Of a stretch of 64,000 nucleotides of DNA, positions 1 through 64,000 are shown piece after piece. Under the pieces are notes generated by a model that saw only the letters and a program-made list of their open reading frames with translations, ran no database searches and was not told the DNA's origin. The translations under genes and the position numbers were made by a program. The stretch comes from an uncultured Bacteroidota bacterium (lineage in GTDB: Bacteria; Bacteroidota; Ignavibacteria; UBA10030; UBA6906), in contig CAVOYH010000003.1 of assembly GCA_963700635.1 (NCBI GenBank), positions 928,001 through 992,000 of the forward strand, written 5' to 3'. Position 1 is the first letter of the stretch. Every line of letters begins with the position of its first letter.

Positions 1-1380
1 CAGCGTGCAGTCTCCGGTGTACTCAAGATGGCGGACAAGGGAGATCGAGCGGGATGCCATGTCGGTTTGCAGAAAGTCCAGCAGCTGATCCAGCGTGGAA
101 CCGAGTTGAACGGTCTCGAGGCGGAGGTGGCTGGTGCCCCGGGCAAAATCGAGCGTCTCCTGTGCCATGGTATTAAGCCGGTCAATCTGGCGGATCATCT
201 CGTCAGCCATTTCCGCGGGCTTTTGTGAGCCGCCGCCCCGTTTGATAAGCTCGGCATAGAGCCTGACCGTGGCCATCGGATTCTTGATGTCGTGCAGGAT
301 TGTGGAGGCCATTCGGCCGACGGCGCTCAGCCGTTCATTCTGGACCATCTCCTGTGCAATTCTCGCATTGTCCAGTGCGATTGAGGCATGGACGGATAGT
401 GCTTCGATGAACGCCTCGTCTTCCGGCCCGAAATGCCCTATATGCTTGTTCAAAAGCTGAAACACCCCGACGATGATCCCTTCCTTGTCCCGCATGGGCA
501 TACACAATACGGTTTGGGTGGAATATCCGCTTCTTTTGTCAATCTCAGGGTTAAACCGGGGATCACTGTAGGCATCGGTGATGTTTACAACCTCTCCCGT
601 TCGTGCTACAAATCCGGAAAGCCCTTTTCCCATGGGAAGCCGGATTTCGACCATCCCGTCGCCCTGCGCCACCTTGGACCAGAGTTCATCGGTCTTTCGA
701 TCCACCAGATACAGGGTACCCCGGTCAGCACCGATACTCCGTGCTGCAACATCCACGATGATGCCGAGCAGAGTATCCAGATCGATGGCGGAGTTGACAC
801 TCTTGCTTGCCTCAATGAGCATGCTCAACTTGTCCACCTTGTTCTTCGACGCGAGCGCGTTGCGGCCAAGTTCCATGACAAACGTCTGATCCATGGTTCT
901 GAGCCGGATGGCAAGATTGTGGAGCAGATTCAGGGCGACCTGGCGGTTCTTGTTGACCAGGGTACGGAATTCTTCCGCGGTCAGAATCAGCACCGTGCAT
1001 TCATCCAGGGCTTCAGCGCGGGCTGAACGGGGGAGGCCGTCAATCAGGGAGAGTTCCCCAAAAAAGTCCCCTGAATGCAGAACAGCGAGCAACGATTCGA
1101 CACCGAATTTCGTATATTTCTTTATCCGGACCCGGCCGCTGCACAGGAGATACAGTTCCCGGCCCTTGGAATACTCATCAAAGATGAGATCGCCCCCGGG
1201 GATGGTGCGTTGGGTAAAATGTGCAAGACTCCTGAGAATCACGCGTGGTGCGACATCGCGGAAGAGGATGTTCTGCGTAAGCGCCTCCAGCATGGGGGGA
1301 GAAACTTTTGCTGAGGGGCGCGCTGGAAGACGGCGTTTCGTCTTGCCTTTTGGTGCTTTTGAGGGTCGTGTTTTTTTCAT
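1..1380 (-). CDS. Sensor histidine kinase with cNMP-binding + GAF + HisKA domains (runs off window edge; C-terminus missing)
   Basis: Absent from the ORF track; translated by hand from the ATG at 1380. Shows cNMP motif GDFFGELSLIDGLPRSARAEA, GAF motif DAYSDPRFNPEIDKRSGY...LCMPM...QLLNK and H-box RLSAVGRMASTILHDIKNPM. Confidence 0.9.
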   Translation of the reverse strand, partial: MKKTRPSKAPKGKTKRRLPARPSAKVSPPMLEALTQNILFRDVAPRVILRSLAHFTQRTIPGGDLIFDEYSKGRELYLLCSGRVRIKKYTKFGVESLLAVLHSGDFFGELSLIDGLPRSARAEALDECTVLILTAEEFRTLVNKNRQVALNLLHNLAIRLRTMDQTFVMELGRNALASKNKVDKLSMLIEASKSVNSAIDLDTLLGIIVDVAARSIGADRGTLYLVDRKTDELWSKVAQGDGMVEIRLPMGKGLSGFVARTGEVVNITDAYSDPRFNPEIDKRSGYSTQTVLCMPMRDKEGIIVGVFQLLNKHIGHFGPEDEAFIEALSVHASIALDNARIAQEMVQNERLSAVGRMASTILHDIKNPMATVRLYAELIKRGGGSQKPAEMADEMIRQIDRLNTMAQETLDFARGTSHLRLETVQLGSTLDQLLDFLQTDMASRSISLVRHLEYTGDCTL

Positions 1381-1489
1381 TAAACGGTCGGAGTGAAGAG
1401 AGACGGCCCCCTGAGGGTTGTTGCAAAAAAATAGACAAAAGGTCCGCCAGAGTCAAGCTGACAAGTGACGCTCACAAAGGAACCCTTGT

Positions 1490-2461
1490 ATGCATGATGA
1501 GGTGTTGCTGCAAACATCCGGATTGAGCAAGCGCTACGGGAAACGGTGGGCGGTGCATGACCTGAACCTTACAGTCCGCCGCGGCGAGGTCTTCGGATTT
1601 CTCGGTCCCAATGGAGCCGGAAAGAGCACGACCATCCGCATGCTCCTTTCACTGATCAAACCCACCGCGGGTCACATTGAACTTTTTGCCAGTCCCCTTC
1701 ACCGAAACCGGGCGTCTGTGTTAAAACGTGTCGGAGGCCTTGTCGAGCGCCCCGATTTTTATCTGTACCTTTCCGCACGGCGTAATCTCGAAATCGTGGC
1801 GGCACTCAGGGGTGACGGTTCCCACAGCGACATCAACCGTGTGCTCGACATCGTCGGACTCCAGTCCCGGGCTGATGACAACGTAAAGGTATACTCCCAC
1901 GGCATGAAACAGCGACTGGGCATCGCGCAGGCGTTGCTGGGCAAGCCGGAACTGGTCATTCTGGATGAGCCAACATCCGGACTCGATCCGCAGGGAATCA
2001 AGGAGGTTCGTGAACTGATCCAGCAGTTATCCCGTTCGGGTGCCGTCACGGTGTTTCTTTCTTCTCATCTGCTCAGCGAAATTGAACAGACGGCCACCTG
2101 CATGGCCATCATCAATCAAGGAAAGCTCGTTGTGCAGGGTGGCGTGTCGGAATTGCTCGCTGCGGGTCCCGGCATTATCCGGATAGATGCCCGGCCGCCC
2201 GGACGGGCGCTGGAGATTCTCAAAACCTCAACTCTTGTGACCGGCGCATCCATGGTGGATCCGTACATCGAATGTACGGCACCGTTCGAGGCGACCCCCG
2301 CCCTGTTGCGACTTCTCGTGGATGCGGGTATTGATGTCCATGCCCTCACCCCGCGCCGTTCTCTGGAAGAATACTTCCTCTCCATAACCGAGGGAGCTTC
2401 CGATGTGCATGCGCCGGATCTCACGGTCCAGGTTCCGGCATCAGGGGAGAGTCCGGAATGA
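1490..2461 (+). CDS. ABC transporter ATP-binding protein (BcrA-like exporter)
   Basis: Walker A GPNGAGKST, signature YSHGMKQR, Walker B ILDEP, SSH switch. Confidence 0.93.
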   Translation: MHDEVLLQTSGLSKRYGKRWAVHDLNLTVRRGEVFGFLGPNGAGKSTTIRMLLSLIKPTAGHIELFASPLHRNRASVLKRVGGLVERPDFYLYLSARRNLEIVAALRGDGSHSDINRVLDIVGLQSRADDNVKVYSHGMKQRLGIAQALLGKPELVILDEPTSGLDPQGIKEVRELIQQLSRSGAVTVFLSSHLLSEIEQTATCMAIINQGKLVVQGGVSELLAAGPGIIRIDARPPGRALEILKTSTLVTGASMVDPYIECTAPFEATPALLRLLVDAGIDVHALTPRRSLEEYFLSITEGASDVHAPDLTVQVPASGESPE

Positions 2462-3294
2462 GAACGATCCTCGGCAACGAAATCCTCAAGACCTCGCTCA
2501 AATGGAGGTCCTATATTTCCTTTATTACCATCGCGGTGATCATTCCCCTGGTGGATCTTGGACTCTTTCTTGAACGCGGAGGGTGGGCGCGATCGATTAC
2601 CCGCGGCCTTTCCCAGGATTTTCTGGTGATGGGGAATATCAAGAACGCATACTTTGTGACCTATTTTCTCATGAATGCGCTCTGGATCCATATTCCCTTC
2701 CTCATCACCCTCGGTGCGGGAGATCAACTGGCAGGTGAAGCAACGGGAGGAACGTTTCGCATCCTGCTGACACGACCGGCTTCCCGTTCGTATATCCTCT
2801 TTACGAAGTATATTACCACGTTGCTGTACGCAGCCGCGCTCGTGGTCTTTATGGGGGCGCTCTCGCTCGGACTCGGGGCCGTGCTGTTCGGGACCGGTGA
2901 TCTGCTGGTTCCGGGCAGAACGTTTATCGTCCATGCGGAACATGATGTGCTCTGGCGCATGGCTATCAGCTTCGCGCTTGCAACGTGGGGTATGTGGACG
3001 GTTGCCTCGCTCGCGTTTCTCTTTTCTTCGCTTGTGGAGAACGGTATCGGCCCGATCATCGGGACGATGGCCATCATCATCGGTTCGTACATCATCGGTA
3101 ATGTTCCGGTGGATCTGTTTGCCTCGATCAAACCGTATCTCTTCACCACATATCTTGATCTGTGGGCGAAGGTCTTTGAAGATCCCGTGCCGTGGGATAC
3201 CCTGCTCCATTCAATCCTTGTCCTTGGCGCATTCAACGTTGGTTTTTACCTTGTAACTTGGTATATTTTTCTGAAGAAAGATGTTCTGAGCTGA
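2458..3294 (+). CDS. ABC-2 type transporter permease
   Basis: About 6 hydrophobic segments, GE..GGT..ILLTRPASR motif, 4-bp overlap with the ATPase gene. Confidence 0.88.
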   Translation: MRTILGNEILKTSLKWRSYISFITIAVIIPLVDLGLFLERGGWARSITRGLSQDFLVMGNIKNAYFVTYFLMNALWIHIPFLITLGAGDQLAGEATGGTFRILLTRPASRSYILFTKYITTLLYAAALVVFMGALSLGLGAVLFGTGDLLVPGRTFIVHAEHDVLWRMAISFALATWGMWTVASLAFLFSSLVENGIGPIIGTMAIIIGSYIIGNVPVDLFASIKPYLFTTYLDLWAKVFEDPVPWDTLLHSILVLGAFNVGFYLVTWYIFLKKDVLS

Positions 3295-3326
3295 TTTGCC
3301 TTCCTTCATCACTCCAGGAACCCATC

Positions 3327-4499
3327 ATGGACTTGCTCCGCATCCAGGAGGCTCTCCGCCAACGGAAGATCGGCGGGTGGTTGCTCTGCGATTTTCATAA
3401 CCGCGATCATCTTGCCATTCATATTCTCGGACTTGACCCCAAACGTATGACGACGCGCCGCTGGTTTTATTATATACCGGCCCGCGGCAAACCGAAGAAA
3501 CTGGTTCATACTGTGGAGAAGGGAAAGCTCGACACTCTGCCCGGAAACAAGACCGTCTATCTGTCCTGGGAACAGCTGCATGCCTCGCTCAAGAAGATGC
3601 TCGGTCCCGCCAAACGTATTGCCATGCAGTACTCGCCGAAGAACAACATTCCGGCGGTGTCCCTGGTGGACGCCGGCACGATCGAATTAGTCCGGAGTTT
3701 CGGACACAAAGTCGTTTCCTCGGCCGATCTTGTTCAATTGTTTGAAGCCGTGATTGACGAAAAAGGATATCAGCTTCACAAGGAGGCAGCGGCGATTGTC
3801 GACCGGATTCGCGCTGAGGCATTCAGCCGTATTCGCGATGGCATCCGGACCGGGGATGGTATCTCCGAGTATGACATCACCCAGATGATCCTGCGGCGGT
3901 TCAAGGAAGAGGGGCTTACCACCGCGGATGCTCCGATCGTCGGATCGAACGAACATCCGACCGATCCACATTTTGAATCGAAGCCGGGGAATAACAGGCC
4001 GTTTGCGCCGGGCGATACCGTCCTTATCGATCTGTGGGCGAAGAAGGATGTGCCGGCGGGCATCTACTACGATATCACATGGCTCGGCTACATCGGTGCG
4101 ACGCCTCCGGCGGAATACGAAAAGATCTTTAAGGTAGTGGTCCGTGCCCGTGATGCCGCCATTACATTTGTGAAGGAACGATTTGCGTCGAATCGCCCCT
4201 GTGCGGGGTGGGAAGTGGACGAAGTTTGTCGCGGTGTCGTGAAAAAGGCGGGGTACGGCAAGTATTTTGTCCATCGCACCGGCCATTCGATAGGCGGGGA
4301 AACCCACGGGAATGGCGGGAACATCGACAATCTCGAGACACGTGACGACCGCCAGCTGGTGCCCGGCTGTTGCTTTTCCATTGAACCCGGAATCTATCTC
4401 GAAAGAATGGCGGCACGAACCGAGATTAATATCTTCATCCGCCACGACGGAGTTCCGGAAGTGACGGGGGAGATGCAGAAGGAGCTGGTGCTGCTGTAG
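3327..4499 (+). CDS. M24 family metallopeptidase (Xaa-Pro aminopeptidase-like)
   Basis: Metal ligands IDLW..., YDITW, HRTGHSIG, FSIEPGIY, RTE; start taken at ATG 3327. Confidence 0.9.
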   Translation: MDLLRIQEALRQRKIGGWLLCDFHNRDHLAIHILGLDPKRMTTRRWFYYIPARGKPKKLVHTVEKGKLDTLPGNKTVYLSWEQLHASLKKMLGPAKRIAMQYSPKNNIPAVSLVDAGTIELVRSFGHKVVSSADLVQLFEAVIDEKGYQLHKEAAAIVDRIRAEAFSRIRDGIRTGDGISEYDITQMILRRFKEEGLTTADAPIVGSNEHPTDPHFESKPGNNRPFAPGDTVLIDLWAKKDVPAGIYYDITWLGYIGATPPAEYEKIFKVVVRARDAAITFVKERFASNRPCAGWEVDEVCRGVVKKAGYGKYFVHRTGHSIGGETHGNGGNIDNLETRDDRQLVPGCCFSIEPGIYLERMAARTEINIFIRHDGVPEVTGEMQKELVLL

Positions 4500-4564
4500 A
4501 TCCCGGACCAGTCCGGTCCGGCGCTCCGTGTCGGACGTTCTCCAACATTCATCAGAGAAAGCCT

Positions 4565-5842
4565 ATGTCCTCATCCTTCCGCCTCTCCACCGTCCGCAAC
4601 GGGTTTCATCCGACGTTCTGGGTAGCCAACGGCATGGAGCTGTTCGAGCGGCTCGCGTACTACGGGCAGCAGACCATCCTTGTAATTTATCTGCGTGACA
4701 GTCTCGGGTATACGGCGCAGGAAGTCGGCAACCTGTCCGCAATGTTCGGTGGTCTGATTTATCTCCTGCCGATCGTGGCGGGGACGATCGCGGATCGACT
4801 CGGGTTCCGGAAGGCCTTCTCCATCGCGTTCTTCATCCTTGCGGTCGGGTACTTCATGATCGGATTCACCGGGATGGCGCCGATGCAGGGCGCGCTCGGT
4901 CAGCCGCCCAGTTTCTGGCTGATGATGTTAATGATTGTTTTTACCGCCATCGGAGGCTCCTTTATCAAGCCAGCGGTGCTCGGAACGGTTGCCATCACCT
5001 CGCAACCCGAGACCAAATCGTTGGGCTTTGCAATTTATTACTGGATTGTGAACATCGGCGCAGCACTCGGGCCGGTGATTGCGTTTCTGGTTCGCGACAG
5101 CATAGGCATCCAGTACGTCTATATGGTCTCCGCCATAAGTTGCGCCCTCATGCTGATCGTGAACCTGTTGTTCTACAAGGAAGTGCGCGATGCCGCGCAC
5201 ACAGTTCAAGAGACCCTCGCCGATAAGATGCGCAATCTTGTCTTTGTGCTCGGCAATTTCAAGTTTATGATTTTCCTGCTGATCTTCTCATTGTACTGGA
5301 TCGTGTTCTGGCAGATCTTTATCCTGGTGCCATTTTATGTGAACGATTTTATTTCGCCCGACGCGCCCTATGAGATCATCATGTCTGCGGGAGCATTCGG
5401 CATTATTGTCTTCCAGCTTTCGATCAACTGGCTTACGCGCGGCCTCTCGCCGCGCACTTCGATCCTGATCGGTTTTGGAATCTCCAGCCTGCTCTGGCTC
5501 ATTGTCGCGATCCATCCCACGATCTGGACCATTGTGGCCGGGATTCTGGTCTTCTCGATCGGAGAAATGATTCAGGCGCCGCGGTATTACGAGTACATCT
5601 CCACCCTTGCGCCTCCGGGACAGCAGGGGCTCTTTCAGGGATATGCCTTCCTTCCCATTGCCATTGCGCGGTTTGTCGGTGATCCCATCGGCGCGTATCT
5701 GTACTCCACCTATGCGCATACGTCGGTCGGACCGCAGGGTGTCTTCCTTATGGTGTTTGGGATTGGCGTCGTGGCGACAATTCTTATGGCGATCTACAAT
5801 GCCGTCGTGTCTGCGGGCGAGAGGAAGGCCCAAGGGGTGTAA
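4565..5842 (+). CDS. MFS transporter, proton-dependent oligopeptide (POT/PTR) family
   Basis: ELFERLAYYG (ExxERFxYY-like) motif, ADRLG, FAIYYWIVNIG, about 12 TM segments. Confidence 0.88.
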   Translation: MSSSFRLSTVRNGFHPTFWVANGMELFERLAYYGQQTILVIYLRDSLGYTAQEVGNLSAMFGGLIYLLPIVAGTIADRLGFRKAFSIAFFILAVGYFMIGFTGMAPMQGALGQPPSFWLMMLMIVFTAIGGSFIKPAVLGTVAITSQPETKSLGFAIYYWIVNIGAALGPVIAFLVRDSIGIQYVYMVSAISCALMLIVNLLFYKEVRDAAHTVQETLADKMRNLVFVLGNFKFMIFLLIFSLYWIVFWQIFILVPFYVNDFISPDAPYEIIMSAGAFGIIVFQLSINWLTRGLSPRTSILIGFGISSLLWLIVAIHPTIWTIVAGILVFSIGEMIQAPRYYEYISTLAPPGQQGLFQGYAFLPIAIARFVGDPIGAYLYSTYAHTSVGPQGVFLMVFGIGVVATILMAIYNAVVSAGERKAQGV

Positions 5843-5844
5843 CT

Positions 5845-6543
5845 ATGGAATACGTGTGGATCGGGCTCCTTGCCTTTTTCCTCCAGGGCACTCCTGACGG
5901 ACGCACCATCCTTTCGAAGGTAGAGGCGCAGGTCGGGAAGGTGAAGGACTACACCGTTACCCTCGATGTTGTTGCCGATATCGAAAGGCTCAAAGTTCCA
6001 CCGATGCATGCGACGATGTACTACAAACACCCTGACAAAGTATTTTTTGATACAAAGGGATTTGCCATGCTCCCGCGCGAAAGTATGGGGCTCCAGTTCG
6101 GCGGCCTCAGCCGGCGGTATGCGGTGGACAGCGTACGACGGGAGGGGAAAGGTACTCCCGTGGTGTATCGTCTGGTGATGCATCCCCGTGATGAACGGAC
6201 TGCCTTCCATACGGTATACGTGTGGATTAACGGCGACCGGTGGACGCCCGAGCGGCTTGAGATTCCCCGGAGCGGAGGCAAGTCGATGCGCGCAACATTT
6301 CGCTACGAACATGTTCAGGGATTCTGGCTGCCGACGGAGTTGACGGCTCAGTTTGATGTGTCGCTGCCCGACTCCGCTCCGGCCGCGCCGACAGATCCTT
6401 TTAGTCTCGCAGAGCCATCGACGCGCGCAACATCGAGAGGAAACCAGCGCACCGGACAGGTAACGGTGCGCTACTCTGACTACCGGGTGAACACCGGACT
6501 GCCGGACGATATTTTTATGAAGCCGGAAGGAACAAAGGAGTAG
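5845..6543 (+). CDS. LolA-like / outer-membrane lipoprotein-sorting protein
   Basis: N-terminal hydrophobic signal, beta-rich, ends ...VRYSDYRVNTGLPDDIF typical of the LolA-like fold. Confidence 0.65.
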   Translation: MEYVWIGLLAFFLQGTPDGRTILSKVEAQVGKVKDYTVTLDVVADIERLKVPPMHATMYYKHPDKVFFDTKGFAMLPRESMGLQFGGLSRRYAVDSVRREGKGTPVVYRLVMHPRDERTAFHTVYVWINGDRWTPERLEIPRSGGKSMRATFRYEHVQGFWLPTELTAQFDVSLPDSAPAAPTDPFSLAEPSTRATSRGNQRTGQVTVRYSDYRVNTGLPDDIFMKPEGTKE

Positions 6544-6556
6544 GCGGATCGGTTGC

Positions 6557-6585
6557 TTGACAATGGATGCTGAGCACGGTATATT
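6557..6585 (+). promoter_or_regulatory. Sigma70-type promoter for the riboswitch-nrdJ transcript
   Basis: TTGACA (6557-6562), 17-nt spacer, TATATT (6580-6585). Confidence 0.75.
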
Positions 6586-6601
6586 GGCAGCAGTTCATTC
6601 T

Positions 6602-6777
6602 CAATGATGTATCCGGTCAAGGGAATTCCGTCAAAGCGGAAGCTGCCCCGCAACTGTATGTGACAACCGGCGTACGCGCCACTGACTCTGCGGATGGTCG
6701 GGAAGGCGCTACCGCAGTCCATGTCACGAGCCAGGAGACCTGCCGGTTTCATTGTCACGAAAACCTTCGCGGGAAGG
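6602..6777 (+). ncRNA. Cobalamin (B12) riboswitch
   Basis: Conserved elements in order: GGT-AAGGGAA, hairpin TTCCG..CGGAA, GCTGCCCCGCAACTGT, GCCACTG, GGGAAGGC, B12 box GAGCCAGGAGACCTGCC, then P13 hairpin CCTTC-GCGG-GAAGG. Confidence 0.93.
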
Positions 6778-6821
6778 GAACTGATACACACAGGTTGGCA
6801 CCCACATCACACCTGTGTACG

Positions 6822-6854
6822 CCCCTGTTTTCCCGCAGAAGAGAGGGGTTTTTT
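6822..6854 (+). terminator. Intrinsic terminator (riboswitch expression platform)
   Basis: CCCCT-G-TTTTC / CCGCA loop / GAAGA-G-AGGGG followed by T6, just upstream of the nrdJ start. Confidence 0.75.
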
Positions 6855-6873
6855 CATTTCAGGAGAGAAGCGT

Positions 6874-9399
6874 ATGGTGTTGCAGGACATGTTCGCCTTA
6901 AGAGGCAAGACGGCACGCCGCATCGGTGAAGATCGCACGGCGATGTATCAGCAACTCTATGCAGAACTCTCAGACAAAGTTGAAAACGGAACACTTCCGA
7001 GTCATCCCGACTACTTGTGCGGAAACGAACTCGCTTCCAATATCTATCGCAAAAAGTACTTCGTCAAGGATCTGGGCGGCCAGGCGGTTGAACAAAGGCC
7101 AGAAGATGTGTTTGTACGTCTCGCCTCCTTCCTCGCTTCGACGGAAAAAACCCCCGAACTCCGGACCCGCTGGGCTGAAAGCTTCTATCGTATGCTCTAT
7201 GAAGGCCGGTTCATCAGCGGCGGACGCGTGCTTGCAGGGGCCGGTGACCTGTACCGGCTCAAGACCCTGGCGAACTGTTTCGTTACCACAATCAAAGAAG
7301 ACAATATCGAGTCTATTTACCAGGCGGCATATGAATGCGCCCGGACCTACTCCTACGGCGGCGGCATCGGGGTGGATATCAGCGGACTCCGTCCGAAAGA
7401 TTCCGTGGTCCACAATGCAGCCGACAAATCTACCGGCGCTGTTTCGTTTATGGATATCTTCTCGTTGACCACCGGCCTGATCGGGCAGAGCGGACGGCGG
7501 GGAGCGCTGATGTTGACGATTGACATCAAACATCCCGACGTTCTTGACTTTGTCCGCGTTAAAAAGGTCCCGAACTGGGTCACACATCAGATTGTGGAAC
7601 AATGCCAGTGGTCCGGACGGTTTGATGATGCGCAACTACGGGAAATTGAACGGCAGGTGCGGGAAAACACGCAGGTGCGGTTTGCCAATATCAGCATCAA
7701 GGCAACCGACGAATTTATGCAGGCCGTGGATGAACAAACGCGCTACGGACCGGCCGCAATTCTGGTCTATCGAAAATTCTCCCGTCCCACGGTGTTCTCC
7801 GCGTACCAGGATCAGGACCATCATTATTCCTTTGGCATTCCCGCAAAAGACATCACCGGATACGAATTTGCCGGTGATTTTGCCACACTCGAAGGCCTGA
7901 ATAAATGGCTGGAGAAACAGGGAGGCGGCGCAGTCACGGAAGACCAGCTTGCCGACGGAAGCACCCGCGACGTCTACGGTGACGTCGTTGTGGAGCTCCC
8001 GCAGCAGAAATACGATCTGGCCGTTCGCGTTGCAGGTGATTTTATGCTGTATTTTGCCTCGGCGCAGACCGGCGAAATCCGGCGCCTGACCAAGGCCAGA
8101 GAAATCTGGGATGCCTTTATCGAAAGCAACTACCACACGGCAGAACCCGGACTCATATTCTGGACGGCGATGGCCAAGTACAGTCCGTCGAATTATGTGG
8201 GCAGGCCAATAGCCTGTACCAACCCGTGTGCGGAAGTCCCCCTGGAAGACGGCGGTGCCTGCAACCTCGGCTCCATTAATCTGAGCAGGTTTGTGGTGGA
8301 CGGGTACACGGAAAAAGCCCGGGTGGACTGGCAGGCCCTGACTGAAGTGACACACCATGCGGTGCGGTTTCTTGACAATGTGGTGCTCTGGAACGAGATT
8401 CTGAACCCCCTTGAAAAACAGCGTCGGGCTGCATCGGAGACACGGCGCCTTGGCCTCGGGGTCATGGGTATTGCGGATATGGTCAACCAGCTCGGCAAGA
8501 TGTACGATAGTGATGAAGCGGTGGAGCTGATGGAACGGGTGATGGAGACCATATGTAATGCCGCGTACCAATCGTCAGCACTCCTTGCCGCTGAAAAAGG
8601 CCCCTCCCCGATCTTTTCCTTCGAGGACTATGCGCGGTGCCCGTTCTTCCAGGAAGCGCTCAGCGATGAAACGCGGGCGCTGATACAGGAACACGGGCTG
8701 CGTAATATCGCCATCATGTCCATTGCGCCAACCGGGAGTATTTCCAATATCGTCCTGGGTTTTGCCCACCAGGGAAAAAACTATATCGGTGTGTCAGGCG
8801 GCGTCGAACCGGTCTTTGCACTGTACTACTCACGCCGATCGGAATCCTTTGGCAATCAGATCTTTCGCGTCTTCCACAGCACGGTGCAGGCGTACCTGGA
8901 GATGCACGGACTTGCGGAAGAAGCCCAGAAGAAACCGCTGGATGAATTGTTGCCGGCGCACTTCTTCCGGACAGCGCACGTTATTGCGCCGGACATGAGG
9001 GTCCAGGTCCAGGGAACATGTCAGAAGTTCGTGGATCACTCCATCTCATCAACGGTGAACCTCCCGGAGGATATCGAGCCGGAAGTGATTTCAAGAATAT
9101 ACGTGCAGGCGTGGAAGAGCGGGCTGAAGGGAATCACCGTCTATCGTGACGGAAGCAGGTATCCTATCCTCAGTGTTGACGGCAAGCACACGCCATTTCA
9201 GGAGATCAAAAACAAGAAGTATGCGCTGCGTGTACCGCAGGCGGAGGGAGAGAAACAACAGGTGCAGGAGGTTGCAGGCGAAGAGGTCATACGGATGCCG
9301 GACGGGCGGTTGACGACGGTGTATCATCTGCTGAAACGGCGCGAACAGTCCCGCGATGAGACGCCGAAGGCGACGGAAGTTATACTGAATCAGAACTGA
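6874..9399 (+). CDS. nrdJ: Class II (adenosylcobalamin-type) ribonucleotide reductase, catalytic subunit NrdJa
   Basis: LANCF, TNPCAEVPL, ACNLGSINL, IAPTGSIS, GLKGITVYRDGSR (class II-type, no class I YY pair); no ATP cone; AGGAG precedes ATG 6874 (6943 is an alternative start). Confidence 0.9.
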   Translation: MVLQDMFALRGKTARRIGEDRTAMYQQLYAELSDKVENGTLPSHPDYLCGNELASNIYRKKYFVKDLGGQAVEQRPEDVFVRLASFLASTEKTPELRTRWAESFYRMLYEGRFISGGRVLAGAGDLYRLKTLANCFVTTIKEDNIESIYQAAYECARTYSYGGGIGVDISGLRPKDSVVHNAADKSTGAVSFMDIFSLTTGLIGQSGRRGALMLTIDIKHPDVLDFVRVKKVPNWVTHQIVEQCQWSGRFDDAQLREIERQVRENTQVRFANISIKATDEFMQAVDEQTRYGPAAILVYRKFSRPTVFSAYQDQDHHYSFGIPAKDITGYEFAGDFATLEGLNKWLEKQGGGAVTEDQLADGSTRDVYGDVVVELPQQKYDLAVRVAGDFMLYFASAQTGEIRRLTKAREIWDAFIESNYHTAEPGLIFWTAMAKYSPSNYVGRPIACTNPCAEVPLEDGGACNLGSINLSRFVVDGYTEKARVDWQALTEVTHHAVRFLDNVVLWNEILNPLEKQRRAASETRRLGLGVMGIADMVNQLGKMYDSDEAVELMERVMETICNAAYQSSALLAAEKGPSPIFSFEDYARCPFFQEALSDETRALIQEHGLRNIAIMSIAPTGSISNIVLGFAHQGKNYIGVSGGVEPVFALYYSRRSESFGNQIFRVFHSTVQAYLEMHGLAEEAQKKPLDELLPAHFFRTAHVIAPDMRVQVQGTCQKFVDHSISSTVNLPEDIEPEVISRIYVQAWKSGLKGITVYRDGSRYPILSVDGKHTPFQEIKNKKYALRVPQAEGEKQQVQEVAGEEVIRMPDGRLTTVYHLLKRREQSRDETPKATEVILNQN

Positions 9400-9475
9400 C
9401 CTCCGACCGGCAGCAATCTGCCGTAACGATGCGGCGGACGTACGATAGAGCAGGAACATCTCGTAAGGATTACCG

Positions 9476-10087
9476 ATGCTGACACTTCCCACAGGTACGT
9501 ACGACATTGAAGAGATTAAACGCGAGAAAGCACTCATTCCGCGGCTGGAGGCGGGAGAGACGGTAATCGGAACGCGGCCGGATGTCACCGAGGCCCGCGT
9601 CTACCGTTTGCGGAGCGGGTTTGTTAACAATAGTGTGTTCATCACGCTGGGGTACATCCGCGAGGACGGTAAGAACCGTCCGATTGAAATCTTCATTAAC
9701 AGCAAGGACCTCACCAGAGCTGCGGAATATGCCGTCCTCACGCGGCTGATTTCGGCGATATTCCGAAAATCAACCGACCCGACATTTATTCTTGAGGAAC
9801 TCCGGGGGATCTATGATCCGAACGGCGGTTACTTCAAGGATGGTAAATATATCCATTCCTTCTACGCGGAAATCGCAAAGGTCATCGAACAGTTTTTCGA
9901 AGACATCGGAGTCACCCCTATAAAGGGCGGAGCGCAGCCGGTGAACGTGATTGTCTCCCAGGTGCCGGACGACGGCCTCAGTGCCTTGAAAATCTGTCCG
10001 AAGTGCGGCGACCGGTCGGTAAAAATCGAAAACGGCTGTCTGGCCTGTGTCAACGCAGAGTGCGGGTACAGTAAGTGTGATGATTAA
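9476..10087 (+). CDS. NrdJb-like protein: TSCPD-type domain plus C-terminal Cys-rich zinc ribbon
   Basis: RPIEIFINSKD...LTRLISAIFR..ELRGI motif and CPKC...ENGCLACVNAECGYSKC tail, normally the C-terminus of NrdJ. Confidence 0.85.
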   Translation: MLTLPTGTYDIEEIKREKALIPRLEAGETVIGTRPDVTEARVYRLRSGFVNNSVFITLGYIREDGKNRPIEIFINSKDLTRAAEYAVLTRLISAIFRKSTDPTFILEELRGIYDPNGGYFKDGKYIHSFYAEIAKVIEQFFEDIGVTPIKGGAQPVNVIVSQVPDDGLSALKICPKCGDRSVKIENGCLACVNAECGYSKCDD

Positions 10088-10198
10088 CCGGAGAGAGTGT
10101 GCGGCCCCGCCTTCGCGTTGACTTCATCTCTGAATCCTCGTATCATACATACAGCAACGGAACCTCTTTCCTTCGCGATTGTTGCTCTATGGCACAGA

Positions 10199-11227
10199 AT
10201 GAATTCCCCAATCCTTACCATATCGCTGTTCTTCCTGCTTATCGCCGTGCTGGCGTTGCTTGTCTGGCCCGGAAAAGGACTGGTTTCGCGCCTGCGCGTT
10301 GCGCGTAAGGAGAAATCCCGGTCGGTCCTTGAAGACGTGCTCAAACACGCATACGACTGCCAGTACCGATCTGTCGCTTGCACGGTCGAAAGTATTGCTG
10401 GTGTACTCCAGACGTCCATCGGAAATGCGACCCATCATGCAACACGCCTGGAGTCGATGGGATTGCTGGAGCACCACGGTCCCGCCCTGCGGCTCACCGC
10501 CGATGGCACATCGTATGCGCTTCGTGTTATCCGCATACACCGGCTCTGGGAGCGGTATCTCGCGGATGAGACCAGTGTTCGTGAAGCCGACTGGCACCGT
10601 GAGGCCGAGCGGCAGGAGCATCGACTCTCACCTGCAGATGCGGATGCGCTTGCTGCCCGGCTTTCGAACCCGCAGCTCGATCCTCACGGTGATCCAATCC
10701 CGTCCGCGACCGGCGAACTTCCTTCAATCCCGGGCGAACCTCTGTCAGTCCTTCCTGAAGGAGAATTCGGGCGCATCGTACACATTGAAGATGAGCCGCC
10801 GGAAATCTACGCCCAGCTTGCAGCGTTGGGTCTGCACCCCGGCATGCAGTTGCAGATGATCCAGAACAAACCACAACATGTGCGCTTCGAAGCGCAGGGT
10901 GAGGAGATGCTGCTGGCATCCCCCCTCGCCCGTCATGTCACCGTCGTGCTGCTTCCCGAAGAACGCCGGAATCGGGGCCCGTTCAAGACACTCACATCTA
11001 TTCAAACCGGACAGACCGCGGTCGTCACCGCCATTTCACGGGCCTGCCGCGGGCAACAACGGCGCCGGATTATGGATCTTGGCATCGTGCCCGGGACACA
11101 TATTTCGGCGGAACTGGACAGTCTGACCGGGAACCCACGAGCGTATCAGGTGCGCGGAACGCTTGTGGCCCTCCGGGAGGAACAGGCCGATCACATTTTT
11201 ATTGAACCGGTTGCAGGTCACGCATGA
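10199..11227 (+). CDS. DtxR/MntR-family metalloregulator with N-terminal TM helix and two FeoA domains
   Basis: [33 protein letters not shown]; FeoA-like LAALGLHPG and [11 protein letters not shown]...ALREEQA. Confidence 0.85.
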
Positions 11228-12051
11228 GCGACGTACCAAACGATGCCTGCGCGACATGCCCTGCGTTTAACGCCGGTCATCTCACCCGGCTGGGTATCAA
11301 CCTCGCCAACGTTGACTTTGTCATTGCTCTGGCCGGCAATCCGAATACCGGAAAGAGCACGGTGTTTAATGCCCTGACCGGACTGCGACAGCATACGGGT
11401 AACTGGCCGGGGAAGACCGTTGCACGGGCGGAAGGAGGATTCGCGTACAGAGAGAAACGATTCAAGATTGTGGATCTCCCCGGTACGTATTCGCTCCTGT
11501 CGACCAGCGCTGACGAGGAAGTAGCCCGTGATTTTATTCTCTTCGGCAAACCCGATGTCACCGTGATTATCGCGGACGCGACGCGTCTGGAGCGAAACCT
11601 CAATCTCGTCCTTCAAGTGCTCGAGATTACAGATAAAGCCGTATTGTGCGTGAATCTTATCGATGAAGCACGGCGACATAACCTGAATGTTGATGACCGC
11701 GCCCTTGCACGTGAACTGGGCATCCCTGTGGTGCTTACCGCGGCACGGCAACGCGAAGGGATTGATCTCCTTCTGAAGCAGATATTCGATGTTGCCACCG
11801 GTGCGTTTGTGTGCAAACCTCACCGGGTGCAGACAATACCACCGGCAGTCGCCAGGGCGGTAGAACGAATCACCGAGCGTGTGACCGGACTCTTTCCGGG
11901 TCTGCCCAATGCCCGTTGGGTCGCGTTACGGCTGTTGGAAGGCGACCAGCGTATGATTGATGCTGTACAGAGCGGCGAGCTGAACACACTGGTCGACGGG
12001 GCACAGGGGGTGGCGCCACGCGATCACGCGGAAGTCGATGCTGCATCCTGA
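11224..12051 (+). CDS. feoB: FeoB N-terminal GTPase domain protein
   Basis: G1 GNPNTGKS, G2 TGNWPGKT, G3 DLPGTYSL, G4 NLID. Confidence 0.92.
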
Positions 12052-12114
12052 GTCGTCGGATGTATTCTTGACGTTTCGCGCATCGGTACGCTCTGCAATT
12101 CATCATTGAATACG

Positions 12115-13551
12115 ATGACACAACCCACACAAGAATCGAGCCAGTCTCTCCTCGCCGAAGCCAACGCGCTGCGCTGGGAGATGGGGGAAGAATATCACGA
12201 CTCCCTCATGGAAGGCATCTACGAAGATGCCGCCCGCATAGCGGATCACTCCGTGACACGGGATGGCGAGAAAAAACGGCTCGACTACGACCGCACGATT
12301 GATCATCTCGTTACGAGCAAGTGGACCGGTTTCCCGTTCATGTTCCTCCTGCTGGCTATTGTCTTCTGGCTCACGGTTGAGGGAGCGAATGTCCCGTCAG
12401 CGTTACTTGCAGACTTTTTTCTGGACACACTTCATCCCCTCCTTAAATCAGCGCTGGAAGCTGTTGGTTCGCCCTGGTGGCTCACGGGGGTGTTGATTGA
12501 TGGCGCCTATCTGGCCGGAGCATGGGTCGTCAGCGTAATGCTTCCCCCCATGGCGATCTTCTTCCCGGTCTTTACCCTGCTCGAAGATTTTGGCTATCTG
12601 CCGCGCGTTGCGTTTAATATGGATGCGCTCTATCGCCGGGCGGGCGCGCACGGGCGGCAGGCCTTGACGATGACGATGGGATTCGGTTGTAACGCCGCCG
12701 GTGTTGTGGCCACACGGATAATCGACAGTCCGCGCGAGCGGCTGATCGCCATCATTACCAACAACTTCTCGTTGTGTAACGGAAGATGGCCGACCCAGAT
12801 CCTCATTGCTTCGATTTTTATCAGCGCCCTTGTGCCTCCCCATCTTGCCGGCATCGTTGCCGCGGGCGGAGTGGTTTTTGTCGCGGTGCTTGGGGTTGTG
12901 CTGAGTCTGGTGGTGTCGTGGTTCCTTTCCCGATCTGTGCTGCGGGGCGAAGCATCTGCCTTCAGTCTGGAGCTTCCGCCGTATCGTCCGCCCCGTCTTT
13001 TGCAGACACTGTACACATCGTTAATAGATCGTACAATCTTTGTGCTCTGGCGTGCGGTGGTGTTTGCCGTCCCCGCCGGTATGGTGATCTGGATTGTCGG
13101 GAATGTGACAATCGGTGACGTGACGGTTGCCGAACATTTTATTCGCTGGTCCAATCCGTTCGGCCTGCTGCTCGGGCTCAATGGCGTCATTCTTCTCGCG
13201 TACATTATTGCCATCCCCGCGAATGAAATTGTGATTCCGACCGTGTTGATGCTTACCGTGCTCACGTCGGCCATACCCGGTATCGGGGCCGGTGCGGGGG
13301 TGATGTTTGAGACTGATTCCGCCATTGCGGCGGCCGAGATTCTGCGGGCAGGGGGATGGACGACGTTGACCGGAATATCTCTGATGATCTTCAGTCTGCT
13401 TCACAATCCCTGCTCCACCACTATTTTTACGATCTACAAAGAAACAGGGAGTATAAAGTGGACGGTTCTTGCGACCCTGCTGCCGCTGGTGATGGGATTT
13501 GTCGCATGCTTCCTCCTGGCGCAGGGCTGGAGGGTGTTTTCCGGTGGTTAA
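12115..13551 (+). CDS. feoB: FeoB membrane (gate) domain protein
   Basis: LEDFGYLPRVAF, MGFGCNA, LELPPYRPP, NPCSTT; multiple TM segments. Confidence 0.92.
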   Translation: MTQPTQESSQSLLAEANALRWEMGEEYHDSLMEGIYEDAARIADHSVTRDGEKKRLDYDRTIDHLVTSKWTGFPFMFLLLAIVFWLTVEGANVPSALLADFFLDTLHPLLKSALEAVGSPWWLTGVLIDGAYLAGAWVVSVMLPPMAIFFPVFTLLEDFGYLPRVAFNMDALYRRAGAHGRQALTMTMGFGCNAAGVVATRIIDSPRERLIAIITNNFSLCNGRWPTQILIASIFISALVPPHLAGIVAAGGVVFVAVLGVVLSLVVSWFLSRSVLRGEASAFSLELPPYRPPRLLQTLYTSLIDRTIFVLWRAVVFAVPAGMVIWIVGNVTIGDVTVAEHFIRWSNPFGLLLGLNGVILLAYIIAIPANEIVIPTVLMLTVLTSAIPGIGAGAGVMFETDSAIAAAEILRAGGWTTLTGISLMIFSLLHNPCSTTIFTIYKETGSIKWTVLATLLPLVMGFVACFLLAQGWRVFSGG

Positions 13552-13774
13552 TCATCGGGCATAACCGTGCTCAGGGTAACCCTCCGCGCCACCCGCTGAT
13601 TTTCCCACTTTTTCCCTTTTCATTCTCAAATATTGGAATTTTAGGGCTTCTTGGCCCCCACTTTTGCGGAATTGGGCGTTTATTCTGGCATGCTATTGGC
13701 AGGGTTGCTATGGACTGCTCCTCTTAGAACATCCGGCATCTTTTTTTTCACCTCGAAACTGTCAAGGAATAACG

Positions 13775-16700
13775 ATGAAACGAGAAAAAGTCACGATTGA
13801 CGGCAATGAAGCGGCAGCATATGTAGCCCACAAGCTGAACGAGGTTATTGCCATCTATCCCATCACGCCATCCTCCAACATGGGCGAATGGGCGGATGAA
13901 TGGTCATCCATGGGACGCCAGAATCTGTGGGGGACGGTTCCTTCCGTTACGGAAATGCAAAGTGAAGGTGGAGCGGCTGGCGCGGTGCATGGTGCGCTCC
14001 AGACCGGAGCCCTTTCAACGACATTTACGGCATCACAGGGACTTCTCCTGATGATACCGAACATGTTCAAAATCGCAGGCGAACTCACTTCTACAGTGTT
14101 CCATGTTTCCGCCCGTTCGGTGGCCGCAAACGCGCTATCCATCTTCGGTGACCACAGCGATGTGATGGCCACCCGTACCACCGGGTTCGGGTTGCTGGCA
14201 TCGAACAGCATCCAGGAAATCATGGACTTTGCGCTTATCGCTCAGGCTGCCACACTCGAATCGCGTGTTCCCTTTATTCACTTCTTTGATGGTTTCCGTA
14301 GTTCACACGAGGTACAGAAAATTGAACAGCTGGCCGATGAAGACATGCGCGCGCTGGTGAACGACGACCTGGTGATTGCACACCGGCAACGGGGTCTCTC
14401 GCCTGACCACCCGGTCATGCGCGGGACGGCACAGAATCCCGATGTCTTTTTCCAGGGGCGTGAAACATGTAATCCGTATTACCTTGCCTGTCCGGACATT
14501 GTCCAGAAGGTGATGGACAAGTTTGCGAAGGTGGTTGGACGGGGATACAAGCTCTTTGAGTATGCGGGATCGCCGACGGCGGACCGGGTGATGGTGATCA
14601 TGGGGTCCGGCGCCGAAACCGCACAGGAAACAATCGACTTTCTGAACAAGGACGGTGCAAACCTGGGCCTCCTGAAAGTCCGTCTCTATCGCCCCTTCTC
14701 GGTTAAACATTTCCTCGCTGCCCTGCCGCCGAGCGTCAAGCACATCGCCGTGCTCGACCGGACAAAAGAGCCCGGCGCACTTGGCGAGCCGATGTATCTC
14801 GACATCATCGGTGCGTTGAATGAGGGGCTGATGGATGGTACTGCACCGGTAAAAACCATGCCCCGCGTGATTGGCGGACGTTACGGCCTTTCGTCAAAGG
14901 AATTCACCCCGGCCATGGTGAAGGGCGTGTTCGAAGAGCTTGCAAAACCAAAGCCCAAAAATCACTTTACGGTCGGCATCGTTGATGATGTCACACACAC
15001 CAGCCTGGACTATGATCCGTCGTTCTCCACGGAAGCTGACGACGTATTCCGGGGCCTGTTTTACGGTCTCGGCGCTGATGGTACGGTTGGCGCAAACAAG
15101 AACTCCATCAAGATCATCGGCGAAGACACGGAGTTCTATGCGCAGGGATATTTTGTATACGACTCCAAGAAGTCAGGCTCGACGACGACGTCCCATCTGC
15201 GCTTTGGCCCGCGTCCGATCCGTTCGACTTACCTTATCAGCACGGCAAAATTTGTCGCATGCCATCAGTGGTTCTTCCTGGAGAAATTTGATGTCCTGAA
15301 GACCGCGCTTCCCGGCAGCACATTCCTCCTGAACAGCATGTATGGTCCCACAGAAGTATGGGAGCATCTGCCAAAACACGTTCAGGAGCAGCTGATTCGC
15401 AAGAAGATCAAGTTCTTTGTGATAGATGCGTATAAAGTCGCCACAGAGACGGGAATGGGCGGCCGCGTGAACACCATCATGCAGACCTGTTTCTTTGCGA
15501 TTTCGGGCGTGTTAGCGCGTGACGCGGCCATTGAGGCGATCAAGAATTCGATCAAAAAGACCTACGGACGTAAAGGGGATGAGATCGTCAAACAGAACTT
15601 CGATGCGGTGGATCAGACCATAGCAAATCTGCATGAAGTCAAGGTTCCGGCAAAGGTCACCAGCACCATTGCCATGCCGCCGGTGGTATCGGAGACGGCT
15701 CCGGATTTTGTCAGGAACGTGACCGCGCAGATCATTGCCGGTTTAGGGGACAGTCTCCCGGTCAGCGCGATGCCGGTGGATGGAACATTTCCGACCGGAA
15801 CAACACAGTGGGAAAAACGGAATATAGCGCTTGAGATCCCGGTCTGGGACACGGTGACCTGTATCCAGTGCAACAAGTGCGCGATGGTGTGTCCTCATGC
15901 CGCCATCCGCACAAAGGTATACGATCCGAAGGATCTTGTCGGTGCGCCGGCGACATTCAAATCCGCGGACTACCGCGGTCCCGAATACAAGGGGATGAAA
16001 TACACGGTCCAGGTGGCGCCCGAGGATTGTACGGGCTGCGAGTTGTGCGTGGATGTGTGTCCGGCGAAGAACAAATCTGAAGTGCGGTTTAAAGCCATCA
16101 ATATGGCACCGCAGCCACCGATCCGCGAGACAGAAAGGTCCAACTATGACTTCTTCCTGAACCTCGGCGAAATCGACCGCCGTCAGGTAAAAATGGATTC
16201 GGTGAAGGGATCACAGTTCCTCGAGCCGTTATTCGAGTATTCCGGTGCATGCTCGGGTTGCGGCGAGACCCCGTATGTAAAACTGGTAAGCCAGCTGTTT
16301 GGTGATCGCACGCTTGTTGCAAACGCGACAGGATGTTCATCGATTTATGGCGGCAACCTTCCCACGACGCCGTGGGCGAAGAACAAGGATGGCCGCGGTC
16401 CTGCCTGGTCAAACTCTCTGTTCGAAGACAATGCCGAATTCGGCATGGGCATGCGGCTGACGATTGACAAGCATACCGAAATGGCCCTCGAACTGGTGCA
16501 ATTACTCGCATCCCAGATCGGTGACGACCTGGCATCGGCCCTGATCCATGCACATCAGGCCGATGAAGCGGGGATTCACGAACAGCGCCAGCGTGTTGCG
16601 GCGCTCAAAAAGAAACTCGCCACCATCTCATCGCCGGAAGCGCGGAACCTCCTTTCTCTCGCAGATAATCTTGTGAAAAGGAGCGTCTGGATCATGGGAG

Positions 16701-17353
16701 GTGATGGGTGGGCCTACGACATCGGCTTCGGCGGATTGGATCACGTGCTCGCCTCGGGCCGCAATGTGAATATTCTTGTGCTCGACACGGAAGTCTACTC
16801 CAACACCGGCGGACAGATGTCAAAATCCACGCCGAGGTCTGCAGTTGCGAAGTTTGCTGCAGGCGGAAAGCCCCTTGCCAAAAAAGACCTCGGCCGCATC
16901 GCGATGACCTATGGTGGCGTATACGTGGCCCAGGTGGCGATGGGACAAAACGATCTGCAAACGATCCGGGCATTTCTTGAAGCCGATGCACACGACGGAC
17001 CGTCGCTCATTCTGGCGTACAGCCATTGTATTGCACACGGTATCGACATGGGAAGGGGGATGGTAAACCAGAAAGCGGCGGTGGAAAGCGGTCACTGGCC
17101 GCTCTATCGGTTTAACCCGCTCCTGGCAAGCGAAGGGAAGAATCCCCTGAAGCTCGACTCGAAGCCGCCGAAGATCCGTTTCGAAGATTACGCATACCTT
17201 GAAACCCGGTATAAGATGCTCACCAAGAGCAAGCCGGAAGAGGCGAAAAGGCTTATGGCGCTGGCCGAAGAAGATGTCAAGACCCGCTGGAAGTGGTTTG
17301 AACAGGCGGCAAAGGAATGGGAAAGCAACACCCCCAAACCCGGGTCTAACTAA
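13775..17353 (+). CDS. nifJ: Pyruvate:ferredoxin/flavodoxin oxidoreductase
   Basis: [16 protein letters not shown], two ferredoxin motifs ([24 protein letters not shown]), [18 protein letters not shown]. Confidence 0.97.
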
Positions 17354-17391
17354 GACTACGCACATCGAACACCCTGACAGGAATAGAGAAT

Positions 17392-18381
17392 ATGGACCTC
17401 TCAACAACGTACCTCGGTCTGCAGCTGAAAAATCCTCTCGTGCCGTCAGCGAGCCCGCTGTCGCGTACACTGGATGATATTAAACGAATGGAAGACGCAG
17501 GCGCCGCGGCCATCGTGATGTACTCACTGTTTGAAGAACAGATTCATCATGAAGCAGCAGAACTCGACCACTATCTATCGTACGGCACTCAGAGTTTTGC
17601 CGAGGCGCTTTCGTACTTTCCCGAAACGACCGAATTTAACCTCGGGCCGGATGAGTACATCGACCATATCCGAAAATCAAAAGAAGCCGTGGACATTCCG
17701 ATCATCGGGAGTCTGAACGGAATATCCACAGGCGGATGGATTAACTACGCCAGGAAAATACAGGATGCCGGCGCGGATGCGCTTGAGCTGAATGTCTACT
17801 ATATCCCGACTGATCCCAAGCTCACCGCAGAAGCCGTCGAACAACGTTACATCGATGTGCTGAAGGCTGTAAAATCGACGGTGACAATACCCGTGGCGAT
17901 GAAACTCAGCCCGTTCTTCAGTTCCATGGCCAATATTGCAACGAAGCTTGACGCAGCAGGGGTGAACGGACTGGTTCTGTTTAATAGATTCTACCAGCCC
18001 GATCTGGACATCGAGGCGCTTGAGGTGGTGCCGAATGTAACCCTGAGCACATCCCAGGCAATCCGGATTCCCCTGCGCTGGATCGCCGTGCTCTTCGGAA
18101 AGATCAAGGCAAGTCTCGCCGCAACGAGCGGCGTGCATAGCGCCCAGGACGTCGTGAAGCTGCTGATGGCCGGAGCGGATGTCACGCAAATGTGTTCGGC
18201 TTTGCTTCTGCACGGCCCGGGCCGGATCGCGGAAATTCTGGACGAACTCGACCGCTGGTTGATCGAACACGAGTATGAGTCGGTAAAACAGATGCGCGGC
18301 AGCATGAGTCAGAAATCTGTCGCCGACCCGTCAGCATTCGAACGGGCCAACTATATGAAGGCATTAAACCGCTACAAATAA
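17392..18381 (+). CDS. Dihydroorotate dehydrogenase-like flavoprotein (NifJ-associated)
   Basis: [51 protein letters not shown]. Confidence 0.85.
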
Positions 18382-18461
18382 CGCAAAAGTGTGCAGTATG
18401 TTTCACCGGGCCGCAGGAGAGGGACATCTTTCCTGCGGCTTCAGTTCACACAGGAGGAACT

Positions 18462-19196
18462 ATGCGAACCCACCGGTTGATGCGTGTGATGATCACCGTT
18501 GCCTTTCTCTCCCCCGCGCCGCTCGCGCTGGCACAACACGAACACGGCACACAAAACACCGAGACCAGGGCACAGGTACCTGCGCTGAACAGGTTCCATA
18601 CGCCCATCTACAAGCTCTGGCACACCGCCTGGCCCGAGAAGGATACTGCCATGATGGCCGCCCTTATCCCGGCCATCGAAACGGGTGTGGCGGGCGTCGT
18701 GGAAGCGGAACTGCCGGGAATCCTCCGGGACAAAAAGGCGCTCTGGGAGGAAAACGTGAAACAGCTCCAGGCTGTTACTGCAGAGTACCGGAAGGCCATG
18801 GAGGGATCAGAGACACAACCCAAAATGGATGCTGCGGAGAAGCTGCATATGCAGTACGAACGACTCGTCCGCATTGTGCGTCCGGTGCTGAAAGAAATCG
18901 AAGCATTCCATTCCGTCTTGTACATGTTGTATCATTACTACCTTCCCGAAAAACAGACAGAGAAGATTGCCCGCGCGGCAGTGGATCTGCAGATGTCAAT
19001 GGACTCGCTCAACGCAGCGTCGCTCCCCACCCGTCTGAAGAAAAGAGAAGAAGCGTTCGTTGCCGCACGCGCGAAACTCTCGGCCTCGGTTGCTGAAGTT
19101 CGTGCGGTCATCCCTTCGAATGACGAGAAGAAGATCACACAAGCCATCAACGCCATGCACAGCGACTATCAGGCGTTGGAGAGAGTCTTCGAATGA
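18462..19196 (+). CDS. Secreted helical hypothetical protein with internal duplication
   Basis: Signal peptide (..LALA/QHEH), AGGAGG SD, two similar halves. Confidence 0.75.
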   Translation: MRTHRLMRVMITVAFLSPAPLALAQHEHGTQNTETRAQVPALNRFHTPIYKLWHTAWPEKDTAMMAALIPAIETGVAGVVEAELPGILRDKKALWEENVKQLQAVTAEYRKAMEGSETQPKMDAAEKLHMQYERLVRIVRPVLKEIEAFHSVLYMLYHYYLPEKQTEKIARAAVDLQMSMDSLNAASLPTRLKKREEAFVAARAKLSASVAEVRAVIPSNDEKKITQAINAMHSDYQALERVFE

Positions 19197-19648
19197 CAAG
19201 CCGGGCAGATATTGAAAAGTTTTTTGAGTCCAGGGCCTATGCTGTTATCGGGGTCTCCTCGGACCGGCGGAAATTCGGCAATACGGTCTTCCGCACGATG
19301 AAAGAAAAGGGATTTACGGTTTATCCCGTGCATCCGAAAACAGATATGGTGGAAGGGGAACGGTGTTACCGATCGGTTGCCGACCTCCCTCCGGAGGTCG
19401 TCTCCATTGTCACCGTCGTTCCTCCGCTCGTTACGGAAGGTGTTGTGCGGGAAGGGGTCGCAAAAAGTGTCCGACACTTCTGGATGCAGCCGGGATCGTC
19501 CTCAGCAGCAGCTGTTGCGGCTGCCCGGGAAGCTGGTGCAACAGTGGTCGAAGGCGACTGTATTTTGATGTTCCTCGAGCCCGTGGAATCGATCCATGCG
19601 CTCCATCGGTGGATCAAGAAGATCCTGGGGCGATATCCTGCCGCCTGA
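19193..19648 (+). CDS. CoA-binding protein (YccU-like)
   Basis: AVIGVSSDRRKFG, VYPVHP, WMQPG, GDCILM. Confidence 0.88.
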   Translation: MTSRADIEKFFESRAYAVIGVSSDRRKFGNTVFRTMKEKGFTVYPVHPKTDMVEGERCYRSVADLPPEVVSIVTVVPPLVTEGVVREGVAKSVRHFWMQPGSSSAAAVAAAREAGATVVEGDCILMFLEPVESIHALHRWIKKILGRYPAA

Positions 19649-21482
19649 CATCGGATCCGGCGCTGATGATCTTCTCCACGTCGTCCATTGCTCTCTCCAT
19701 TTTCCTCAACAGCATCCTGAACGGCTCCGGGGTTGTCATGTCCACTCCGGCCCGCCGCAACAATTCTATGGGGTAATCGGAACCGCCTGCAGACAGGAGG
19801 TCCATATAGCGGCGTGTCGCATCGGTGTCGCCCGCCAGCACCATCTCGGAGAGGGCTGAGGACGCCGTCAGGGAAGTAGCATACTGGAATACGTAGAAGT
19901 TGTAATAGAAGTGCGGTACCCCGGCCCATTCCGCCTGTACACCATCATCGACGATACACACCTTCCGATCATGTCCGTAATACTCCCGTGTCAGTTCGCC
20001 ATAAAGGTCCTCGAGCGAATCGCCGGTGAGCGATTTTCCCGCTTCGGCACTTTCGTGGATACGTAGCTCAAACTCTGCGAATTGCGTCTGGCGGAACAGA
20101 GTGGCCTTAAGACCATCCAGATAGTTGACGAGAAGGGAGAGCCGGATTCGCTCGTCGCTGACGGTCTCGAGCATGTAGTCCAGCAACAGGGCTTCGTTGA
20201 AGGTTGACGCAACTTCTGCAACAAAGATAGAATACTGGGACGTGGCGTACGGTTGTTCGGTGTTCGAGAGATAACTGTGCATTGTGTGTCCGAGCTCGTG
20301 CGTCACGGTGCTGACGTCGTCGTACCTGCCGTTGTAGTTCAGAAGGATATATGGATGCACGTCGTACACTCCCCCGTTTGAGTATGCGCCTCCGATCTTT
20401 CCTTCGCTCGGATAGACGTCCATCCACCGCTCCGTAAATGCCCGGGTTGCAACATCCCGGTAGGTTTGCCCCAGCGGTGCAATGGAGTCAAGGATCAGGT
20501 TCTTTGCTTCAGGGAAATCGTATTCAGGTGCGAGATCGGGGACTACGTGCGCGTACAGATCATAGTAGTGCATCACATCCACGCCCAGCAACCGGCGCCG
20601 CTGATCAAGGTACCGGTGAAAAACAGGTAACGCCTCACGGACATTCCTGATGAGTGCCCGGTACACATCGGCGGGTATGTTGTGTGCATGCAGCGCGCTG
20701 TGCAGGCAGGATGGGTAGTTGCGCACGCGCTGGTAATACATGTTCTTTTTGACTTCGCTGTATAACTGTGCTCCAAACGTGCGGCGGTAGTCGTGAAGTC
20801 GTCCAAAATATGCCTCGAATACCTTCCTGCGATCGTCCCGGTCAGGGACGGTGCGGTAGAGCGGGAATGCAGCCCTGTCAAGTGTTACCACCTTGCCATC
20901 CCGAAGTTTCACTTCGGCGAAAGGGAAATCGGCATTCGAAAATACGGTGTAGATGGAGCCGGACGAATCCGCCATCAGGCCGGCTTCGGCAATCAGCTTT
21001 TCTTCTGTCTCCGTTCCGGTATGCTCCTTCCGGCGTAATACGTCATCCAGCATGTGGCGGTACGGTGCAAGCCCGGGGTCGGCAGCGAAGAACTCATCGA
21101 TCCTGTCCCTGCCGAGCCGGAGCAGTTCCGGTTCGACAAATGCCGTGCGGGTGCTCAGGTCCGTGCCGATCTGCACAATTTCCTGCTGATGCGCGAGGAA
21201 ACCGGCATTCTTGGTATCAATGTCGGCATGTGCCGAGGCGTAGGTGTACAGCCGCGCGAAGGATTTGCTGAGATCTGTAACAACGTCCAGACACTCACAC
21301 AGGCGGGATGCTGAGGCGCCGAGCGTTCCACGGAACGCCTCAAGCCGGGGCAGGTCCTTAAGGAGCGCCTCCTTTGCACGAAGCCATGCGGCAAAGTCCG
21401 GGAACACCGGTGTAAGGTCCCACAAAAATTCTTCAGGGATCTTTGACCGATCTCGTTCAGTGGAAAGGACCGAAGGTGACAA
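19614..21482 (-). CDS. pepF: Oligoendopeptidase F (M3B)
   Basis: HELGHTMH zinc motif, FVAEVASTFNE, HFYYNFYVFQYA, KIGGAYS. Confidence 0.95.
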   Translation of the reverse strand: MSPSVLSTERDRSKIPEEFLWDLTPVFPDFAAWLRAKEALLKDLPRLEAFRGTLGASASRLCECLDVVTDLSKSFARLYTYASAHADIDTKNAGFLAHQQEIVQIGTDLSTRTAFVEPELLRLGRDRIDEFFAADPGLAPYRHMLDDVLRRKEHTGTETEEKLIAEAGLMADSSGSIYTVFSNADFPFAEVKLRDGKVVTLDRAAFPLYRTVPDRDDRRKVFEAYFGRLHDYRRTFGAQLYSEVKKNMYYQRVRNYPSCLHSALHAHNIPADVYRALIRNVREALPVFHRYLDQRRRLLGVDVMHYYDLYAHVVPDLAPEYDFPEAKNLILDSIAPLGQTYRDVATRAFTERWMDVYPSEGKIGGAYSNGGVYDVHPYILLNYNGRYDDVSTVTHELGHTMHSYLSNTEQPYATSQYSIFVAEVASTFNEALLLDYMLETVSDERIRLSLLVNYLDGLKATLFRQTQFAEFELRIHESAEAGKSLTGDSLEDLYGELTREYYGHDRKVCIVDDGVQAEWAGVPHFYYNFYVFQYATSLTASSALSEMVLAGDTDATRRYMDLLSAGGSDYPIELLRRAGVDMTTPEPFRMLLRKMERAMDDVEKIISAGSDVRRQDIAPGSS

Positions 21483-21494
21483 CGTCTCTCCTCT

Positions 21495-22211
21495 CTATCC
21501 CAGGAACTTCCTGATCATCAGCTTCCACCACCGCCAGTCGTGCTGCGTGTGGTCCCCCCAAATGTCCAGCCAATGCCGCACATGCTTGGTATCAAGTATC
21601 CGGGACAGCTGGAGAGTCGATTCCAGATGTATATCCGATTCTCCTGCGACAAGGACAAACCGGATTTTTGTACGGAACAGGTTGAGAAACCAGGGATCGG
21701 TGAGATGAGGAAGATACTCGATGGGATTATTGTAGTAGCAATCTTCGTCGAAGTACCCATCCAGCAGAGGCCGGATATCAAAAGCGCCGCTGAGACTGAT
21801 GCACACGTCCACAATGTCCGGATGGCGCAGGGTGAAATTTACAGCGTGAAAGGCGCCGAAGCCACATCCGGTGACCGTAAGTTTCAGGCTCGTATTATGG
21901 GTGTGGATGAACGGGAGGACTTCCTGGATGACGTACTGCTCATAGCGGACATGTTCGAGCACGCGGGCCTTCGGTGGGATCTCCTTGTTGAACCATGAGC
22001 CGGCATCGGTGCTGTCGACACAAAAGAGCTGAATCGTGCCCTGCTGCAAGAGGTCGGCCACGGCGTCCACCATGCCGCGCTCTTCGTACTCCGAATACCG
22101 TCCGTTGCCGGAGGGAAATACCAACACCGGTGTCCCTGCACTTCCAAACACCAGCATCTCCATCTCTCTGCCGAGGACGACACTCTGCGTGCGAATGTAC
22201 TCTCTGTTCAT
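21495..22211 (-). CDS. Alpha/beta-hydrolase-fold esterase family protein (nucleophile Ser absent)
   Basis: FGSAGTPVLVFPS, SLSGAFD, HDWRWW; nucleophile elbow reads GCGFG; real start at MNREY or the upstream MFAG. Confidence 0.82.
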   Translation of the reverse strand: MNREYIRTQSVVLGREMEMLVFGSAGTPVLVFPSGNGRYSEYEERGMVDAVADLLQQGTIQLFCVDSTDAGSWFNKEIPPKARVLEHVRYEQYVIQEVLPFIHTHNTSLKLTVTGCGFGAFHAVNFTLRHPDIVDVCISLSGAFDIRPLLDGYFDEDCYYNNPIEYLPHLTDPWFLNLFRTKIRFVLVAGESDIHLESTLQLSRILDTKHVRHWLDIWGDHTQHDWRWWKLMIRKFLG

Positions 22212-22319
22212 GCCCGCAAACATATGGATTTCCCGCCGGAGAGTCAAGGATTGACAATCTGTTGGGAAAAGTTCGTATACTGTCTGCAATACCGTATGTC
22301 CATATATTGCAGGAACGTT

Positions 22320-24149
22320 ATGAAGCCGTTTCGGGATCGACTGCAGACCGAAGTGATCGTCTTTGATGGTGGTGTCGGGACGTATCTGTATGAAAAAGGA
22401 ATTTTCATCAACACATGCTTTGATGAATTGAACCTGACCAATCCGGACCTGGTAGCCGAGATCCACAGAGAATATGTGCAGGCGGGCGCGGATGTGATCG
22501 AAACGAATACCTTCGGCGCCAACCGGTTCAAACTCGCGCCGCACGGGCTCGAATCCCGTGTGTATGACATTAACCGGAAGGGGGCCGAGCTGGCAAAACG
22601 CGCGGCAGGCGACACCGTACTTGTCGCCGGATCGATGGGTCCGCTGGGCGTGCAGATTGAACCGATAGGCAAGCTCTCGTTTGGGGAGGCACGGGAGGTC
22701 TTTGTGGAGCAGATTCAGGGATTGCTGGACGGGGGTGTTGATCTTATCATTCTTGAAACATTCTCTCTGGCAAGCGAACTCATCCAGGCGATCCGTGCCA
22801 CGCGTGAACTCCGCCCCGATATTCCGCTTATCGCACAGGTCACCGTCAATGATGATGGAATGCTGCTCAGCGGCGCGCACCTCCAAGCGTTTGTGCGGGA
22901 GATAGAGAACGAAGCGATCGATGTATTCGGGCTGAACTGTTCCGTCGGTCCGAAGGCGATGCTGGACGCACTCGAGGCCCTCAAGACCTTTACCAAACTG
23001 CCGATTGCCGTGCAACCGAACGCGGGGATTCCCCAGAATGTCGGTGGACGCAACATCTATATGACCTCGCCGGAGTATATGGCCGAGTATGCGAAGCGGT
23101 TTATCCTCACGGGCGCAACGATTGTGGGTGGATGCTGCGGGACGAATCCCGGCCATATCCGGGCCATCCGCCGGGCAGTACAGGCCCTTCAACCGGGTAC
23201 GCGGATGGACCGCCCGACCGTTCAGATGAAGATCGCCGCGCCCGAAACGGTGAAAGTTGTTCCGCAACAGGAAAAGTCGCGTCTGGGCAACAAATTGGTA
23301 AAGAAACAGTTTGTCACGCTCGTGGAACTGGTTTCTCCCAAGGGAGTCTCCCCTGCGGCACAGGTGGAGAGGGCACGGCGGCTTCACCATTTTGGCATTG
23401 ACGGTATCAACATTCCTGACGGTCCGCGCGCCTCGGCGCGTATGTCGGCGCTTGCGCTCGGCGCAATCCTGCAGCGTGACGTGGGCATCGAGGTCGTGCT
23501 GCATTTTGCCTGCCGCGACCGGAACGTGATCGGGATGCAATCGGATCTGCTCGGTGCCTGGGCTCTCGGTATTCGGAATATCCTTGCCATTACCGGCGAT
23601 CCGCCCAAACTCGGCAACTATCCCCAGGCCACGGCGGTGTTCGACGTTGATGCGATCGGGTTGACGAACATCATCAATCGTCTGAATCACGGATTGGATC
23701 TTGCCGGAAATCCGATCGGTGAACCCACTGCGATGAGCATCGGCGTTGGCGTAAACCCCGGAGCAATCAATCTTGATGAAGAATTACGCCGTCTTGACTG
23801 GAAGATCGAAGCCGGGGCGGAATACATGATTACGCAACCGGTGTTCGATCCGCGCATCCTGGAGCAGTTTTTACACCGTATTGCCGGAGTGCACATTCCT
23901 CTGATCTGCGGAATATGGCCGCTTGTTTCATTCCGCAATGCGGAGTTTATGAACAATGAAGTTCCGGGGGCAAGCGTACCTGCGGAGATTCTCGATCGTA
24001 TGCGCCGGACAACCACAAAAGAAGAAGGATTCCTCGAAGGGGTGCGCATCGCCCGGGAAACCTATGCGCAGATACGCGGTGAAGTGGCCGGAGTCCAGCT
24101 CTCCGCACCCATGGGCAGAATTGAGGGGATCTTTTCTATACTGGAATAA
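22320..24149 (+). CDS. yitJ: Bifunctional homocysteine S-methyltransferase / methylenetetrahydrofolate reductase
   Basis: FDGGVGT, ETNTFGAN, GLNCSVG, GGCCGTNP, then MTHFR domain ITGDPP...ITQPVFD. Confidence 0.92.
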   Translation: MKPFRDRLQTEVIVFDGGVGTYLYEKGIFINTCFDELNLTNPDLVAEIHREYVQAGADVIETNTFGANRFKLAPHGLESRVYDINRKGAELAKRAAGDTVLVAGSMGPLGVQIEPIGKLSFGEAREVFVEQIQGLLDGGVDLIILETFSLASELIQAIRATRELRPDIPLIAQVTVNDDGMLLSGAHLQAFVREIENEAIDVFGLNCSVGPKAMLDALEALKTFTKLPIAVQPNAGIPQNVGGRNIYMTSPEYMAEYAKRFILTGATIVGGCCGTNPGHIRAIRRAVQALQPGTRMDRPTVQMKIAAPETVKVVPQQEKSRLGNKLVKKQFVTLVELVSPKGVSPAAQVERARRLHHFGIDGINIPDGPRASARMSALALGAILQRDVGIEVVLHFACRDRNVIGMQSDLLGAWALGIRNILAITGDPPKLGNYPQATAVFDVDAIGLTNIINRLNHGLDLAGNPIGEPTAMSIGVGVNPGAINLDEELRRLDWKIEAGAEYMITQPVFDPRILEQFLHRIAGVHIPLICGIWPLVSFRNAEFMNNEVPGASVPAEILDRMRRTTTKEEGFLEGVRIARETYAQIRGEVAGVQLSAPMGRIEGIFSILE

Positions 24150-24379
24150 CCGCCATTTGTACGGTCCTCTGATGGTATACAGTTGTGACGCCGGTGTGGA
24201 CGTGGTACACACCGGGCGGCACAATTCCTCCCGTTTCATCGAAACGGTGAAGATACTACATTCGTGAGCCGCGTCACACCCGTCCCACACCCCCACCACG
24301 CTCCCGATTAACCCCCTCCGAACGGCACACTGTTTGAATCGTCTAAGCCCTGATGGACTAGTACACACACGAGGACCGC

Positions 24380-24904
24380 ATGGGATCAGGGCATACACTT
24401 CTCACACTTGGCGCTTTCTGCCTGCTGTCAACAATCCTGATCAATTTCTACGACATGACCGGTAGTGCCGGTGATGCGATCGGCACGGGTCAGGACGGAA
24501 TTTATCTGACCTCCCTCACGGCATCGTACATCGAAATGGCCCAGGGAATGGCCTTTGACCAGATTACCGACACGATGCATATCCCCCTGGCCGACATCAT
24601 GGCACTGACGTCCCCTTCACTGCTGGGTCCCGAATCCGGAGAGGATTCAATCTCCGAATTTAACGACTTTGATGATTTTGATGGATTCAGCATCGAGAAG
24701 GAGGCAGGGACATCCAACCGGCGTTACCACACCCAGTTTTCGGTGTTCTACGTTGATATGACCGATCTGGAAAAGACATCGGCGTCGCGCACATTTGTCA
24801 AACGGCTCGACATAAAAACGTGGCGAACCTTTCCCGTATCAGATGAAGGTCGGGTGGATACCCTTACCTCTTCCTCTATTATGGGTTACTTCCATTTTGA
24901 CTAA
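24380..24904 (+). CDS. PilV-like minor pilin / pseudopilin-like protein
   Basis: N-terminal hydrophobic helix, amphipathic helix ending AFD, LGPESGE..FNDFDDF, C-terminal beta strands; first gene of a trio. Confidence 0.55.
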   Translation: MGSGHTLLTLGAFCLLSTILINFYDMTGSAGDAIGTGQDGIYLTSLTASYIEMAQGMAFDQITDTMHIPLADIMALTSPSLLGPESGEDSISEFNDFDDFDGFSIEKEAGTSNRRYHTQFSVFYVDMTDLEKTSASRTFVKRLDIKTWRTFPVSDEGRVDTLTSSSIMGYFHFD

Positions 24905-24916
24905 CCGGAACCGGTC

Positions 24917-25531
24917 ATGAACGAAATATTCGATTACCTGAGCTCGGTAATGATGGGCGGCATGCTTATGATAAACGTCATCACCGCCAATGACATCGCC
25001 AGTGAAACGTATTCCGTCTATGAAGGTGAGATGTCGGTACAGGAAATGCTGGTTACCACCGTACAGTCCCTGGAGGGGGAGTTCCGGAATATGGGGTACG
25101 GGGTTCCCGAGGAAGAACAATCGGTGTTGGCTGCCGACAGTACGAGCATTACGTTTCTGATCGACCTCGACCGGAACGGAGCTCCGCTCGATACGGTGCG
25201 CTATTTCACCGGCAGTTCTGCCGAACTGAGCTACACTGAGAACGAGCGTGACCGGTTCGTATACCGGACCGTGAATGGTGCCTCAGGCTTGAAAGTCGGT
25301 GTTGTGACACTTTTCCGTCTCCAGTACATCACCATGGGCGGCGAAGTAATGACATTTCCCGTGACAACGGATCGCCTGTCTGAAATCCATGAAGTTGAAA
25401 TCACAGTCGAAGTGCAGACCCCGTATGCTGTCCATGCCGCAGGAACAGGTGGTGTCGGAGCGAGCAACATGCTTCATTCCAGCTCCTACTGGCAGCAAAC
25501 GCGGCTTGCATCCCAGAATACCCGGAGGTAA
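24917..25531 (+). CDS. PilW-like minor pilin-like protein
   Basis: N-terminal hydrophobic helix, LEGEFRNMGYG, ADSTSITFLIDLDRNG..DTVRY. Confidence 0.6.
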   Translation: MNEIFDYLSSVMMGGMLMINVITANDIASETYSVYEGEMSVQEMLVTTVQSLEGEFRNMGYGVPEEEQSVLAADSTSITFLIDLDRNGAPLDTVRYFTGSSAELSYTENERDRFVYRTVNGASGLKVGVVTLFRLQYITMGGEVMTFPVTTDRLSEIHEVEITVEVQTPYAVHAAGTGGVGASNMLHSSSYWQQTRLASQNTRR

Positions 25532-26823
25532 TGCTCGTGGGCGGAAAAGCCGGACTCATTCTTGTCATCGGCCTGTCAGCCATTCTCGGATATATCTCGT
25601 TGAATGTGCACGAACTGGCAACCAAAGCCGTCTCCAACATGGCCATGTATAACATCATGACGGCTTCTCACAACCTCGCCCTGGCGGGGGCGAACGCCCG
25701 CCTTGCGAAGTTCTATCAGGATACCAGCAATTTCGCGACCATCAGCAAAACCTTTACCGGGAAGAATTTCACCGGATCCTATGCGGCAGGGATTGAAGTG
25801 GTGAGCAGTTCCCGGCTCCGCTTGCGCAGTGTGTCGACCTATCCGATGGGCGGGGGCTCTTCGATCCGTGATACGGTGGAAGTATTTTTCGATCGTAACA
25901 AGAAGAACAGCTTTACGCTGTTTGCATGGATGACGGATTTTGAGGGAAACGTCTTCTGGATCAGCAAGGATACTGTATGGGGACGCGTCCACTCCAACGG
26001 GAACATACACATCAACGGCAGTCCCGTGTTCATGCGAAAAGCGACCACGGCCAAAGGGTTTGATCCTCCCAAGGTCGGCACCGGCACCAACAAGGCCATC
26101 TTCAAAGATGGCTACGAAACGGGAATCGCAAAAATCACATTCCCCAATGATCTTTCCGAAATTGCCACGGCCAGCGTCTCGGGCGGGCGGAAGTATATCG
26201 GCGACATCTATGTCACTCTCTCGCCGGGAACGGGAGCAAATAACGACGGTAAAGCGTACATACGCAGCGGAAATACCTCTTCCGGCCCGCTGATAGATTC
26301 CGTCAATCTTAACGATGTGGGATTTAACGGGGTCATCCTGGGCACAGGTCAGGTTAACGTGTCCGGGACGCTGGACGGCAAGCTGACCCTCACGTCGCAG
26401 ACAAATCTCTACATCCACGATAACGTTTTGTATGAACGGAATCCGCGTTTTACCACAAGCGATGATGTACTCGGCCTGGTGGCAGAAAACAATGTGGTTG
26501 TGAAAGACAATGCTGCAAACCGAAGCAACTGTGAGATTCATGCAAGTATTTTTACACGCTCCGGGTCCTTTATGGCAGAGAACTACAATTCGCTCCCCGT
26601 TTGTGGCGAACTGGATGTGCTCGGTTCCATTGTCCAGAAGACGCGTGGTGCGGTTGGCACATTCGCAGGCGGCGTCCTCAAGACGGGGTTTTCAAAACGG
26701 TACCGTTATGATGACCGGCTGGCCGACCAGGCATTTCGTCCGCCGTTTTATCCGGGATACTACGTCAGTACGTACGCAATTACGAACTGGTGGGAAAGTT
26801 ACCGGGTGATGCAGTTCGAGTAG
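25531..26823 (+). CDS. PilX-like protein with beta-rich C-terminal domain
   Basis: N-terminal hydrophobic helix, SHNLALAG, GRVHSNG, GFSKRYRYDDRL..PPFYP; translationally coupled (TAATG). Confidence 0.6.
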   Translation: MLVGGKAGLILVIGLSAILGYISLNVHELATKAVSNMAMYNIMTASHNLALAGANARLAKFYQDTSNFATISKTFTGKNFTGSYAAGIEVVSSSRLRLRSVSTYPMGGGSSIRDTVEVFFDRNKKNSFTLFAWMTDFEGNVFWISKDTVWGRVHSNGNIHINGSPVFMRKATTAKGFDPPKVGTGTNKAIFKDGYETGIAKITFPNDLSEIATASVSGGRKYIGDIYVTLSPGTGANNDGKAYIRSGNTSSGPLIDSVNLNDVGFNGVILGTGQVNVSGTLDGKLTLTSQTNLYIHDNVLYERNPRFTTSDDVLGLVAENNVVVKDNAANRSNCEIHASIFTRSGSFMAENYNSLPVCGELDVLGSIVQKTRGAVGTFAGGVLKTGFSKRYRYDDRLADQAFRPPFYPGYYVSTYAITNWWESYRVMQFE

Positions 26824-26897
26824 CAGGCGGCACGCGTTGCTTTTCGGGTGGGTTTTGTCGTACATTATACTAAACTCAACACCACCCGCGCGTGTTC

Positions 26898-29513
26898 ATG
26901 TCCACACCCCTCATGCGGCAATATGGCGAGATTAAGGCCCGGTATCCGGACACGATTCTCTTGTTTCGGATGGGTGACTTCTTTGAGACATTCGAAGAAG
27001 ATGCAAAAATCACTGCCCGTGTTCTTGGTATTACCCTGACCCGCCGTGGAAACGGTGCTTCCGGGGAAACTCCTCTCGCCGGTTTCCCGCATCACGCCCT
27101 TGACGCATACCTCCCGAAACTGCTCAAAGCAGGTCATCGTGTCGCAATTTGCCAGCAACTCGAAGATCCCAAACTTGCCAAGGGAATCGTCAAAAGGGAT
27201 GTTGTTGAAGTTGTCACGCCGGGAGTAGCCTTCTCGGAAAAGGTACTCGATCAGAAAAGGAACAATTTCCTCGCGGCAGTTGCGTTACCGGGCCCCCTGG
27301 CGACTGGCACAGACCGGGTGGGGCTGGCATTTGTTGACGTTTCGACGGCGGAATTCCGTGTTGCGGAACTTCCGCTGAAACAACTCGCGGAGCACATCGG
27401 CGCTCTGGAGCCCTCAGAACTCCTCGTACAACGCCGCGACCAGGCCACGCTGGAACACCTTCTTCGTAAAACGTTCGACGGCCTCTACACGAAAGTCGAT
27501 GACTGGGTCTTTAACGAAGACTACGCGCGGGATCTGCTCACCGGGCACTTCCAAACCCAGTCGCTCAAAGGGTTCGGAATTCAGGAGTATGTCATCGGGG
27601 TTGCCGCCGCGGGCGTGGTCCTGCATTACCTGCAGGAAACGCAGAAAACAAATCTGCTTCACATCCGGAAACTCTCCCCGTTCGATGTTGAAGATCATAT
27701 TGTGCTGGATCCCTCAACAAAGCGTAATCTGGAAATCACGGCATCGATGGCGGGTGAAGACGCGGGGACACTGTTCGCGGTGCTGGACAAGACGCGGACG
27801 GCGATGGGGGGGCGGATGCTCAAACGCTGGATCCATCAACCGCTTAATCGTCTCAGCCCGATCCAGGAACGGCGTGACGCGGTCACGGCGTTACGTTCAA
27901 ACAGCTCTGCGCTCAAGACCATTGCGGATCATCTCGCCCGGATCGGCGATCTGGAACGGCTCAGCGGGCGAATCTGCACCGGCCGGGCGGGTCCGCGGGA
28001 TCTTAATGCCCTTATGGGCATCCTCGTTGATGTGGACAACCTGCGCTCCACAACCGCACACCTGACGGCAGCAGCTCTGGTTACAATCCATGAACAACTT
28101 CAGCCGCTTCCGGATGTGGTGGCGATCATCGCTGCTGCCATCGAACATGATCCCCCCGCGGCACTTGCCGATGGCGGTGTTATCCGCAGGGGATATCACC
28201 CCCCGCTGGACGAACTCCGGGAACTGACAACAAGCGGGAAACGATGGATCGCGGATCTGCAGGTCCGGGAGCGCGAACGGACCGCCATCCCATCACTCAA
28301 GGTCGGATTTAACAATGTGTTCGGATACTATATTGAGATTACCAATACGCATAAAGATAAGGTTCCGCCCGAATACATCCGGAAACAGACCCTCACGGGT
28401 GCAGAACGATATGTTACGCCGGCGCTGAAAGAGTACGAGGAGAAAATTCTTCATGCCGAAGAACGAATCCTCGCGCTGGAAACCGAGCTGTTTACCGGGA
28501 TCCGGCTGAAGGTTGCACAGGAAGCCGACACGATTCAGACCAATGCCTCAGCGCTGGCCCGCCTGGATTGCCTTGCCTCTCTGGCTGAGATCGCCGAAGA
28601 ATATGACTATGTGTGTCCGGAAGTGAATGAAGGAACGGTCCTCGATATCACCGATGGGCGGCATCCGGTGATCGAGCGTCTTCTCCCCCCGGGCGAACAG
28701 TATGTTCCCAACTCCGTCCACCTGGATACGGCGGCAGAACAAATCCTGATCATCACCGGCCCCAATATGAGCGGTAAATCCAGCTACCTCCGGCAGGTCG
28801 GATTGATCGTCCTGCTCGCACAGATCGGAAGCCATGTCCCGGCACACCGGGCGGTCATCGGGGTTGTGGACAGAATCTTTACGCGGGTCGGTGCGAGTGA
28901 CAACATCGCGTCAGGTGAAAGCACGTTCCTCGTCGAAATGCACGAGGCTGCCCACATTGTGAACACCGCGACCCGCAGGAGTCTGATCCTCCTTGATGAA
29001 GTCGGGCGAGGTACAAGCACATTTGACGGCATCAGTATCGCCTGGTCGCTGACCGAATACCTCCACGAAAGGGTGGGCGCGCGGACTCTCTTTGCCACTC
29101 ACTACCATGAACTCAACGAACTGGCCGATCTATTTCCGAGAATACGAAACTTCAAGGTGGATGTGCGGGAATACGGGGACAAGATCGTGTTCTTGCACAA
29201 GGTCAATCCCGGTTTTGCGGACCATTCCTACGGCATCCAGGTGGCGCAAATGGCCGGCCTGCCAGACGAAATTACCGAACGTGCGAAACAACTTCTGAAA
29301 AATCTTGAGGGAACGGATCTGTCCATTCATGACGGTGAGGGCGAGCCCGAACGGAAACGGACCGGACGGAGTCCGGCCGCAAACGTACAACTCACGCTTT
29401 TCGAAATGAAGGATGACGCGATCCGCCGGAAACTCCAGACGCTGGATATCAATTCGCTGACGCCGGTGGAGGCGCTGACGATACTGGCCGCACTCAAAGA
29501 ACAGTCATCATGA
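26898..29513 (+). CDS. mutS: DNA mismatch repair protein MutS
   Basis: TPLMRQY, FRMGDFFETF, TGPNMSGKS, STFLVEM, DEVGRGTST, FATHYHEL. Confidence 0.98.
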   Translation: MSTPLMRQYGEIKARYPDTILLFRMGDFFETFEEDAKITARVLGITLTRRGNGASGETPLAGFPHHALDAYLPKLLKAGHRVAICQQLEDPKLAKGIVKRDVVEVVTPGVAFSEKVLDQKRNNFLAAVALPGPLATGTDRVGLAFVDVSTAEFRVAELPLKQLAEHIGALEPSELLVQRRDQATLEHLLRKTFDGLYTKVDDWVFNEDYARDLLTGHFQTQSLKGFGIQEYVIGVAAAGVVLHYLQETQKTNLLHIRKLSPFDVEDHIVLDPSTKRNLEITASMAGEDAGTLFAVLDKTRTAMGGRMLKRWIHQPLNRLSPIQERRDAVTALRSNSSALKTIADHLARIGDLERLSGRICTGRAGPRDLNALMGILVDVDNLRSTTAHLTAAALVTIHEQLQPLPDVVAIIAAAIEHDPPAALADGGVIRRGYHPPLDELRELTTSGKRWIADLQVRERERTAIPSLKVGFNNVFGYYIEITNTHKDKVPPEYIRKQTLTGAERYVTPALKEYEEKILHAEERILALETELFTGIRLKVAQEADTIQTNASALARLDCLASLAEIAEEYDYVCPEVNEGTVLDITDGRHPVIERLLPPGEQYVPNSVHLDTAAEQILIITGPNMSGKSSYLRQVGLIVLLAQIGSHVPAHRAVIGVVDRIFTRVGASDNIASGESTFLVEMHEAAHIVNTATRRSLILLDEVGRGTSTFDGISIAWSLTEYLHERVGARTLFATHYHELNELADLFPRIRNFKVDVREYGDKIVFLHKVNPGFADHSYGIQVAQMAGLPDEITERAKQLLKNLEGTDLSIHDGEGEPERKRTGRSPAANVQLTLFEMKDDAIRRKLQTLDINSLTPVEALTILAALKEQSS

Positions 29514-29553
29514 CCGGTTCACCGCCGGCAGTGTGCAAGAAAGGGAGATCCTT

Positions 29554-30051
29554 ATGACGTTGCAGGAGATCAAGACTCTTCACGCGTTTAATGCATGGGC
29601 GAGCAACCGGATCTTCGAGGCAACAGCGTCGTTGCCACCCGACCAGTATATGCGAGACATGAAGAGCAGCCATGGACACATCCATGGGACACTTCTCCAT
29701 ATGGTGGGGGCGGAAAAAATGTGGCTCGCACGGTGGCAGGATAAGGCCGAACCATTTCTTGCCGCAAAGGATGCGCCTTCCCACGAAGAGCTGTTCGCCC
29801 TCTGGCAGAGGGTTGGTTTTGACATGGCCAAATTTCTTGGGACGCTTACCGACAAAAAGCTCCAGGGCACATTCGTGATGAAAATGTCGAACGGCGCAAC
29901 CTTCGAACATATTCTGTGGCAGGCGTTCCAGCATGTTGTGGATCATTCCACGTATCACCGGGGTCAGATTGTGACAATGCTCCGTCAGCTTGGTATGACG
30001 CCTCCCGCAACCGGACTTATCGTGTTCTATCGTGAAACAGGCCGTCGGTGA
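29554..30051 (+). CDS. DinB family protein
   Basis: FNAWASNR, TLLHMVGAE, HVVDHSTYHRGQ. Confidence 0.9.
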   Translation: MTLQEIKTLHAFNAWASNRIFEATASLPPDQYMRDMKSSHGHIHGTLLHMVGAEKMWLARWQDKAEPFLAAKDAPSHEELFALWQRVGFDMAKFLGTLTDKKLQGTFVMKMSNGATFEHILWQAFQHVVDHSTYHRGQIVTMLRQLGMTPPATGLIVFYRETGRR

Positions 30052-30067
30052 TCCGGACAGACTGATC

Positions 30068-30628
30068 ATGCGCACGGCACTTCTTGCGTTGAAGATTCTG
30101 GTGGGCGCCTACATCCTGTACATTCTCTATGTGCTGGCTACCGCGTATGCGCCGGGGGAACGCCCCACCAACCCTCCCCTCTTCCTGTTCATACTGGACA
30201 CCATTAACCTGTTCATTCACGAGGCCGGCCACTTTTTTACCATTCCGTTCGGTCAGGTGATCTATGTCCTTGGTGGGTCACTTGTCCAGGTGGCCTTACC
30301 TGCTGCGCTGCTTGTGGTAACATTGATGCAGCAGGCTCACCAAGCGCCGTATTCGGCGTTCTGGGTTGGTGAAAGTATGATCAACGTGAGCGTCTATATT
30401 GCCGATGCGCCCTACCGGAAGCTGCACCTGATCGGCCGGGGAACAAAACACGACTGGCACTGGCTGCTCTCGAATAACCTGGAAGCCGCCGAGCCTTTGT
30501 CCGTCATCGTCTACGTCGTCGGAATGGGAATCTGTATCGGCTCTCTCGTAGCATTTCTTACGTTCGCGGTGAGTGATTACCGTAATGCCTCTCCCTCAAT
30601 GGCGGGCGGGGCAGCCCGACGGGCCTGA
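30068..30628 (+). CDS. Small membrane protein with HExxH motif (M50-like metallopeptidase)
   Basis: NLFIHEAGH, YIADA, HDW; several TM segments. Confidence 0.65.
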   Translation: MRTALLALKILVGAYILYILYVLATAYAPGERPTNPPLFLFILDTINLFIHEAGHFFTIPFGQVIYVLGGSLVQVALPAALLVVTLMQQAHQAPYSAFWVGESMINVSVYIADAPYRKLHLIGRGTKHDWHWLLSNNLEAAEPLSVIVYVVGMGICIGSLVAFLTFAVSDYRNASPSMAGGAARRA

Positions 30629-30716
30629 ATGTGCGTTTTCGGGCTGAAATGGTCGGTTTTCGGTATTGGAATTCCCTTCCCCAATCCGTACCTTAAATGA
30701 TACACTTTTACATGCC

Positions 30717-31577
30717 ATGGGACTCTATCCTCAGCCAAATAAGTGGTCGTGCGGTCCGTTCGCGCTGAAATACGCGCTCATCATGCTCGGGAAAATTGTT
30801 GATGAAAAGGACGTATCCCGAATTGCCGGAACGCACTGGTGGGCAGGGACGGACGAAATCAAACTCGGCCGAGCCGCCCGCGCGTACAACTGTGACCTTC
30901 GTATCGTACGCCGGACCAGTTCTCTCCGCGCAAAACGTGAAATTCAGCTTGCCCTGAAAAAGGGGTATCCCTGTCTGCTCTGTGTCGACGGGTGGGAGCA
31001 CTGGATCACCGTCGTTGGGGCTGAACGCGGGAAGTTTATTTCCGTTGACAGCCGGGAGGCGCCGGTTGTGCTGATCGACACGTGGCCCATGCTCGAGAAA
31101 CGCTGGGTCTACAAGGAAGCCGACGAGGATGATTCCACGCAAGAAAAACGGCTGTACGATCTGCATACGGTTGTCCCCCGGTTTCGTATGAGAACCAGGG
31201 CACGACTTTCGTTAAAACGCGCCCGGTACCTCCGGCGCCCGGAGAACAGGGCCTTTGCAACGCACTGGGATGAATACTTCAACGATATCACCACCATATG
31301 CACTCCCCGGACGCCGCTGAGCGAAAAGGTGATGACCATGGGTGAGTTTCTTCGCCGTCACGGTTCGATGTTAAAAAGTGAGATCGCGCACTGGCACGGC
31401 TCTGTGAGTCCTGAACAGATCGGCCGCATCCTCGGAAACCTGAAATTCATCGCCGAAACGTATGATCTCGTCATACGGGAAGAGAGTGAAAAGCACGCCA
31501 TTGTGGCCATCAGCGCAAATCTCGCGCTCTGGACGGCCAGCAAATACGGCGTGAACGAGATCTACGGTAACGAGTGA
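30717..31577 (+). CDS. Stand-alone C39-like cysteine peptidase domain protein
   Basis: QPNKWSCGPFAL (QxxxxxCG), GT motif, EHWITV, VDS give a Cys-His-Asp triad. Confidence 0.7.
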   Translation: MGLYPQPNKWSCGPFALKYALIMLGKIVDEKDVSRIAGTHWWAGTDEIKLGRAARAYNCDLRIVRRTSSLRAKREIQLALKKGYPCLLCVDGWEHWITVVGAERGKFISVDSREAPVVLIDTWPMLEKRWVYKEADEDDSTQEKRLYDLHTVVPRFRMRTRARLSLKRARYLRRPENRAFATHWDEYFNDITTICTPRTPLSEKVMTMGEFLRRHGSMLKSEIAHWHGSVSPEQIGRILGNLKFIAETYDLVIREESEKHAIVAISANLALWTASKYGVNEIYGNE

Positions 31578-31587
31578 GAGTCGTTCG

Positions 31588-32697
31588 GTGAACATCCTGC
31601 TGACAAATTCCACCGATATTTTTGCGGGTGGGGAAGATTACGTTCTTATTCTTGCAAAATATCTCCGGGCGCGCGGTCATGCCCTCTGGGTGTCCGCCCT
31701 GCCGGGGCATCTCCTTCTGGAGAAATGTGCGACAGCCGGACTTCCGACCCTTCCGATAGCGTATAGCGGTATGGACCGGGTGTTTGCCGTATCCCGCACA
31801 CTGCGCGCACATCTGCGCGCGTTGAACATCCACATTGTCCACAGTAATGCCAACTACGACCGGACCTGCGCCGCGCTGGCAGCAGGATGGTCCCGCACGC
31901 GCCACGTTGCGGGTATTCATAGCACACACTCCATTCAGCATAACCTCACACACTGGCTGCGGAACCGGTACGGCACTGCCCATTTTATCACCGACGCGGA
32001 TGCCGGTCGTGACGTGCTGATACGCGAAGACCATATCCCGGGCGAACGGATCACCACGGTTGCCATCGGCATCGAAGACGATCCTCCGGCCTTCCGGCAC
32101 GAGATGCGCGCACGCAAACGCCAGCAGCTGGGTGTCGACGGGACTGTCACCGTGATCGGCAACGTCGCCCGGCTGGTGCCATTCAAAGGGCACCGGTATC
32201 TATTGGAGGCAATTGCACTGGTCGCCCGCAGCGAACCGCGGGTCCTCTTCCCGATTATCGGCGACGGGGAGCTGCTCCAGGAGCTGAAGGCTCAGGCACA
32301 GATGCTGGACGTCGAAGGCGTGGTGCGGTTCCTGGGATTCCAGGATCACCTTGAAGAATGGTATCCGGCGTTCGACATCTATACGCACTCTTCTCTTGAG
32401 CTGGCCGCGGAGATGTTTCCCATTGCCATTCTCCGGGCGCTCGCGGCAGAGTTGCCGGTGGTCTGCACGAACGTCGGTGGTATTTCGCTGATGGTCGAAG
32501 AGGGCCGTTCCGGTTTTCTCGTACCGCCGGAAGATCCGGCCAAACTTGCCGACGCATTGTTGAAGGTGATACACGATCCGGGCCGGCGCACGGCCATGGG
32601 CACGGCATCCGCCGAGCTGTTTCGGGGGAAATTCCACGCACGTACAATGGCTGAAAACGTGGAGCGGGTGTATTCCCACGTGCAGGAAAGAGTTTGA
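31588..32697 (+). CDS. Glycosyltransferase family 4
   Basis: GGE, VARLVPFKGH, IGDGEL, PVVCTNVGG. Confidence 0.9.
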   Translation: MNILLTNSTDIFAGGEDYVLILAKYLRARGHALWVSALPGHLLLEKCATAGLPTLPIAYSGMDRVFAVSRTLRAHLRALNIHIVHSNANYDRTCAALAAGWSRTRHVAGIHSTHSIQHNLTHWLRNRYGTAHFITDADAGRDVLIREDHIPGERITTVAIGIEDDPPAFRHEMRARKRQQLGVDGTVTVIGNVARLVPFKGHRYLLEAIALVARSEPRVLFPIIGDGELLQELKAQAQMLDVEGVVRFLGFQDHLEEWYPAFDIYTHSSLELAAEMFPIAILRALAAELPVVCTNVGGISLMVEEGRSGFLVPPEDPAKLADALLKVIHDPGRRTAMGTASAELFRGKFHARTMAENVERVYSHVQERV

Positions 32698-32698
32698 T

Positions 32699-33829
32699 AT
32701 GCAGATCCCGTTCCATATCCCGTATTACGATGAAGATGACGCGCGCGCGGTCGCTGCATCTGTTCGGTCCGGCCGACTTGTCGGTGACGGACCGGCAACG
32801 GAACGGGCGTCCGAACTCCTCCGCTCCATGTTCCGGGTTAAGCACGTGCTTTTGACACCATCCTGCACCCATGCTCTTGAGCTGGCCATGATGACCGTTG
32901 ACCTCCAGCCGGACGACGAGGTGATCGTGCCGAGCTTTACGTTTGTCTCCAGCACCAATGCGATCCTGCGCCAGCGGGCCCGCCCGGTGTTTGCCGATAT
33001 TTCGCCGGATACCCTGACACTCGAAGCTCCGGAGGTGGAAAAGCGGCGTACCTCACGCACAAAAGCGATTATGCCGATAGTCTACGCGGGAGTCTCACCC
33101 GACCTTGACGTCATCCAGTCACAGGTCTCCGGCACAGGAATTGTGGTCATTGAAGACGCCGCGCAGGGTGTGGCGGCGGCGTATCGTGGACGTCCCGCGG
33201 GGACGACCGGCCAAATCGGGTGCTTCAGCTTTCACGAAACGAAGAATTTTTCTACGGGTGAAGGCGGGGCATTTGTCAGCAATGATGACCGGCTGATACA
33301 GAGAGCCGAGATCATTCGCGAAAAAGGAACCAACCGGAAACAGTTCCTGCTCGGCCTGGTGGACAAGTACACCTGGGTGGAGACCGGCAGCAGTTTTCTA
33401 CCCCCGGATTCAATGGGGGCGCTGTTGATGAGCCAGATAAAAAAACGTGAAATCATTCAGCGGAAAAGAAAGCAGATCCATGAACGGTACACGGATGAAT
33501 TCTCCGGCCTGGCAGAACACGGGGCGCTTGTTCTGCCGACACTTCCCGCGTATGTGACCTCCAACCATCACATTTTCTATGTGTTGATGGAGAACGAAGC
33601 TGTGCGCAACCGTGCACTCGCATTCTTCCGTGAACGGGGTATCGGCACAACCTTTCATTATCTTCCGTTGCATCTTTCTCCCATGGGTCGGCGGTGGGGG
33701 CATGCCGAAGGAGACTTTCCCGTCACAGAGTCCGTCAGTGAACGCCTGTTGCGGCTCCCCATTTATCCGTCACTGGCGGATGATGCCCTCACGTATGTTG
33801 CCACGTCGATGAAGGAATTCTTCGCATGA
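32699..33829 (+). CDS. rffA: dTDP-4-amino-4,6-dideoxygalactose transaminase (DegT family)
   Basis: TPSCTHALE, IEDAAQG, SFHETKN, REKGTNR, VDKYTW. Confidence 0.88.
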   Translation: MQIPFHIPYYDEDDARAVAASVRSGRLVGDGPATERASELLRSMFRVKHVLLTPSCTHALELAMMTVDLQPDDEVIVPSFTFVSSTNAILRQRARPVFADISPDTLTLEAPEVEKRRTSRTKAIMPIVYAGVSPDLDVIQSQVSGTGIVVIEDAAQGVAAAYRGRPAGTTGQIGCFSFHETKNFSTGEGGAFVSNDDRLIQRAEIIREKGTNRKQFLLGLVDKYTWVETGSSFLPPDSMGALLMSQIKKREIIQRKRKQIHERYTDEFSGLAEHGALVLPTLPAYVTSNHHIFYVLMENEAVRNRALAFFRERGIGTTFHYLPLHLSPMGRRWGHAEGDFPVTESVSERLLRLPIYPSLADDALTYVATSMKEFFA

Positions 33830-34497
33830 AACCCGGTGTAATCCAGATGGTTCTGATGGTGTGCGTGGTATTCGGTGGATGTGCGACGGAGCCGTCTCTG
33901 CCTCCCCTGTCAGCGGCAGATAGTCTGCGCATCGTGCAAGAGAACCTGGAGCATCGCGCATCCATGGATGCGTTTTTTGCGCAGGATCCGGGGTCACCGT
34001 TTGTCCGTGATACGACTGTGACGTACACAGGAATAAAGTGGTTTCCGGTTGATCCCCGGTATTGCGTGAGCAGCGTTCTGCACCGTTATCCCGATCCGAA
34101 GACGGTGAAGATTGCGGGAACCAAGGGCGAAATACGTGAACAGCTCCGGTACGGATATTTTGAAGTTGTTGTGCCGGACACAGACGGGAATGCGGGTTCG
34201 CTGCGGTTTCATGTGTACAAATTTACACCCCGTGACTCGCTGCGATACGCGCGGTACCGCAACCATCTGAGCATGTGGTGCACCGACCTGACGACGGGGA
34301 AAGAAACATACCATGTGGGACGATATCTCGAGCTCGGGGAGGAGCATCCGGACCCCGAACACGTCTACAGTCTTGACCTGAACAAATTGTTTAACCCATA
34401 CTGTGCATACAGTGATCTCTACTCCTGCGCAGTTCCCAGCGAAGAGGATCGCCTCCCCATTGCGCTCCACGTCGGCGAAATGAACTATCACGAGTAA
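33826..34497 (+). CDS. DUF1684-like lipoprotein
   Basis: Lipobox-like FGGC, DLTTGKETY..GRYL, LDLNKLFNPYCAY. Confidence 0.8.
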   Translation: MKPGVIQMVLMVCVVFGGCATEPSLPPLSAADSLRIVQENLEHRASMDAFFAQDPGSPFVRDTTVTYTGIKWFPVDPRYCVSSVLHRYPDPKTVKIAGTKGEIREQLRYGYFEVVVPDTDGNAGSLRFHVYKFTPRDSLRYARYRNHLSMWCTDLTTGKETYHVGRYLELGEEHPDPEHVYSLDLNKLFNPYCAYSDLYSCAVPSEEDRLPIALHVGEMNYHE

Positions 34498-34498
34498 T

Positions 34499-35732
34499 AT
34501 GGACCAGCACAAACTCTACCGGACGATCCAGCTCCTTGCCGAAACACCGTTTCGCACGGAAGACCAGCTCATCAGCCATGTTCTGGACAGCATAGTCAAG
34601 AGCGACCAGATTTCGGTTCGTGGCGGGCGGATCTGGAAGCTTGAAACCATTACCGGGTCGTACCGCCTGATCCACCAGAGCGGAGATATGGCCGTCATTG
34701 ATAAAAATTTCAGAATCCGGGTCCAGGATTACCCGCTCTTCCAGCAGCTGTCAAAAAAAGGGACGATTATCGGCAAGGAAACAAATCCGTATCTTGCCGA
34801 GAAAGGAATCAAAAGGTTCTCGGCCACGGGTGTAGGTGAAAAGATCCAGATCAAAAATATCACGCTGTACCAGTATGTTATCGGCATTACTGCGGCGTTT
34901 ATGAAGCAGGAAATGAAATTTGCGCTGAACATCATCAGTACCGCGCTCACCTCCGTTCTGAAAAACCGAAAAGCTGAAACCAAAGCGCGGCAACTCGAGG
35001 CGGACCTGGATAAGGCCCGGGACATTCAGAAGAGCATCCTTCCTGCACATGAACTCCGCTTTCACAACTATGATCTTTACGGCGTCTCCCTCCCTGACAG
35101 AGTTGTTGGAGGAGATTTTTTTGACTATCTGCAGGCTACGGGGGATAAAGAGCGCCTTGGTATCGTCATCGGGGATGCGGCAAGCAAAGGAATGTCGGCG
35201 GCTTCTCAGGCCCTGTATGTTTCAGGCGCGCTCCGGATGAGTGTGGAATATCAGATTAAGGTCGGCTCGCTGGTGACACGCCTGAATGCACTTGTCAACC
35301 GCGTGTTTACTCCTGAACACTTTATCTCCATGGTGTATGCAGAATTAAATGCATCCGACAGGGGATTGGTGATCTACGTGAACGCAGGGCACAGCGCCCC
35401 TCTCGTTCTGCGCGCAGGTACTGATGATATAGAGCGCCTTCCTGCAACGGGACAACTCATCGGACCATTCCCGCGCGAGATCTACCATTCGGACTTTACG
35501 ATTCTCAACCGCGGAGATATCATGCTGCTCTACACCGATGGAATCGTGGAAGCCTCGACAGAAAGGGGGGACATGTACGGGGAAGGCACGGCTGATCCGT
35601 GCGCTGAAACAGCATCGTAAACGGACACCCCGGGAATTGTGCGCTCTGATTCTGGAGGAAGTCCAGATCTTCAGCAAAATGGGAGATTACTCGGACGACA
35701 AAACCCTGGTCGTGATCAAACGATCGCGGTAA
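34499..35732 (+). pseudogene. SpoIIE/RsbU-type PP2C phosphatase, frameshifted near the 3' end
   Basis: VGGDFFD, IGDAASKG, NAGH, LYTDGIVEA in one frame (stop 35620); C-terminal ..RLIRAL...SDDKTLVVIKR lies in the +1 frame ending at 35732. Confidence 0.75.
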
Positions 35733-35753
35733 GGGTCTATCGGTTGTCGGTTC

Positions 35754-37220
35754 CTATTTTGTCAGGATCAATGATCTGGTCATACTCCCTCTTACCGTCT
35801 GCAACCGGTAATAATACACGCCACTTGACTCCCCCCCCGCAACAAACGTAACAGTATGACGACCCGCAGGTTTGGCCCCGTTGACGAGGAGAGCGACCTC
35901 GCGTCCAAGCATGTCAAAAACGGAAAGGCGCACCCTTCCCGGATCCGGGATTCCGAATACAATCGTCGTGGAAGGATTAAACGGATTGGGATAGTTCTGT
36001 TCCAGGACATCCCTCACCGGATGTAGTGCCGGAGGAGATTCCGCTCCGGTCGTTGCGGATCCCGAAAAGCGGTAGATGGCTGTTGGAACATCGCGGTTGT
36101 AGGAGAGAATATACAGCTCATGTTCCCTATCCATGCCAAATCCCGAGATAGCATACGGTGTGTCGATGAGCAGGGAATCAGCCACGACTACTCCGCCCGC
36201 GCGCCGGAGGAGCCAGATTCTTCCTGAACCGTAATCTGCGTAGATATATGCCCCTGCGAATTCCGGCCTTCGGGGCCCCCGGTAGATGTACCCTCCGGTG
36301 ACGGAATACCCAAGGGAGCGGTTGTAGTCCTTCACGGGGAAGATCAAACCCGCGGTCGTGCATCCCGTTGTGGGTGGGCGGCAAATGGCGCCCTCCATGA
36401 TCTTCCATCCGTAGTTCCCCCCTTTTTCCACGAGATCAATCTCCTCGCGCGCACCCTGCCCCACATCACCAGCCCAGAGTTCGCCTGTTGGGGCATCGAT
36501 GCTGAAGCGCCAGGGATTACGAAACCCGTAGGCCCAGATTTCCTCCCGGAACCCTTCAGTGTTGTTGATATACGGGTTATCGCCCGGGATCGTGTATCGT
36601 CGTTGCGCAGTGCTGTCGCGAATGTTGATACGGAGGATCTTGCCAAGCAGTGATGTGCGGTTCTGCGCCACATTGCCGGGATCGTTGCCATCACCCCCGT
36701 CGCCAAGCCCGATGTAAAGATATCCATCTGGTCCGAACGCGATCATGCCCCCGTTATGATTGCTGTAGGGTTGCTCTACCTCCAGAATACGAATTTCGCT
36801 CGACGGCAGGGCCATGTCGGGAGTCCCGGGGCCGACGGTGTATCGTGCTATCACCGTGCGACAGACAGAGGGTGGCGATGTGGGAGACGTATAGCTGACG
36901 AAGAATAACCCGTTGACTGCGAAGTCGGGATGAAAGGCGAGCCCGAGCAGTCCCTCCTCCCCGCCCGGAGAACTCAGCCGGAAGCCGATATCCAGGTACA
37001 CAGAAGATGTTGTTACAGCGGAGTCGTTGGAGAATACACGAATGATGCCGTTCTGTTGAACGACAAAGACACGGTTGGTGCCGTCGGGCGCAGCGGCCAG
37101 AAGCACCGGCCTGGTGAACGTAAGATTGGGATAGGCATTCACGAGGGAGACGGGCTGGGAGTGGATTGGTGTGGACACACAGAGCAGCAGGGCTCCGGCA
37201 AACAGTAAGGTCCGTCTCAT
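35754..37220 (-). CDS. Glucose/sorbosone (PQQ-type beta-propeller) dehydrogenase with T9SS C-terminal domain
   Basis: GEEGLLGLAFHPDF, NHNGG..FGPDGYLY.GLGDGG, AYGFRNPWR, QNYPNPFNPST. Confidence 0.9.
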   Translation of the reverse strand: MRRTLLFAGALLLCVSTPIHSQPVSLVNAYPNLTFTRPVLLAAAPDGTNRVFVVQQNGIIRVFSNDSAVTTSSVYLDIGFRLSSPGGEEGLLGLAFHPDFAVNGLFFVSYTSPTSPPSVCRTVIARYTVGPGTPDMALPSSEIRILEVEQPYSNHNGGMIAFGPDGYLYIGLGDGGDGNDPGNVAQNRTSLLGKILRINIRDSTAQRRYTIPGDNPYINNTEGFREEIWAYGFRNPWRFSIDAPTGELWAGDVGQGAREEIDLVEKGGNYGWKIMEGAICRPPTTGCTTAGLIFPVKDYNRSLGYSVTGGYIYRGPRRPEFAGAYIYADYGSGRIWLLRRAGGVVVADSLLIDTPYAISGFGMDREHELYILSYNRDVPTAIYRFSGSATTGAESPPALHPVRDVLEQNYPNPFNPSTTIVFGIPDPGRVRLSVFDMLGREVALLVNGAKPAGRHTVTFVAGGESSGVYYYRLQTVRGSMTRSLILTK

Positions 37221-37365
37221 ACAGTACCCTCGCGTATGGAAGAGAACAGGGACGCACACAGCAGTGATGCCGCTGAAGGGACAGTACGGAAAAAGGGACC
37301 GACATGCAACCGTCTTGGGAGGGAGGGCCGGGGGGCGTTTGCGGGAAGATCGCCTGGAGGCGTGA

Positions 37366-39309
37366 TTACCGCGCGATGATCATCTTCTTTGTTTCGAAGA
37401 TTCCCGGCGCCTGGAGCCGGTAGAAGTAGATGCCGCTGGGAATATCAAACTTCTGGAATGAAATCTCGTAGGTTCCCTCCTGCTGATTCCCTTCGTACAC
37501 CCGCGTGATCTCCTGCCCGAGAAGATTAAAGACGGAAAGCCGCACGTACCCTGCCCGCTGGATGGTGTAGCTGATGCGAGTGGAGGGATTAAAGGGATTG
37601 GGGAAATTCTGTTCAAGCGCCGGCGCATCCGGAGTTTCCCTCTCCACCCTCAGAACCGGAGGGGGCAGATAGGAGACCGTGATCTTTCCCGATGCGGGTT
37701 CACCCATTGTGGAAAGTCTGCCATCATTCGCAATCACTCTCCAGTGGTACACCTGGCTGAGTCGCGGGAGAATGATCTCCATCGAGTCGGCATCCTCCGC
37801 GGCGAATATACGCAGAGCGTCACTGTCGAATGCCGCACTCGTGTCCATTTCGAGAACATACTGTAGCGTATCGCCGTCAGGATCGAACGAGCGTTCCCAG
37901 CGCAGGGTGACTTCGGGATCGCCGCCGGAGAAGCTCAAGACCTCTATGGCGGACGTCCCTGCAAGGCGAAAACGCGCCGGAGGATCGTTCACATTAATCA
38001 CCGAAACGGTGTGAGTCTGGGTGACCGTTCCCGCACCGTTACGCGCCTCGAGCACGAACGTCTGTTCCTGCTGAAGCGCCTGGACATTCGTCGGCGTCCA
38101 TTCCACAAAACCGTTTTGAGGATTACAGGTCATCCCCTCGGGTCCCTCGAGCAGACGGACCTCTGGCGGCGTGCCGGTGAATTCCGGGGCGTAGGTATAT
38201 GCGATTCCCTGCACTGCGTCAGCCCGGGGCTGTCCGATGAACGCCGGTGCCACGGGTGAGATCCTCAGGATCTTGCTCGACAGGTACGGTCCATTGGTGA
38301 GATACACCGCTCCATCCGGTCCCACCTGGAGGTCTGCAAAGCCCGATGGATAGCTGAAAAACCTTTCAGCGAGAAGGGAATCCCCATCTTCCGAAAACGT
38401 CGCGCGCCAGACATGAGGAAATGCGTTACCGGTGAACAGGAGAGAGCCGCGCAAATGGGGGAAACCATCACCCCGGTATACGGCCAACCCGGTGAGCAAC
38501 GGCTGACGTCCCTCGGGAAACATGAGGAGCGCACGTGCTGTCGCAGGGGGTTCTGTCCTGTCGATAAACGGCCACCCGAGGTTATCACCTTTGCGCACAC
38601 GGTATACCGCGTTGCCCGCTTCGGTTCCCCCGTCGGTACAGTACAGATCCCCGTTTTTGGGGTCGAAAGTCATCCCCTGCGGTTGACGGATCCCCCAGGC
38701 CCAGAACGGACGGACGGGGGATGGATTGTCGGGCGGAATCGAACCATCGGCATTGATACGCAGAATCTTGCCCCAGACGAAACGGCGCTGGGATGTGTCC
38801 TGAACAAGTAATTTCTGCGTAAGATGATCGCCGACGCCAACATACAGTTTTTCGTCCGGACCGAAAGCCAGGACACCGCCATTGTTCACCGTTGCGTCGG
38901 TCATGCGGGGGATTATCAGGATCTGTGCTGGACGAATACCGACGCCTGCGGAATCGGTGTACCGTTCAACGATACCAAGTCGGTCCGCCGTGCGAACATA
39001 ATAGACGAACACGTAGGGGAGATCGGGGTATGCCGGATGGACGGCGATTCCAAGAAGTCCCTGTTCGCCTTCATTCTCGACAGGGACCGTCACAAACGGC
39101 TCGGGCCGCAAGGTCCGGTCGTACAGCCGCACCCGTCCGCTGTTCTTCTCGGTAAAAAAGAACGCACCGTCACTGTGAGGTATGAAGGCCAGACTCACCG
39201 GATACTGTGCGAAAGGGGCTCGCGCGAGCGTATCAACACGGTACGACTGTGCCGCCAGAGGCGTGACCAGACAGAACAAGGCTACAAGTGGTATCCACCG
39301 GAGTATCAA
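37366..39309 (-). CDS. Glucose/sorbosone dehydrogenase-like propeller + Ig/cadherin-like domains + T9SS C-terminal domain
   Basis: GEQGLLGIAVHP, NNGG..FGPD, VINVNDPP, DPDGD, QNFPNPFNPST. Confidence 0.82.
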   Translation of the reverse strand: MILRWIPLVALFCLVTPLAAQSYRVDTLARAPFAQYPVSLAFIPHSDGAFFFTEKNSGRVRLYDRTLRPEPFVTVPVENEGEQGLLGIAVHPAYPDLPYVFVYYVRTADRLGIVERYTDSAGVGIRPAQILIIPRMTDATVNNGGVLAFGPDEKLYVGVGDHLTQKLLVQDTSQRRFVWGKILRINADGSIPPDNPSPVRPFWAWGIRQPQGMTFDPKNGDLYCTDGGTEAGNAVYRVRKGDNLGWPFIDRTEPPATARALLMFPEGRQPLLTGLAVYRGDGFPHLRGSLLFTGNAFPHVWRATFSEDGDSLLAERFFSYPSGFADLQVGPDGAVYLTNGPYLSSKILRISPVAPAFIGQPRADAVQGIAYTYAPEFTGTPPEVRLLEGPEGMTCNPQNGFVEWTPTNVQALQQEQTFVLEARNGAGTVTQTHTVSVINVNDPPARFRLAGTSAIEVLSFSGGDPEVTLRWERSFDPDGDTLQYVLEMDTSAAFDSDALRIFAAEDADSMEIILPRLSQVYHWRVIANDGRLSTMGEPASGKITVSYLPPPVLRVERETPDAPALEQNFPNPFNPSTRISYTIQRAGYVRLSVFNLLGQEITRVYEGNQQEGTYEISFQKFDIPSGIYFYRLQAPGIFETKKMIIAR

Positions 39310-39353
39310 CGGTTCAATAGTTTCCTTTCCTTGTTGAGTTCATTCCGCGGCGA

Positions 39354-40436
39354 CTACTTCTTATACAGATACGCAAGCGGCACATGACGCGCTTCTGTGC
39401 CGTTGTGAACCGAGAATTTACCCCCGCTGTATATTCGTGCACCGCCGTACTCTCCCCGGGCGTTCAAGGCATAAAACTCCACCTCAAAGCGGGGGCGGCC
39501 GTTGTCATCCTGCAGACGGCGCATTCGTGTATGGTCCACAATACTCTGCACCACATCCAGACATGCTTGTTCGGGCGACTTGCCCGCGGACATCCGCTCG
39601 ACGATCATTCTGCAGCTGCAGTTTGCAAGGTTGGCCTCTCCGCGTCCGGTGGAACCCGCCGATCCTACGGCGTTATCCGCATAAAGTCCGGCACCAACAA
39701 TGGGGGAGTCACCCACGCGTCCGGGGATCTTGAATGCCAGACCGCTGGTTGTGGTAACACACGAGAGGTTGCCATGCAGGTCGAGACCGCCGCAATGAAT
39801 TGTACCGGTGTGGCGGAAAAAGGCGCCGAAGGAGTTGCGCAACAGGGGATCGACGTTTTCGCCGATGTCTCTGTCATCCATCGTATGCGGAGGCAACCAG
39901 TCATCACGATTGGACAAGTTCTCTTTCCAGTTGAGCCATGCCAGGCGTGCTTTATCGGTGAGCAGATCTTCTTCTTTAAATCCGTGAGCACGCGCAAAAC
40001 GCAGCGCTCCATCACCGACGAGGAGAACATGGTCAGTCCGTTCCATCACGGTGAGTGCAACCCGCGACGGATTCTTGATATTTCGAAGAGACGCAACGGC
40101 ACCGGCGCGGTGTGTGGGGCCATGCATAACTGCCGCATCCAGCTCCACAACGCCTTCTTCATTCGGCAGGCCTCCATATCCCACAGAAGTGTCATTGGGG
40201 TCGTCTTCAACGATATTCACGCCGGCGACAACGGCTTCCAGGGCGTCAGAACCCCCGCGGATAAGTTCCATGGCGCGGGTGACGGCGCGTAGCCCGTTGG
40301 CGCTTGATACAACGACAGGTTGAGGTACCTGAAGGGGATGGGCTGCGGTTGATGCTTGAGACAGAACCTGTGACAGTGCTGCACCGGTTCCCAGCGTCGC
40401 CGCATTCTGGAGAAAAGTCCGTCTGTTGATTGGCAT
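39354..40436 (-). CDS. Tat-exported Ntn hydrolase, N(4)-(beta-N-acetylglucosaminyl)-L-asparaginase family
   Basis: NRRTFL Tat motif, SVGYGGLP, TTTSGLAFKIPGRVGDSP, STGRGE. Confidence 0.9.
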   Translation of the reverse strand: MPINRRTFLQNAATLGTGAALSQVLSQASTAAHPLQVPQPVVVSSANGLRAVTRAMELIRGGSDALEAVVAGVNIVEDDPNDTSVGYGGLPNEEGVVELDAAVMHGPTHRAGAVASLRNIKNPSRVALTVMERTDHVLLVGDGALRFARAHGFKEEDLLTDKARLAWLNWKENLSNRDDWLPPHTMDDRDIGENVDPLLRNSFGAFFRHTGTIHCGGLDLHGNLSCVTTTSGLAFKIPGRVGDSPIVGAGLYADNAVGSAGSTGRGEANLANCSCRMIVERMSAGKSPEQACLDVVQSIVDHTRMRRLQDDNGRPRFEVEFYALNARGEYGGARIYSGGKFSVHNGTEARHVPLAYLYKK

Positions 40437-40592
40437 AGTCAAACCCGTGCGTGTGGAGGAGGCACAATCCCCATACTCTGTAAAATAGTAATTCCATACG
40501 TGACCCGCAATGTCCCGGGATACCCGTAGCACCTCCGGAACGAAGAGGACGACCTCCTTGATCGGGAAAAAGACCCGCAGTATATTCTTGAC

Positions 40593-41192
40593 ATGAAAAG
40601 ATCTCCCGAGAAGACCTGCATACTCTTCTACAAACCGTATGGCGTTGTGTCCCGATTCACCCCTGAGGGGGTCTGGCTGTCTCTCAAGACCTTTGGTCCC
40701 TTTCCCCGGGACGTCTATCCGGTGGGGCGACTGGATGCCGACAGCGAGGGGCTTCTCTTTCTGACGGATGATACGGAGGTAAAACGGCGTCTGACGCACC
40801 CCTCGTACGGGCACCCGAAAACCTATGTCGTTCAGGTGGACCGGATCCCTTCGGAAGAGGCGTTGGAGCAATTACGGGGCGGCGTGGTCATCGAAAGCCG
40901 GAAAACGCGTTCTGCTGAAGTGCGCCTTCTGGCCCATGAACCCGTGTTTCCTCCACGTCCCGTGCCCGTCCGGTATCGGAAAACTGTACCTACGGCCTGG
41001 CTGGAAATTGTTCTGCGCGAGGGGAGGAACAGGCAGGTGCGCAAGATGACCGCAGCCGTGGGTCATCCGACACTGCGGCTTGTGCGCACACGAATCGGTG
41101 AGTTTACTCTGGATGGACTTGAACCGGGACAGCACCGGGAGCTGTCCCGCGAGGAATTCGAGCGACTTCGCGTCTGGCTGAGTGGTGCTTAG
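40593..41192 (+). CDS. rluE: rRNA pseudouridine synthase (RsuA family, RluE-like)
   Basis: FYKPYGV, GRLDADSEGLL, EGRNRQVRKMTAAVGHPTLRL. Confidence 0.88.
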   Translation: MKRSPEKTCILFYKPYGVVSRFTPEGVWLSLKTFGPFPRDVYPVGRLDADSEGLLFLTDDTEVKRRLTHPSYGHPKTYVVQVDRIPSEEALEQLRGGVVIESRKTRSAEVRLLAHEPVFPPRPVPVRYRKTVPTAWLEIVLREGRNRQVRKMTAAVGHPTLRLVRTRIGEFTLDGLEPGQHRELSREEFERLRVWLSGA

Positions 41193-43051
41193 TCCGGGCG
41201 TACCCTCGCCCGCGGAGGAGGCGGAATGCCCGGGGCTTTTGCCTCCGGAGGTGACTCAGGCGCCACGTCATAATACAGCGTGATGCCCCAGTAGTCCCTG
41301 TCATCGGGGGGGTCTACGTTCCAGTCCCTGTTTGAATGTGAATCATCGGTGCGATACCGGAGGAGGTAATCACCTTTATCGAGAAGAATCGACGTGTTCA
41401 GCATCCGGTTCTTCCGTCCGCCGCCGGCATGAAAAGTCATGCCGTAAGTCATCTCCCACACTACTGCCCCTGTCCGCGCTTCTTCAATCCACCCGAAATC
41501 AAACATCTCTCGTCCTTGCCCTTCCCCGATAGCATAGACCCTTACCCGTGTTGTATGATCGAGAGAGAACTTTTCGGTGCGGTTCGCATCATCGCCCACC
41601 CGGACAATCTGCGCGATGATGTTCTTGTCCTTTTCTTCAACATATTTTCCGACGATGCCTGCAACGTTCCAATCGCCCGCCGCAGAGATGGTAATGCCGT
41701 AATTCTCCCTGTCGAAGGGAGGGTCGGCGTTCCAGGCACCATATGCGTGAGAGTCGTCCGTGGTGTACGTAACAACATAACTACCACGCGGGAGTGTGAT
41801 CACTTCATCAACGTATCGATTCTTCGATGCCCCGCCTGCATGACTCGTGCGGTCAACATCCATGGTCCAGACACGTTCGCGCGTCTTTGCATCAACAATC
41901 GTGGCATAGTCGGCCATGACGCGTCTGTTGTTGGATCGTTCGCCAAAGGCATAGATGTGTACACGCGCATCAGCCTTCAACGAAAAACCCTCTGATCGGG
42001 ACTCGTTGTCCCGCACGCTGATCAGACTGACGATCGTCTGCTCTTTGTCAGGAAGAGGAGTGACGGTAAATGTCCGGCGTTCGTTCTTATCGGGGACGCT
42101 CAGCGTAACACCCCAGTTCAGCGGATCGTACGGGGGCTGCTCGTTCCAGTCCGCCATGGAATGACTGTCATCGGTGATGGCATAGACGGCATACGATCCT
42201 TTGTCCAGCCGGACGGAGGCTTGTGTCCTCACATTCTTCTTTGCACCACCCGCTGGCCGTGCATCATGCCAGGACGTCTCCCACACGCGCTTTCGCGTGC
42301 GGGTGTCAACGATCCAGCTGCAGTCAAGACACTCCGCCCCCTGCTGTCCTTCCCCAAGGGCGCGCACAACAAGTGTGACCGGAGCGCTGAGTGTAAATCC
42401 TTCACGACGGTAAGCACGGTCGCCCAGTTGTGTGACGGCGAGAACAACATCAGATCCCGGAAGCGGTGGCGGAAAAAGTGAGATGGATCCGGCCACGGAT
42501 TCGTCAACGGACAGGTCCATTCCCCATGAACCGGAACGGTTATTCCAGTCATCATTAATGTCGTCACTCCACCAATCGGTGAGCCATGAAAAGAAGTGCC
42601 TGTCTTTTGTTCCGGATGAACCGAACAACGGGGAGCGCCGGTGATCGACATTCACGGAAATATGCGAGAAGGTGGAATGGAATGCGAATCCATAGGCCGT
42701 GAAATAGGCTTCGTATTTTCCGGGATCGAGTGTGATGGTCCCATCAAAGGACCGGTCATTGCGGGATTTGTCGGTGTTTGATGTGGTCATTTCCCAGACC
42801 AGAGACCGTGTTTCTGCGTTGATGATCCACCCGTAAGCGTACATCTTGTCGCTCTTGTAAGTCCATCCCTGACTTCCTCCTCCCCCTGCAGCCTGGATGT
42901 GGAGGGAGATGGGATTGCGGGTTTCAAAGCCGGCGTACTTCAGTTCTGTATCCTTGAAATCGCGCAGGGAAACGATCACCTTTTCGCCCGCATGGGCGCA
43001 GATGACTCCGGAGAGAAGAAGCCCGGCGCCGAAAATGGATCGAAGGTTCAT
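41189..43051 (-). CDS. Secreted hypothetical protein with four tandem ~130-aa repeats
   Basis: Signal peptide; repeated VW.M...AGG..KN...L..G.Y...TDDSH...WN..PP.D...(W/Y)G.T. Confidence 0.85.
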   Translation of the reverse strand: MNLRSIFGAGLLLSGVICAHAGEKVIVSLRDFKDTELKYAGFETRNPISLHIQAAGGGGSQGWTYKSDKMYAYGWIINAETRSLVWEMTTSNTDKSRNDRSFDGTITLDPGKYEAYFTAYGFAFHSTFSHISVNVDHRRSPLFGSSGTKDRHFFSWLTDWWSDDINDDWNNRSGSWGMDLSVDESVAGSISLFPPPLPGSDVVLAVTQLGDRAYRREGFTLSAPVTLVVRALGEGQQGAECLDCSWIVDTRTRKRVWETSWHDARPAGGAKKNVRTQASVRLDKGSYAVYAITDDSHSMADWNEQPPYDPLNWGVTLSVPDKNERRTFTVTPLPDKEQTIVSLISVRDNESRSEGFSLKADARVHIYAFGERSNNRRVMADYATIVDAKTRERVWTMDVDRTSHAGGASKNRYVDEVITLPRGSYVVTYTTDDSHAYGAWNADPPFDRENYGITISAAGDWNVAGIVGKYVEEKDKNIIAQIVRVGDDANRTEKFSLDHTTRVRVYAIGEGQGREMFDFGWIEEARTGAVVWEMTYGMTFHAGGGRKNRMLNTSILLDKGDYLLRYRTDDSHSNRDWNVDPPDDRDYWGITLYYDVAPESPPEAKAPGIPPPPRARVRPD

Positions 43052-43196
43052 AACAAACTTCCGTTTCGATATCCTGCCATGTTCAGGTTTGTGCAAACAC
43101 CCCCTAGACTCTATACGATAAAACGGGGCAAATGGTTGCATTCGGGGAAATCTGCCCGCTTGATTCACCCCCTTGTTCCTGCGTACATTAGTAACC

Positions 43197-44177
43197 ATGA
43201 ACCCCCAGGGCAACATCGTTATTCGGGCAACCGATCTGGTCAAAATCTACCATAAAAAGTCAGAGAACCCCGTCCGCGCGCTCGACAGCCTCAGCCTCCA
43301 GGTCGGGCAGGGGGAGATATTCGGGCTTTTGGGGAGGAACGGAGCCGGGAAAACAACCCTCCTCAGGGTTCTTACCACCCTTGTCCAACCCACCAGTGGA
43401 ACAGCCGAAGTGTGCGGACTGGACGTTGTCCGGGAACCCTACAAAGTCCGCCAGTCAATCTGCGCGGTCCTCCAGGAAAATGCAGTCGAAATCTTCCTTT
43501 CTGTTCTGGATAATCTGAGCACATACGGCCGGTTCCATTCGATCCCACGCCGTCAGATACGCGCGCATGCGGAAACCGTGATGGCACAATTCGGACTGGA
43601 GGAATACCGGGATCAGAAGGTGATTGATCTGAGCGGCGGTCTGAAACGGCGCGTCCAGGTGGCAAAAGTGTTCATGGTCGACAAACCCATCGTGTTTCTT
43701 GATGAGGCAACTACCGGCATGGATCCGGTAAACAAACGGGCCACGCTGGATGCAATCCGTCAACATGCCCGTCGGGGCCGGACAATTCTGCTGACGACGC
43801 ACATTCTCCAGGAGGCTGAAGAACTCTGCGACCGGATTGCGATTGTGGATCACGGGCGATGTATCGCCGTCGGGGATCTGCACATGATAAAATCTCTGGC
43901 GGCGCGCGCATACGATATCAGCGTGACATTCGAGCGTATGCGGCCGGAGATTCTCGAGACGGCCAGAAAATTTCCCCTCCTGAAAGTCCAGTCGACTCAT
44001 ACCACCCTCGAAATGAGCATCAAAGGATCCGATGGCTCAACCTTCGCCCTGCTGGACGCCCTGTCCCGGGTGGAACCCATTGTCCACTTCGAGGTGACCA
44101 GCGCATCCCTTGAAGATGTCTTTCTGGAGTTACTCGGGAAACGGGAGGCAGACGGACCCGGAGGCCACAAGCCATGA
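43197..44177 (+). CDS. ABC transporter ATP-binding protein (DrrA/NodI-like)
   Basis: GRNGAGKTT, LSGGLKRR, FLDEATTG, LTTH. Confidence 0.92.
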   Translation: MNPQGNIVIRATDLVKIYHKKSENPVRALDSLSLQVGQGEIFGLLGRNGAGKTTLLRVLTTLVQPTSGTAEVCGLDVVREPYKVRQSICAVLQENAVEIFLSVLDNLSTYGRFHSIPRRQIRAHAETVMAQFGLEEYRDQKVIDLSGGLKRRVQVAKVFMVDKPIVFLDEATTGMDPVNKRATLDAIRQHARRGRTILLTTHILQEAEELCDRIAIVDHGRCIAVGDLHMIKSLAARAYDISVTFERMRPEILETARKFPLLKVQSTHTTLEMSIKGSDGSTFALLDALSRVEPIVHFEVTSASLEDVFLELLGKREADGPGGHKP

Positions 44178-44941
44178 ACATGATTCTTGCGGTGATGTAT
44201 CGCGAATACCGCATCCGGACAACCAGCATGACCTGGTTGTTCTACGATCTGTTCATGCCGCTTTTTTATCTTCTGATCTTCGGTATCGGGTTTGACAGCG
44301 CGTTCTCAGGCGGCGTGGCAATAGACGGCGAACGATTCGGCTATACCGCGTTCTTTCTCGCAGGCGTGCTCTCGATGGCAAGTTTCGGCATAGCCATCAA
44401 CACGGCTTATGGTTTTTTTGTCGATCGGGACAACGGGATCTTCTATGAATTCCTGACGTATCCCATGACACGGTCAGAGTTTCTTGTGGGGAAGATTCTC
44501 TTCAATTCCCTCCTTGCACTCGTGCAGGCGACGATCACGATCGCAGCAGGAGGCCTGCTGCTCAACCTGCCCGTTCGGTGGGAATTTATCGGCCTCGTTG
44601 CCGGCGGACAGGTTCTCGGAACGGCGGGGTGGTTCTTTTTTCTTACTACCTTTGCGATCCGGATCCGGCGGAATGATATGTTCAACACATTTATCAATGT
44701 GGTCTACTTTGTCCTTATGTTTGGGAGTTCAATGTTTTACCCGGCGGATACACTGCCGGAATGGCTGCAGGCGGTTTCGCTTGTGAATCCGCTGACATGG
44801 CATACGGACATACTCCGGTATGCAACCATCGGGACAGGTACACCCGGAATTATTCTAATGGAAGGACTTGCCTTTGTGTGCTTCCTGGCTGCGTCATTTG
44901 CCATGGCGGTGCAGACGATCAGAAATCCCCTGCGGGCATAA
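44174..44941 (+). CDS. ABC-2 permease
   Basis: Hydrophobic segments, FYPADTLPEWLQAVSLVNPLT. Confidence 0.9.
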   Translation: MNMILAVMYREYRIRTTSMTWLFYDLFMPLFYLLIFGIGFDSAFSGGVAIDGERFGYTAFFLAGVLSMASFGIAINTAYGFFVDRDNGIFYEFLTYPMTRSEFLVGKILFNSLLALVQATITIAAGGLLLNLPVRWEFIGLVAGGQVLGTAGWFFFLTTFAIRIRRNDMFNTFINVVYFVLMFGSSMFYPADTLPEWLQAVSLVNPLTWHTDILRYATIGTGTPGIILMEGLAFVCFLAASFAMAVQTIRNPLRA

Positions 44942-45042
44942 CACAAACAACGGGGTCTCGAAGAAGTTTACTCCGAATCCGGAGTTGCTTTTCGCTACCC
45001 TTTTCGGTAGTTTGACGCCTCACTGTAATCACGACGACCCTT

Positions 45043-45855
45043 ATGCGCGCCTATCTTGACCTCGCGGAGCGTGTGCTGCGTAACGGCACACGCAAGACAA
45101 ACCGTACCGGCATGGATACCATTTCATGTTTTGCCGAACATTATACTGTGGACCTGGCCGACGGGTTCCCGCTGTTGACAACCAAGAAGGTCAACTTCAC
45201 CGCCATGTTACGGGAAGTGCTCTGGTATCTTTCCGGCGAAGACCACATTCGTAATCTGCGTCAACACACCAGGATCTGGGACGCCTGGGCTGATCCTGAG
45301 GGTAATCTTGACACTGCCTACGGCCGCTACTGGCGGCGTTTTCCCAGCGCGCGGTGGAATGCTTCGACAAATTCGTACGATGTGGAAGAGGTTGATCAGA
45401 TCGGGAAAGTGGTGGAACTCCTGAAGCACGAACCACATTCGCGGAGGATGGTGGTGACCGCATGGGAGCCCGGCAACGCATTCGGCAGTAAACTTCCGCC
45501 GTGTCACTATTCATTTGTGTTTAACGTGACGGCAGGCCGGGTGAATTGCCATCTGACACAACGTTCCGGTGACATCGCGATCGGCATTCCGTTTAACCTG
45601 GCTGCATATTCCCTGATCACGCATATCCTGGCGCGCGAGGCAGATCTCCAGCCGGGCCTCTTCAGTCATACGATCGTGGATGCCCACATCTACGTAAACC
45701 ATATCGACGGCCTGCGCGAGCAACTGACCAGAACACCACGGCCGTTACCCACCATCCAGATTGCGCCGAAGCCGTTGAAGGATCTTCTTTTCGAGGACTT
45801 CTCCCTGATCGGATACGACCCTCTTCCGGCGATCAAATTCGAGGTTGCAGTGTGA
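45043..45855 (+). CDS. thyA: Thymidylate synthase
   Basis: RTG, FPLLTTKK, SRR, LPPCH, QRSGD, PFN, AHIY. Confidence 0.97.
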   Translation: MRAYLDLAERVLRNGTRKTNRTGMDTISCFAEHYTVDLADGFPLLTTKKVNFTAMLREVLWYLSGEDHIRNLRQHTRIWDAWADPEGNLDTAYGRYWRRFPSARWNASTNSYDVEEVDQIGKVVELLKHEPHSRRMVVTAWEPGNAFGSKLPPCHYSFVFNVTAGRVNCHLTQRSGDIAIGIPFNLAAYSLITHILAREADLQPGLFSHTIVDAHIYVNHIDGLREQLTRTPRPLPTIQIAPKPLKDLLFEDFSLIGYDPLPAIKFEVAV

Positions 45856-46340
45856 ACCTTGTGATTATCGCGGCAATAGCGCGCAACCGGGGGATCGGTA
45901 TTGGCGGCAAACTCCCCTGGCACATCTCCGAGGATCTGAAACGATTCAAAAAGCTGACCACCGGGCATACAGTCTTGATGGGGCGGAAAACATTCGTGTC
46001 GATCGGGCGCCCGCTTCCAAACCGGCGGAATGTGGTTCTGAGCCGCACGCTGATTCCGCACGTGGAAACCTATTCCTCAGTCACCGCCGCACTTGATGCG
46101 CTCGCGGATGAAGAACGTGTGTTTGTGATCGGCGGAGGAGAACTGTATTCTCATCTCTTGGCAAAAGCTGACCGGCTTTACCTGACCATTGTCGATCGGG
46201 ACGTAGAAGCGGATACCTTCTTCCCGGAGTACGACCATCTTCTGGGGACAGTGTTTCAGCTTGTCGCTCGTGAGCAGCGGGATGGGTTCCGGTTTGAAGA
46301 ATACGAGAGGCGGAATAATCCGGAGGGGACCGCCGTGTGA
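45852..46340 (+). CDS. folA: Dihydrofolate reductase
   Basis: IGIGGKLPWHISEDL, MGRKTF, PLPNRRN, IGGG, ADTFFP. Confidence 0.96.
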   Translation: MNLVIIAAIARNRGIGIGGKLPWHISEDLKRFKKLTTGHTVLMGRKTFVSIGRPLPNRRNVVLSRTLIPHVETYSSVTAALDALADEERVFVIGGGELYSHLLAKADRLYLTIVDRDVEADTFFPEYDHLLGTVFQLVAREQRDGFRFEEYERRNNPEGTAV

Positions 46341-46373
46341 CAGTCATGAACCACCTGGCCCATGACTGTCACA
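46336..46373. terminator. Perfect 13-bp inverted repeat between convergent folA and tricorn genes
   Basis: TGTGACAGTCATG-12 nt-CATGACTGTCACA; no clear U-tract. Confidence 0.5.
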
Positions 46374-46424
46374 GAGTCATCACACAGAGATCCGTTCGGC
46401 GGTTTGTACGTATACGCTGACGCC

Positions 46425-49400
46425 TTATTTGCTCTTGTCCGGATATGGCGGCGGCGGTGGTAACGTCACCGGGTTCTTCCGCAGCTCTTCCCTGACAAGC
46501 TCAATTCCTTTGTTCAGCTGCTCGTCCACCCCGGCAAATTCCCTGGCGGGATCGTTGTCCACCATAATGTCGGGCTCCACGCCAACGCCCTCCATGATCC
46601 ACTCTTTCCCGGCCACATCGTAGCGTGAGAATTCCGGTCTGTTCAACGATCCGCCGTCCAGCAGCGGGAGGGATCCGCGTATGCCAACCACACCGCCCCA
46701 CGAACGTTTCCCCACAACCGGTCCGAGTTTGTAGGTCTTGAACCGGTATGCGACAATATCACCATCCGAGGCGGAGAATTCGTTCAGCAGCAGGACCTTG
46801 GGACCGAGGATCATCCCGCCGGGATTAACATTGCGTGCGGCATTACGCGCTATGTCGATCATGGCAATCTCGCGCCGCAGCCGTTCAATAATCTGGGGCG
46901 AAACATTTCCGCCGCCGTTCCCCCGGACGTCCACGATCAGCCCTTCTTTGGCGAACTGGGGATAGAAATACTTGGCAAACTCGTTCAGGCCCGGCATACC
47001 CATGTCGGGGATATGGACATAGCCGACTTTCCCGTTGGTGGCGTCGCTCACCTTTTTGATATTACCCTGAACCCAGTCAAAGTAGTAGAGCTGCTGTTCA
47101 GATCCCGTCGGAATGACGACCGTCGTCCAGCTGCCGGTTGTGTCAGCTTTGCCGCTGAGTGTCAGGGTGACCTGTTTGCCGGTGGTGTTCACAAGGGCTT
47201 CATAAAGATCCTTCATGCCGCTTGTTGACTTGCCATCAACGGCAAGGATGTAATCTCCCTCATGGGCGCGAACGCCGATCTCTGTTAGTGGAGACCGCAG
47301 AGACTTGTCCCAGTTCTGACCTCTGAGGATCCTTGCGATCTTGTAGTATCCGGTGGTCCTGTCGCGCTCGACGCGGGCGCCGAGTAGTCCGGTGCTAACG
47401 CGTTCGGGTTTTGGATAGTCCCCCCCGCCTACATACGCATGCCCGACATTCAGTTCGCCGATCATCTCCCCGATAATATAGGTCAGATCGGTGCGGTGAT
47501 TTACAGAGGGAAGGAGCTGTTCATAGGTTTTCCGAATTGTCTGCCAATCAACTCCATGAAGGTTCGGCGTGTACATAAAGTCGCGCATTTGCCGCCAGCT
47601 CTCGGCAAAGATCTGATTCCATTCGGCCCGGCGGTCCAGCTTCACCTTCATATCGCTCAGATTCAGGCGGTCCTTCATATCGACCTTGCTGCCCGGGAGG
47701 TCAATGATCGCATAGGCGCCTTCGGCTCCGACCAGCATCTTCTTGCCGTCTGCGGAGATTTCAAAACCGTTAATCTCCCCGAGCTCAGTTTCTTTCCGCT
47801 TTTCGAAGTTGTAGACAAGCAGTGTAGGCTTTTCATCACGCCTGCCGGCACGGATGTAGAACAGCTTGTCGCCGACTGATTGCAGATTGCGGTAATTGGC
47901 GGACGTTATAGGCAGCACCGTGATACGATCCTGAAGGCCGGATGGATCAACCTTCACGATGACACCGGAATCCTTTTTCTTCTTGTCGGCATTGTCCTTT
48001 TTGGCGGCGCTCTTCGTGTCCCCATCCTTCTCCTCTTTGATCGTTACCTCATCACTCTTTGGCTCAAAAGGAGATTTTGCATCCTGGGCCAGCGTCACAA
48101 GATAAATGCTGGACATATCGGTGTAGATATGATTCCATTCAGTCTGACCGTACGAGGGAGTGAATGTGCGGGCGGACACAAAGAAAAGGCACTTTCCGTC
48201 GGCACTGAATGCAGGATCGCTTGAACTGAACCATCCGTCGGTCACCTCGTGTGTGCTCTTCGTATTCAGCGAATAGAGCTGGATCGTCGTCATGCGTTTT
48301 TCTTCCGGTCTGGCAAAGGCAATCCACTTGCTGTCCGGCGACCAGACATAGTCGGTAAATTCCCAGGCAGAGCCCTGGGCAACCACCGTAACGGCTTTTG
48401 AGTCGATATCGACATATTGCAGCCGGAGTTTCTTATCCGCCCACAGCAACTTTTTGCTGTCCGGCGACCAGTACATCTGATATTTATACGTGTCGCTATT
48501 GCGCGTAAGCTGGACGGGTTGTCCGCTGCCATCCTGTGATACCAGGTAGAGTTCATCCTCGCCCGTTGCATCGCCGATGTATGCGATCCACTTTCCATCG
48601 GGTGACCATTTTGAATTCCGTTCGTGCACACCAGGCGTCGCGGTGATGTTCCGGGTGTTGCCATACTTTTCGGGAACGGTGAAGATGTCTCCCCGGGCAC
48701 CGAACAGAGCCCTGCTGCCATCCGGAGCAATCTCGAAATTTGTGACTTCCTTGGCGACATCGCGAATGCTGCCGCGGCCGCTGTCAAAATCCTCACGGAT
48801 GACGATGGAGAGTTTGCGCACCTGCTCGGTTGCCAGATCCATGAGGTACACGGAGCCGCCGTTTTCAAACGTTATCGCCGTGTTGCCGAGTGAGGGGAAT
48901 TTAACGTCAAATTCGGTAAACGTGGTGATCGTGCGGGTCTCGCGGGTGGCGGTATCGTAGACGTACAGATTCAACCGCTTGCGTTCATCGCGGTCCGAGA
49001 CGAAGTATATCTTTGTCCCGGCCCACATCGGGATAATATCCTGTGCGGGATTGTTGGTAACATTCGTCGTGGTTTGAGTTTCAAAATCATGAATCCAGAT
49101 ATCATCGGCTTGACCTCCGCGATACCGTTTCCATGTACGGAATTCCCGGAACACGCGGTTGTAGGCCATTCGTTTTCCGTCCGGTGAGAATGAGCAAAAC
49201 CCACCGCGGGGGAGAGGGAGCTGATCGCAGGGACCTCCCTCGCGGCTGACGGTGAATAACTGTCCGATGAAGTCATTGGATTCATGCTGGCGGGAACGAA
49301 AAACGATTGTGCTGTTATCCTTCCAAGTCATGACGATATTATTGGGTCCCATCCGATCGGACACATCATCCCGGCCGAGTGTCGCCGTGGTTGTGAGCCG

Positions 49401-49703
49401 CCGGGGAATACCCCCGTCCGCCGGCATCAGATACACTTCCGTGTTCCCGTCATACTGCCCCGTGAACGCAATACTCTTCCCATCGGGTGAGAACCGTGCG
49501 AACATCTCATAGCCCACATCGGACGTCAGCCTGCGCGCAATGCCGCCGGATGTCGGGACGGTGAACAGATCACCCGCATAGGTGAACACCACGCGGTCGC
49601 CATGGACGGTCGGAAAGCGGAGAAGGCGAGTTTCCTCCTGAGCAGGGGCAAGTGTAAAGCTCAGCAGGATCAAGAAAGATAACAAGGGAACGGAACGGCG
49701 CAT
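46425..49703 (-). CDS. Tricorn protease homolog (S41) with beta-propellers and PDZ domain
   Basis: WKRYRGG, repeated WSPD motifs, GYVHIPDM, DVRGNGGG, SASDGD, GKRSWGG, GVEPDI. Confidence 0.95.
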   Translation of the reverse strand: MRRSVPLLSFLILLSFTLAPAQEETRLLRFPTVHGDRVVFTYAGDLFTVPTSGGIARRLTSDVGYEMFARFSPDGKSIAFTGQYDGNTEVYLMPADGGIPRRLTTTATLGRDDVSDRMGPNNIVMTWKDNSTIVFRSRQHESNDFIGQLFTVSREGGPCDQLPLPRGGFCSFSPDGKRMAYNRVFREFRTWKRYRGGQADDIWIHDFETQTTTNVTNNPAQDIIPMWAGTKIYFVSDRDERKRLNLYVYDTATRETRTITTFTEFDVKFPSLGNTAITFENGGSVYLMDLATEQVRKLSIVIREDFDSGRGSIRDVAKEVTNFEIAPDGSRALFGARGDIFTVPEKYGNTRNITATPGVHERNSKWSPDGKWIAYIGDATGEDELYLVSQDGSGQPVQLTRNSDTYKYQMYWSPDSKKLLWADKKLRLQYVDIDSKAVTVVAQGSAWEFTDYVWSPDSKWIAFARPEEKRMTTIQLYSLNTKSTHEVTDGWFSSSDPAFSADGKCLFFVSARTFTPSYGQTEWNHIYTDMSSIYLVTLAQDAKSPFEPKSDEVTIKEEKDGDTKSAAKKDNADKKKKDSGVIVKVDPSGLQDRITVLPITSANYRNLQSVGDKLFYIRAGRRDEKPTLLVYNFEKRKETELGEINGFEISADGKKMLVGAEGAYAIIDLPGSKVDMKDRLNLSDMKVKLDRRAEWNQIFAESWRQMRDFMYTPNLHGVDWQTIRKTYEQLLPSVNHRTDLTYIIGEMIGELNVGHAYVGGGDYPKPERVSTGLLGARVERDRTTGYYKIARILRGQNWDKSLRSPLTEIGVRAHEGDYILAVDGKSTSGMKDLYEALVNTTGKQVTLTLSGKADTTGSWTTVVIPTGSEQQLYYFDWVQGNIKKVSDATNGKVGYVHIPDMGMPGLNEFAKYFYPQFAKEGLIVDVRGNGGGNVSPQIIERLRREIAMIDIARNAARNVNPGGMILGPKVLLLNEFSASDGDIVAYRFKTYKLGPVVGKRSWGGVVGIRGSLPLLDGGSLNRPEFSRYDVAGKEWIMEGVGVEPDIMVDNDPAREFAGVDEQLNKGIELVREELRKNPVTLPPPPPYPDKSK

Positions 49704-49832
49704 GTCAGTTTCCTCTGATTGGTTGATGAATCAGGAACCTATTTTTACTACCGGGGAAGGAAGTGTATTACGATAACCTCTGTATACGGCCAGGGGGTGA
49801 AATTGTTGCAGAAGACAGCTTTTACACATCAT

Positions 49833-50987
49833 CTATCTGGTTCTTGACAGTGCCGCCTTCACCGCATCATTGACGATAACTCCCTCCCGTGTGATACATG
49901 ACCCTGTGGTGATTTCATCCTCAAAATTCGGTGTCGCCGCATTATTAGGAAAGAGGGTGGCAAACAAATTGCTGATGTTCTTCCCGTACATCATGCTTGC
50001 GTCAGTCGGGACGGTTGCCGGCAGGTTGACGGCGCCCACGATGGTGACACCTTTGTGACGGATTATCTCCTGCGGCTTTGTGAGCTCACAATTGCCACCC
50101 TGTTCGGCGGCAAGGTCGACGATCACGCTGCCCGGCCGCATCAGGGAGACCATCGCCCTGGTGATCAGCACCGGAGCGCGTTTGCCGAACACCTGGGCGG
50201 TGCAGATTACCACGTCCATTTTCGGAAGCCGGGTTGCGAGTACCTCTTGTTCCTTTTTCAGAAACGCGGCAGAAAGTTCTTTTGCATAGCCGCCTTTTGT
50301 CTCCGCCTCTTCGGTCACGTCCATGTCGACAAAAGCGGCACCCAGGCTTTTTACCTGTTCCTTGACAGCAGGGCGCGGGTCAAAGGCTTCCACTTTTGCG
50401 CCGAGCCGGCGGGCTGTAGCGATGGCCTGGAGTCCCGCCACGCCTGCACCAAGAATAAGTACCGACGCGGGGGGGGTGGTTCCTGCCGCGGTCATAAGCA
50501 GGGGAAACATCTTGCTGAGGTGTTCGCTGGCGAGCAACACGGCCTTGTATCCGGCGATCGTGGCCATTGAACTCATCGCATCCATACTTTGTGCGCGGGT
50601 AATCCGCGGGACATATTCCATGGCAAAGGATGTGATCTTCTTTCGTCCGAATATTTTGAGGACATCGGGGTGGGACAGCGGCGCAAGATAACCGATGTAT
50701 GTGCAACCGGCCCGCAGATGTTCCGCCTCATGTTTCCCTTTTTTCCCCGGCTTCCCGGGGGGCTGGACCTTAAAAACGACTTCCGCTTCTTTGTAGACAG
50801 CGGTAGCGGTCTTAAGGACCTTTGCTCCGGCCTTTGCATACAGGTCGTCGGAAAAGCCGGCGGCCAGTCCGGCTCCAGATTCCACGAGAAGGATGTGCTT
50901 TTCACGTACCAGTGGAGGGAGCAGGTTGGGGATCAACGCCACGCGCGTCTCGCCGGGTCTAATCTCTTTGAGTATGCCAATCTTCAT
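49833..50987 (-). CDS. pntA: NAD(P) transhydrogenase alpha subunit, soluble domain I
   Basis: GETRVAL, PRITRAQSMDAMSS, GAGVAGLQAIATARRLGA, DLAAEQGGNCE. Confidence 0.93.
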   Translation of the reverse strand: MKIGILKEIRPGETRVALIPNLLPPLVREKHILLVESGAGLAAGFSDDLYAKAGAKVLKTATAVYKEAEVVFKVQPPGKPGKKGKHEAEHLRAGCTYIGYLAPLSHPDVLKIFGRKKITSFAMEYVPRITRAQSMDAMSSMATIAGYKAVLLASEHLSKMFPLLMTAAGTTPPASVLILGAGVAGLQAIATARRLGAKVEAFDPRPAVKEQVKSLGAAFVDMDVTEEAETKGGYAKELSAAFLKKEQEVLATRLPKMDVVICTAQVFGKRAPVLITRAMVSLMRPGSVIVDLAAEQGGNCELTKPQEIIRHKGVTIVGAVNLPATVPTDASMMYGKNISNLFATLFPNNAATPNFEDEITTGSCITREGVIVNDAVKAALSRTR

Positions 50988-51162
50988 GCGTCGGCGCATC
51001 CTTTCGGAATAAAAGCACACGGGAGGTAATGCTCAAAACGGTGGGGCATGGTACAAAAAAAACCATACATCTACAAGCCTGGAATGGAACCTGAATCCTC
51101 AGGATATGGTTTGATAAGAGGGAGCATTTGACTATATTGGCACCACGTTTCGGAGGATCTTT

Positions 51163-51453
51163 ATGGCTTCACGGATACGACGTCAGCGAAAGACATTTTG
51201 TACCGAATGTGGGGCAGATCTGGATAACTTCTGGCTTTCCCACACTTCCGCCAATTATGTGGAGGTTTTGAAACACCATTTGGAATGTCAGCGCACCGGG
51301 CGATTTAAAGGGTCCCTGTGTTCCCAGCTGTTTATCGTTGATGGAGGGACTCCGGATCCCCAGAAAACCCCCAAACCTCTCCCGCCAACCAAACACGCCG
51401 CTCTAAAAAAAGCCATCCTGAAAAAAATCAAATCCCGGGACAAACAATCATAG
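51163..51453 (+). CDS. Small Cys/His-containing hypothetical protein
   Basis: GGAGG SD; CTECG, HHLEC, SLC; basic tail. Confidence 0.6.
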   Translation: MASRIRRQRKTFCTECGADLDNFWLSHTSANYVEVLKHHLECQRTGRFKGSLCSQLFIVDGGTPDPQKTPKPLPPTKHAALKKAILKKIKSRDKQS

Positions 51454-51475
51454 TCAGGCAATCTGGGTGCAGTTT

Positions 51476-53626
51476 CTACTTCCTTTTTTTCGGTGCTGAC
51501 GGTATGTAGTACCGTTTCGCGTAGTCTACGACCATCCGATCTGTATTAAACACGGGGATAAGCGATGCCATGGCATGCCGCACCCGTTTGAGCCAGTGAT
51601 GGGGTATTTTGTCTTTTCCCCGATCGTAATACAGAGGAATCACCTGGTTTTCCAGAACCGCTCGCAACGACGCAGCGTCCAGGTCATCCTGTAACTGATC
51701 GGAGCTTGCTGTTGTATCTTCGCCGATCTTCCACCCGTTCCGTCCGTCATACGCCTCCCTCCACCAGCCGTCCATGGTGCTCAGGTTCAGTCCCCCGTGC
51801 ATCATGGCCTTCATCCCGCTGGTTCCGCATGCTTCCATCGGTCGCCGGGGTGTATTCAGCCAGACGTCGGCGCCGGAGACAAGATAGCGGGCTACGTTGA
51901 TGTCGTAGTCTTCGAGAAAGACCACACGTCCGAAAAGGTCCACTCGCCGCGCGATGTTGATGATTTCCTGTATGTAGTGTTTTCCGGCGTCGTCACGCGG
52001 ATGCGCTTTTCCGGCGAAGATGATCTGGACTGGCTGTTCTTTGTTCGTAAGCACCCGGATGGCCCAGCCCAGATCGCGGAAGAGCAATGGTGCGCGTTTG
52101 TATGTGGCGAACCGCCGGGCAAACCCGATGGTGAGAACGTCGGGTGAAAGCACATTGTCATAGAGCCCGATGTCATCTGGATTGTGCCGCAGATTCTGTT
52201 CGCGGAGACGTTTGCGTGCAAATTCCACCAGCTCACGACGTAATGAAGTGCGCAGAGCCCAGAGCTCCTGGTCGGAAATCTTCTTTGATTCCAGTGCCGC
52301 ATGCCAGTACCGCGCATCACGGAATTTGTCGATCCATTTCGGACCCAGATGTGTCGTCCAGAACTGCGATGCGGTCGGAGATGTCCAGCCCGTAATATGC
52401 ACGCCATTCGTGACATGTCCGATGGGCACTTTGCTTACCGGCGTGTCCGGGTAGAGATCGTTCCACATTTCCCGGCTGGTGCGCCCATGCAATTCGCTCA
52501 CACCATTTGCGGCATGGCACATCTTCAGGGCAAGCACTGTCATCGTAAATGGGTCGGCGGTGTTTTCGGGCTGAACGCGTCCGTATCGCATGATGTCTTC
52601 GATCGACATCCCCATGGTAGAAACAAATGGGCCCAGGTTCGTTTCCATAAGTGGGCGGTCAAACCGGTCGTGACCTGCGGGAACGGGCGTATGTGTTGTG
52701 AACACGCAGCGCTTCTTGACGAAGGCCTCTGCTTCGGGTAACGACTTTTTGGCATTGAGTTGCTCTCTGAGCAGCTCCAGAGTCAGAAAAGCGGAATGTC
52801 CCTCGTTCATATGAAACACGGAGGGGTGGATGTCAAGTTTGCGGAGCAAACGCACACCCCCGATGCCCAGAAGAATCTCCTGGCCAATGCGGTTGGTCTG
52901 ATCGCCACCGTACACATGTGCCGAGAGATCCCGATAGAATTGACTGTTCTGGGGAAGATCAGTGTCAAGCAAATACACGCGAATACGTCCGACCTCAATG
53001 GCCCACGCCTGAAAATCCACCGACGTGTTGCCGATGGGGACGCTGCAGACAACACGATTTCCCTTTTTGTCGGTAATGGGCCGGAGGGGGAGGCGTGCCG
53101 GATCGTAGGTGGGATACCATTCCTGTTGCCATCCATCCCGGCTGGTTTGCTGGCGGAAATACCCCTGCCGGTAAAAAATGCTGATGCCGATGAAGGGAAG
53201 ACCCAGATCGCTGGCCGACTTGGCATGATCACCCGCAAGAATCCCGAGACCCCCGGAGTAAATGCGGAGACTTTCATGAAGACCGAACTCTGCGCTAAAA
53301 TAGGCGATCGACGAATTCTTTAGCGAAGGAGCATACTTACGGGCCCAGGTGTTCTTTTCCTTCATGTAGGAACGGTAGCTTCTGCAAACGCTGTCAACGC
53401 GAGAAAAGAACTCAGGATTTTGAAGCCGGCCCTTCAGTTCAGGACCGGATATCCAGTTCATCACTTCTACGGCATTGTGCTTGCTGTCTTCCCAGAAGAA
53501 CGGGGAGAGCTCCTGGAAAATACGTTGTGATGCTGGATTCCATGACCGCCAGAGGTTGTAGGCGAGATCATTCAGCTCATGGACCAATGTGTCGATCTGT
53601 TTCTCGGAGATCCGTTTGCTAGCCAC
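51476..53626 (-). CDS. glgP: Alpha-glucan phosphorylase
   Basis: YSGGLGILAGD, HMNEGH, FARRFATYKR, EACGTSGMK (PLP lysine). Confidence 0.95.
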   Translation of the reverse strand: MASKRISEKQIDTLVHELNDLAYNLWRSWNPASQRIFQELSPFFWEDSKHNAVEVMNWISGPELKGRLQNPEFFSRVDSVCRSYRSYMKEKNTWARKYAPSLKNSSIAYFSAEFGLHESLRIYSGGLGILAGDHAKSASDLGLPFIGISIFYRQGYFRQQTSRDGWQQEWYPTYDPARLPLRPITDKKGNRVVCSVPIGNTSVDFQAWAIEVGRIRVYLLDTDLPQNSQFYRDLSAHVYGGDQTNRIGQEILLGIGGVRLLRKLDIHPSVFHMNEGHSAFLTLELLREQLNAKKSLPEAEAFVKKRCVFTTHTPVPAGHDRFDRPLMETNLGPFVSTMGMSIEDIMRYGRVQPENTADPFTMTVLALKMCHAANGVSELHGRTSREMWNDLYPDTPVSKVPIGHVTNGVHITGWTSPTASQFWTTHLGPKWIDKFRDARYWHAALESKKISDQELWALRTSLRRELVEFARKRLREQNLRHNPDDIGLYDNVLSPDVLTIGFARRFATYKRAPLLFRDLGWAIRVLTNKEQPVQIIFAGKAHPRDDAGKHYIQEIINIARRVDLFGRVVFLEDYDINVARYLVSGADVWLNTPRRPMEACGTSGMKAMMHGGLNLSTMDGWWREAYDGRNGWKIGEDTTASSDQLQDDLDAASLRAVLENQVIPLYYDRGKDKIPHHWLKRVRHAMASLIPVFNTDRMVVDYAKRYYIPSAPKKRK

Positions 53627-53785
53627 GGCCTGAAAGGCTCCTTGATTATTTGAAAGACAAAATATATGGAATTACGTAAGAAATTCCAATGTTTGAACCG
53701 AGCAAAATTCGCAATCCTGCTGCCTACTATTAGCCACGTGCACCCGACACTCGCCTGAACGGATGTGATTGATTCAATTCGGCAC

Positions 53786-53810
53786 AAAAAGGGGCTTCTT
53801 CGGAGCGCCT
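53786..53810 (-). terminator. Possible intrinsic terminator
   Basis: Minus strand AGGCGCTCCGAAGAAGCCCCTTTTT, imperfect stem plus T-run. Confidence 0.4.
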
Positions 53811-53898
53811 GATCACACCCCGGCCGCCCATGGGATCGGTTAATGCAAAGATTGTGCCGCAGGAAAAGAACAGCCGGAACCGGTTTTGCAGTAAGTAC

Positions 53899-56217
53899 TT
53901 AGAATATGGGCGCGACCCACAGAGTAAACCGGAACGTATGTGGTGCGCTCAGACGCCATGTGAAGTCTGTCCGGAAAAGATCGAATATTCGGCTCAATCC
54001 AAACCCCGTTTCAGCGTACAACCCATCCGTCAGGTGGTGCGACAAGCCACGATCGCGCCAGGTCCGGGCCACACCCCCGTGAACGAGTAACTCTATGTTG
54101 TTTTCGTACAGAAATGGGATTCCGAGGGCGAGGAACGGGAGGGTCCGGAAGTTGTGCTCCGCCCGGAGTGCGATGTAGCCCGTGCCCCCAAATTCTTTGA
54201 CGTTCATTCCCCGCATCACGCCTGCCGGACCATCTCCACTGAATGAGGATTCAATGTTAAATCCCCGCTGGAGCGGCAGCTGCCCTCTTGATTCCCCCAC
54301 ATCAATAAAGACCGTAAACCCCGGCCGGAAGAGCTGTCTCGGCGCAAATGTTGGAATAACCAGCGTCGCGTTCGCTTCATAGCGTGTGAAATCAAATGCA
54401 CTCGAGGCGATGGAAGGAGAAGAGTATTCAATCCGGAATGTGACTGCAGTACGGACGATCAGGCCAAAGGGAACCGGAGCTTCTCCCAGGCGCGCCTCGA
54501 TCTGCATGCTCCTGAGGTTTCCTTCTTGGATCGCCGGATTTTCTCGGAATGGCCTGGAGGGGGAGAAGATGGAAAATCCGGTGTTCGTGGTGACGGACGC
54601 ATGCGTTTCGTTGATGAACGAAAGGGTCCACGCCAGCGTGCGCGCCGGTGCGTGTGTGATGTAGGCCCTCCACCCCTTTGCACTGTGGTAGTCCCGGTAA
54701 TCATTCTTGTCAAGAAGTGCACCCAGTGTGTTGGCGAACGAACCATAGTAGTCATGATCCGGCCGGTAACCCAGACGCCTGTAGAATTCACCCCCAAGAC
54801 CGAATGTACGAGAATCTGAAGTGTAGACGGTAGCGCCGAATTCGTGCTTCAGTTGTTTATCAGAGAATCCATAGGCCGCACCCCCATACACCATGACGGA
54901 AGGGATGTCGCGCTGAGTATTGTAGGATGCACCCAGGTGAAGCCCTTCTACTCTGTTGAACGACACGTCCAGAATGTTCAGAAGAGTTCCGGCAATACCG
55001 GCGTTGCCGCCCAGAGTGGCGGAAATGCCGCCGGGACGAAACTGCACCTCAAGGGTCTGTGTGCTGTCGAGCGAGGCGTACGCGTTCTTTTCTGTTTGCG
55101 AGAGCGGCAGGACCTTGTTGTCCACCCAGAACGTCGAATCGTATCGCGTGGCGCTGGAATCGACCGTCAACCGGGGCTTCGCAAAGATACTATCGGGAAG
55201 TTGAATGTTAACGGCGTAATTGGAGAGTACAGAGGTCTGCTCGAAACCGAACGGGGGGAATGAAAACCCGGCGAAACTGATTTTCGCCCGGGCGGTGATC
55301 CTGATATCCACGGGAAGCCAGAACTCGTCCTGGTACAGGGCAAATTGTTGTCGGTACCGCAACGCCTTTTCCTTGACGAAGGGAATCACAAAGGCCTCGT
55401 TCGGCACAACATCCACGCCCATGAGCGCGTAGGAATTGTCGGCGATGCGAAGCGTACCTTCAAACAGCGGTACCGTCCGGGTGGTCGGTTTCATCCGGAT
55501 GACAAAAACATCCTGGCCGCGGGATCGTTCTGTCTTAAGTAAAGTGTAGTCATAATAGTCAAGCGCGACGACCGATGTCGGGCCGACAAAGGTGTACCCC
55601 AGAAATCGGACGTCGTCCTCGTTAAAATTGAGAATACGTCCGACGGATGCAAGGTTGAACGATTTTTTGATGTTGGCAGTTTGTCTTCGCTGGAGAACCA
55701 CTTCGCGAAGGGTGTCTCCCTGCTGCCAGTACGCGCGTGTGAATGACTCGGTGATGCTCGCGATGGCGGTGTCGCGCTGGAGTACCTGCCGGGTAAATGC
55801 GTCGCACTGATACGTCGCCAGGCGGTCGATCCAGCGTCGTTTGTGTGCAATGGCGCGGCGGATAATCTCGATTGCCGGATCTTCGGATGAGATCACTACT
55901 TCGGGCAGTACAATCTCGGCAGGTTCGAGAGAGACATCGTGGGACGTTAACCCTGCAACATGGACGGTGGATGTGTCGGGGCGGTACCCAAGCATGCGCA
56001 CAACAACAGTGTACGTGCCGGGGTCAATCTGGAGAGTATATTCCCCACCCGTTCCGGTGATGGTGCCGCGTGGAGTTCCGGTTATCCGGATGTGTGCCGA
56101 TGGGAGAGGATCAGAAGTGGCCCTGTCACGGACGTGCCCGTGCAGAGACGATCGTTCTGCACCAAACACGCACAGTGGCGTGTACACGAGGAGAATCAGA
56201 GAGAGAATGCACCTCAT
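53899..56217 (-). CDS. Carboxypeptidase-regulatory-like domain + DUF5686-type outer-membrane protein
   Basis: GHVRDRATSDPLPSA..GTIT..GEY..LGY; IIRRAIA; FWLP; FNRVEG; terminal Phe. Confidence 0.8.
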   Translation of the reverse strand: MRCILSLILLVYTPLCVFGAERSSLHGHVRDRATSDPLPSAHIRITGTPRGTITGTGGEYTLQIDPGTYTVVVRMLGYRPDTSTVHVAGLTSHDVSLEPAEIVLPEVVISSEDPAIEIIRRAIAHKRRWIDRLATYQCDAFTRQVLQRDTAIASITESFTRAYWQQGDTLREVVLQRRQTANIKKSFNLASVGRILNFNEDDVRFLGYTFVGPTSVVALDYYDYTLLKTERSRGQDVFVIRMKPTTRTVPLFEGTLRIADNSYALMGVDVVPNEAFVIPFVKEKALRYRQQFALYQDEFWLPVDIRITARAKISFAGFSFPPFGFEQTSVLSNYAVNIQLPDSIFAKPRLTVDSSATRYDSTFWVDNKVLPLSQTEKNAYASLDSTQTLEVQFRPGGISATLGGNAGIAGTLLNILDVSFNRVEGLHLGASYNTQRDIPSVMVYGGAAYGFSDKQLKHEFGATVYTSDSRTFGLGGEFYRRLGYRPDHDYYGSFANTLGALLDKNDYRDYHSAKGWRAYITHAPARTLAWTLSFINETHASVTTNTGFSIFSPSRPFRENPAIQEGNLRSMQIEARLGEAPVPFGLIVRTAVTFRIEYSSPSIASSAFDFTRYEANATLVIPTFAPRQLFRPGFTVFIDVGESRGQLPLQRGFNIESSFSGDGPAGVMRGMNVKEFGGTGYIALRAEHNFRTLPFLALGIPFLYENNIELLVHGGVARTWRDRGLSHHLTDGLYAETGFGLSRIFDLFRTDFTWRLSAPHTFRFTLWVAPIF

Positions 56218-56230
56218 CAGGGAGGCGTGT

Positions 56231-56683
56231 TTACCGTTTGATTGATGGAGGGATCTCCTTGTTGCCGAAGGTGCGGGGCTTGCTCGATGCCTGCTCCCAC
56301 ATCTGGCGCTCCTTAGCCGAACGTTGGATCTCCCGTTCCGCCTTGAGGCGCGCGAGGCGGACTTCATCGCCGCTCTTCGAGGCGACTGCGCTGCCGGCAT
56401 GTTGCTGCCTGTAGTTCTCCCACGCAGGAAGAACCGCTTTTTCGCAGGAAAGTACGCGTGCGTCGAGAGGGTCGAGCAGATAAGCCTCCATCAGGGAATC
56501 GAAGGCAAGGGCGCTCTGTCCGCTCTTTAGGTAATGTTGCGCAGCGTTGGTCAGTTTTCCAATCTGGTTCTGCATCTCAACCGGGGCATTCGGAGATTGG
56601 GATGCTGAAAGTGGCGCTGCAAAGTCCGGCCCGATTGTGACGGACAACGGTTTATTGCGGGGTGCCATGTCGCCTGTCTTCAT
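56231..56683 (-). CDS. Hypothetical protein (TPR-like helix pair plus coiled coil)
   Basis: GAGGAGG SD; AQHYLKSG..ALAFDSLMEAYLLDP. Confidence 0.55.
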   Translation of the reverse strand: MKTGDMAPRNKPLSVTIGPDFAAPLSASQSPNAPVEMQNQIGKLTNAAQHYLKSGQSALAFDSLMEAYLLDPLDARVLSCEKAVLPAWENYRQQHAGSAVASKSGDEVRLARLKAEREIQRSAKERQMWEQASSKPRTFGNKEIPPSIKR

Positions 56684-56795
56684 GTTGACCTCCTCGGCGC
56701 GATGTTCTCTGCTATAAAGATACCATCCTGGAATTGGGAAATCAAGTGCAATTGGTGGTATTGGACATCAGTCGGGAGTTCAGTACATTTCGAGC

Positions 56796-58058
56796 ATGGA
56801 TAAACCCGTCATCGTGATCGGCGCGGGAGGGGCAGGTATCATAGCTGCCTGGAAAGCGGCATCTTTGGGGGCTCCCGTAATACTTCTGGAACGGAATTCC
56901 CGGCCCGGCGTCAAAATCCTCATTTCCGGTGGCGGAAAGTGTAATATTACACACGCCGGCACCGTCGGTGAGCTTCTGGATGCCTTTTCCCGTCAGGAAA
57001 GAACATTTCTGAAACCGTCGATCCACAGATTCTCCAATGACGATATTCTCGAACTTCTTAAGAATGAGGGGATTAGCACCTCCGCCAGAGCCAACGGACG
57101 GGTTTTCCCGACTCATGGAACGGCCAAAGACGTTATGCGGGGCCTCCTTTCCACCCTGCAACGAACGGGCGTCACACTTCGCGTACACTCCCCGGTCAAA
57201 CGAATCATGTTCAAAAACAATGCCATTACGGGAGTCCGTCTGGATTCAATGGAAATGCCCACCAATCATCTGATTATTGCGACAGGGGGGAAATCGTATT
57301 CCCGGACAGGCACGACGGGGGATGGCTACGCCTGGGCAACTGAACTGGGGCATACAATCGTCCCAATACGTGCTGCGCTTGCGCCCATGGCCCTTACCCC
57401 GGCCCTGCCCCGGGAGTGGCAGGGGATTGCCATCCGCGGTTGCCGGTTGTTCGCTGTGGCATCGGACCATCGTATCGCCTCCTGGGATGGTGATGTATTA
57501 TTCACCCATGAGGGTATTTCGGGTCCTGCGGCGCTGGAAATAAGCAGAAGCGTAGCACTAGCCCTCGAATCAACTCCGGTGGGACTGTACATCGACTTTT
57601 TTCCCGGGAAGGAGTTTGACACGCTCGACAATGAGCTTAACGCGTACGTGCAATCACACCGTGCGAAAACCATCACAACGTTGCTCGATGCATGGTTACC
57701 CAACCGGATGGTGGAATCGTTTCTTGCAGGACTTGGAGTACAATCAACCACGCGTGGCCACGTCCTTTCCCGCCAGGATCGCCGGGCCATCGTGCATGGG
57801 CTCAAGGGATGGTCGATTGGAATGGTTGTGAATGTTCCTCTGGATCGTGGAGAAGTTTCCGCCGGTGGTGTGGCGCTTCACGAAGTGGACCCGAAGTCCA
57901 TGCGCTCGCGTGTGGTGAGTGGTCTCTACCTCTGCGGTGAAGTGCTGGACATCGCCGGCCCGATCGGCGGGTACAATCTCCAGGCGGCGTTCTCCACGGG
58001 GTTTGTGGCGGGGGAGAACGCGGCACTCGATTGGCATAACAGGTCCGGCAACCCATGA
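56796..58058 (+). CDS. HI0933/YhiN (BaiN-like) flavoprotein
   Basis: IGAGGAG, KILISGGGKCNITH, ATGG.SY..TGTTGDGY, GGYNLQAAFSTG. Confidence 0.93.
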   Translation: MDKPVIVIGAGGAGIIAAWKAASLGAPVILLERNSRPGVKILISGGGKCNITHAGTVGELLDAFSRQERTFLKPSIHRFSNDDILELLKNEGISTSARANGRVFPTHGTAKDVMRGLLSTLQRTGVTLRVHSPVKRIMFKNNAITGVRLDSMEMPTNHLIIATGGKSYSRTGTTGDGYAWATELGHTIVPIRAALAPMALTPALPREWQGIAIRGCRLFAVASDHRIASWDGDVLFTHEGISGPAALEISRSVALALESTPVGLYIDFFPGKEFDTLDNELNAYVQSHRAKTITTLLDAWLPNRMVESFLAGLGVQSTTRGHVLSRQDRRAIVHGLKGWSIGMVVNVPLDRGEVSAGGVALHEVDPKSMRSRVVSGLYLCGEVLDIAGPIGGYNLQAAFSTGFVAGENAALDWHNRSGNP

Positions 58059-58079
58059 ACCAGGAAAGGTGATTCGGAG

Positions 58080-58973
58080 ATGCTCACAGACAAGATTGTC
58101 ATTATTACAGGCGCATCATCGGGAATCGGAGCGGCACTGGCGGTGCAGTGCGCACAACAAGGAGCGATCCCCGTGCTTGCGGCGCGCCGCCGTGACCGGC
58201 TTGCGCACGTGGCGGATACCATTCTGCAGAACACCTCCCGACCGGCGGGTGCGCCTTCGCCCGTCCTCGTTCTGCCGGGAGATATCACCAACCGTGAATA
58301 TGCCGAAGAGCTTGTGCACACCACCGTTCGCACCTACGGCCGAATCGATGTGCTGATCAACAATGCGGGTGGGGGCCACTTCGGCAGCGTCGAAGATACA
58401 TCCGATGACATGATCCAGAAAATGTTCCGGCTCAACGTGTATCCTCTCTGGTATACGATCCGGCCGGCACTCGGGTACATGAAAAAGCAGCAGGGCGGTC
58501 ACATCGTTAATGTGGCGAGCATGGCCGGCAAGATCGCCTTTCCCTTCAACTCCGCGTACGTCGCGGCAAAACATGCAGTGGTTGGATTTACACACGCATT
58601 ACGTCTCGAACTGATGGATACGGGAATTCATGCAACGGCAGTGTGTCCGGCCGGCGTGAAGACTGCCTGGGCGGAAGTTGCCGAAGGCGGCGACATGCTG
58701 CAGTTCTTCTCCCGGTCCGGCGTCGCCATCAAACGTATCGCACAGGAACAAAACCTGTCTCTGCCCCGCGTTGAGGGGGTGCGGACAGCAGACCAGATCG
58801 CGGGGGCAATCATAGACGTTCTCCACAATCCAGTTGCCGAACTGTACACGCACAAAGGCAGTCATGAACTCGTACAGATTGGAGCGGAACGAAGGGAATC
58901 CCTGGAGGAAATCCAGCGCGCAGTAGTCCTGGGCGAGCGGGAAGTGTATGATGAGATGAAGAAAAAAACCTGA
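58080..58973 (+). CDS. Short-chain dehydrogenase/reductase
   Basis: TGASSGIG, NNAG, YVAAK. Confidence 0.93.
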   Translation: MLTDKIVIITGASSGIGAALAVQCAQQGAIPVLAARRRDRLAHVADTILQNTSRPAGAPSPVLVLPGDITNREYAEELVHTTVRTYGRIDVLINNAGGGHFGSVEDTSDDMIQKMFRLNVYPLWYTIRPALGYMKKQQGGHIVNVASMAGKIAFPFNSAYVAAKHAVVGFTHALRLELMDTGIHATAVCPAGVKTAWAEVAEGGDMLQFFSRSGVAIKRIAQEQNLSLPRVEGVRTADQIAGAIIDVLHNPVAELYTHKGSHELVQIGAERRESLEEIQRAVVLGEREVYDEMKKKT

Positions 58974-58994
58974 CGACGGTACTGCCGGCAGACG

Positions 58995-61001
58995 TTATTT
59001 CACGAGAACCATCCGCGCAACCCGGGTATCACTCCGTACGCCATTGACGGTCAGAACGCAGAAGTACACGCCGCTGGAGAGTGTGGACCCGTCCAGCACC
59101 GCCGTATAGGTGCCCACCTGGTGCATTCCACCGGCAAGAAGGGCAACATCCCTTCCCAGAATGTCAAAGACACGAAGCTGTATCTCCGCCGGTTCTGCAA
59201 CATCGTAGGCGATTGTCGTGAAGGGATTAAACGGATTCGGGTAGTTCTGATGAAGCCGTGTTCTCTGTGGCGCAGTGCCTTCCTCTGGTACTCCTGTTGG
59301 GTACGAATCTGTCAGAATAAAATCCACTCCGGAAAGCGAGAACGTATTCTGCGGGACGGTGATCGGCGCCTGCACCAGGTTAAACCTGAACCGGTCCACA
59401 AAGAGTGTGACCGACCCGCTGGAGAGGGCGTTAACGCTGTAGTGGCCGGACGGTTCGGTCAGTCCGTACCCCGCAATCGTACCATCCTGTGCACGGGCGA
59501 CAACCCGTACACCCGGCAAGCCCGATAGGCCTGCCGAAAGTACACGCCCGCTGATCCGCGTGAGTCCATTGCCCTGCAACCGGGGAAGTGTGATCGTAAG
59601 TGCCGCGGAATTCCCATTCACAACCACGGTATCGGCATCCAGCCATGACACGCTGGACATGCCGGCTCTGTAGTATGCCGCTGAGTAATCACTGTATGGA
59701 ACAGCGAGGATGTTGTAGGTTCCGGCCGGGATGTCGTTACTTTCGAATGTTCCCGTTGAATCCGTGAAGACAAATACGGTCGGCCGGTCATTGCCGCCCT
59801 TCGGGCGGGGAAAGAGGATAATCCGTGCCGGAACCTCGCTTCCGTCCTCATCCTGGACGGTCCCCTGCATGGAGCCGGTTCCTCCTTCCACAGGAGTCAG
59901 GCTGAAGTTTATACCACTTGTGTCGCCCCGGATGGTGAGGAGCGCTGCCTGTGTGGGATCGGACGTGTTGTCATATGCTTCGGGGTAGAAACCATCCTTC
60001 GCTGCCAGTGCAACGTACTGTCTTCCACTCAGGACCTGTGCAAAAAATTTCCCCGAGGGATTCGTATATCCCACCCAGACAACACCGCGGGAATAGCCTA
60101 TGCCGGGGATTATTTTCTCTTCCACCCCTATGCCCGGTGTGCTTGCGGATATCGTAGCATACTCATTCATCTCCTGAATGGGCCGAACGAGGGCGACCGC
60201 GGCACCACCGAGCGGCGATCCGTCGGCATCCGTGACAAGTCCGCTTACATATGCGTAAGGAGCCGGCGTGAGAGGTGAAAGCCAAAAATCTATGCGCGTG
60301 GTATCTTCCAGTCTCACAACAACCGGGTGTGCGGTTTCAGGCGTGGAAGCGTCGTCATACCATTCCGCCATATGATGGGGCGCCGCAACGGTGATGGCAA
60401 GTTCTTCCGCTTTTACGAGGTAGGAGCCCGTATCCAGAACGGCGACAAAGCCACCTGCCGGGTCAGTCGATGTTTCCACGGTGCGGTTTGGTGCAACGAG
60501 TACCTTGAAGAATCGAATCCGGACTTTTGAAATCGGGAGGCCGCTGACCTGATCAAGCACCCTGCCGGCGATGATGCCTTTGGGTCCCGGAGGGAGTGCG
60601 TACGCGCGAACCCCGGCAATGTTGCTCCGTCCGCTTTCGCGTAAAATGCTGTCGGCAAACACGGCGGCGGAGACATAATAGTGGTAGAGTACTCCCGGAT
60701 TTACGGTCCGGTCTTCAAACTTGGTCGTCTGGGCGATTCCAATCCACTGAAAGGCGCTTGTATCGCCAGTGGAGCGGTACACCTTGAAGAACCATCCTCC
60801 TGCCGGACTGCTCCATGAGAGCAGAACCCGCGGTTGGAGTTCAGCGGGAGATTGGGCAACAAGGTTTTCCGGTGCGGGCAGCGAGGTGTTTTGAGCCAGG
60901 GTGTTGCCGGCTAGAACAACCACCAGCACGACGGTGACCCTCAGCCTGCGCAACGTTCCGCTCGATCGTATGGAGGGTTCTCTGACCACAGGTTCACCCA
61001 T
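58995..61001 (-). CDS. T9SS cargo: FN3-like + carboxypeptidase-regulatory-like repeats + C-terminal sorting domain
   Basis: PAPENL..LSW..VYRS..YYV; repeated SG.V.D..G.P; QNYPNPFNP. Confidence 0.82.
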   Translation of the reverse strand: MGEPVVREPSIRSSGTLRRLRVTVVLVVVLAGNTLAQNTSLPAPENLVAQSPAELQPRVLLSWSSPAGGWFFKVYRSTGDTSAFQWIGIAQTTKFEDRTVNPGVLYHYYVSAAVFADSILRESGRSNIAGVRAYALPPGPKGIIAGRVLDQVSGLPISKVRIRFFKVLVAPNRTVETSTDPAGGFVAVLDTGSYLVKAEELAITVAAPHHMAEWYDDASTPETAHPVVVRLEDTTRIDFWLSPLTPAPYAYVSGLVTDADGSPLGGAAVALVRPIQEMNEYATISASTPGIGVEEKIIPGIGYSRGVVWVGYTNPSGKFFAQVLSGRQYVALAAKDGFYPEAYDNTSDPTQAALLTIRGDTSGINFSLTPVEGGTGSMQGTVQDEDGSEVPARIILFPRPKGGNDRPTVFVFTDSTGTFESNDIPAGTYNILAVPYSDYSAAYYRAGMSSVSWLDADTVVVNGNSAALTITLPRLQGNGLTRISGRVLSAGLSGLPGVRVVARAQDGTIAGYGLTEPSGHYSVNALSSGSVTLFVDRFRFNLVQAPITVPQNTFSLSGVDFILTDSYPTGVPEEGTAPQRTRLHQNYPNPFNPFTTIAYDVAEPAEIQLRVFDILGRDVALLAGGMHQVGTYTAVLDGSTLSSGVYFCVLTVNGVRSDTRVARMVLVK

Positions 61002-61121
61002 CGGATGCAGAGCACGCGAAATGAACTGTCGAACGATATTCCGCGTGCTCTGTGAACGTACTATTCTCGCTTTTCCTGCTCCTGCAGAACCTCTCGTCCT
61101 CAGACGGAGAGGAAGAGCGTA

Positions 61122-63443
61122 TTATCGCAGCAGCATCATCTTCTGAACGGCGCGGTACGCCATCTTCCCGTCGACCCCGGTCACGGTAAGGCGGTAGAAA
61201 TAGACTCCACTCGCCACACTCCTGCCCGCATTGTCTTCTGCATTCCACGTTATGGTATTCCGTCCGGCAAGAGCCGGCCCGCTCATCAGAGTGGAAATGT
61301 CCTGCCCGAGCGTGTTGAAGATCGTTACCGTTGCATGCCCCGCAACCGGCATGTCGAACGAAATGGTGGTGCTGGGATTAAACGGATTCGGATAATTCTG
61401 GTTCAGCGAGAAGGATTCCGGCAACGGAATATTCTCAGCTGCACCGGTTGTCGCATCCGGCGACATTGAGAAATCCACATTGTTGACTTCAAACTCGTCC
61501 TGGGGGACGTTTACCGTCTTCCCGGTTGCGGTGTACTCGGGAAGGTCCACCTCAACGGTTGTCAGTCCTGCGGGAATGGCCTCAAGGGCATACGCACCCG
61601 ATTCGTCGGTCAGACCGTAGCCCACCATGGTCTCATTGGAAGTTGACGCCATCACGCGAACACCGGCCAGAGGTTTTGTGCCGGTCATAATTTTTCCGCG
61701 CAGGCGGGCCAGCCCCAGAGACCTGATCGGCACAACGCCGATATTGATGCCCGTGACGTCACCGCTCACAAGTACTTTATCGGCCAGCCTCCAGTGCATC
61801 ACACCAAAGGCACCTTCTTTGTAGAAGGCGGGAGCATACCTGCCGAATGGGACAGCGAGCACGATGTATGTGCCGAGGACGACATCCCCGATCGTGTACA
61901 CGCCGAGGGAATCCGTATGACCAAAACGAATTCCCGGGGGTAAGAGCGAGGGTTGCATCGGGAAGAGGACAATGATCGAAGGTACCTCATTGCCCGCGGC
62001 ATCGCGCACCAGACCGCTGATGGTGTTATGAAGCACCGGGTTTGGTGCGAGCGAAAAGTTGATGCTCTTAATGTCGGTCGGCACCTTGATGATATCGGCT
62101 TTCAGGGGATTGGGTTTGTTGTCGTAATATTCCGGGATGTAGCCCCACTTCGACGCCATGGCGATATACGACCGGCCGGTCAGAACACGGGCTTTGTAAT
62201 ACCCGAGAGAATCGGCGTATCCCTTCCACACAACCCCGCGGCAGAATCCGACGCCTTCCACATCCACACCCTCCTGGTCAGGACCCCTATCCATAAGGGA
62301 ATTTGCACTAAAGGTATTCTGGTCCTGCAGCGAATACATGATCACAACGGTCGCGCGCGGAAGCGGGTCGCCCTCCGTATTCAATACATACCCTTCAATG
62401 GTTGCATAGGTCGGTGGCACCGGTACACCAAGCCCAAAATTTGCCTCGAATACGGTATTCACTTTCACAGGAACAGGAGTAGCCTTGGAAGGATCAGTAA
62501 CATTGTCGTACCACTCGTGCACGAGGGAGACCGGACCCATCCCCAGGTGTTCGGTCTTTACGTAGTACACGCCCGTATCCAGGACCATCGTATAGATACC
62601 CATTGAATCGGTCACGGCAACGGGCTGCCAGTTGATGGTCACCGGCCCCTTCTTGAAGAATCGGATCAAGATGCCGGGGATGGGACGCTGGGTGTCGTCG
62701 CGGATCACTTTTCCCGTGATCGTCCCTTTTGGTATCGGGGGGAGCAGCACGCGACTCAGGCCGAAATCTGCCTCCGTCGTCGCATTATGATACACAGGCA
62801 CAAGATCTGCTGAAGCCCGGTCCGGTTTGTCGTCATACCACTCGGCAGCATACGGAGGTGGTCCGGGCGGCATCCATGGAGCAGGTTCAGCTTTAAGCTT
62901 GTAGGCTCCGGTATCAAGTTTGACGGCATACTTGCCCTGGATGTCCGTGATGGCCGACGGGAGTGCAACCGTGACAGCTGCGCGCATCGGTGAGAAAAGA
63001 ATGCGCACCCCCGGAATCGGCTTGCCCGTGGAATCGTCAGTGACGGTTCCGGCGATAATACCGATGGGACGGTTCGGTGTGTCGCCGATTCGCACTCTGG
63101 CAATGTTGCTTGGGTCACTTTCGATGATACGGTTGCTGGAACCCATCACCACCGAGGTGACGTAGTAGAAATAGACGTGTCCAGCACCCACCATGTGATC
63201 AAAATAGACCGTGGTATTCACCATGGCCAGTTTCTGGAAATGGAGTGAATCATCAACCGACCGGTAGACGATATATCCCCAGAGTCCTGGAGGGGCATTC
63301 CACCCGAGTTTTACAACAGGAACGGCATCCGGACCGAGTTGCGCGGTAAGATCCGTCGGAACGGGGGGAACCGTACCTTGTGCCCACATCCCCGTCACAG
63401 CCAGCAGGCAGAGTGCAATCACGATGAAGAGAAAGTGTTTCAT
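61122..63443 (-). CDS. T9SS cargo paralog of the adjacent gene, with one extra repeat
   Basis: GGAGG SD, signal peptide, same architecture, QNYPNPFNPST. Confidence 0.85.
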   Translation of the reverse strand: MKHFLFIVIALCLLAVTGMWAQGTVPPVPTDLTAQLGPDAVPVVKLGWNAPPGLWGYIVYRSVDDSLHFQKLAMVNTTVYFDHMVGAGHVYFYYVTSVVMGSSNRIIESDPSNIARVRIGDTPNRPIGIIAGTVTDDSTGKPIPGVRILFSPMRAAVTVALPSAITDIQGKYAVKLDTGAYKLKAEPAPWMPPGPPPYAAEWYDDKPDRASADLVPVYHNATTEADFGLSRVLLPPIPKGTITGKVIRDDTQRPIPGILIRFFKKGPVTINWQPVAVTDSMGIYTMVLDTGVYYVKTEHLGMGPVSLVHEWYDNVTDPSKATPVPVKVNTVFEANFGLGVPVPPTYATIEGYVLNTEGDPLPRATVVIMYSLQDQNTFSANSLMDRGPDQEGVDVEGVGFCRGVVWKGYADSLGYYKARVLTGRSYIAMASKWGYIPEYYDNKPNPLKADIIKVPTDIKSINFSLAPNPVLHNTISGLVRDAAGNEVPSIIVLFPMQPSLLPPGIRFGHTDSLGVYTIGDVVLGTYIVLAVPFGRYAPAFYKEGAFGVMHWRLADKVLVSGDVTGINIGVVPIRSLGLARLRGKIMTGTKPLAGVRVMASTSNETMVGYGLTDESGAYALEAIPAGLTTVEVDLPEYTATGKTVNVPQDEFEVNNVDFSMSPDATTGAAENIPLPESFSLNQNYPNPFNPSTTISFDMPVAGHATVTIFNTLGQDISTLMSGPALAGRNTITWNAEDNAGRSVASGVYFYRLTVTGVDGKMAYRAVQKMMLLR

Positions 63444-63620
63444 ATCGTCCTCCAGGTAAGTGCCAACCTTTTCTTAAGGACAAGATAGCCCGGGTGGCGG
63501 GGAAAGACAATACCATGAATATGGTATTTGATATCGGTCAAAAATTGCAGATTTCGGTTGTTTTCTGTGTTCTATGGGGCTTCGCGCGGGAGAGGTTTGC
63601 CTGCCTTCACAATCTCCACC

Positions 63621-64000
63621 TCACCCGAACAGCTTGTTCTTCAGTGCCTTTGACACAGCGGCAGATTTTGAATGTACCTGGAGTTTCTCGTAGACCTTCT
63701 TGATGTGCGATTGTACGGTGAGCGGACTGATAAAGAGCTTTTCTGCTATCTTCTTGTAGCTCAGACCCTCCACGAGCCACTGCAGGATGTCCATCTCCCG
63801 GGGGGTAAGGTTCCACTCATCGGCAGGCTTTGCTTCTTTGCCCCGCATCATTTCAAGGAGACGCCGGGCGATGGAAGCACTCATCGGGGCACCGATCCGG
63901 ATTTCCCGGATGGCACGGATAAGCTCATCGGACTCTACGTTCTTGAGCACATACCCCGAGGCCCCCGCCAGGATGGACTGGAATATTTTTTCGTCGTCAT
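63621..64000 (-). CDS. NarL/LuxR-family response regulator (5' part outside window)
   Basis: GASGYVLK, LTPREMDIL...GLSYKKIAEKLFISPLTVQSHIKKVYEKL. Confidence 0.92.
   Translation of the reverse strand, partial: DDEKIFQSILAGASGYVLKNVESDELIRAIREIRIGAPMSASIARRLLEMMRGKEAKPADEWNLTPREMDILQWLVEGLSYKKIAEKLFISPLTVQSHIKKVYEKLQVHSKSAAVSKALKNKLFG

Follow-up and report, generated by a model that had tools for sequence, protein, structure and literature searches.

A cobalamin riboswitch with a predicted OFF-type platform precedes an apparently B12-dependent, split class II ribonucleotide reductase

Results

The window, the 64-kb stretch of DNA that was analysed, carries on its forward strand a two-gene operon for a split class II ribonucleotide reductase (RNR), headed by a cassette of ~300 nt in which a promoter and a putatively AdoCbl-type aptamer are followed by a P13 hairpin, a spacer stem and an intrinsic terminator. 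The sigma-70-like promoter, TTGACA-17-TATATT at 6557–6585, has 11 of 12 consensus matches, in agreement with a preliminary description of the locus that had placed a consensus promoter here. The promoter scan is weak by itself (4 promoter-like matches in the region, against 2.3 ± 1.7 in shuffles); both hexamers are unvaried in 7/7 aligned orthologous leaders, and the paralogous btuB leaders are headed by the same promoter type. The aptamer at 6597–6761 (+) matches the cobalamin riboswitch family RF00174 over its full length (model positions 1–189 of 189) with 84.3 bits and an E-value of 2.6e-19, well above the gathering score of 31.5 bits, which bears out the full B12 aptamer described before. 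It is the sole Rfam match in the window and was recovered again in a whole-genome search. Its L5 loop, CCCGC at 6647–6651 (+), is invariant in the seven aligned leaders and is the predicted partner of L13 in a kissing loop. The cassette is followed by a ribosome-binding site, GGAG at 6862–6865 (+), 8 nt before the ATG of nrdJa; CAGGAG is retained in 6/7 aligned leaders, and the remaining one, from the relative G001, uses its own GAGGAG further downstream.

The expression platform is built from three hairpins. P13 (CCTTC-GCGG-GAAGG, 6764–6777, +) has 5 invariant pairs in 12/12 nrdJ and btuB leaders, and its GCGGG at 6769–6773, which spans the loop and the first closing base, is complementary to CCCGC in L5, as had been proposed. 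With both elements invariant in the aligned leaders, covariation speaks neither for nor against the kissing loop. In the spacer stem HP2 (6788–6818, +), which lies between P13 and the terminator, compensatory changes among the 12 leaders affect 5 of the 6 consensus pairs. The terminator that had been claimed at 6822–6854 is present at 6821–6855 (+) as a hairpin (6821–6849) and a T run, with 11 consensus pairs, 4 of which show compensatory changes; a simple terminator scan passed over it, probably owing to its bulged stem. The consensus structure of the 12 nrdJ and btuB leaders is thus P13, HP2 and terminator, with compensatory changes in 9 of 22 pairs.

The preliminary description had also proposed an antiterminator between the opened P13 and TTCCCGC (6830–6836), which does lie inside the terminator hairpin. 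In a folding snapshot that stops short of the terminator 3′ strand, P13 is predicted to open and to pair across HP2 with TTTTCCCGCAGAAGA (6828–6842, +), which makes up the terminator's inner 5′ half and its loop. The same opening of P13 onto the terminator 5′ half is predicted in 5/5 validly analysed nrdJ leaders of this type (the window, L008, L009, L048 and L010) and, as the equivalent rearrangement, in 6/6 btuB leaders. The bare P13:terminator duplex, by comparison, does not stand out, as mononucleotide shuffles do as well in ~509–535 of 1000 cases, a figure that covers L009, L010 and L048, the window, L008 and L043 being excluded because their terminators were mis-delimited. The antiterminator is a prediction backed by the folding snapshots and the parallel btuB leaders, and not by a duplex-energy statistic. 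In the nrdJ leader of G001 the P13:terminator pairing is absent, and the predicted alternative joins the 3′ side of P1 to the 5′ side of HP2 and the 3′ side of HP2 to the 5′ side of the terminator, which in the folding model is OFF logic also. In every full-length fold the terminator state has the lowest energy, by about 5–7 kcal/mol, so that regulation would have to be kinetic. Taken as models, these folds support an expression platform of the terminator (OFF) type.

The first gene, nrdJa (6874–9399, +), encodes the 841-aa catalytic subunit. NrdJa scores 486.8 bits on the NrdJ_Z model TIGR02504, above its cut-off of 399.95, and 256.2 bits on the class I model TIGR02506, below its cut-off of 341.05. 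Its closest solved relative is Thermotoga maritima NrdJ (1xje; E 3.1e-72), with which it shares the ANCF, NPC(A)E, ACNLGS and GITVYRDGS motifs. In the alignment to this protein, NrdJa has no YY dyad on strand beta-J and a single Tyr instead (for the role of the dyad versus the adenosyl pocket, see the text available at bioRxiv 10.1101/2022.04.23.489257). The second gene, nrdJb (9476–10087, +), encodes the detached cysteine-rich C-terminal domain, a TSCPD-domain protein of 203 aa that aligns to residues 622–788 of the fused NrdJ paralogue of the same genome, terminal Cys motifs included. It comes after nrdJa in 11/11 orthologous loci tested, and a separate gene for this domain is also the arrangement of the known NrdJa+b subclass. 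NrdJa is 38–39% identical to the fused NrdJ and differs from it by two insertions, one of ~30 residues near 233–262 and one of ~95 near 286–377, and by a tail of 75 residues, all of which the fused form does not have. The class II hallmarks reported earlier thus stand, and all sequence tests run identify the enzyme as a split RNR (NrdJa+NrdJb) of class II. Homology is the footing on which we infer that this NrdJ clade depends on AdoCbl. The nearest NrdJa homologues (the best 120 of 6048) extend down to 61% identity and include Caldithrix and other Calditrichota and not Pseudomonas; among the matches listed, the clade reaches 65% identity in Caldithrix, and it is mostly riboswitch-less.

The preliminary description had noted no nrdB or nrdG nearby and had called for an inventory of the RNRs in the genome. 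This inventory gives three PF02867 genes, all of NrdJ type. NrdB (PF00268), NrdD (PF13597) and NrdR were not found in the genome, which is 97% complete, and the corrinoid synthesis markers CbiC and CobS were not found in it either. Likewise, no ferritin-like subunit, glycyl-radical activase or other radical partner lies near nrdJa or was found genome-wide. The genome does encode a PduO-type adenosyltransferase and 10 loci with B12-binding domains, and it reads as that of a corrinoid auxotroph with class II RNRs only. There are two RF00174 matches genome-wide, one before nrdJa and one before a gene with Plug and TonB-barrel domains, a btuB-like receptor. The two leaders are identical at 223 of 305 positions (73%) from promoter through aptamer, P13, HP2 and terminator, and P13 is the same in both. 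This resemblance marks the nrdJa leader as a paralogue of the btuB-like one, and their common three-hairpin platform speaks for OFF logic; for the btuB leader, repression by B12 would be the only response that makes sense.

Among orthologous nrdJ loci, 8 of 14 distinct leaders carry a riboswitch, so the idea that the clade consistently has one does not hold. The 6 leaders from which it is missing include close relatives at 88% protein identity, indicating that B12 control is dispensable. Presence and absence differ by a clean indel of ~290 nt inside conserved synteny (MFS, lolA-like, cassette or nothing, nrdJa, nrdJb, dtxR/feoA, feoB). In the G004-like riboswitch-less leader, ~35 nt separate the lolA-like stop from the nrdJa start, which suggests that nrdJa there relies on upstream transcription. 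Where the cassette is present, 7/7 genus-level leaders retain an intact aptamer core, P13 and terminator, at a mean column identity of 70%. The orthologue in G015 has a very different aptamer, 50–54% identical to all others and ~360 nt upstream of the gene, with no recognisable terminator in its platform, and the G015 protein clusters with those of the riboswitch-less G041 and G042 (support 93/99). These two observations point to a second, independent recruitment and favour selection over accident; judged from these sequences, the riboswitch was probably gained twice. In G001, the orthologue under an OFF-type riboswitch is the only RNR found, and in G041 the riboswitch-less orthologue is the only RNR in a search that covered classes I and II.

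Discussion

Our analysis points, with somewhat better than an even chance, to an AdoCbl-repressed and AdoCbl-dependent split class II RNR whose level rises in step with B12 uptake under cofactor shortage. With cobalamin bound, the L5-L13 kissing loop would lock P13, the terminator would fold, and transcription would end before the genes. With the ligand absent, P13 would open and pair with the terminator's inner 5′ half, forming an antiterminator around the spacer hairpin and allowing RNA polymerase to read through. Scarcity of AdoCbl would then raise both an essential B12 client enzyme and B12 uptake, and plenty would throttle both, for dosage compensation or for cofactor capture against competing B12 enzymes. 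The clash with the usual rule, by which B12 riboswitches repress B12-independent isozymes, is real. Since corrinoid synthesis markers were not found and only class II RNRs were, the switch cannot be selecting a B12-free isozyme. The same two observations, along with the cassette shared with the btuB-like gene, make over-production under cofactor scarcity the best fit among the explanations first offered.

A related possibility, to our minds unlikely, is that the two NrdJ forms are specialised. The split enzyme would be B12-dependent and tuned to scarcity, by binding AdoCbl more tightly or by accepting other cobamides. The fused NrdJ would take over while the preferred cofactor is abundant, with the riboswitch swapping one for the other. 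The insertions and tail of the split enzyme are in keeping with this, as is the fused NrdJ, 38–45% identical to the split form, that coexists with it in five riboswitch-bearing genomes (G000, G002, G003, G005 and G015); none of the 7/7 fused-nrdJ loci scanned has a riboswitch. However, the split enzyme stands alone in G001 and G041, within the searches described above, and this suggests a competent housekeeping RNR and not a mere scarcity back-up. Furthermore, the orthologues in G004, G022 and G338 have no riboswitch whether or not a fused NrdJ is present. It is a little more doubtful that a copy of the btuB leader landed before nrdJa and persisted chiefly because of its strong promoter, its B12 response being tolerated with little adaptive value. 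The clean indel, its variable presence in near relatives and the dependence of nrdJa on upstream transcription in the G004-like leader would all be explained in this way. Such a history sits poorly with the second, unrelated aptamer before the G015 orthologue, with the intact core, P13 and terminator in leaders that show many other differences, and with the different predicted antiterminator rebuilt in G001 where the switch could have been lost.

The direction of the switch and the chemistry of the enzyme could each be other than we propose. An ON switch, in which ligand promotes read-through and production of a B12-dependent enzyme is confined to times when its cofactor is present, has the intuitive logic for such an enzyme, and sequence alone is no proof of direction when constrained and unconstrained folds alike have the terminator as their thermodynamic ground state. 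We consider it quite improbable, as the ligand-stabilised P13 does not overlap the terminator strands, the predicted competitor of the terminator is the opened P13 itself, and the platform is shared with the genome's own btuB leader. Very improbable, in our view, is a B12-independent NrdJ descendant that makes its radical without AdoCbl and serves as a classical B12-repressed back-up, as the preliminary description had also suggested. This reading obeys the rule, as given in the accessible text of PMC545781 and PMC3766115, that cobalamin riboswitches turn down substitutes for B12 enzymes; by that rule a B12-repressed RNR beside a constitutive NrdJ would count as B12-independent, the genome has a separate riboswitch-less fused NrdJ, and a B12 auxotroph would benefit from a back-up. 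Against it, NrdJa scores above the cut-off of the NrdJ equivalog model and has the same class II beta-J motif as T. maritima NrdJ, no radical partner is encoded nearby or was found in the genome, and the clade is widespread and mostly without riboswitch. It would also be self-defeating in G001, where B12 would shut off the only RNR found, and this leaves an AdoCbl-free enzyme unsupported; in riboswitch-less G041, too, no other class I/II RNR accompanies the orthologue. That the whole split NrdJa+b clade (here, in Calditrichota and in related lineages) lost AdoCbl dependence and makes its thiyl radical otherwise strikes us as a remote prospect; if true, the riboswitch would obey the textbook rule and a new RNR class would be hidden inside 'NrdJ'.

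Compared with known systems, the nrdJa leader combines familiar parts in a different arrangement. It shares its promoter type and P13-HP2-terminator layout with the btuB-type OFF riboswitch of the same genome, but the genes behind it encode a cofactor-using enzyme and not a transporter. Control of btuB in E. coli is mainly translational, whereas the nrdJa platform is an intrinsic terminator. The AdoCbl riboswitch RNAs EutX and Rli55 control a B12-dependent ethanolamine operon and, like the nrdJa leader, tie a cobalamin riboswitch to expression of a B12-dependent enzyme; they act in trans with B12-ON logic, whereas the nrdJa element is cis-acting and reads as B12-OFF. The paradigm, in the accessible text of PMC545781 and PMC3766115, is a cobalamin riboswitch before the B12-independent isozymes nrdAB, nrdDG or metE, and the available text on C. 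acnes places one on nrdAB and nrdDG and not on nrdRJ (PMC3848588). The nrdJa leader belongs to the same RNA family, is predicted to respond in the same B12-repressed direction, and, as in the nrdAB and nrdDG operons, controls an RNR. In contrast to these cases, the enzyme is itself class II, and no B12-independent RNR was found in the genome. The parts available of a 255-genome survey sort the regulated genes into four categories, namely B12 synthesis, B12 uptake, cobalt uptake and B12-independent substitute enzymes (PMC3766115), and nrdJ is absent from two of its supplementary tables, in which nrdA occurs 11 times and nrdD 24 times. We found no nrdJ under a cobalamin riboswitch in the open literature. 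In P. aeruginosa, the catalytic subunit and the cysteine-rich domain of NrdJa+NrdJb are on adjacent separate genes, as here (PMC5704485). Class II activity in that organism is described as 'independently of B12-riboswitch regulation' (PMC8123684), and the available text of both papers reports no riboswitch for its nrdJ genes.

The gene controlled here encodes an apparently B12-dependent enzyme, in a host whose DNA synthesis would, from its gene content, rely entirely on B12 taken from outside. If the switch is indeed of the OFF type and the enzyme does need AdoCbl, the regulatory logic is a different one, in which the riboswitch buffers holoenzyme activity and apoenzyme and transporter are raised jointly under cofactor scarcity. 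This would caution against annotating enzymes as B12-independent because they have a B12 riboswitch. The natural presence/absence polymorphism of the cassette, together with its probable second recruitment in G015, offers ready comparisons for experiments.

The nrdJ leader contains a complete cobalamin riboswitch

The leader of nrdJa matches the cobalamin riboswitch family RF00174 at 6597-6761 on the forward strand, over the whole model (positions 1-189), scoring 84.3 bits where the gathering threshold is 31.5 (E 2.6e-19). This Rfam search bore out the riboswitch recognized by eye in the preliminary description, and RF00174 was the sole Rfam family above threshold within the 64-kb window. The promoter, TTGACA-17-TATATT at 6557-6585, matches the consensus at 11 of 12 positions. 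The promoter scan barely exceeds shuffles (4 matches against 2.3 ± 1.7), and both hexamers are unchanged in all seven aligned orthologous leaders. RNA folding places three serial hairpins 3′ of the aptamer: P13 (CCTTC-GCGG-GAAGG, 6764-6777), a second hairpin termed HP2 (6788-6818) and an intrinsic terminator (6821-6849, with a T run to 6855). Next come the ribosome-binding site GGAG (6862-6865) and the nrdJa start codon (ATG, 6874). The short elements on which the earlier OFF mechanism was built, L5 (CCCGC, 6647-6651), the L13 bases (GCGGG, 6769-6773) and the terminator-internal TTCCCGC (6830-6836), lie exactly where they had been placed.

NrdJa and NrdJb have the features of a class II enzyme

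The first gene, nrdJa (6874-9399, forward strand), encodes 841 residues with the RNR barrel and all-alpha domains. Against the NrdJ equivalog model TIGR02504, NrdJa reaches 486.8 bits, exceeding the cut-off of 399.95, and it falls short of the cut-off on the class I model TIGR02506 (256.2 against 341.05). Its best solved relative is the B12-dependent T. maritima NrdJ (E 3.1e-72, versus 5.2e-35 for the best class I chain), with which its ANCF, TNPCAE, ACNLGS and GITVYRDGS motifs align. Class II enzymes accommodate the adenosyl group in the space at strand beta-J, and in class I the YY dyad serves in radical transfer (bioRxiv 10.1101/2022.04.23.489257); NrdJa has a single Tyr at the position of the dyad. 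The second gene, nrdJb (9476-10087, forward strand), encodes a 203-residue TSCPD domain protein that aligns at 29% identity (E 2e-14) to residues 622-788 of a fused NrdJ paralogue encoded in the same genome, the terminal CxxC...CxxC...CGxSKC cysteines included. NrdJa itself is 38-39% identical to the fused paralogue, with insertions at approximately residues 233-262 and 286-377. The same NrdJa and NrdJb gene arrangement is described for P. aeruginosa (PMC5704485), and nrdJb follows nrdJa in all 11 orthologous loci tested. NrdJ family membership and the class II motifs favor an AdoCbl-dependent NrdJa-NrdJb enzyme, and an alternative radical source is neither encoded nearby nor found in the genome.

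Only class II ribonucleotide reductases were found in the genome

The window's genome comprises 4.2 Mb, with an estimated completeness of 97% and contamination of 6.7%. An inventory of its RNRs, raised in the preliminary description as a check, returned three genes matching PF02867 (RNR barrel), namely nrdJa of the window and two of the fused NrdJ type (~770-800 residues), with neither a class III NrdD (PF13597) nor a class I small subunit (PF00268) among the search results. The riboswitch therefore cannot be selecting a B12-free RNR, as none was found. The same genome searches detected no NrdR (TIGR00244), CbiC (PF02570) or CobS (PF02654), and the genome has a PduO-type adenosyltransferase and ten loci with B12-binding domains. 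RF00174 occurs at least twice, in the nrdJa leader and in front of a gene whose product has the Plug and barrel domains of a TonB receptor, a count that is a lower bound because 150 of 341 candidates were scored. We read the gene content as that of a putative corrinoid auxotroph, which would import B12, adenosylate it and need it for all deoxynucleotide synthesis.

The two fused nrdJ copies are located at G000:C6 (locus L001, 1030-3504, forward) and at G000:C3 near 1.675 Mb (locus L002, 892-3300, reverse). Each copy neighbors genes for a TlpA-like thioredoxin-fold protein and a long-chain acyl-CoA synthetase-like protein, in mirrored order. The pair reflects either a segmental duplication or, considering the 6.7% contamination estimate, a second strain in the bin.

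Leader folding points to an OFF switch under kinetic control

When aligned with the btuB-like leader of its own genome, the nrdJa leader agrees at 223 of 305 positions (73%), a likeness that covers promoter, aptamer, HP2 and terminator, along with a P13 that is the same in both. On sequence grounds the two are paralogues, and each of the other five genomes in the genus has the same btuB-type leader. Folding 12 leaders (6 nrdJ and 6 btuB) to a consensus yields P13, HP2 and the terminator, with compensatory changes in 9 of 22 consensus pairs and five invariant pairs in P13. Both P13 and L5 are invariant across the leaders, and hence offer no variation bearing on the predicted kissing loop. In every full-length fold, the terminator state with its three hairpins is the minimum-energy structure, and folds in which CGGGAA is constrained to downstream pairing lie 2.5-7.7 kcal/mol above it. 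A purely thermodynamic switch was rejected on these energies, and because the terminator state is always the minimum, control must be kinetic.

Folding the transcript as it stands just before the 3′ strand of the terminator is made provides a snapshot of this process. In the window leader and four orthologous leaders (L008, L009, L048 and L010), P13 is opened in the snapshot and pairs with the inner 5′ half of the terminator, enclosing HP2, and the same rearrangement is predicted in all six btuB leaders. A ligand-stabilized P13 would block this pairing, which constitutes OFF logic. The snapshot folds thus agree with the competition between P13 and the terminator 5′ half proposed in the preliminary description, the response to ligand being a prediction. 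The energy of the bare P13:terminator duplex is not better than that of 1000 composition-matched mononucleotide shuffles, ~509-535 of which reach the observed value (L009, L010 and L048).

The nrdJ leader of G001, another genome of the genus, has a terminator without a complement to P13. In its snapshot, the 3′ strand of P1 pairs with the 5′ strand of HP2, whose own 3′ strand pairs with the 5′ strand of the terminator; in the modeled fold this is a classical P1-controlled OFF design. The btuB-type riboswitch of G001 (L058, G001:C6:289639-289832) is 62-68% identical to the others in the genus and belongs to a different aptamer lineage, and its terminator resembles the nrdJ terminator of the window, including a P13-complementary TTTCCGC.

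The riboswitch is variably present at a conserved locus

Among 41 related genomes, every member of the genus (G000 to G005) has a full-length orthologue with 73-90% identity, apart from the G004 copy, which is truncated and spread over two frames; G022 and G015 also have one. The rest of the family has fused NrdJ only (~40-45% identity). An orthologue at E <= 1e-150 is present in 5 of 401 sampled genomes of the class, all within the same family. Outside the class, the closest homologues among the best 120 of 6048 belong to Calditrichota and related lineages (61-66% identity). The preliminary description asked whether this clade consistently carries the riboswitch; it does not, as RF00174 is present in only 8 of 14 distinct orthologous leaders: it occurs in those of the window, L008, L009, L010, L011, L013, L043 and L048, and is missing from L012, L014 (= L044, L045), L041 (= L047), L042 (= L049), L046 and L080. 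None of seven fused-nrdJ loci scanned has a riboswitch.

Gene order at the site is conserved (MFS, lolA-like, nrdJa, nrdJb, dtxR/feoA, feoB), and the riboswitch-less leader of the G004 type leaves ~35 nt between the lolA-like stop and the nrdJa start codon. Given this synteny and the short gap, the cassette running from promoter through terminator behaves as a clean ~290-nt indel. In the NrdJa tree, the two sequences from the genus that lack the riboswitch group together in a clade (97/99) that sits inside the riboswitch-bearing ones, and absence within the genus fits a single loss. The genus-level nrdJ aptamers group with the genus-level btuB aptamers, the G001 btuB aptamer standing apart, and their derivation by duplication of a btuB leader would fit. 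The G015 riboswitch is probably a second, independent recruitment, since its aptamer shares only 50-54% identity with each of the others compared and lies ~360 nt upstream of the gene, and its protein groups with those of the riboswitch-less G041 and G042 (93/99). No terminator was found in the G015 leader. Together, the pattern suggests that the pairing of riboswitch and nrdJ is selected, yet also dispensable.

In G004, nrdJa (L014, G004:C18) lies in two frames, 1278-2753 and 2750-3181, on a contig that ends inside the gene, reflecting either a frameshift or a fault in the assembly. An intact ORF of 843 aa is present on the metagenome contigs whose leader is identical to L014 (L044 and L045). 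In an order-level relative (G032:C3; L073 and L032), a cobalamin riboswitch lies ahead of a gene for a TonB-dependent receptor, with its 3′ end inside a ~370-nt gap. A third NrdJ type of 926 aa (Ribonuc_red_2_N, barrel and TSCPD) follows on the same strand ~900 nt past the analyzed part of the receptor gene, and may be another btuB-nrdJ linkage.

Interpretation of a B12-repressed NrdJ

The RNA class and the enzyme class are both known; in the open literature their pairing is unreported and its regulatory logic unusual. Searches of open full text yielded no paper that places a cobalamin riboswitch directly upstream of nrdJ. In C. acnes, the riboswitch is on nrdAB and nrdDG and not on nrdRJ (PMC3848588). 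A survey of 535 cobalamin sites in 197 genomes (PMC3766115) sorts them into four categories, among which B12-dependent enzymes do not figure, and two of its supplementary files contain 11 occurrences of nrdA, 24 of nrdD and none of nrdJ. PMC9600662 was considered as a report of activating cobalamin riboswitches and set aside; 'activat' occurs in its reference list only and 'nrdJ' does not occur.

We consider it somewhat better than an even bet that the operon encodes an AdoCbl-dependent RNR that is repressed by AdoCbl, and that with btuB it forms a two-member response to B12 scarcity in an auxotroph. When AdoCbl falls, transporter and apoenzyme would both be made in greater amount, and their rise would keep up the flux to holoenzyme. 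Raised NrdJ would also let this essential client hold its own against the ten other loci with B12-binding domains. The observation in the preliminary description is confirmed overall, and its interpretation is supported in part: OFF control and overproduction at low cofactor are retained, whereas an NrdJ descendant that makes its radical without AdoCbl is very improbable. The latter would follow from the textbook rule, by which a B12-repressed RNR beside an unregulated NrdJ would be read as B12-independent (PMC545781). However, the G001 genome (20 contigs, 100% complete) has no PF02867 match besides the gene under riboswitch control, and PF13597 is absent. A B12-independent sole RNR switched off by B12 would be self-defeating, whereas a B12-dependent one trimmed at times of plenty would not. 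In G041, the orthologue is likewise the only PF02867 match, and has no riboswitch.

That the split NrdJ is a scarcity-tuned or cobamide-tolerant isozyme, as the preliminary description had also offered, appears unlikely, and slightly more doubtful still is that the promoter cassette simply hitch-hiked to this position. An ON switch is improbable, as it would need a ligand-stabilized element to compete with the terminator and no such overlap was seen.

Genes downstream of nrdJb

The dtxR/feoA-feoB genes that follow nrdJb are syntenic only in the genus and its near relatives. A link to iron or manganese through these genes was considered and rejected, as they are absent downstream of nrdJb in G015, G041 and G042. 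We do not count them in the nrdJ operon because ~175 nt and a promoter-like site (10118-10146) lie between nrdJb and dtxR/feoA. The ORFs at 10097-13551 (forward strand) encode a DtxR/MntR-type repressor fused to two FeoA domains, then FeoB, divided between a GTPase gene and a membrane gene. Because relatives align to the repressor only from residue 57, its gene probably begins near 10265. A weak match to the RT-6 RNA (RF03027) occurs at 8107-8184 on the reverse strand of the riboswitch-less locus L042, with 31.3 bits, under the gathering score of 46.7 (E 0.0028). In the window, a 1229-aa ORF (13664-17353, forward strand) comes straight after the feoB genes.
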